Part shown: positions 1 through 24,601 of the stretch, piece after piece
Position numbering within the stretch: the stretch's first letter is position 1
How the letters are laid out: each line of letters starts with the position of its first letter
DNA from: Desulfobacteraceae bacterium
GTDB lineage: Bacteria > Desulfobacterota > Desulfobacteria > Desulfobacterales > Desulfobacteraceae
Length of the DNA: 24,601 nt
NCBI GenBank assembly: GCA_030638935.1
Contig: DAOWDR010000532.1
Span: 1 to 24,601, forward strand
Reading direction: 5' to 3'
Program-made: the position numbers and the translations under genes
The notes under the pieces: generated by a model
The model's input: the letters and a program-made list of their open reading frames with translations, nothing else
Databases searched by the model: none
What the model was told of the DNA's origin: nothing

Positions 1-1
1 C

Positions 2-175
2 AATGCCAAGGCAGTGCTCGTGGTAGAAATGAATATGGGCCAGGTGGTCACCCAGGTGAAAAATGCAGTGGATAATCCAAACAATGTATTCCTGGCAAAC
101 CGGATCGACGGCCAATTGATATCACCATTTGATATCAAAACAGTCCTGAGAATGATCCAGGGCAAGGGGGTGTAA
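2..175 (+). CDS. korA: 2-oxoacid:ferredoxin oxidoreductase alpha subunit, C-terminal fragment (runs in from the left edge)
   Basis: Manual translation of frame 2: NAKAVLVVEMNMGQVVTQVKNAVDNPNNVFLANRIDGQLISPFDIKTVLRMIQGKGV*. The V-V-E-M-N-x-G-Q motif is typical of OFOR alpha C-termini. Stop at 173-175, 1 nt before the beta-subunit ATG. Substrate specificity is not resolvable. Confidence 0.85.
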   Translation, partial: NAKAVLVVEMNMGQVVTQVKNAVDNPNNVFLANRIDGQLISPFDIKTVLRMIQGKGV

Positions 176-176
176 G

Positions 177-1001
177 ATGAATGAAAAACCATTTGATTTT
201 AAAGATTATGTAAGGGCTAGATTTTTCCCCCATATCTGGTGCCCGGGCTGCGGCCACGGGATTGTCCTGGGTTCTTTGCTCAGGGGAATCCACGAACTGG
301 GGCTGGATAAAAACGAAATTGTCATGACTTCAGGGATCGGGTGTTCCTCCAGGATATCAGGGTATGTTGATTTCCATTCCCTGCATACCATCCATGGAAG
401 GGCCCTCACCTTTGCCACCGGTGTCAAGCTTTCTCGTCCCCATCTCAAGGCGATTGTGCCCATGGGAGACGGAGATGCCCTGGCCATTGGCGGAAACCAT
501 TTCATCCATGCGGCCAGGCGAAACATTGATATCACGGCCATTGTAATGAACAATAGGATCTACGGAATGACCGGGGGGCAGTTTTCACCATTGTCCGGCA
601 TTGGCAAAAAAGCGACCACCGCCCCCTATTCAACCATTGACAACAATTTTGATGTTGTTGAACTGGCCAAGAGTGCCGGTGCCACTTTCGTGGCCAGATC
701 CACTGTATTCCATGCCACTGAAGCCAAGAATTTTATCAAAAAAGCCATTATGCACAAGGGCTTTTCAGTTGTTGAAATTCTTTCCCAATGCCCCACCTAT
801 TATGGCAGAAAAAACAAGGAGGGGGATGCGGCCCAGATGATGGAAGGCTATAAAACCAATACCGTTAAAATCGGGTCAAAAAAGCTGGAAAAAAATCCCA
901 ACCTTATTCAGCGGGGTATCTTTGTCGAGGACACGGACAAGCCGGAGTATTGTGAGGCATATGACCAAATCATTGAGACCGCAATGAAAGGAAACGCATA
1001 A
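177..1001 (+). CDS. korB: 2-oxoacid:ferredoxin oxidoreductase beta subunit (TPP-binding)
   Basis: WCPGCG and GIGCS motifs; TPP motif GDGD...MNNRIYGMTGGQ; 274 aa; lies between the alpha and gamma genes. Confidence 0.92.
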   Translation: MNEKPFDFKDYVRARFFPHIWCPGCGHGIVLGSLLRGIHELGLDKNEIVMTSGIGCSSRISGYVDFHSLHTIHGRALTFATGVKLSRPHLKAIVPMGDGDALAIGGNHFIHAARRNIDITAIVMNNRIYGMTGGQFSPLSGIGKKATTAPYSTIDNNFDVVELAKSAGATFVARSTVFHATEAKNFIKKAIMHKGFSVVEILSQCPTYYGRKNKEGDAAQMMEGYKTNTVKIGSKKLEKNPNLIQRGIFVEDTDKPEYCEAYDQIIETAMKGNA

Positions 1002-1543
1002 TGGAACGTTCAAGACTTGTTTTTTCAGGCTCAGGCGGACAGGGCGTGATTACTGCGGCCATTATACTTGCAAAGGCTGCTGCTATTTTTGAAGGGAAAA
1101 ATGCCATCCAGTCCCAGAGTTACGGGGCCGCTGCAAGGGGGGGAGCTACCAGGAGCGATATTCTGATTGCAGATACTGAGATTAATTTCCCCAAGGTGAT
1201 CCAGCCCAATATCCTGGTCAGCCTGACCCAGGAAAGTTATAATAAATTTTCTCCGATTCTCCGGCCGGGCGGTCTTTTATTGATGGATTCAAAATATGTG
1301 ACCATTGAAAAAAAGGTGGATGCAAAACATATTGCTTTGCCCATGTATGAGACGGTGATGGAAAAAATCAAAAAACCCATTGTCTTTAACATCTGTATGC
1401 TGGGTGCCCTCATCGGAATTTCCCAGTTGGTAAAACCCGAATCCATCCTCAAGGTTTTGGAAACCACCATTCCCAAGGATTTTATGGACATGAACAAAAA
1501 AGCCCTGGATCTGGGTATGCAAATGGGTGAAGCCCAGCGATAA
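1001..1543 (+). CDS. korC: 2-oxoacid:ferredoxin oxidoreductase gamma subunit
   Basis: N-terminal GSGGQGVIT and QSYGAAARGG motifs, C-terminal MNKKALDLG; TAATG overlap with the beta gene (translational coupling). Confidence 0.92.
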   Translation: MERSRLVFSGSGGQGVITAAIILAKAAAIFEGKNAIQSQSYGAAARGGATRSDILIADTEINFPKVIQPNILVSLTQESYNKFSPILRPGGLLLMDSKYVTIEKKVDAKHIALPMYETVMEKIKKPIVFNICMLGALIGISQLVKPESILKVLETTIPKDFMDMNKKALDLGMQMGEAQR

Positions 1544-1565
1544 AGCCGTATATAATTGTACTATG

Positions 1566-1606
1566 ACGCCCGGTGCAAATTTGCACCGGGCGTTTTTTAT
1601 TTTTTA
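1566..1606 (+). terminator. Intrinsic terminator, likely also used by the convergent gene
   Basis: Perfect 28-bp palindrome ACGCCCGGTGCAAA/TTTGCACCGGGCGT (1566-1593) followed by a T-rich run, 22 nt after the gamma stop. Confidence 0.85.
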
Positions 1607-1890
1607 GTTTTATTAACCGGGCCTTGCCCAGTCCCTGCTGCCGGAAACAGCTCCTCTATATTGAGTCCCTTTATCTTTTTAAGACAGCTTTCCAGTGCTT
1701 CCTGTTCAGAGCTGCCGGCCCCCTGGTGTTCCGGTTTGGCAACAATATTAACCAGGTTTGGAACGGCAATATAGTCCCCTGCCAGATTTCCCTGAATTTT
1801 CTGGTGAACATCAATATAAATCATCCTGCCTTTTCTGATCAAATTATACCGGGTAATCCGGGTTAAAATGTCATTTACGTGAAGTTCCAT
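1597..1890 (-). CDS. Hypothetical protein, 97 aa (start moved from 1974 to 1890)
   Basis: AAGGAG lies 5 nt upstream of the ATG at 1890 (MELHVNDILTRITRY...). Protein-like composition; ends at the terminator. Confidence 0.7.
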   Translation of the reverse strand: MELHVNDILTRITRYNLIRKGRMIYIDVHQKIQGNLAGDYIAVPNLVNIVAKPEHQGAGSSEQEALESCLKKIKGLNIEELFPAAGTGQGPVNKTKK

Positions 1891-1982
1891 AGCATCTCCT
1901 TTTTTTAAGTTACAACTGCCACACTTCCCCATTGTTTTCAACATCTTTCTTCTTAACCTTTCCCTCTTCCCCAAAAAAAATA

Positions 1983-2010
1983 TTGATCAAAAAATAAATT
2001 GGAGTAGAAT
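1983..2010 (+). promoter_or_regulatory. Candidate sigma70 promoter of the xsc'-'tpa-ald unit
   Basis: TTGATC (1983-1988), 16 bp spacer, TAGAAT (2005-2010), about 95 nt upstream of the ATG at 2106. Confidence 0.5.
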
Positions 2011-2025
2011 TTTCACTTGACGGCT

Positions 2026-2039
2026 TTCAGATATCTGAA
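2026..2039. promoter_or_regulatory. Perfect 14-bp palindrome, candidate repressor operator
   Basis: TTCAGATATCTGAA is self-complementary and sits just downstream of the candidate -10. Confidence 0.4.
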
Positions 2040-2105
2040 TTCCAACACCTATTATCTGCAAATACTGCGGATACTAATCCAATTAATCGTGGAGGTAACA
2101 ATACA

Positions 2106-2231
2106 ATGAAAATGACCACTGAAGAGGCCTTTATAAAAGTTCTCCAAATGCATGGGATTGAACACGCCTTTGGCATTATCGGTTCGGCAATCCGACTTGT
2201 CTGCCACAGTGGTCAAACAAGAAGTCTATGA
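2106..2231 (+). pseudogene. xsc: 5' remnant (28 codons) of sulfoacetaldehyde acetyltransferase, running out of frame into the tpa remnant
   Basis: GGAGG at 2091-2095, then MKMTTEEAFIKVLQMHGIEHAFGIIGSA (2106-2189), which I recognise as the Xsc N-terminus. It is followed by unrelated IRLVCHSGQTRSL and TGA at 2229-2231. Not in the ORF track. Confidence 0.85.
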
Positions 2232-2714
2232 TGCTTTTTTAAATGACCCGACAGATCCCGACACACGGCTCAATTATTTCAGGGATATCTCCACTTACGG
2301 AGGATGTACATCTGCCATGACAGCCGCCCTGGAAAGCACCCGGATAATTGAAGAGGAAAACCTGCTGGACAACAGCCTTAAAATAGGGGATTATCTAAAT
2401 GAAAAACTTGCAATGTTAAAAAAATACAATGTTGTGGGCGATGTCAGGGGGCAAGGGACTCTTTGCCGGCATTGAGTTTGTAAGGACAGGGCAACCAAGG
2501 AACCTGTTTTTGAAGATCAAATGGCAGAGCTCATGGGAAATGTCATGGTTCAAAACGTGATTGTTGGAAAAACCAATTCCAGTTTTCACGGACTGAACAA
2601 ATGAACTTTGCCCCCTGCCTGATCATCACCAAAGGACAGGTGGATACCATTGTTACTGCGGTGGCAACTGCCATCGAAAAAACATTTGGACAAAAACTTC
2701 AAACCATTACTTAA
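2197..2714 (+). pseudogene. tpa: 3' remnant of a class III aminotransferase, most likely taurine:pyruvate aminotransferase, with 3 frameshifts
   Basis: Reconstructed across frames: LSATVVKQEVYDAF...YFRDISTYGGCTSAMTAALES...GDVRGQG / LFAGIEFV / DRATKEP...GKTNSSFHGLN / MNFAPCLIITKGQVDTIV...*. The class III fold is clear. YFRDIST(F/Y)GGC is what I recall from Tpa. No start codon of its own, and the PLP-lysine (AKG) segment is absent. Confidence 0.8.
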
Positions 2715-2731
2715 ATTTAAGGAGAGATCTC

Positions 2732-3844
2732 ATGCTTGTTGGAATCTTAAAAGAAATTAAAGTTTTAGAGAAAAGAGTTTGCATGACACCTGCAGGTGTT
2801 GTTGCCATGAAAAACAACGGTCATGACGTCCTGGTTGAAACAACTGCAGGCGCAGGAGCGGGTTTTACAGATGCAGACTATGTTGCTGCCGGTGCCACCA
2901 TTGCAAAAACCCCTGCACAGATCTATGAAAAATGCGAGATGATAATGCATGTAAAAGAGCCCCAGCCCTCTGAATATGATCACATCAGAGAAGATCAGAT
3001 TGTTTTCACCTATCTGCATCTTGCTGCGGATGAGCAGCAAACCCGCGCTTTGATCAAAAGCAAATCCATTGACATTGCCTATGAAACCATTGAAAAAGAA
3101 AATGGTTCCCTTCCCCTGCTCCTTCCCATGAGTGAAGTGGCAGGGCGTATGGCAACCCAGGAAGCTGCTAAATACCTTGAAATGCCCCAGGGCGGAATGG
3201 GTGTTCTTCTGGGTGGCGTAACCGGTGTTGAACCTGCCACAGTGGTTGTTATCGGTGGTGGTGTTGTGGGTATCAATGCAGCCAAAATGGCCTGTGGTCT
3301 GGGGGCAAAAGTATATATTCTGGACACAAACCTGGAAAGACTGGCCTATCTGGATGATGTCATGCCTGCCAACTGCTTCCCCATCATGTCCAATGCAGCC
3401 ATCCTTGAAGAACTGGTCACCAGGGCAGATGCTGTCATTGGTGCGGTTCTTGTTGCCGGTGCCAAGGCCCCCAAACTGCTGACCCGTAAGATGCTTAAGA
3501 AAATGAAAAAAGGTTCTGTGATTGTGGATGTTGCCATTGACCAGGGAGGTTGTTTTGAGACATCCAAAGCCACCACCCATGCAGACCCCACCTATGAAGT
3601 GGATGGAGTTATTCACTATTGCGTTGCCAATATGCCGGGGGCTGTTGCCAGAACTTCAACCGCAGCCCTGACCAACGCCACCCTTCCCTATGCCATTGAA
3701 ATTGCCAACAAAGGATGGAAAAAAGCCATGCAGGATAACAGGGAAATCAAACTGGGTGCCAATGTAATTAAAGGCAAGGTAACCTTTAAAGCGGTTGCCG
3801 ATGCCATTGGTCTGGATTACACACCAATTGAAAATTTTCTTTAA
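2732..3844 (+). CDS. ald: Alanine dehydrogenase
   Basis: 370 aa; N-terminal VGILKEIK...RV; catalytic HVKEP and TYLHLA; Rossmann IGGGVVG; DVAIDQGG and YCVANMPG; AAGGAG RBS. Confidence 0.96.
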   Translation: MLVGILKEIKVLEKRVCMTPAGVVAMKNNGHDVLVETTAGAGAGFTDADYVAAGATIAKTPAQIYEKCEMIMHVKEPQPSEYDHIREDQIVFTYLHLAADEQQTRALIKSKSIDIAYETIEKENGSLPLLLPMSEVAGRMATQEAAKYLEMPQGGMGVLLGGVTGVEPATVVVIGGGVVGINAAKMACGLGAKVYILDTNLERLAYLDDVMPANCFPIMSNAAILEELVTRADAVIGAVLVAGAKAPKLLTRKMLKKMKKGSVIVDVAIDQGGCFETSKATTHADPTYEVDGVIHYCVANMPGAVARTSTAALTNATLPYAIEIANKGWKKAMQDNREIKLGANVIKGKVTFKAVADAIGLDYTPIENFL

Positions 3845-3854
3845 TCAAAACTGA

Positions 3855-3892
3855 AAAGGTTCTGGTTTTTGTTTAAAAAAATCAGAACCTTT
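3855..3892. terminator. Bidirectional intrinsic terminator between ald and the selenoprotein gene
   Basis: AAAGGTTCTG (3855-3864) pairs with CAGAACCTTT (3883-3892), extended inward by T/A runs; located between convergent stops. Confidence 0.7.
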
Positions 3893-3930
3893 CTTAATAT
3901 CTGTAAAAACTCATAGAAAAGAGTATGGGA

Positions 3931-4263
3931 TTACAATGCCCCATAGATCATATCATTGTATCCAATAAAAAAGGCATTCTTTGTCTTTACGGCCGGTGCC
4001 CGAAGATTTCCAGACCGACCCATGGAGGCCTTTAAAATTTCTTCCTTGTGTTCCTCATCAGGCCCAAGGCAAAGAACTTTTTTGCCCTTTCCAATATAGA
4101 CCCTCGGCCTTGTCTGCATAAATTCCCAGGCCATTTCCCGGTCAATTTTCTCTTTTCTGGCATCGGATATATCCTTGGGCCGTATCCCCTTTTGCTCAAA
4201 ATACATTTGAGCTTTTTTACAGGATACTCAGCCTTTCCGAATATAGGCCCATTCAATGTCCAT
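3931..4263 (-). CDS. ArsC/Spx-like thioredoxin-fold selenoprotein, 110 aa, Sec at codon 12 (UxxC)
   Basis: AGGAGG, 4 nt, then ATG at 4263: MDIEWAYIRKG-TGA(4230-4228)-VSCKKAQMYFEQKG...GRSGNLRAP.... The ORF track starts at 4206, which cuts off the redox motif and has no RBS. A SECIS-like hairpin follows the TGA. Confidence 0.88.
4182..4227 (-). promoter_or_regulatory. Candidate bacterial SECIS element
   Basis: mRNA directly after UGA: GUAUCC-UGUAAAAAA-GCUCAAA-UGUAU-UUUGAGC-AAAAGG-GGAUAC. This gives a 6-bp lower stem, a 7-bp upper stem and a 5-nt loop with G in second position. Confidence 0.75.
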
Positions 4264-4299
4264 ACATCCTCCTTCTGGGAAAATTTAATTGGGTAAAAA

Positions 4300-4314
4300 A
4301 CAAAACTATTGCCA
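4300..4314 (-). promoter_or_regulatory. Possible sigma54 promoter for the selenoprotein gene
   Basis: TGGCAATAGTTTTGT has correct -24/-12 spacing, but GT replaces the conserved GC. Confidence 0.25.
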
Positions 4315-4346
4315 TGTCCAAAGAGCATCCAGGGACAAAAAAAGGG

Positions 4347-5912
4347 CTAACACTTTCGTTTTCGCCCATGGAGGGTAAATGTTTTTACCACAAACTCCCT
4401 GAATTCCCATATATAATCAATGGTTTTCTGGTTCATGGAATGGGCCTTGCTATCCCAGTTCACATAAATCATTGAGATGATCTTCCGATCAACAAATACA
4501 GGAAAAACGGCAAAACCAGAAGATTGCTCATTTTTTCCAAACCGTTCCATATACCAGGAAGGGATCTTTTTTTTGTATTTTTTCCCGTGGATGTCACTGA
4601 CAATGGTATCACTTTTTTTCAGAACAGCGCTGTTAAATATATCAAGGCTGTTCTCCAGTTTGAATGTAAAGCCCTTAAGCAATTCCTGTGAATTATCCCC
4701 TTTGGCAAACCGGGCATCCATTGTCTGGGTTTCCTTTTTTTTAATGGCAATGCAGACCTGGTTGAAATAAAAACTTTGAAAAAGGATACCCACGATATTG
4801 GTAAAAATTTCATGGATACTGAGTTGGCTGTCCAGATTTTCCTGTAATTGTTTTAAACCTGCATTGAGGCTGTCCATATTTTTTATACCCGAAGATCTTG
4901 TTGTCTTTCCTGGATCTGGATCTACATTTAGGAGGGCTGCATGTTTAATCATCTTGTCCCGGGAGGTTTTGCCCAGTTCCAAAGCCTTTGACATGCCAAT
5001 CTTCAGGATTCCTTCATATTTGCCGGTAATATCCATTACCTGTCCAATTACCTGATCATGGCCCTTGTCCAAGGGAATGTCGCACATTTCCCGGGTAAAG
5101 GCACAGGCATACCGGTGACGATTTCCTTCACTGATCCCCTCCCCCTTCACATCAAAATTTGTCACCGGCCGGGTTGCATTGACGATATTTTCCGGCAAAT
5201 GGAGTTTTAAGGCCACAAGCCTGCCCAAATCACTATAGGAAAGCCCTAGTACGGATTTTGAAGCCGCCTGCAGGGAATGCTTGCCATCATCCATGGCAAG
5301 CTCAATTTGGATATATTTATCCGGGGCAAACAATGCCACAAGGTACTCACCCAAATCATAGATCATGGCGGAAATCTGGAGAGCATCTGCATCTTCATAA
5401 CCGCCCTCAAGGGCAATCTGCCTTGCCATGATGCTCCTTTGAAGTCCTTTTAACGCTTTATCCCTTAAAATGTCGGCATTGGCAAGGCCTGTCATCATTT
5501 CATAAATCTTTAAACCGGCGGCTGCCGACCGGACCTCATCGGTGCCCAGAATGATCATGGCCTCTGAAATGGTTGAGATCCCTTTGCTTGAAAAATGGCG
5601 ATAAAAAGATGAATTTACCAATTTAAGGACCTTTGAGGTTAATGCCATATCCTTTAGGATCACATCTGCGATATCGTTGGCCGAGGAATATTTCATGGTC
5701 AAGATTTTATTCACATTGCTGACCTGGCGAGAAAAGGACAAAAACGAATCCCGGGCCATCATTTTTTTAAAAATTGAATTTACAAAAAGGCTGTAATCAG
5801 AAGCGTCTGACTGAGTTTCCGCAACATCTTTGTCCCCGGCTTCCCGGCCCAGGGCCGGCAGGCAAATCGCATCCAATTCTATACCCGCATGGGGGGTATC
5901 CGTTGCATCCAT
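4347..5912 (-). CDS. HDOD-domain signalling protein with a C-terminal GAF-like domain, 521 aa
   Basis: HDOD signature IADVILKDMALTSKVLKLVNSSFY...STISEAMIILG...AMIYDLG. C-terminal GAF-like part ends FAVFPVFVDRKIISMIYVNWD. GGAG lies upstream of the ATG at 5912; the track start (TTG 5933) is less likely. Confidence 0.85.
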   Translation of the reverse strand: MDATDTPHAGIELDAICLPALGREAGDKDVAETQSDASDYSLFVNSIFKKMMARDSFLSFSRQVSNVNKILTMKYSSANDIADVILKDMALTSKVLKLVNSSFYRHFSSKGISTISEAMIILGTDEVRSAAAGLKIYEMMTGLANADILRDKALKGLQRSIMARQIALEGGYEDADALQISAMIYDLGEYLVALFAPDKYIQIELAMDDGKHSLQAASKSVLGLSYSDLGRLVALKLHLPENIVNATRPVTNFDVKGEGISEGNRHRYACAFTREMCDIPLDKGHDQVIGQVMDITGKYEGILKIGMSKALELGKTSRDKMIKHAALLNVDPDPGKTTRSSGIKNMDSLNAGLKQLQENLDSQLSIHEIFTNIVGILFQSFYFNQVCIAIKKKETQTMDARFAKGDNSQELLKGFTFKLENSLDIFNSAVLKKSDTIVSDIHGKKYKKKIPSWYMERFGKNEQSSGFAVFPVFVDRKIISMIYVNWDSKAHSMNQKTIDYIWEFREFVVKTFTLHGRKRKC

Positions 5913-5974
5913 TGGTACTCCATTCAAAAACAAGCTTGATAATAGTGATGATTAACCCATATAATACATTCAGC

Positions 5975-6003
5975 ATAATAGACTTTATACTTAAGATTTT
6001 CAA
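5975..6003 (-). promoter_or_regulatory. Candidate sigma70 promoter for the HDOD gene
   Basis: TTGAAA (6003-5998), 17 bp spacer, TATTAT (5980-5975) on the minus strand. Confidence 0.55.
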
Positions 6004-6027
6004 TTAAATTTTATAACAGGCCGGAAC

Positions 6028-8040
6028 ATGCACCAGGAAAAAAATACCGTAGATAAACTGGAGAAACGAATTTTATATCTAAGGTCCTGTTTTTCCAACT
6101 ATAATATAGTTCGGATGCGGGAGGCATTGCGATATCTTGCCGGCCCGAAACTTGAACTATTCATAAAAATTCCCTTTCTCATCCATGTCAATCTGCCTGA
6201 GTTTCCGGGATACATTGATTCAGATATAACCGCCCACGGAATTCACAATTTTGAACAATCCGGATTTTATAAAGAAGTTCTCAAACAAAGCCTGTTACCG
6301 GGAAATGCCATTTCCCGGTATACGGCCATTGATCCTTGTGTACAAGGATTTTATCACATCGGCAGTCTGGGTACCTTTACCCAGTCGGCAGGATCTGATT
6401 TCGACTATTGGGTAATCATTGACAAGAAAAAATTTTCCGACATGCGGTATTACAACCTTGAAAAGAAACTGGACCACATCCTTAAATTCAGCAGGGAAAG
6501 CTATGACCAGGAAGTAACTTTTTTTATCATGGATCAGGAAGATATCCAAAAAAATTGTTATGCCCGGTTTAATGAACAAGAAACCCTGACGGCTCCAAAA
6601 ATTTTTTTAAAGGAAGAATTTTATAGAACCTTTTTAATGATTGCCGGAAAAATCCCTTTCTGGACCATACTGCCAAGCCAAAGTGATACCGATACCTATA
6701 CTGCCCTTGTTAAAAATATCTCATCCATTGCCCAGTTAAAACCCATTTCCAGAGAATTTATTGACCTGGGAAACATTGAAATTCCCGGACCCCAGGATAT
6801 TATAAAAGGTCTTTTATGGCATATCTGCAAAGCCCGGTTTGATCCGGTCAAGGCCTTGATAAAGGCATCCATGATTTTTTCAACCGGCTTTGATCAGCCG
6901 GATCAAACAGGGCTTTTATGCGATGACATCAAGACAAGATATGCTAAAGCCGGCATTGATGATTACCACGCCGACCCCTATAAAATGCTTTTTGACCGGA
7001 TACTTAGGTTTCACCAAAAGCAGGATACCAAGGGACTGAACCTGATAAAAAATGCTATATTTTTCAGGCTCTGCGGATATCCAAAGGTATCGCTGCCGGA
7101 AATTGGTTCTCCCAAACGACAATTGCTGGACTGGTATATCCGAAACTGGAATCTCAACCAGTCCCAGGTAAACAAACTGCTCTCCTACATCACATGGGCA
7201 GAGCCGGAAAAGCTGCTCCTTGAAAAAACCATCATCACCCGTCTGGCATTTATGCACCAGACGATTCAAAACAAATATCCCTCCACCCACGGAGATGAGG
7301 TCACTGACACGGAAAAAAGAAATTTTAAAATTCTCGTCCATAAAACAGAAGAACGTTTGAACAAGGCCAAAGAAAAAATCCCTGAATGTTCCACCTATTT
7401 GAAACGACAAAAATTTCAATTATTTCTTCTCCAGCAAAAACGGGCCGGCGTCTGGCATTTGTCCTGTTATTTAAACCGAGAGCCCCGGCCCCGAAAACTC
7501 CATGGGGCCCCGTCTCTTTTAGGCCTGTTGGGATGGATTCTTGAAAACCAGCTCTATGAACGATCCCAAAGCTCAATGAAAATTGATGTTCCTTTACACC
7601 TGTTTGAAAGCCATGCCCGTCCTGTGGACCCGGACAAATTGTATCTGCCTCTTCAGCCGCTCAAACCCTTATCCGATGATATGTTTGAAGATTCCCCGGC
7701 CTGGTCAAAATTGATAATTCTTCTGGTATACCCGGAAAAAAAAGGAAAAAACAAGTTGGAAAGGGCGGAATTTCTGGCCTTAAACACCTGGGGGGAATTA
7801 TTTTTGGACACATTGACCCTTGACACAGACAAAAACATAGGGGATAGGTATGAAGATATCGCAATGAAAATTAATGGATACAAGGAAACCGGCCTGCGGT
7901 TATATTTTTTCCAATTGGCGAAGAAACATGATCCAGAGGCCGTATTTGAAATCAAGCAACACCTGGCTGCCGGATCTGTGAAGCAATATGGCCGTTCCGT
8001 TGGCTCTGGCAGAAACCGTCCAATGCTGGACAGATTATAG
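6028..8040 (+). CDS. cyaA: Class I adenylate cyclase
   Basis: GFYHIGSLGTFTQSAGSDFDYW (nucleotidyltransferase G-S...SDxDxW), KEEFYRT...AGKIPFW and PVKALIKA match class I AC motifs; 670 aa. Confidence 0.85.
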   Translation: MHQEKNTVDKLEKRILYLRSCFSNYNIVRMREALRYLAGPKLELFIKIPFLIHVNLPEFPGYIDSDITAHGIHNFEQSGFYKEVLKQSLLPGNAISRYTAIDPCVQGFYHIGSLGTFTQSAGSDFDYWVIIDKKKFSDMRYYNLEKKLDHILKFSRESYDQEVTFFIMDQEDIQKNCYARFNEQETLTAPKIFLKEEFYRTFLMIAGKIPFWTILPSQSDTDTYTALVKNISSIAQLKPISREFIDLGNIEIPGPQDIIKGLLWHICKARFDPVKALIKASMIFSTGFDQPDQTGLLCDDIKTRYAKAGIDDYHADPYKMLFDRILRFHQKQDTKGLNLIKNAIFFRLCGYPKVSLPEIGSPKRQLLDWYIRNWNLNQSQVNKLLSYITWAEPEKLLLEKTIITRLAFMHQTIQNKYPSTHGDEVTDTEKRNFKILVHKTEERLNKAKEKIPECSTYLKRQKFQLFLLQQKRAGVWHLSCYLNREPRPRKLHGAPSLLGLLGWILENQLYERSQSSMKIDVPLHLFESHARPVDPDKLYLPLQPLKPLSDDMFEDSPAWSKLIILLVYPEKKGKNKLERAEFLALNTWGELFLDTLTLDTDKNIGDRYEDIAMKINGYKETGLRLYFFQLAKKHDPEAVFEIKQHLAAGSVKQYGRSVGSGRNRPMLDRL

Positions 8041-8048
8041 GAAAACTT

Positions 8049-9059
8049 ATGCAAGATAAATCCATACTGGTGGTCAGTGAAAAGGAAAAAGAAAGAATAG
8101 ATCTGACCCGAACTTTGAAAAAAATCGGATATGAAAAAATACTGTCTGTCCAAGGCGGAGGAAATGCATGGGCTTTTTTAAAATCAAAAAAAATCGACTG
8201 TGTCATCTCTTCCTATGACATGGAAGAGATGTCCGGGCTCGCCCTGTTAAAAATCCTTAGAAGGGAAGAATCCGTGGCGGATTTGCCCTTTTTTCTCACC
8301 AATGATGCCTTTACCAAAATCAAGGTGATACGGGCGGGACAAATCGGTGTGACCGGACTTTTTGTGATTCCCTATAATTGGAAAGGGATGAAAGCCAAAC
8401 TTTCCATGGCCATTGAAAAAATCAAGGACCCAGTGGTCGTCCAGGTGGAAGAAAGTTTGGAAAAGGGAATTGACCTCATTGAAAAACAGGAATTCGCCAA
8501 GGCCCTGGAAGTATTTAAATCCCTTGTCAACCAAAAAGAAAATCCTGAATATTATTTTAATATTGGATATATAAAGACCTCCCAGGGAGAGCATAGTGAG
8601 GCCATTGAAGCCTTTTCCAAGGCCACCCAGCTGGACAGGCTTTTCGTCAAAGCCTATGAAGCCATGGGAAGGGCCTACAAGGCACTTGGCGATGCTAAAA
8701 AATCGGAAGAATGCCTCCAGGTTGCAGCTGAAATTTACATGGACACGGACAAACTAGGCTCAGCCGAAGAGATTCTCAATGAAGTTCTTGAAGCCGGATC
8801 AAATTCCCTAAACGTATTCAACACCCTGGGGGTACTCCACCGAAAAAAAGGGGATGTGGAACAGGCCTTGCGCCAATACAAAAAAGCATTGAAAGTCCAC
8901 CCGGACGAACCCTATATTTATTACAATATAGGCCGGCTATACCTGGACATGAAAAATACAAACAAAGCCAAAGTCTATTTCCAGTCGGCCCTGGACAAGG
9001 ACCATGGATTTGAGGAAGCCAAACAGGTAATCAAGGCCATTGACCTGGGGCTTGTGTGA
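8049..9059 (+). CDS. Atypical (pseudo) receiver domain plus TPR repeats
   Basis: N-terminal ~125 aa has a CheY-like pattern (ILVV, DCVIS..DM.EMSGL.LL, GVTGLFVIP). The C-terminus has about 6 TPRs (e.g. VFNTLGVLHRKKGDVEQALRQYKKALKVHP). Starts 8 nt after the cyaA stop. Confidence 0.85.
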   Translation: MQDKSILVVSEKEKERIDLTRTLKKIGYEKILSVQGGGNAWAFLKSKKIDCVISSYDMEEMSGLALLKILRREESVADLPFFLTNDAFTKIKVIRAGQIGVTGLFVIPYNWKGMKAKLSMAIEKIKDPVVVQVEESLEKGIDLIEKQEFAKALEVFKSLVNQKENPEYYFNIGYIKTSQGEHSEAIEAFSKATQLDRLFVKAYEAMGRAYKALGDAKKSEECLQVAAEIYMDTDKLGSAEEILNEVLEAGSNSLNVFNTLGVLHRKKGDVEQALRQYKKALKVHPDEPYIYYNIGRLYLDMKNTNKAKVYFQSALDKDHGFEEAKQVIKAIDLGLV

Positions 9060-9147
9060 CCCTGGGTTCTCTTAACCCAGATAAAATGGATAAGTAACTT
9101 AACAAAATATTTTTTACCAAAAAAATGCAAAAAATATTTCTAAATTA

Positions 9148-9699
9148 CTAAAGCCAGATGGGATGAATTTCATCCAAAAGATCCTTTGTGCACTGAACAA
9201 CGGCAGACAGCCTGAAATACCGCAATGCCATGCCAAGGTCCAGGGTCAACAGCCGAAGATAGGACAGCTCTTGGTCTGATATTTTCCAGGGTTCTGAATG
9301 ATAAAGCCTCAAAGCGCCTATTATTCTTCCCCTCAGATTAATTGGTAGGGACACAATGGACCGGATACCCTCTTTTTCCCCTTTTTCAGGGTATTGCAGA
9401 CGATTACTGCCCTTTGTATCGTTTATGATCACAGGTTTGAGATTTGCTGCAAGCTTGATGCTCTTGTCAACAAGGATGGGACCTTTATTGACATATTCGA
9501 TGCTCAATCCTTCAGTGGCAAGAATTTCCAGGGTTTCGTTTCCCGGGTTTACCACAAAAATACTGGCCCCTTTCACCCCCATGGTGGAAACCAGCAAATG
9601 GGTGACCAGGGAGCCCATTATGGAGGGATTATTTGCATCAAAAACAGTCTCCACAATTAATTTATATCTTTCAAGGTCGATTTTGTAATCACTTGACAT
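9148..9699 (-). CDS. Stand-alone GAF domain protein, 183 aa
   Basis: GVKGASIFVVN...LEILATEGLS...EGIRSIVSLPINLRGRIIGALRLY is a GAF pattern; AGGAGG lies upstream of the ATG at 9699. Confidence 0.85.
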   Translation of the reverse strand: MSSDYKIDLERYKLIVETVFDANNPSIMGSLVTHLLVSTMGVKGASIFVVNPGNETLEILATEGLSIEYVNKGPILVDKSIKLAANLKPVIINDTKGSNRLQYPEKGEKEGIRSIVSLPINLRGRIIGALRLYHSEPWKISDQELSYLRLLTLDLGMALRYFRLSAVVQCTKDLLDEIHPIWL

Positions 9700-9733
9700 A
9701 TCTGCCTCCTGTAGTTGTTGATCTACCATTTTC

Positions 9734-10198
9734 TTAATTAACAATATGAACCCCGATCCCTCCCTCAACATGCCGGGTAACTCTTTTTGAAATGCTTCTG
9801 CTAAAATAATTGATAATATTACCCGGATTTCGATTCAACACAACCACGTCGAATTTTCCTCTCTTCCAAAGCCGGATGATATCATCGGCAATATCCTGCC
9901 GTACAGCCAGGTATAGGCAGTGGATATGGTCGCCGTTAAACCCGTAATTCATAAGCGCTTGCCTGGCTGCTTCCAAGGCTTGTTTCTCCTCATCCTGCCT
10001 CAATCTAAGGTAGGAGGTGTTGCGATTCACTTTGTCCATGATGGGGCTATTGCGGGTATCAATTTCCGGAACAGGAGTAAAGGCGTGAAACAAAGTAATT
10101 TCAACCTCTTTTCTTTTCCCATACCTCTGACCGACAAATTCAATGGCAATTTCATCATTCACCGTAAAATTATAGGGTATCAGTATATTAATCGGCAT
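9734..10198 (-). CDS. Universal stress protein family, 154 aa
   Basis: NILIPYNFT...ITLFHAF...DIADDIIRL...FDVVVL...SISKRV is the USP pattern; AGGAGG lies upstream of the ATG at 10198. Confidence 0.75.
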   Translation of the reverse strand: MPINILIPYNFTVNDEIAIEFVGQRYGKRKEVEITLFHAFTPVPEIDTRNSPIMDKVNRNTSYLRLRQDEEKQALEAARQALMNYGFNGDHIHCLYLAVRQDIADDIIRLWKRGKFDVVVLNRNPGNIINYFSRSISKRVTRHVEGGIGVHIVN

Positions 10199-10634
10199 CC
10201 TGACCTCCTTTTCATAAAAATTTAAAATTGTTGCGGCAATGCCAAAAGACAAGTTCGTTCTGTGTCAACGGGAAATCAAACGCATATTAGAATGGAGCCG
10301 TAAGAATGATATAAAATCAGTGGGTCGTGATAAGATTAGATCCATATAACCTGGATACTATAAAATATACCAGAGACACCCTAAGTTGTAAATTGATTTA
10401 CCTGTATTTTTTTATCTTTGTCCCGGAATTTGTCCCTGGGCAGACATTTATCCCAGAATATTTTTATTATGATTTGACAATAAATCAGACAAATTGATAA
10501 ACTGGCACAAGGAATAATGCGAAATTGAAACTGAGTGGTTAATTTTTCGATTCGGTACTTTTCGATTCTACTTGCAGCAAGTTCTGTCAATTTTTTTCAC
10601 AATTAATTGTTTTTATTAAAAAAAGGAGTTAATT

Positions 10635-10970
10635 ATGGCAGTTTCCATTATTATCAAAAGATTGGTTAAAGATGAAACCATGGCCGCCCAACTATCCCCT
10701 TTTATTGTGCAACTCAGATCCCGTGCTGCTGTTCAGCCGGGATTTCTCACAGACCAGACCTTCAGTTGCCTGGACTGTGAAGGGGAGTATCTGATCATGA
10801 GCACCTGGCATACCCTGGAAGACTGGAATAAATGGATGCACAGCGAGGAACGCCAAGCCATCCAGCGCCAGATAGATGGATTGCTGGGAGAAAAGACCAT
10901 TTACCGGTATTATGAACCGATTGTGGGCGGTATCATCCCCAGGTTTCATCCGAACCTGGTGGAAGAATAA
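10635..10970 (+). CDS. Antibiotic biosynthesis monooxygenase (ABM) family protein
   Basis: IIIKRLV...LRSRAAVQPGFL...YLIMSTWHTLEDWNKWMHSEER ferredoxin-like ABM pattern; AAGGAG RBS. Confidence 0.85.
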   Translation: MAVSIIIKRLVKDETMAAQLSPFIVQLRSRAAVQPGFLTDQTFSCLDCEGEYLIMSTWHTLEDWNKWMHSEERQAIQRQIDGLLGEKTIYRYYEPIVGGIIPRFHPNLVEE

Positions 10971-10980
10971 TTTAATTAAC

Positions 10981-11301
10981 TCATTTATTCTCGGGACTTT
11001 TTGCACACTCTGTGGAAGTATCCCCGGACCCGTCGTCAGAGGTTAGGCCAAGATGTTGTTTCACCTGGATGATATCGTTGACTTCCACCATCCAGGTAGC
11101 ATCCCCTGATAGCACCACCGGAACAAAGGATAGAACGACTTCGCACAAGCCACTCTGATCCTTTTTATATACGATTTTTGCTTCCTTGGGCAGGGAAACA
11201 TGTTGTGAATGCCAATCCATATCAACATGGGTGCAAACAGAGGCAGCAGAAACATCAGAACTTAATACCAGCAACAAAAAAAATACCAAAATCCTTCTCA
11301 T
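10981..11301 (-). CDS. Small secreted protein, possibly a DsbC N-terminal-like domain
   Basis: Signal-peptide-like MRRILVFFLLLVLSSDVSA; AGAGGA upstream; GLCEVVLS...VVLSGDATWMV resembles the DsbC/G dimerisation domain. The family call is weak. Confidence 0.5.
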   Translation of the reverse strand: MRRILVFFLLLVLSSDVSAASVCTHVDMDWHSQHVSLPKEAKIVYKKDQSGLCEVVLSFVPVVLSGDATWMVEVNDIIQVKQHLGLTSDDGSGDTSTECAKSPENK

Positions 11302-11481
11302 CTTCGATTGTCCTCTTCACAGGTTATTTCATCGATTCATCAAATTTTTTCGGGGCAATTCAATCCAAGAAATATTCATTTGTTAACGATTATAGAAGGG
11401 GATCACCTTACCTGCTACAGGGAGGATCAGGAGGAAGGCAACCAGAATGTCCTGATCAAAATGCAGGGCATGCACAAATAC

Positions 11482-11521
11482 AAAAGAGCCCCTGAACAGA
11501 ATATTGTTCAGGAGCTCTTTT
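11482..11521. terminator. Intrinsic terminator of the cold-shock gene (possibly bidirectional)
   Basis: AAAAGAGC-C-CCTGAACA-gaatat-TGTTCAGG-A-GCTCTTTT; the C/A mismatch becomes a U-G pair on the minus strand; 49 nt past the csp stop. Confidence 0.8.
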
Positions 11522-11570
11522 ATTTTTTCAAGTCACCAAGATGACTTTTTTAGCTAAGTAAAACAGCTAA

Positions 11571-11774
11571 CTAAAGCACGGTTACATTTGTTGCAGCAGG
11601 ACCTTTCTGTCCTTCTTCAATATCAAAGGAAACACGGTCTCCTTCATTCAGGGATTTAAAACCTGTTGAATTGATGCCTGAATGATGCACAAATACATCC
11701 TTTCCGCCGTCTTCTTGTTCAATAAAACCAAAACCCTTTGAGTCGTTAAACCATTTTACAGTACCGTTAGCCAT
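11571..11774 (-). CDS. cspA: Cold-shock protein, CspA family, 67 aa
   Basis: [18 protein letters not shown] (RNP1), DVFVHHS (RNP2), KGPAATNV; AGGAG RBS. The paralogue name cannot be resolved. Confidence 0.97.
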
Positions 11775-11903
11775 ATTGGCAATCTCCTATTGTAATAAAA
11801 AAAAATACAAGTTTCAAACCCTGGGCAATGCCTCTTTAATTTTTGGACGTACACCTTTAGGATGAAACCTAAGCGCTTCACAGACTACAGCGCAAACGCA
11901 ACA

Positions 11904-11931
11904 AGAATATAGAAATGACGACAAAAGTCAA
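11904..11931 (-). promoter_or_regulatory. Candidate sigma70 promoter of csp, implying a 5' UTR of about 120 nt
   Basis: TTGACT (11931-11926), 16 bp spacer, TATTCT (11909-11904). Confidence 0.55.
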
Positions 11932-11982
11932 GCACTAAATTAATTAAATTTTTAATTGCCGCATGAAGAAAAGACTCAATGC

Positions 11983-12012
11983 TTGACGCATGTAAACCCA
12001 ATGGTCTATACT
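11983..12012 (+). promoter_or_regulatory. Candidate sigma70 promoter of the sucrose operon
   Basis: TTGACG (11983-11988), 18 bp spacer, TATACT (12007-12012). Confidence 0.55.
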
Positions 12013-12099
12013 TACCCTGATAATAATATTCTTTCAAAATTATTTACCCCAAGAAAGAATCGAATCCAAAATATTCTTTCTTGCATACTGAAGATCACC

Positions 12100-12993
12100 A
12101 TGATTTTAGTGATAGGCGAAATTTTATTTGACCTTTTCCCGACCTATAAACGAATCGGTGGTGCCCCCTTTAATTTTGCCTTTCACCTGAAAAAGCTGGG
12201 GCTCCCGGTCCGATTTGTTTCCAGGGTCGGAAATGATATCCATGGAAATCAAATCCTGGATTTTCTGGAACTTAACCAATTTGATACCAAGGATATCCAA
12301 AGGGACCCTGAACATGCTACCGGAACCGTCGCCATTGACTTGGATAAAGATGGGAATCATACCTTTTCCATAATTTCCGACACCGCCTATGACCATATTG
12401 CCTTTGATAAAAACTTGGAGGCTCTCTGTCACAGGCCCTGGGATCTTCTCTATTTCGGAACCCTGATCCAGCGCACCCCAAATGGAGCCAAGCTGGTTCA
12501 AAAACTGCTTTCAAAAAAATCGAGAAAAGCAGTGGGATTCTGCGATATCAACCTGAGGCCTGATTGTTATACAAGGGCTACCATTGAGGCATCCCTTAAG
12601 GCTGCAGATATTCTCAAGCTCAACCAGGAGGAACTTGAAAAAATATCCGGTGATGAAAAAAAAGACCAAACCCTTGGGAAACAAGTGAGCAGACTGATGA
12701 CAACCCATTCTCTGGACCTTGTGATTCTTACCTTGGGAGAACAGGGCAGCAAGTGGTTCACAAAAACAACCTCAAAACAAAGATCAGCAACCAGGAACCA
12801 GCCTATAATCGATACTGTGGGAGCAGGAGATGCCTATGCAGCCATGGCGGTTGCCGGACTCCTTTCCGGTCTTCCCAATACAGCTGCCATGGAGCTTGCA
12901 CGAAAATTTGCAGGTAATATCTGCGGTTTCAAAGGCGCCCTACCGGACAACAATGATATTTACCAAAAATTCAAAGGGAGGCTTAAACGATAA
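12100..12993 (+). CDS. PfkB-family carbohydrate kinase, probably fructokinase, 297 aa
   Basis: MILVIGEILFD, GGAPFNFA...VSRVGND, DINLRP and DTVGAGDAY motifs. The family N-terminus fixes the start at 12100, not 11956. Substrate inferred from gene context. Confidence 0.9.
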   Translation: MILVIGEILFDLFPTYKRIGGAPFNFAFHLKKLGLPVRFVSRVGNDIHGNQILDFLELNQFDTKDIQRDPEHATGTVAIDLDKDGNHTFSIISDTAYDHIAFDKNLEALCHRPWDLLYFGTLIQRTPNGAKLVQKLLSKKSRKAVGFCDINLRPDCYTRATIEASLKAADILKLNQEELEKISGDEKKDQTLGKQVSRLMTTHSLDLVILTLGEQGSKWFTKTTSKQRSATRNQPIIDTVGAGDAYAAMAVAGLLSGLPNTAAMELARKFAGNICGFKGALPDNNDIYQKFKGRLKR

Positions 12994-15182
12994 TGGATAC
13001 CGGCAAAGGGCTTCATATTCAGATGTTCAGTATCCATGGGCTGCTCAGGGCCGAAAATATGGAACTAGGCCATGATGCCGACACAGGCGGCCAGATTAAG
13101 TATGTGGTTGAACTCTGCAATGCCCTGTCCCAAAACAGCAAAGTTGAACAAGTGGACCTTTTTACACGCCTGATCCGGGACAAATCCTGCTCTGACGATT
13201 ATAGTCTCCCCACGGAACAAATCAATAACAAGTTCCGCATTATCAGGATTCAATGCGGGGGGCGCAAATATATAAGAAAGGAATTACTCTGGCCCTTTTT
13301 GGACGAATTTGTTGACAAAACCATCAAATTTATTCAACAGGAAAAAAAAGTTCCGGATCTTGTCCACGGTCATTACCCGGATGCAGGTTATGTTAGCCGG
13401 GAGTTGGCCCGGTTTTTCGGGATACCCTTTGTGTATACGGGCCATTCCCTGGGAAAGTCCAAAAAAAAACAACTCCTGAACCAGGGAATGGATATCAATG
13501 ATATTAATAAAAAGCTAAAGATAGATCATCGGATTGATATGGAGGAAGTTATCCTCAAATCCGTTGATTTGATCATCACCAGCACCAACCAGGAAATTGA
13601 AGGCCAGTACGGTTTGTACCGCAATCGGACCCTGCCGAAATACCAGGTAATTCCTCCGGGAATAGATATTGAAAAGTTTCATCCCTATTACCACAACACC
13701 TTTTCCAGCAACAACAAAAAAGAGGAGGCTTTATTTGCCAGTGCCTCGGTCACCCGGGAACTGGACCGTTTTTTTCAACACCCGGACAAACCCATAATCC
13801 TGGCATTAAGCCGTCCGGACAAACGGAAAAATATAGGTGGCCTTATCAAGGCCTATGGCGAGGATAATGAACTTCAGGCCATGGCCAACCTGGCGGTTTT
13901 TGCAGGTATCAGAAAGGACATTTCCCTAAAAGAGGACAATGAACGGGATGTGCTGACCCGGATGCTTCTATTGATGGACAAGCATAACCTCTATGGAAAA
14001 ATGGCCATCCCCAAAAAACATGATTTTGAGCATGAAGTACCGGAACTCTATCGTATTGCCGCCAAAAAAAGAGGTGTCTTTGTCAACCCGGCCCTGACAG
14101 AGCCCTTTGGTCTTACCCTTCTTGAATCCCTTGCCTGTGGACTGCCCATTGTTTCCACCCATGACGGCGGGCCAAAGGATATTATTTCCAACTGCCAGGG
14201 AGGGGTTCTGGTGGACCCCAAGGACTCTGCGGCCATTGCCCAGGCCATCAAGGATATCCTTGCACACCAGGACCTGTGGAATGAGTATTCAAAAAACGGA
14301 ATCATGAACACCCGGAAGTTTTATACCTGGGAAAATCATGTAAAAGACTATGTAACTGCGATTGAGCGTCTCTGCCGGGAATACGGATCATCGGACATCC
14401 AGGTCAGGAAACCCAGCCACAGTATAGGATATCGGCTTTCAGATCTGGACCACATGCTGATCACAGATATTGATCACACCCTGTTGGGCGGGGACAAAAA
14501 AGAGCTTGCCGACCTGATGGAACTTTTGGAAAAAAACCGAAACCACCTGGGATTTGGTGTGGCCACGGGCAGGAGTTTGGAATCTGCCCAAAAGGTTCTA
14601 AAGGCCCATGGCGTAATGACACCGGATATTATTATTTCCTGTGTGGGCAGTCAGATCTATTATGGGAACGCCTTTTACCGCGACAAGGGATGGGAGACCC
14701 ATATCTCAAAAAATTGGAAGCCCGGCCCCATGAGAGCCTGCCTTGAAAAAATTGATTTTATTCGCCCCCAGAAAAAATTGTTCCAGGGACCTTATAAACT
14801 CAGTTATTATATGGCGCCGGGAAAAGATCGTTTGGCTCGGATCCACCATGTTCTGACCCAAAATCGCTGTCTTTACACCCTTATTTATTCCCATGGCAAA
14901 TATCTTGACCTGCTGCCATACCGGGCATCCAAGGGAAAAGCCATCCGATACCTAAGCTACAAATGGGAAATCCCCCTTAAAAATTTTCTGGTCTGCGGTG
15001 ATTCAGGCAATGACGAAGAAATGCTACGGGGCGATCCCTGCGGAGTGGTGGTGGGCAATTACAGCCCGGAACTTGCTGTCTTAAAATCCAGTAAAAAGGT
15101 CTATTTTGCCGACCAATCCTTTGCCAAGGGCATTGGCGAAGGAATTTCCCATTATAATTTCATCAATCAAGCAAAGGGATAA
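12993..15182 (+). CDS. sps: Sucrose-phosphate synthase with a C-terminal HAD sucrose-phosphatase domain
   Basis: GT4: SIHGL...LGHDADTGGQIKYV, HGHYPDAG, FVYTGHSLG, EPFGLTLLE. HAD: TDIDHT, ATGRS, SKGKAI, GDSGND. TAATG overlap with the kinase gene. Confidence 0.93.
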   Translation: MDTGKGLHIQMFSIHGLLRAENMELGHDADTGGQIKYVVELCNALSQNSKVEQVDLFTRLIRDKSCSDDYSLPTEQINNKFRIIRIQCGGRKYIRKELLWPFLDEFVDKTIKFIQQEKKVPDLVHGHYPDAGYVSRELARFFGIPFVYTGHSLGKSKKKQLLNQGMDINDINKKLKIDHRIDMEEVILKSVDLIITSTNQEIEGQYGLYRNRTLPKYQVIPPGIDIEKFHPYYHNTFSSNNKKEEALFASASVTRELDRFFQHPDKPIILALSRPDKRKNIGGLIKAYGEDNELQAMANLAVFAGIRKDISLKEDNERDVLTRMLLLMDKHNLYGKMAIPKKHDFEHEVPELYRIAAKKRGVFVNPALTEPFGLTLLESLACGLPIVSTHDGGPKDIISNCQGGVLVDPKDSAAIAQAIKDILAHQDLWNEYSKNGIMNTRKFYTWENHVKDYVTAIERLCREYGSSDIQVRKPSHSIGYRLSDLDHMLITDIDHTLLGGDKKELADLMELLEKNRNHLGFGVATGRSLESAQKVLKAHGVMTPDIIISCVGSQIYYGNAFYRDKGWETHISKNWKPGPMRACLEKIDFIRPQKKLFQGPYKLSYYMAPGKDRLARIHHVLTQNRCLYTLIYSHGKYLDLLPYRASKGKAIRYLSYKWEIPLKNFLVCGDSGNDEEMLRGDPCGVVVGNYSPELAVLKSSKKVYFADQSFAKGIGEGISHYNFINQAKG

Positions 15183-15185
15183 ATC

Positions 15186-16637
15186 ATGGCACTTAAAAAT
15201 AAAATCCAGTTGATTACCTACCCTGACAGTATGGGCGCCAACCTTCCTGAACTGCACTACGCACTTAGAAAATACTTTTTAAAGGCCATCGGGGGAGTCC
15301 ATTTGCTGCCTTTTTACCCCTCTTCCTCGGACAGGGGATTTGCCCCCAAAACCTATGATGAGGTGGACCCGGCCTTTGGCACCTGGGATGATGTGGAAAA
15401 GATAGGGCAGGATTTTGATCTCATCATTGATTTCATGGTCAACCATATTTCCAGACAGTCTGTTTTTTTCCAGGATTATGTTGAAAAGGGTCCGGATAGC
15501 GAATATGCAGACATGTTCCTAACCTTTGAAAAACTTGCACCCAACAGCTTTATCCCTGACGAGGACCTGGAAAAAGTCTATACAAGGAAGCCACGCCCGC
15601 CCTATCAGCAGCTTGAGCGGCCCAACGGTACCCTGGAAAAAATCTGGTGCACCTTTGATTACGAGCAGATAGACCTGGACTATAATTCCCCAAAAACACT
15701 GGAAGTGATGCGCAAATTTCTCATACGCCTGGCCAGGAATCGCCCCAAGATGATCCGCCTGGATGCCATTGCATATACCACAATAGAATTGGGAACCAAT
15801 TGTTTTTTCCTGGAACCCCAGATCTGGAAAATTTTAGAGTGGTTTAACGATTATGCATCTGCCTTTGACACGGAAATTCTGCCCGAGGTGCATGAACATT
15901 ACACATACCAGTTCAAACTGGCAAAGAAGGGATATTGGTGCTATGATTTTTCCCTGCCCATGCTGGTACTCCACTGCCTGTATATGAAAACCACCAGACG
16001 GTTAAAATCCTGGCTGAACAAATGTCCCCGCAAACAGATCACTACCCTGGACACCCATGACGGCATAGGGGTGGTGGATGTAACGGAGTTATTAAACCAG
16101 AAGGAGATCGACCAGACCATAGACGAACTTTATAAGAATGGTTCCAATGTCAAAAGAACCTATTCCGGGCCGGAATATCAGAACCTGGATGTCTACCAGG
16201 TCAACTGCACCTACTACTCTGCCCTGGGGTGTGATGATGACGCCTATATTACTTCACGAACCATCCAATTTTTTACTCCTGGTATACCCCAGGTCTATTA
16301 TGTGGGCCTTCTGGCCGGAGAAAATGATATTGAGCTGGTTGAAAAAACAAGACTTGGCAGAAATATCAACCGACATAATTATACCCTGGAAGAGATCAAG
16401 GAAGATATTCAAAGGCCTGTGGTGCAACGACTGCTTCGCCTCATGGAATTCAGGAACTCCTATCCGGCCTTTAACGGTGAATTCACTGTCATGAAATCCA
16501 CAAACAAACAATTAATACTGGACTGGACCCATAAAAAATACACAGCCACTGTTTTTATTGATGTTGATGCCCCGGGTGACACCAAGATCACCTATACCGA
16601 CCCTGTGGCATCCCGGGTAGTCGACTTTATTGTCTGA
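15186..16637 (+). CDS. gtfA: GH13_18 sucrose phosphorylase
   Basis: IQLITYPDS, GGVHLLPFYP, DFMVNH, RLDAIAY (nucleophile), ILPEVHEH (acid/base), TLDTHDGIG, and acceptor loop NLDVYQVNCTYYSAL. Confidence 0.88.
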   Translation: MALKNKIQLITYPDSMGANLPELHYALRKYFLKAIGGVHLLPFYPSSSDRGFAPKTYDEVDPAFGTWDDVEKIGQDFDLIIDFMVNHISRQSVFFQDYVEKGPDSEYADMFLTFEKLAPNSFIPDEDLEKVYTRKPRPPYQQLERPNGTLEKIWCTFDYEQIDLDYNSPKTLEVMRKFLIRLARNRPKMIRLDAIAYTTIELGTNCFFLEPQIWKILEWFNDYASAFDTEILPEVHEHYTYQFKLAKKGYWCYDFSLPMLVLHCLYMKTTRRLKSWLNKCPRKQITTLDTHDGIGVVDVTELLNQKEIDQTIDELYKNGSNVKRTYSGPEYQNLDVYQVNCTYYSALGCDDDAYITSRTIQFFTPGIPQVYYVGLLAGENDIELVEKTRLGRNINRHNYTLEEIKEDIQRPVVQRLLRLMEFRNSYPAFNGEFTVMKSTNKQLILDWTHKKYTATVFIDVDAPGDTKITYTDPVASRVVDFIV

Positions 16638-16648
16638 TTTTATAAATT

Positions 16649-18766
16649 TTATTGTTTAAGCCTGTAATTGGGTTTTTGAAACACCTCAACCTCTTTCTGG
16701 CAAAGGGTTTGCCTACGAATACGAGCAGCTTTAATTCTGGCCTTTTCCACATTTTCTCCGGGAATCCTGTTTTTCAGATACCAATCGTCGGGGTTGGATA
16801 AAAACCCAATCAATTCCTGTTCAGCCTCCTGGGCGTTGCCACAGGATTTGATTAAACAGGGGGCAAATGCAGGCCCATATTTTCGCCGGGCAATTTCATC
16901 GGTCTGTTTTTGGGTATGTTTCCATAAATTATCCGGATCCAGCAAAATAATAGGTGCCAGAGGATTTTCATGGATCTTCATGGAGGTGATGGTAATAGCC
17001 AATTCTTCAGCGCTTCCATACCCGCCGGTATTGATAATGGGCAAGTTGCTCAGCTTCTGGAGATGGTCCTGCCGGGCCAGGCGCAGCCCCTCTCTGTATT
17101 TAATCAATCCGTCACAGGTGGTCAGGGATGCCTGGTGTTCCCCTTCAAGGTCAATGGCAATTCCCACACTCATGATATTATGCTGACGGGCCAGGTCATT
17201 GGCCTCTTTCATAAGCCCTGGGCCTCCGCCGTGGACAATCCCCATTTCATAACCCAGCCTGATGGCCAGCCGGTTGATAAGATCAATGGTAAGCTTATTG
17301 TCTGCTTCTTTTGTATGGGACCCGTAAAAAGCCAGCCAGTATTTTACCCTGTCAAACCGTTCTCTGTCGTCTGGTTCCATGAAACTACCATGGTAAAAAC
17401 TATATAATTTATCCGTGTCGGAATCATAGCGTAAAAATTCACATCCTGAATGACCTGCATGGGTCAGTTTGATCATTTTTTTAATATAGTCATCCTCAAA
17501 GGAAGGATTGTTCATATTAATCAAAAAGGTTCTCAAGCCGCTGCGTTTCAAGGCATCAATGACTTCAAGGGCCGGAAACTGCCTTCCGATAAAGACCCGG
17601 GAATTCACTCCCCCCAGAACAGATAGTTTTTCCAGGGTTTCCTGAAATTTGTCCTCCCCGCCATCCAAAAGCTGTGGACGTCTTTTTCGATAGGTACTTT
17701 CAAGCAGGGCGTTCTTGATGATCTCAAGCTGGGCCTCACCATGGGGATTTAAGGCCTGGGGAATCTGGACAAAATTCCCCTTGTTAAGAATCATGCCCAG
17801 AGATTGATTTTCAATGGCGTTGAACAGATTGGAAACTTCAGCATTGGTTAACAGGTCGCAGAGTCTGTAGCCTTCTTTTACCTTGTTTTTTTCCAAAGGA
17901 ACGGTCAAAGGATTCCTGGTTCTGAAAAACCGAATCCTGATCCGAATTTTATCCAGCCCAATGGGTTTGGTGCCGAAATGGTAAAGTTCCACCTGCCTGT
18001 CCCTGAAAGTCCTAAAGGGATCCAGCACCCGGGCAGGCAGGTGCTCTATCTTTTCATTTTCAGGTTCTGCCACATGGTCAATGATCCCGTAAATATCTCC
18101 CAGGGAAATCTTGATGGCCCCCACAAACAATTCCCCGGGGTTTAACCGGGTGGCTCCAAGGTCCAATGGCATTCTGGACCTGATACTACTCAAGGCGCTT
18201 CTGCCCTTTTTTATCACGGCATTTATGGAGGAAGGATTCATGGCAGAAGGCTCAAAACAATATTGATAGGGTTCCAGTTCCATACTGATATAGTCACAGG
18301 TTTTGCCGGTTAGAGGATCTTGTTCCTGACAGATTTCAAATCCTTCATAATAGCCTTTGCCAACCCTGCGCCCCACAAAAAGCCGTTTATGAAGATAATG
18401 GCGGACGTCCTGAATTCTCATCTCTGGGTCCATAACCACCAGCCGGCCGATTTCATCCCCTTTTTTAAAAAGATCCAGGGCATTTTCCAGCAGGGGATTC
18501 AGATTCCGGATCTGTCCCTCCATAAAAATATCAGATGCCTCAATCTGCAGCAATTGGTCAGGGGACAATTGGTCAGTCTTAATACCGATCTGGGCATTCC
18601 CGCTTCTTCCCGAAAAAATAAAGGGTTTGCCTTCCCTGACAGCTCCACAGATATAATCTGATACAAAGGGGAATAAAAATTGCGCCCTTAAAATTTTTTC
18701 CTCATTTTTTCTAGGATGAATGGCATTGATATGGCCATCCGGGCTGATGATCTGAGGTATTTTCAT
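16649..18766 (-). CDS. Long LOG-family nucleotide monophosphate nucleosidase-like protein (705 aa) with an uncharacterised N-terminal region containing a dCTP-deaminase-like segment
   Basis: Residues ~476-655: LAFYGSH, IVHGGGPGLM, ARQDHL, NTGGYGSAEEL (LOG PGGxGTxEE variant), PIILLD. Start MKIPQ at 18766 chosen from an upstream AGGA; this is uncertain. Confidence 0.8.
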   Translation of the reverse strand: MKIPQIISPDGHINAIHPRKNEEKILRAQFLFPFVSDYICGAVREGKPFIFSGRSGNAQIGIKTDQLSPDQLLQIEASDIFMEGQIRNLNPLLENALDLFKKGDEIGRLVVMDPEMRIQDVRHYLHKRLFVGRRVGKGYYEGFEICQEQDPLTGKTCDYISMELEPYQYCFEPSAMNPSSINAVIKKGRSALSSIRSRMPLDLGATRLNPGELFVGAIKISLGDIYGIIDHVAEPENEKIEHLPARVLDPFRTFRDRQVELYHFGTKPIGLDKIRIRIRFFRTRNPLTVPLEKNKVKEGYRLCDLLTNAEVSNLFNAIENQSLGMILNKGNFVQIPQALNPHGEAQLEIIKNALLESTYRKRRPQLLDGGEDKFQETLEKLSVLGGVNSRVFIGRQFPALEVIDALKRSGLRTFLINMNNPSFEDDYIKKMIKLTHAGHSGCEFLRYDSDTDKLYSFYHGSFMEPDDRERFDRVKYWLAFYGSHTKEADNKLTIDLINRLAIRLGYEMGIVHGGGPGLMKEANDLARQHNIMSVGIAIDLEGEHQASLTTCDGLIKYREGLRLARQDHLQKLSNLPIINTGGYGSAEELAITITSMKIHENPLAPIILLDPDNLWKHTQKQTDEIARRKYGPAFAPCLIKSCGNAQEAEQELIGFLSNPDDWYLKNRIPGENVEKARIKAARIRRQTLCQKEVEVFQKPNYRLKQ

Positions 18767-18832
18767 GGCAAGGTCTTTCCTAGGGGTTAAGAATCGGATA
18801 GGCCACAATTACAGATATTTTTTGGCACAGAA

Positions 18833-19096
18833 TCAGAGGTCTGCTTTTTTCTTTGTATCATAATCATCAAAAAGCAGGGACAAATCTTCAATGGAAAGAG
18901 CTCTGACCTGATGGGGAAGCCATTTATATTTATCAATCAGATATCGGTAAACTGCATCCATGCCATGCAGGTCTTCATAGCCTTGGTCCTTTGCAATCTG
19001 CTCGCCCAACCGGGAAAAAACAGCTTTCATTTCTCCTTCTGCAACAAATAATCTTTCTGTCCTTTCCTGATATTCTTCGTTGATATCCTTTTCCAT
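18833..19096 (-). CDS. Hypothetical protein, 87 aa
   Basis: GGAGG lies upstream of the ATG at 19096 (MEKDINEEYQ...). Helical, charged sequence; co-oriented with and 66 nt upstream of the LOG gene. Confidence 0.75.
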   Translation of the reverse strand: MEKDINEEYQERTERLFVAEGEMKAVFSRLGEQIAKDQGYEDLHGMDAVYRYLIDKYKWLPHQVRALSIEDLSLLFDDYDTKKKADL

Positions 19097-19334
19097 TTTA
19101 CCCTCCATACAAAACGATTCAATATGATATGCAATTTCATGTCATCATGGGAAATTCTATATCCCAACAGGGGAAAGGTCAATAAGAAAGAGAAAGCACT
19201 GGGTCCGGCATATGGGATTCTACCGATTCTCCCAAACCTAAAATTGATTTCACCAAGCCCTTGAAATAATTTTTGTTTTCCCTTCACGGGCTTTATGGTG
19301 GATGAATTCCAGGCCTTCTAAGCAGAACCCATGA

Positions 19335-22300
19335 TTACATCTTTTCAGATTTCATTTCTGCCAGGGGAATTCTGAAAAACAGAGAATAAAGCACCGGTAC
19401 AACAATCAGGGTCAGCCCAGTGGCCACGAAAAGCCCCCCCATTATGGTGGCGGCCATGGAGGCAAAAAACGGATGAAAGAGCAAAGGGGCCATGCCCAGA
19501 ATGGTGGTTCCTGCGGCCATGGTTACCGGTCGCAGACGGCTGATGGACGCATCCATAACAGCCTGGTACCGTGTTTTTCCAGCCCTAACATCTTCGGTAA
19601 CCTGGTCCAGTAGTACAATGGCATTTTTCACCAGCATGCCGATGAGGCCTAAAAATCCCAGAATGGACATAAAGCCAAAGGGCAGGGAAAAGGACCATAA
19701 CCCCAGGGTCACCCCGATAAATGACAGTGGAATGCACAAAAAAATGATCATAGCCTCACGCAACCCATTAAAAAGGCAGACCACCAGAACAAACATGCCC
19801 AAAAGACAAACAGGGAAAAATGCTTTGATAGAAGCCTGGCCTTTACTGCTTTCCTCGGACTCTCCTCCCCATGCAAGAGAAACGCCCGGGGGAAGGTCAA
19901 GGGCTTCAATACGGGACCGTACCGCAAGTTCAAGATCTTCGGCCTGTCCATAGGCCTGATCGCACTGGACCGTGATGGTGGGCATCCTGTTTCGTCGTTT
20001 CACCAGGGGCAGTTCCTCCACCAGCTCAAGCTTTTCTATCACCTGCTCCACAGGCACATATCGGTTCAGGACAGAACTATAAACCTGGATGTCATTGAAA
20101 TTTGCCACCGAGGCCCGCTCATGGGCCGGGGGTCTGGAAACAATGGGCAAAATCTCATCCTGCTCCCTGTAAAGCCCCACGGTCATTCCTGAAAAATTCC
20201 ATAAAAAAGTCTGGCTTATATCCGACCGGGAGATACCGGATCGACGGCCCCGGGTCTCCGTAAAAACCGGTTTAAGAGTTTTTACAGATTGCCGCCAGTC
20301 ATCCCGGATATTAACGGCCATGGGAGTGTTGTGTAAAATTTGCTTGGCCTGATCTGCAAGTGTTCTTAGTTGCTCTATATCAGGTCCCCGAAACCTTGCT
20401 TCCACAGCATAATCCACGGGTGGTCCTTCCTTGAACCTTGTGGCCTTGAATTCGCTGCCCGGAAATTGGGCACCAATATATTTACGGATCTTTGGCAAGA
20501 GAGTTGTCACCTGGTTGTAGTCATCCACCTGGACCAAAAGCTGGCCGTAGCTTGTGTTGGGGGACTGGTAATTATAATTGAGAATAAAACGCAGGGAACC
20601 TTCCCCAATAAAAGAGGTCACAGATGTCACCCCGTCCAGGGCCCGGATATAGCGGTCTATATCTTCAATATCCTTGCTGACTTCATCAATATGGGTTCCT
20701 TCTGCCCGCCAATAATCCACAAAGAACTGATTTCGGGTTGAATCCGGGAAAAAATATTTTGGGACCTGTTGGAATCCAACCCCTGCGCCTGCCAGAACCA
20801 GGAAAAGGATGGCCAGGGTTATCCATCTTTTTTGGATGCAGGTGCCCAGGAACTTTCTGAACCACATATAAAACCGGGTGTTAAAAGGATCATCTTGGAC
20901 TGCCAATGGTTTTTTAAGACAGAGCACACATAGCACCGGTGTGATGGTGATGGCCAAAAGCCAGCTCAATGACAGGGAGATGGTCAGTACATAGAAAAGA
21001 GACCTGCAAAACTCGCCTGTGGCCCCGGGGTTGAGCCCAACGGGCACAAAGGCCAGGACAGCTACCAGGGTGGCGCCTAACAATGGCCACATGGTGGTTG
21101 TTATAGCTGTTTTTGCCGCCTCTTTTTTTTGCATCCCACGGGCAAGGCTGATTAGAAAAACATCGGTTACCACAATGGCGTTATCCACCAGAATACCCAG
21201 GGCCAGTACCAGGGCTCCCAGGGAAATGAGCTGGAGGGTGATATCCATCAAAAACATACCAACAAAGGTTCCTAGGATAGTCAACGCCAGCACTCCGCCG
21301 ATGAGCAGCCCGGCCCGAAGGCCCATGAAGATCAGAAGCAGGAGAATCACAATGGCAACCGCCTGGGCCAGGTTGACCATGAAATCGTCCAGGGATTCCG
21401 TTACCCGGGCAGCCTGGAAATTAATGAGATCAACGGCCATGCCTTGGGGTTTCATGGTCTCAAGATCTTTTAGACGATCCATGATATCGTCTCCCATGCG
21501 GACTACATTGCCCCCTTTTTCCGTGGAAATTCCCAGCCCCACGGCAGGCACCCCATTGAAGAGCATTTTTTGCACAGAAGGCTCCCGGTATCCCCGGAAG
21601 ACCCTGGCAATATCTCCCAATCGGAATAGTTTGCCCTCCCCGCCTGCAATATAAAGATCGGCAATGGCCTTCTCACCGGAAATATCCCCTGTGGGGCTGA
21701 ACCGAAGGTATTCGGGCCCGTGCTTAACCTTGCCCGCCGGTGCCACAAAATTCTGGGATTCCAGGGTGGCAAAAATCTGTGCCGGAGAGATACCCAGACT
21801 GGACAGGCGGGATCTTGAAAACTCCACATAGATTACCTCGGCCTGTTCTCCCCATATGTCAATTTTGGCAACCTCATCCACCAGGAGCAATTCTTTTTTC
21901 AGATATTTGGCATAGGCTTTTAATTCTTTGTTGGAAAAATTTTTACCGGAAATAGCAAAATAAACCCCGTACACATCTCCGAAATCGTCCTTAACAATGG
22001 GAATCCCAGCACCCGGGGGCAAAAAGCCCTGCACATCCTTTATTTTTTTTCTGAGTTCGTCCCAGATCTGGGGAATCTCATTTCCACCAAACTCAGGTTT
22101 TATTTCAGCAAATACAATGGATAAACCTTCCTGGGAAACGGATTTGACATAGTCCAGCTGGCCCATACTCTGGACAGCCTGTTCAATTTTATCCGTAATC
22201 TCTTTTTCAACTTCCAGGGCCGAAGCTCCGGCATATGAGGTGACCACCATGGCGGTTTTGATGGTAAAATCCGGATAGGCAAGTCTGCCGAGCTTCTCAA

Positions 22301-22385
22301 AGGAAAGTATCCCAAAGGCCAATATAAGAACCGCTAACAGGAGACTGATGACCTTTGTCTTGAGTATGGTCTGTGCTAAATTCAT
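19335..22385 (-). CDS. RND efflux transporter permease subunit (AcrB/AcrD/AcrF family)
   Basis: 1016 aa with 1+6+5 TM layout; TM4 LGILVDNAIVV, TM10 GMLVKNAIVLLD, TM11 SRLRPVTM. Confidence 0.96.
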   Translation of the reverse strand: MNLAQTILKTKVISLLLAVLILAFGILSFEKLGRLAYPDFTIKTAMVVTSYAGASALEVEKEITDKIEQAVQSMGQLDYVKSVSQEGLSIVFAEIKPEFGGNEIPQIWDELRKKIKDVQGFLPPGAGIPIVKDDFGDVYGVYFAISGKNFSNKELKAYAKYLKKELLLVDEVAKIDIWGEQAEVIYVEFSRSRLSSLGISPAQIFATLESQNFVAPAGKVKHGPEYLRFSPTGDISGEKAIADLYIAGGEGKLFRLGDIARVFRGYREPSVQKMLFNGVPAVGLGISTEKGGNVVRMGDDIMDRLKDLETMKPQGMAVDLINFQAARVTESLDDFMVNLAQAVAIVILLLLIFMGLRAGLLIGGVLALTILGTFVGMFLMDITLQLISLGALVLALGILVDNAIVVTDVFLISLARGMQKKEAAKTAITTTMWPLLGATLVAVLAFVPVGLNPGATGEFCRSLFYVLTISLSLSWLLAITITPVLCVLCLKKPLAVQDDPFNTRFYMWFRKFLGTCIQKRWITLAILFLVLAGAGVGFQQVPKYFFPDSTRNQFFVDYWRAEGTHIDEVSKDIEDIDRYIRALDGVTSVTSFIGEGSLRFILNYNYQSPNTSYGQLLVQVDDYNQVTTLLPKIRKYIGAQFPGSEFKATRFKEGPPVDYAVEARFRGPDIEQLRTLADQAKQILHNTPMAVNIRDDWRQSVKTLKPVFTETRGRRSGISRSDISQTFLWNFSGMTVGLYREQDEILPIVSRPPAHERASVANFNDIQVYSSVLNRYVPVEQVIEKLELVEELPLVKRRNRMPTITVQCDQAYGQAEDLELAVRSRIEALDLPPGVSLAWGGESEESSKGQASIKAFFPVCLLGMFVLVVCLFNGLREAMIIFLCIPLSFIGVTLGLWSFSLPFGFMSILGFLGLIGMLVKNAIVLLDQVTEDVRAGKTRYQAVMDASISRLRPVTMAAGTTILGMAPLLFHPFFASMAATIMGGLFVATGLTLIVVPVLYSLFFRIPLAEMKSEKM

Positions 22386-22390
22386 CGGTG

Positions 22391-23710
22391 CTATAATTTC
22401 CCTTGGGGTAATTCAAAATTCAAAGGCTGTCCCTGCCTGATAAATCCGCTTCCCTTGGACACAACCAGGTCCTTTGTACTAAGCCCGGCTGTCACAACCA
22501 CATTTTCCTCACCAACAAGGGTTTCAAAGGTGATAATTTGTTTTCTGGCTTTTTTTGTTTGAGGATCCACCAGAAAAACCTGGGCAGAATTTTTAGACAC
22601 ACCCATAAGGCTCTCCAAGGGAATGACAAGCTTTGACAAATTTTTGTCCAGGGGGGGGGTATGGATGCTCACTTCGGCTGTCATACCTGGAAAAATCAGA
22701 TCAGAACCCTTGGGAGTTACGGCAAACACGAATTCATAGGTACCCGTGGTCCTGTCTGCCCGGGTGCTGTATTGGACAAGCCGGGCTTGGAACCGTTGGT
22801 TTCCTTTGGTCAAAAACCTTGCCTCACAGATATTTTGTCCCTCCCTGTCCAAAAAAAAGTTCACCTTATTTTCCGGCACATCCACGGGAATTTCAATGGT
22901 GGATATATTGTGAAGACTCATCACAGGTTCTCCCTGGCCCACCATTTCAAATGCCTGGGGCAAACGGCTGGTTACCACACCGTCAAAGGGAGCTTTAAGA
23001 CAGGTATCCCCCAAACGGTCCCTTGCGATTTCCAGTTGAACTCTAAGCTCTTCAATCCCGGCCCGGGCCGCTGTTATATCTTCCTTTCTGGATCCGCTTT
23101 TTTCCCTGGCAAGCTGTTGTTCCAAGGAGATGGTTTTTGTCCTAAGAATTTGAACGGCATTCCTGCTCCTGTCATAGGCCTGTTCAGACACTGCATTATT
23201 TTTTAAAAGAAATTCATGGCGTTTCAATTCTTTTTGGGCAAGGTCCAGGTCTGATCTGGATGCCTGGATGGATTGTTCAATGATAAGAACATCCTCTTTC
23301 CTGGCACCGGTTTGCATCTTTTGGAGATTGGCTTGGGCAGATTTGAGTTTGCTTTCCATGACATCAACCTGGCGCTGGTAATCCCTATCATCCAATTGCA
23401 ATAGTAATTGCCCTTTTGTCACCTGGTCACCGGGGCTGGCATGGACCTGATATAACGGGCCTGAATCCCTGAAAAACAGTGTGGCATACTTGCTTGCACG
23501 GGCCCGTCCCGGCAGGGTAATCCCCTGGCCATTCTTAAGGTGCCAGGGATAAACCACGGCCACGGACCGGGCCGGATCGGCCGATGTCAGAGTGGATGCC
23601 GATACCAGCCCTGTTGGGTTTTCAGACACCCCATATTGCTGGGAAACCACCGCAACAAGACAGATCAACAGTCCGGATATTACCAGACCCCCTCTTATTT
23701 TTTTCTTCAT
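22391..23710 (-). CDS. RND periplasmic adaptor (membrane fusion protein)
   Basis: N-terminal TM anchor; lipoyl halves PGDQVTKGQLLLQLD and LKAPFDGVV; long coiled coil; ends 5 nt before the permease start. Confidence 0.93.
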   Translation of the reverse strand: MKKKIRGGLVISGLLICLVAVVSQQYGVSENPTGLVSASTLTSADPARSVAVVYPWHLKNGQGITLPGRARASKYATLFFRDSGPLYQVHASPGDQVTKGQLLLQLDDRDYQRQVDVMESKLKSAQANLQKMQTGARKEDVLIIEQSIQASRSDLDLAQKELKRHEFLLKNNAVSEQAYDRSRNAVQILRTKTISLEQQLAREKSGSRKEDITAARAGIEELRVQLEIARDRLGDTCLKAPFDGVVTSRLPQAFEMVGQGEPVMSLHNISTIEIPVDVPENKVNFFLDREGQNICEARFLTKGNQRFQARLVQYSTRADRTTGTYEFVFAVTPKGSDLIFPGMTAEVSIHTPPLDKNLSKLVIPLESLMGVSKNSAQVFLVDPQTKKARKQIITFETLVGEENVVVTAGLSTKDLVVSKGSGFIRQGQPLNFELPQGKL

Positions 23711-24300
23711 TTCATATTATCCTTATTTTGGGTCATCCATTCCCGTGTTTTTGGAGTTGCCATCCCTGTCAAAAACGTCTGGATCACAAGCCCTGGAGCT
23801 TCATTTGGCGCGATATCTCCGCTTTGTACCTTTTCCCATGCCGCAAACACAAGGCTATCCAGGGAGGTGATCAACCAGGCCAGGGGAATATCTTTGCCAA
23901 CCACGCCTTCATTTTTCAACTGGGCACACAGGCTCCCGGCCTGGTCCAGGTGTTTCTGGTAGGTTTCCATCACCCGGGGATTTTCATCCTTAAAGGGAAT
24001 ATTAAAATAGGTGGACACATTCAGGCTGGCCCCCAGGGGAATCATTTTTTGGACCATTTGGATCAATTTATCCCTTGCCGGGATATTCCTTTCTAAAATG
24101 GGCACGGCTGCAGAGTGCAATTTTTCACCTGCAGCAGCCTTTAATACGATATTCAAATCATTTCTGGATTTAAAATGCCGATAAATGGTTGCCCTTCCCA
24201 CCCCGGCTGCGGTTGCTATCTCTTCCAAAGAGGCATTGGGATTCTGGGCAATGCAGTCAATGGCCTGCTTAACTATCCTGTCCCTGGTGGTTTCTGCCAT
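23707..24300 (-). CDS. TetR/AcrR-family transcriptional regulator
   Basis: HTH TRDRIVKQA...ASLEEIATAAGVGRATIYRHFKSR; GGAG RBS; ATGA overlap with the MFP gene. Confidence 0.95.
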   Translation of the reverse strand: MAETTRDRIVKQAIDCIAQNPNASLEEIATAAGVGRATIYRHFKSRNDLNIVLKAAAGEKLHSAAVPILERNIPARDKLIQMVQKMIPLGASLNVSTYFNIPFKDENPRVMETYQKHLDQAGSLCAQLKNEGVVGKDIPLAWLITSLDSLVFAAWEKVQSGDIAPNEAPGLVIQTFLTGMATPKTREWMTQNKDNMK

Positions 24301-24310
24301 GGTTTCTCCA

Positions 24311-24364
24311 ATATTATTTCATCTCATTTGAGATTATATTGTCTCATTCGAGATGAAATAATAT
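24311..24364. promoter_or_regulatory. Tandem TetR operators nested in a 15-bp inverted repeat
   Basis: ATATTATTTCATCTC (24311-24325) and GAGATGAAATAATAT (24350-24364) are perfect inverted arms. Two quasi-palindromes, ATCTCATTTGAGAT (24321-24334) and GTCTCATTCGAGAT (24341-24354), repeat with a 20-bp period. Confidence 0.8.
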
Positions 24365-24385
24365 ATCTTTTTACAATTTTGTCAA
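24358..24385 (-). promoter_or_regulatory. sigma70 promoter of the tetR-MFP-RND operon
   Basis: TTGACA (24385-24380), 16 bp spacer, TATTAT (24363-24358); the -10 overlaps the operator arm. Confidence 0.7.
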
Positions 24386-24541
24386 CTATCACCAGCTTAA
24401 ATTAAGAGCAATTATCTAATTTACAAAAATATACAATACAGTTCAACCGAACTGATATAGGCTGAATCCGATTAATCAAATCCGACCTACTAAAAAACAA
24501 GGAACAAGATCCAAATATTTGCTATCAAGTTTTAATATTTA

Positions 24542-24583
24542 TTGATTTAGATCAAGTCTCTTTCGTACCGGCAGCGATATAAA
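24542..24583 (+). promoter_or_regulatory. Consensus FNR-type box with a class II-positioned -10, driving a gene beyond the right edge
   Basis: TTGAT-TTAG-ATCAA (24542-24555). Placing its centre at -41.5 predicts a -10 at 24578-24583, which reads TATAAA. Confidence 0.7.
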
Positions 24584-24601
24584 AGATTTAATAATCATAA
24601 A

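Follow-up and report, generated by a model that had tools for sequence, protein, structure and literature searches.

Tpa converts taurine and pyruvate to sulfoacetaldehyde and alanine, Ald regenerates the pyruvate, and Xsc converts sulfoacetaldehyde to acetyl-phosphate and sulfite. Taurine respiration by Tpa, Ald and Xsc together with DsrAB has been established in Taurinivorans muris LT0009 (PMC10507020). The Xsc of an anaerobe was first sequenced from Desulfonispora thiosulfatigenes (Denger et al., 2001, as cited in PMC10507020). Bilophila wadsworthia uses a Tpa-SarD-IslAB route, in which desulfonation proceeds via isethionate and a glycyl radical lyase (PMC10507020).

The locus described here lies in a window of 24,601 nucleotides, which is the whole of one contig of a 4.17-Mb metagenome-assembled genome (MAG G000; 756 contigs, 84% complete, 6% contamination) of a marine Desulfobacteraceae bacterium. 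It is very probably the dead remnant of an xsc-tpa-ald operon for taurine desulfonation. The closest described system is that of T. muris, also in Desulfobacterota, in which the same three enzymes feed sulfite to DsrAB (PMC10507020); the intact relatives of the present locus encode all three adjacently. The two differ in that xsc and tpa are destroyed here, in that the host is a marine member of Desulfobacteraceae and not a gut member of Desulfovibrionaceae, and in that no taurine transporter or regulator lies beside the cassette in the window. The first step, Tpa with recycling by Ald, is common to this locus and the B. wadsworthia route; no IslA-like enzyme as used in that route was recognised in G000. 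The known biochemistry is unchanged by the finding. The locus was compared with eight genomes of the same genus (G001-G008), all uncultured Desulfobacteraceae MAGs, and with the contigs that a second, independent assembler (Logan) had produced from public runs. Run X1, a cold-seep metagenome in which 75% of the sampled words were present, is the probable source of the MAG. Among the further runs, X2 belongs to another study, X6 is from a hydrothermal vent and X8 is an RNA library.

The beginning of xsc is retained at 2106-2191 (+) as codons 1-28 plus 2 nt. It is preceded by a ribosome-binding site, GGAGG at 2091-2095 (+), which stands 10 nt before the ATG at 2106 and is conserved upstream of xsc in most relatives, with variants in G003 and G005. 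In a profile search, 2106-2228 matched the Xsc families NF005713 (sulfoacetaldehyde acetyltransferase; E 6.4e-11) and TIGR03457 (E 4e-9). The match is limited to the N-terminus (residues 1-29 on profile positions 1-32) and scores 35-41 bits against cut-offs of 620 (NF005713) and 676 (TIGR03457), whereas the orthologue in G001 reaches 1000 and 904 bits, respectively. The DNA of the stub is 82-93% identical to the corresponding 86 nt at the 5' end of xsc in the xsc-carrying relatives of the genus, and the identity always ends at 2191. By position and by sequence it is an orthologous remnant, and the genes upstream and downstream are the same in G001. What remains is 5% of the gene and none of its cofactor-binding domains. 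A pair of genes for the beta and gamma subunits of a 2-oxoacid:ferredoxin oxidoreductase (177-1543) lies 5' of a small ORF and the stub. From the xsc start codon a chimeric ORF of 41 codons (2106-2231, +) runs to a TGA within the remnant of tpa, with no function implied, and the called 107-aa ORF at 2152-2475 crosses the junction between the two remnants and is an artefact.

The remnant of tpa occupies 2197-2714 (+) and comprises codons 301-466 of the intact 466-aa Tpa of G001 plus a run-on of seven codons, as aligned with seven relatives. When translated with X at the frame breaks, 2197-2711 matched positions 291-449 of the 451 of NF005812 (E 1.1e-32) and positions 268-402 of the 403 of PF00202, and thus has the C-terminal domain of a class III aminotransferase of the Tpa type. 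The codon of the PLP-binding lysine, K292 in the numbering of G001 and nine residues before the breakpoint, is within the deleted part; the motif around this lysine, MAKGL, aligns with the lysine motif of PDB 3n5m. The reading frame of the tail changes three times, by an additional G in the run 2447-2451, by the loss of 1 nt after 2483 and by the loss of 4 nt (TATC) after 2600. Logan contigs of X1 agree with the two losses, though at a depth of 2.4-2.7. The additional G is probably an error of assembly or consensus in the MAG, since both X1 contigs, like all relatives, read four Gs where the window has five. The ancestral stop codon has been mutated as well (T>C at 2691), and the CAA at 2691-2693 in place of the TAA of the relatives lets the last frame continue to a TAA at 2712-2714. 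In a relative-rate count over the tail, 104 columns were otherwise invariant, and the window had 6 private replacements among them, against 0-9 in the relatives; the lack of a clear excess fits a young pseudogene and says nothing beyond that. Elsewhere on the contig, the other long ORFs that were scanned, up to 3 kb in length, gave complete family matches without breakage, so the indels are local to the xsc-tpa stretch. An Rfam scan of the whole window gave no matches.

A full xsc-tpa-ald cassette is present in seven of the eight genomes of the genus, with Xsc scores of 851-915 bits against the cut-off of 676; in G007, ald is the only one of the three genes present. The intact cassette consists of xsc (592 aa), a 116-nt spacer with nothing else in it, tpa (466 aa) and ald. 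Contig C102 of G001 carries orfX (-), xsc (911-2689), tpa (2806-4206), ald (4263-5375), an ArsC-like gene (-) and an HDOD gene (-), which is the gene order of the window, and the G001 cassette sits in the same flanks. The window aligns with G001 up to 2191 and again from 2198, and between these points 2,710 nt of G001 face 6 nt of the window. The left anchor is 2191 in G001, G002, G003, G005 and G008 alike and the alignment resumes at 2195-2200; G004 and G006 have matching breakpoint ends on split contigs. Where both sides are in register on one contig (G001, copy a of G002, and G003), 2,706-2,710 nt face 4-6 nt of the window, and the net shortfall is 2,700-2,706 nt (2,704 nt against G001). 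Relative to G001, the window lacks all of xsc from codon 29, the spacer, and the first 300 codons of tpa. The original prediction, made from the window alone, is largely borne out by these comparisons. It had described 28 Xsc codons behind a ribosome-binding site (with the match ending at 2189, where the DNA match extends to 2191), the 107-aa ORF as a chimera, an intact ald downstream, and a loss of at least about 2.5 kb that took most of xsc together with the half of tpa that holds the PLP lysine, and it had expected close relatives to carry the full gene set in synteny. Its single-frame tail of about 170 codons holds as to the class III aminotransferase homology and fails as to the frame.

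Taurine is the putative substrate of the intact pathway. This assignment is drawn from the xsc-tpa-ald context, from the pathway of T. muris (PMC10507020) and from automatic names in IMG, where proteins 80-87% identical to the G001 Tpa are labelled "taurine-pyruvate aminotransferase". The specificity for taurine and pyruvate (EC 2.6.1.77) is likewise suggested by this context and these names, and the intact G001 Tpa itself scores 478 bits on NF005812, just below the cut-off of 488. On contig C531, G000 has a dsrA whose product exceeds its cut-off at 599 bits, next to dsrB; it thus has the DsrAB on which dissimilatory taurine (sulfite) respiration depends; the organism could have respired the sulfite released by the pathway. 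The assembled part of G000 has no second xsc, the best other thiamine-diphosphate enzyme being 27% identical to Xsc, and no second tpa, the best other aminotransferase being 35% identical to Tpa. Loss of taurine use in the source strain, as originally proposed, is probable: the assembly offers no second xsc, tpa or IslA-like enzyme, and this is not proof, since the MAG is 84% complete and two relatives, G002 and G003, each carry two full copies of xsc. The scar could be real and taurine still be used, through a second xsc-tpa pair or another desulfonation route in the unassembled 16%. The duplicated xsc of G002 and G003 speaks for such a reserve, as do cassettes at other sites in several genomes of the genus and two or three glycyl radical enzymes of G000 that have no equivalog assignment, one of which adjoins a GntR-type regulator. 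Retention is nonetheless unlikely, as the best alternatives in G000 are so distant from Xsc and Tpa and as these unassigned enzymes are not specifically IslA-like when set against 7kq3 and 5ymr. Glycyl radical enzymes are found on five contigs of G000 (C513, C525, C328, C397 and C416), and include a trans-4-hydroxy-L-proline dehydratase split over two contig ends; all of them resemble other glycyl radical enzymes at least as closely as they do the isethionate sulfite-lyases 7kq3 and 5ymr.

The junction between the remnants of xsc and tpa (2192-2200, +) is compound. The window reads GGCAAT-CCGAC-TTGTCTGCC, in which CCGAC (2192-2196) equals xsc nt 98-102 and TTGT (2197-2200) is an altered CTGT. 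In xsc, GGCAAT is followed after 11 nt by CCGAC and CTGT, and codon 301 of tpa likewise starts with CTGT; this microhomology is thus common to Leu35 of xsc and Leu301 of tpa. When 997-1007 (11 nt) and 1013-3705 (2,693 nt) are deleted from the G001 locus, 35 of the 36 bases of window 2181-2216 are reproduced, and the sole mismatch is the C>T at 2197. Given this reconstruction and the match of CCGAC to the bases just before CTGT in xsc, the scar is read as a large microhomology-mediated deletion plus a small one of 11 nt, which is likelier than one event with filler. The single deletion that was originally proposed therefore stands as to the large loss and not as one clean event, since the junction calls for either the second deletion or a filler of 6 untemplated nt (CCGACT). 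A single event with filler has simplicity in its favour, and blastn does leave 4-6 bases unaligned between the anchors. It is, however, a distinctly unlikely account, as the supposed filler CCGAC is identical to the 5 nt directly before CTGT in xsc, at a distance of 11 nt past the apparent left breakpoint, where a random 5-mer would match about once in 1000, as two deletions fit 35 of 36 nt, and as small deletions demonstrably accumulate at this locus.

One such lesion lies upstream of xsc. Relatives have CTTGACA, 16 nt and TATATC there, within a conserved inverted repeat, CTGATATCTGAT-N9-ATCAGATATC, which overlaps the -10-like box in most of the genus (about 790-830 of the G001 locus). The window retains a -35-like TTGACG (2017-2022) and a 12-nt palindrome, TCAGATATCTGA (2027-2038), together a remnant of the putative promoter and operator at 2017-2038 (+), and lacks 23 nt after 2026 that hold one copy of the repeat and the spacer with the -10-like TATAT. 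A strain in X2, 97-98% identical, retains these 23 nt (TCAGATATCTGATATATTACACA), and a contig of X6 probably carries them as well, being a net 23 nt longer across the stretch. The loss looks like slippage between 12-nt direct repeats. Judged from consensus and conservation, the repeat is likely the operator for a regulator of the cassette, and the loss may have disabled the promoter. In a consensus scan for promoters and terminators, all promoter-like sites were weak, and no terminator-like site came up from the xsc stub to ald.

Downstream of the remnants, ald (alanine dehydrogenase, 370 aa; 2732-3844, +) is intact behind an AGGAG at 2720-2724. The protein scores 484.3 bits on TIGR00518 against a cut-off of 391.85, over residues 1-368 of 370, and is thus a full-length member of the family. 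The gene is 81-87% identical in DNA to the cassette-linked ald of the relatives and has no frame-breaking indel. With two confirmed indels in the 518 nt of the tail, ald, with its 1,113 nt, should have about four if it were as unconstrained as the tail; the Poisson probability of seeing none is about 0.014. By this estimate of our own from indel counts, ald is most likely still under selection.

The events at the locus can be put together as follows. A deletion of 2,693 nt between the two CTGT microhomologies would have placed xsc codon 34 directly before tpa codon 301 and removed the thiamine-diphosphate domains of Xsc along with the PLP-lysine half of Tpa. The same stretch also took small deletions, before or after the large one: 23 nt between the 12-nt direct repeats of the putative promoter and operator, 11 nt, as reconstructed, in what is left of xsc, and losses of 1 nt and 4 nt in the tail of tpa, whose stop codon has gone as well. 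The ald gene has escaped all of these lesions and is presumably still used. Taken alone, the large deletion would produce an in-frame fusion of 200 codons, Xsc(1-34)::Tpa(301-466); the 11-nt loss breaks the frame of this fusion, so that only the 41-codon ORF remains. It is conceivable that a fusion of this kind, made from a strong promoter and ribosome-binding site, was wasteful or harmful and that selection favoured the later lesions for silencing it while ald was kept expressed. Such a course is quite improbable; the locus, with losses of 23, 11, 2,693, 1 and 4 nt and of a stop codon, is a case of multi-hit, ordinary pseudogene decay.

The junction is present in the sampled DNA. A Logan contig of X1 with 609 nt equals window 1737-2345 without a single difference, spanning both the junction and the promoter deletion, and it matches the flanks in depth (5.7). 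Of the 60-mer around the junction (2165-2224), five 31-mers were sampled, and X1 is the only run in which they occur. All direct support for the junction comes from one run, at a depth of only about 5.7 and probably from the MAG's own reads. As the independently assembled contig crosses the junction exactly, the misassembly against which the original prediction had warned does not apply. That the junction is a chimera of assembly or binning and that xsc and tpa are really intact is highly improbable: the MAG is in 756 contigs with 6% contamination, its coverage is low and one error of assembly, if not more, is probable in the window (five Gs for four at 2447), but the identical contig has the depth of its flanks, junction-specific 31-mers exist in X1, and xsc and tpa have only 4 nt in common and no repeat able to mislead a k-mer assembler.

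Contigs from other studies document the intact state. Those of X2 and X6, 97-98% identical to the flanks and ald of the window, leave it at 2188-2191 and enter xsc (...GATGCCGATTTCCGACCTG...; ...GATGCCGATTTCCGACCTGTTTCC...). At 2198 an X6 contig emerges from tpa sequence (...CCAAGGGGTTGGCAAGTTCCTATGAACCCC) that encodes the lysine motif AKGLASSY, and an X2 contig of 1,809 nt has 769 nt upstream of 2198 that are unlike the window. Both runs have the ancestral state at 2483 and 2600, free of the 1-nt and 4-nt deletions, and the frames of the tail are unbroken in X2, X6 and X8. A contig of the RNA library X8, about 91% identical and probably from another species, passes from 2080-2191 into intact xsc. 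The lesions are thus confined to the source population, on a scale of divergence that lies within a species. Because contigs this similar, from conspecific populations, retain intact genes in other studies, and with the junction words in X1 only, the loss of xsc and tpa is recent and strain-level, in line with the recent loss that had been proposed. An intact locus of the same species was also sought with the window's Ald in JGI metagenome contigs, where the best match was only 92% identical and none was therefore conspecific, and among the best 120 relatives of the G001 Tpa none was near-identical to the tail.

The placement of the cassette varies within the genus. In G008 (contig C225, 3523-3678) and G002 (contig C279, 3886-3914), the flanks of the window are joined by 20-155 nt, as at an empty site. 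The cassette of these two genomes lies elsewhere; G002, like G003, has two copies, and one copy in G002 adjoins an AgcS-family amino-acid carrier. The cassette is a presence/absence polymorphism in the genus, which suggests that it is mobile or has been lost repeatedly. The Xsc proteins of these Desulfobacteraceae are 75-80% identical to those of Rhodobacterales and other Alphaproteobacteria. Such closeness is unusual between phyla and may reflect a horizontal transfer of xsc.

The locus documents, base by base, how one population of a sulfate reducer, marine and uncultured, is losing an operon for organosulfonate respiration that conspecific populations elsewhere retain. Taken with the patchy distribution of cassette sites in the genus, this loss indicates that taurine use in these Desulfobacteraceae would be a strain-level, dispensable trait. 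It follows that fragments annotated as "xsc" or "tpa" in MAGs are not proof of the pathway, a warning that also rests on the chimeric 107-aa ORF that ORF callers yield at the scar.

Two neighbouring genes can be noted. A gene for an ArsC-family (seleno)protein lies at 3931-4263 (-), where the called ORF covers 3931-4206 and its match to NF041106 (75.7 bits) does not begin until profile position 19; the late start fits an in-frame TGA, possibly for selenocysteine, farther upstream. On the other side, divergent from xsc, a conserved ORF of 97 aa at 1600-1890 (-) has its own GGAGA site. It matched no Pfam or NCBIfam family, and in the protein atlas fell only into "hypothetical protein" clusters of Thermodesulfobacteriota. 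The ORF is retained even in the genomes with the empty site, and contigs of the RNA library cover 1706-1876.

Follow-up and report, generated by a model that had tools for sequence, protein, structure and literature searches.

A UGA-interrupted gene of a Desulfobacteraceae bacterium is a probable selenoprotein gene of the ArsC-related NF041106 family

Results

An intact gene around a 91-codon reading frame

On the minus strand of contig DAOWDR010000532.1 (assembly GCA_030638935.1, Desulfobacteraceae bacterium), the locus running from position 4263 to position 3931 is very probably an intact, translated selenoprotein gene of the NF041106 family, in which SelB, tRNA-Sec and an adjoining stem-loop bring about the decoding of UGA codon 12 as selenocysteine (Sec). 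All positions refer to the 24,601-nt stretch of this contig that was analysed as a whole, hereafter called the window.

The features of the locus are collected in Table 1. The 11 sense codons preceding the TGA encode MDIEWAYIRKG; directly 3' of the TGA the frame continues with GTA TCC TGT (V-S-C) and then with K-K-A. A preliminary description of this DNA had named the AGGAGG, the 4-nt spacer, the ATG at 4263, the 11 codons, the TGA at 4230-4228 and the V-S-C triplet, and each of these elements is indeed found where it had been placed. The mechanical list of open reading frames contains just the 91-aa piece (4206 to 3931). The ATG chosen as its start, the codon of Met20, lies within the upper hairpin described below, where its first base closes the 5' arm and its other two open the loop. 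A scan for sigma-70 promoters found none upstream of the selenoprotein gene.

Table 1. Features of the selenoprotein locus (positions in the window)
Feature	Position	Strand	Basis and remarks
Shine-Dalgarno AGGAGG	4273-4268	-	read from the sequence; 4-nt spacer ATGT to the start
Complete selenoprotein gene, 110 codons plus TAA, Sec at codon 12	3931..4263	-	translation with TGA = U
Start codon ATG	4263-4261	-	
In-frame TGA, Sec12, opening residue of the U-V-S-C redox motif	4228..4230	-	
Cys15 codon TGT, presumed resolving cysteine of UxxC	4219..4221	-	translation; Spx alignment
Two-tier SECIS-like stem-loop immediately 3' of the UGA	4182..4227	-	RNA folding
Internal ATG (Met20), start of the 91-aa ORF chosen by the gene caller	4204..4206	-	mechanical ORF list
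G82-R-S-G-N-L-R-A-P90 codons, loop ending in the presumed cis Pro	3994..4020	-	alignment and model
Stop codon TAA	3933-3931	-	
Terminator-like hairpin overlapping the stop codon	3924..3945	-	consensus scan only, weak evidence

The in-frame TGA is conserved and corresponds to cysteine

Whole genomes were scanned with the NF041106 profile, stops being read through and the cut-off of the profile being applied. Two sets were covered, a search of 41 relatives and a sample of 401 genomes from the phylum, with the source genome counted in both. The gene scored over the cut-off in 10 of the 41 genomes and in 21 of the 401, source genome included, and every one of these matches (10/10 and 21/21) has exactly one in-frame TGA, as is expected if the codon is read as Sec, the reading put forward in the preliminary description. 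Altogether, about 30 other genomes carry the gene over the cut-off and all of them keep the single in-frame TGA. A decaying gene would not show such retention, which argues against decay. In the Sec-form copies that were extracted from these other genomes the TGA is codon 12 in each case (24/24).

The segment ahead of the TGA bears the marks of translated sequence. Comparison of 12 copies from different genera showed that the W-A-Y-[ILM]-R-K-G stretch is conserved with synonymous variation, the number of codons in use ranging from 2 to 5 per position (5 for Arg, 3 for Ala and 3 for Gly). The ATG stands 11 codons 5' of the TGA in 11 of the 12 copies, and a GGAG-type ribosome site precedes it in most of the orthologues compared.

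Cysteine aligns with the TGA, a correspondence on which the Sec reading had been made to depend. The homologues, whose names as given by their sources refer to Desulfobacter and Desulfobacterales, include a cluster of Desulfobacter proteins, named "ArsC family (seleno)protein" by NCBI, that have Cys at the position of Sec. One of these, P0054, was checked at the nucleotide level: under translation table 11 its codon 12 is TGC, in the sequence GGC TGC ACC TCC TGT. A different residue, Trp, occupies this position in the full-length database entries P0018, P0019, P0024-P0026, P0031 and P0070. At the P0018 locus, which lies on a short contig, the "Trp" codon is a TGA translated under code 4; the other entries with Trp share the pattern.

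Within the window TGA terminates 3 of the 17 genes, and none of the other 16 genes has an in-frame TGA. TGA is thus an ordinary stop elsewhere in the window, indicating that it is not reassigned in the source genome. Three further frames of the window that are interrupted by TGA were considered as selenoprotein candidates and rejected. In two of them (1600-2073 and 9737-10357) the TGA lies 5' of the likely start; the third (10976-11383) is not gene-like.

A hairpin follows the UGA

The RNA immediately 3' of the UGA is predicted to form a two-tier structure with a folding energy of -20.1 kcal/mol (z -2.8). Its lower stem pairs residues 4227-4221 with residues 4188-4182. The upper tier, between 4212 and 4194, is a perfect 7-bp stem topped by the loop UGUAU; it begins 16 nt 3' of the UGA and presents its G-containing loop at +23. 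In the bacterial SECIS model, a stem-loop directly downstream of the UGA carries a G in a small apical loop. We take the position and the loop type of the predicted hairpin to fit this model.

In a comparison of 10 close relatives, the helix proved to be 84% paired, with compensatory changes from AU to GC. RNAalifold, applied to 25 Sec forms aligned in codon register, yielded no consensus structure because the register of the hairpin shifts between lineages; a search for hairpins sequence by sequence, with codon shuffles as controls, was used in its place. In most of the 25 Sec forms a perfect hairpin of at least 5 bp was found; its loop begins 21-24 nt 3' of the UGA and has G at its first or second position. 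The stems themselves differ, three distinct sequences being found across lineages (CUCAAA/UUUGAG, CCAGG/CCUGG and GCACAG/CUGUGC). The best hairpin has a mean energy of -5.8 kcal/mol, against -1.9 in the codon shuffles, and not one of the 40 sets of shuffles attains the observed value, for a set of sequences that are related to one another and a region that also codes for the conserved A-Q-x-[FL] motif. Under the simple criterion of a perfect hairpin of at least 5 bp, a few orthologues (for example L022 and L026) have none. The RNA of the Cys form has a hairpin too, though a different one; the structure by itself therefore does not discriminate between the two forms, and the Cys form is uninformative as a negative control. 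An Rfam scan of the whole window matched no family.

Selenocysteine machinery of the source genome

The source assembly encodes selB (345.7 bits), selD (372.3 bits) and a tRNA-Sec (73.2 bits) whose anticodon was identified as TCA by ARAGORN. The selD gene (G000:C471:7558-8481, L008) holds one in-frame TGA, suggesting that it is itself probably a selenoprotein gene. The assembly consists of 756 contigs and is 84% complete, with 6% contamination; neither the TIGR00474 model nor a SelA of the same genus used as query detected selA in it. In the relatives that carry the gene, selA was recovered at about 600 bits in 5 of the 5 checked, three of them belonging to the same genus. We read the gap as a consequence of assembly incompleteness. 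Of the Sec machinery that the genome had been expected to possess, selB, selD and tRNA-Sec were found, and selA is the one missing item in an assembly that is 84% complete.

The protein belongs to the NF041106 family

When translated with TGA as Sec, the 110-aa product (P0001) matches the NCBIfam model NF041106, "ArsC family (seleno)protein", with 112.9 bits for a cut-off of 85. The match spans residues 3-107 of the protein and the profile from end to end (positions 1-107 of 107). The scan of the source genome with the same model, stops being read through, gave 105.1 bits and 1 TGA. Scores with other models are low. The Pfam Glutaredoxin model PF00462 matches residues 7-58 only, with 22.1 bits, below its cut-off of 22.9, and the Spx/MgsR model TIGR01617 gives 21.9 bits for a cut-off of 75.05. 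Pfam ArsC (PF03960) and arsenate reductase TIGR00014 are absent among the matches of P0001 at E <= 1. A scan for PF03960 proteins found nothing in the source genome and four relatives, and comparison of the family alignment with E. coli ArsC by hhalign detected no relation (probability 0.06%).

Residues G82, G85, N86, L87, R88, A89 and P90 are invariant in the 34 homologues. The redox motif is less uniform: orthologues generally have U-x-[ST]-C, the Desulfobacter forms have C-x-S-C, and two orthologues (L025:1525-1587 in G038 and L049:1729-1791 in G167) have U-x-S-S, Cys15 being replaced by Ser. The resolving Cys is thus not universal in the family.

The predicted structure has the ArsC/Spx fold

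An AlphaFold2 model built with the 34 homologues was obtained with a pLDDT of 93.7 and a pTM of 0.85. In this model, strand beta1 (residues 3-8) leads to helix 1 (13-24) and strand beta2 (32-34), which are followed by an insert made of a helix (42-49), a beta-hairpin (54-66) and a second helix (70-80). The G-N-L-R-A-P loop (85-90) comes next, then two strands between residues 91 and 100, the first of which (91-94) starts directly after Pro90, and a final helix. Sec12 stands just ahead of helix 1, with Cys15 in the first turn of this helix.

The top-ranked structures in a Foldseek search of the PDB were Spx, YffB and ArsC-related proteins. With VIA-align, these aligned over 86-96 of the 110 residues with Z values of 9.2-7.3; NrdH, glutaredoxins and the N-terminal domains of GSTs gave Z values of at most 7.5 across about 72 residues. 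When PDB sequences were searched with a profile, only Spx was retrieved, and weakly (E 0.1). In the Spx alignment, S-C-K-K-A is paired with S-C-R-K-A, G-N-L-R-A-P with G-L-L-R-R-P, and G-F-N-E with G-Y-N-E. The model and this alignment bear out the earlier assignment of the gene to the ArsC/Spx thioredoxin fold, with the TGA at the CxxC position and the conserved loop at the cis-Pro position. By sequence the NF041106 family lies outside Pfam ArsC; within the ArsC/Spx fold group it forms a remote branch.

Genomic surroundings

Within the genus the gene is flanked by the gene of an HDOD-domain protein and, in convergent orientation, that of alanine dehydrogenase. Comparison of about 30 loci revealed no conserved neighbourhood outside the genus. 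The neighbours found elsewhere are housekeeping or transport genes that bear no relation to these; they encode an aminotransferase, GyrA, NFACT, DUF815, MMPL and GATase proteins, a Mg-chelatase-like protein, UbiD, a citrate-transporter family protein and an HI0933-like flavoprotein. No arsR, arsB or acr3 gene stands beside the gene in the window or at about 20 other loci. The neighbourhood gives no functional clue. An HI0933-like FAD protein adjoins the ArsC-like gene at two loci (L019:1973-3172 and L029:1925-3499), one with the Sec and one with the Cys form; this adjacency could be a matter of coincidence or of shared ancestry.

The window contains other gene groups. A signalling cluster (4347-9059) adjoins the gene and comprises the HDOD-domain protein (5933-4347, minus strand), a class-I, CyaA-type adenylate cyclase (6028-8040, plus strand) and a response-regulator/TPR protein (8049-9059, plus strand); a GAF protein (9771-9148, minus strand) follows. 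Further along, a sucrose-type cluster (11956-16637) includes a PfkB-family kinase, a fused sucrose-phosphate synthase/phosphatase-like protein with GT-B and S6PP domains (12993-15182) and an alpha-amylase-family protein (15186-16637). The interval of about 1 kb between 10970 and 11956 has no long ORF and nothing unusual. It contains a 67-aa protein judged by eye to be of the cold-shock type (11774-11571, minus strand) and a 106-aa ORF whose N-terminus resembles a signal peptide (11301-10981, minus strand).

Discussion

Proposed mechanism and function

The data suggest the following scheme. During translation, SelB and tRNA-Sec would recognise the stem-loop that starts directly after the UGA, with its apical loop about 23 nt downstream, and codon 12 would be decoded as Sec. 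The product is a thioredoxin-fold protein of 110 residues, very probably cytoplasmic. Its Sec12 directly precedes the Cys15-bearing helix 1 (starting at residue 13) and faces the loop with the invariant Arg88-Ala89-Pro90 on the opposite side. The selenolate of Sec12 may then attack an oxidised substrate, be it a disulfide, a mixed disulfide or an oxyanion; Cys15 would resolve the adduct, forming a selenenylsulfide with Sec12, and a reductant of the thioredoxin or glutaredoxin type would regenerate the protein. Thus, by analogy with thioredoxin-fold proteins that have UxxC or CxxC motifs, the most likely role is that of a selenol/thiol oxidoreductase with Sec12 as the nucleophile. The analysis shows the structure of the gene, its family membership, the conserved recoding signals, the correspondence of Cys and Sec, and the fold; catalysis, electron donor and substrate are inferred, the catalytic scheme by analogy. 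Our literature search found a measurement of selenium incorporation, expression or activity for no member of NF041106.

As to the substrate, we tentatively consider that the family may be a separate, stand-alone selenoenzyme acting on an anionic compound, distinct from both arsenate reductases and Spx-like regulators, a reading to which we attach rather low confidence. Several features are compatible with it: the invariant basic segments A-R/K-K-E-K-I (35-40), K-G-K-K (59-62) and G-N-L-R-A-P (85-90), the beta-hairpin in the modelled inserted subdomain, the strong preference for Sec over Cys (about 30/30 sampled genomes), and the fact that no canonical PF03960 protein was found in the source genome or in the four relatives searched.

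That the protein is a genuine R773/ArsC-type arsenate reductase, in which an adduct between Sec12 and arsenate would be resolved by glutathione/glutaredoxin or by Cys15, is unlikely. It would agree with a fold nearest to the ArsC/Spx/YffB group, Vibrio and Yersinia arsenate reductase structures included (Z 7.7), and with the alignment of Sec12 to the first Cys in the CxxC motif of Spx. The name "arsenate reductase-like" is used in surveys (PMC13188914, PMC2398784), a permease of the ArsP_1 type adjoins one orthologue (L019), and the UxxS motif of two orthologues has been reported for another selenoprotein family, one of the Pfam ArsC type (PMC1088965). Against it count the results of the profile searches, in which neither PF03960 nor TIGR00014 appeared at E <= 1, PF03960 was nil in the genome and four relatives, and E. 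coli ArsC gave nothing; against it, too, are the neighbours, which vary by lineage and do not include adjoining arsR, arsB or acr3 in the window or at about 20 loci. The proline loop offers a further point. R773-type arsenate reductase has an oxyanion-binding arginine triad (Arg60, Arg94 and Arg107); in the NF041106 proteins an invariant Ala precedes the invariant Pro where Spx has Arg.

We regard as very improbable that the protein is a redox-sensing regulator of the Spx/MgsR kind, which would bind RNA polymerase and use the selenenylsulfide of U-x-x-C as a switch instead of a catalytic centre. The best matches among PDB sequences are Spx proteins, at the weak E value of 0.1, several Spx structures rank among the top fold matches, and TIGR01617 finds the protein weakly at 21.9 bits. 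This score is nevertheless far under the cut-off of 75; the protein is also about 20 residues shorter than Spx and has the modelled beta-hairpin (54-66) in its insert. Moreover, Spx is a regulator of Firmicutes, and Sec is nearly always used at catalytic sites.

It is scarcely credible that the TGA is a real stop, leaving a decayed gene or a 91-residue product started at ATG 4206, or that it is read as Trp or Gly under an alternative code. In favour of this reading, gene callers produce exactly the 91-aa ORF, some database entries have W at this position, and the assembly yielded no selA. Against it, the start and the ribosome site are fixed and the 11 codons ahead of the TGA are constrained at the protein level (12 copies, different genera); the TGA is kept in about 30/30 other genomes; the genome encodes tRNA-Sec, selB and selD; Cys, and not Trp or Gly, is the residue at the homologous position; the W entries reflect TGA under code 4 (P0018 being the one looked up); and TGA terminates 3 of the 17 genes of the window and occurs inside no other gene.

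Annotation and literature

The reading of the locus as a selenoprotein gene amounts to an annotation correction. The public protein collection represents it by P0002, a 91-residue fragment from the source contig that is devoid of the active site, and most database relatives are shortened likewise. Thus, the top matches among AlphaFold DB clusters are N-terminally shortened homologues that start at residue 13 or 32, one of them named "Arsenate reductase", indicating that the family is widely mis-called. Truncated annotation of selenoproteins has been documented as a general problem (PMC13326102). The preliminary description had foreseen that standard annotation would give a 91-aa fragment or a pseudogene. 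The public record has the fragment; this need not hold for every pipeline, since a curated model exists and a pipeline using NF041106 would name the gene.

The novelty of the find had been overrated, as the family already has its curated model in NCBIfam, NF041106. Earlier computational reports of ArsC-like selenoproteins with no established function, mentioned in the preliminary description, do exist, and the family has been known from such surveys since 2006-2008. The first of them (PMC1794560, 2006) described "ArsC-like" selenoproteins in Desulfotalea psychrophila and, from Desulfuromonas acetoxidans, a "distant ArsC homolog"; the D. psychrophila protein may belong to NF041106. An analysis of GOS data (PMC2398784, 2008) counted 42 Sec and 238 Cys forms of "Arsenate reductase 2 (cd03032, UxxC)", and a 2026 review (PMC13188914) lists "Arsenate reductase-like protein, UxxC" as a selenoprotein. 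A biochemical study of any NF041106 member would be new. For such work the window gives no special handle on function, its neighbours being uninformative and its features ordinary.

Comparison with known systems

Glutaredoxins and NrdH-redoxins (PF00462) have in common with the protein a beta-alpha-beta-alpha-beta-beta-alpha core and an N-terminal motif of the dithiol type, with structural Z values of up to 7.5 over about 72 residues. They differ in that the present protein has an extra subdomain of about 35 residues (roughly 42-80), and they align over fewer residues than the ArsC/Spx proteins do.

The arsenate reductases of the R773/E. coli type (PF03960, TIGR00014) and YffB belong to the same fold class, with Z values of 7.5-7.7 to the Vibrio and Yersinia ArsC structures and to YffB, and ArsC has its nucleophile at the equivalent N-terminal position. 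In contrast to these reductases, the present protein does not detectably match PF03960, TIGR00014 or E. coli ArsC in sequence, and its gene does not stand in an ars operon context.

The Spx/MgsR proteins (TIGR01617; 1Z3E, 3GFK, 3IHQ) share with it a thioredoxin-like fold with an inserted subdomain, a redox pair at the start of helix 1 (S-C-K-K-A here, S-C-R-K-A in Spx), a G-x-L-R-x-P loop before strand 3 and G-[FY]-N after strand 4. Unlike them, the protein described here has Sec in place of the first Cys and Ala in place of the Arg before Pro, is about 20 residues shorter, carries a beta-hairpin in the insert of its model and scores 21.9 bits for a cut-off of 75.

With the members of NF041106 (ArsC_rel_Se_1), finally, the protein shares length, the UxxC motif at positions 12-15, the invariant motifs and the phylum, and nothing of substance sets it apart, this copy being publicly recorded as 91 aa. 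The gene is an ordinary representative of a selenoprotein family that had been catalogued before.
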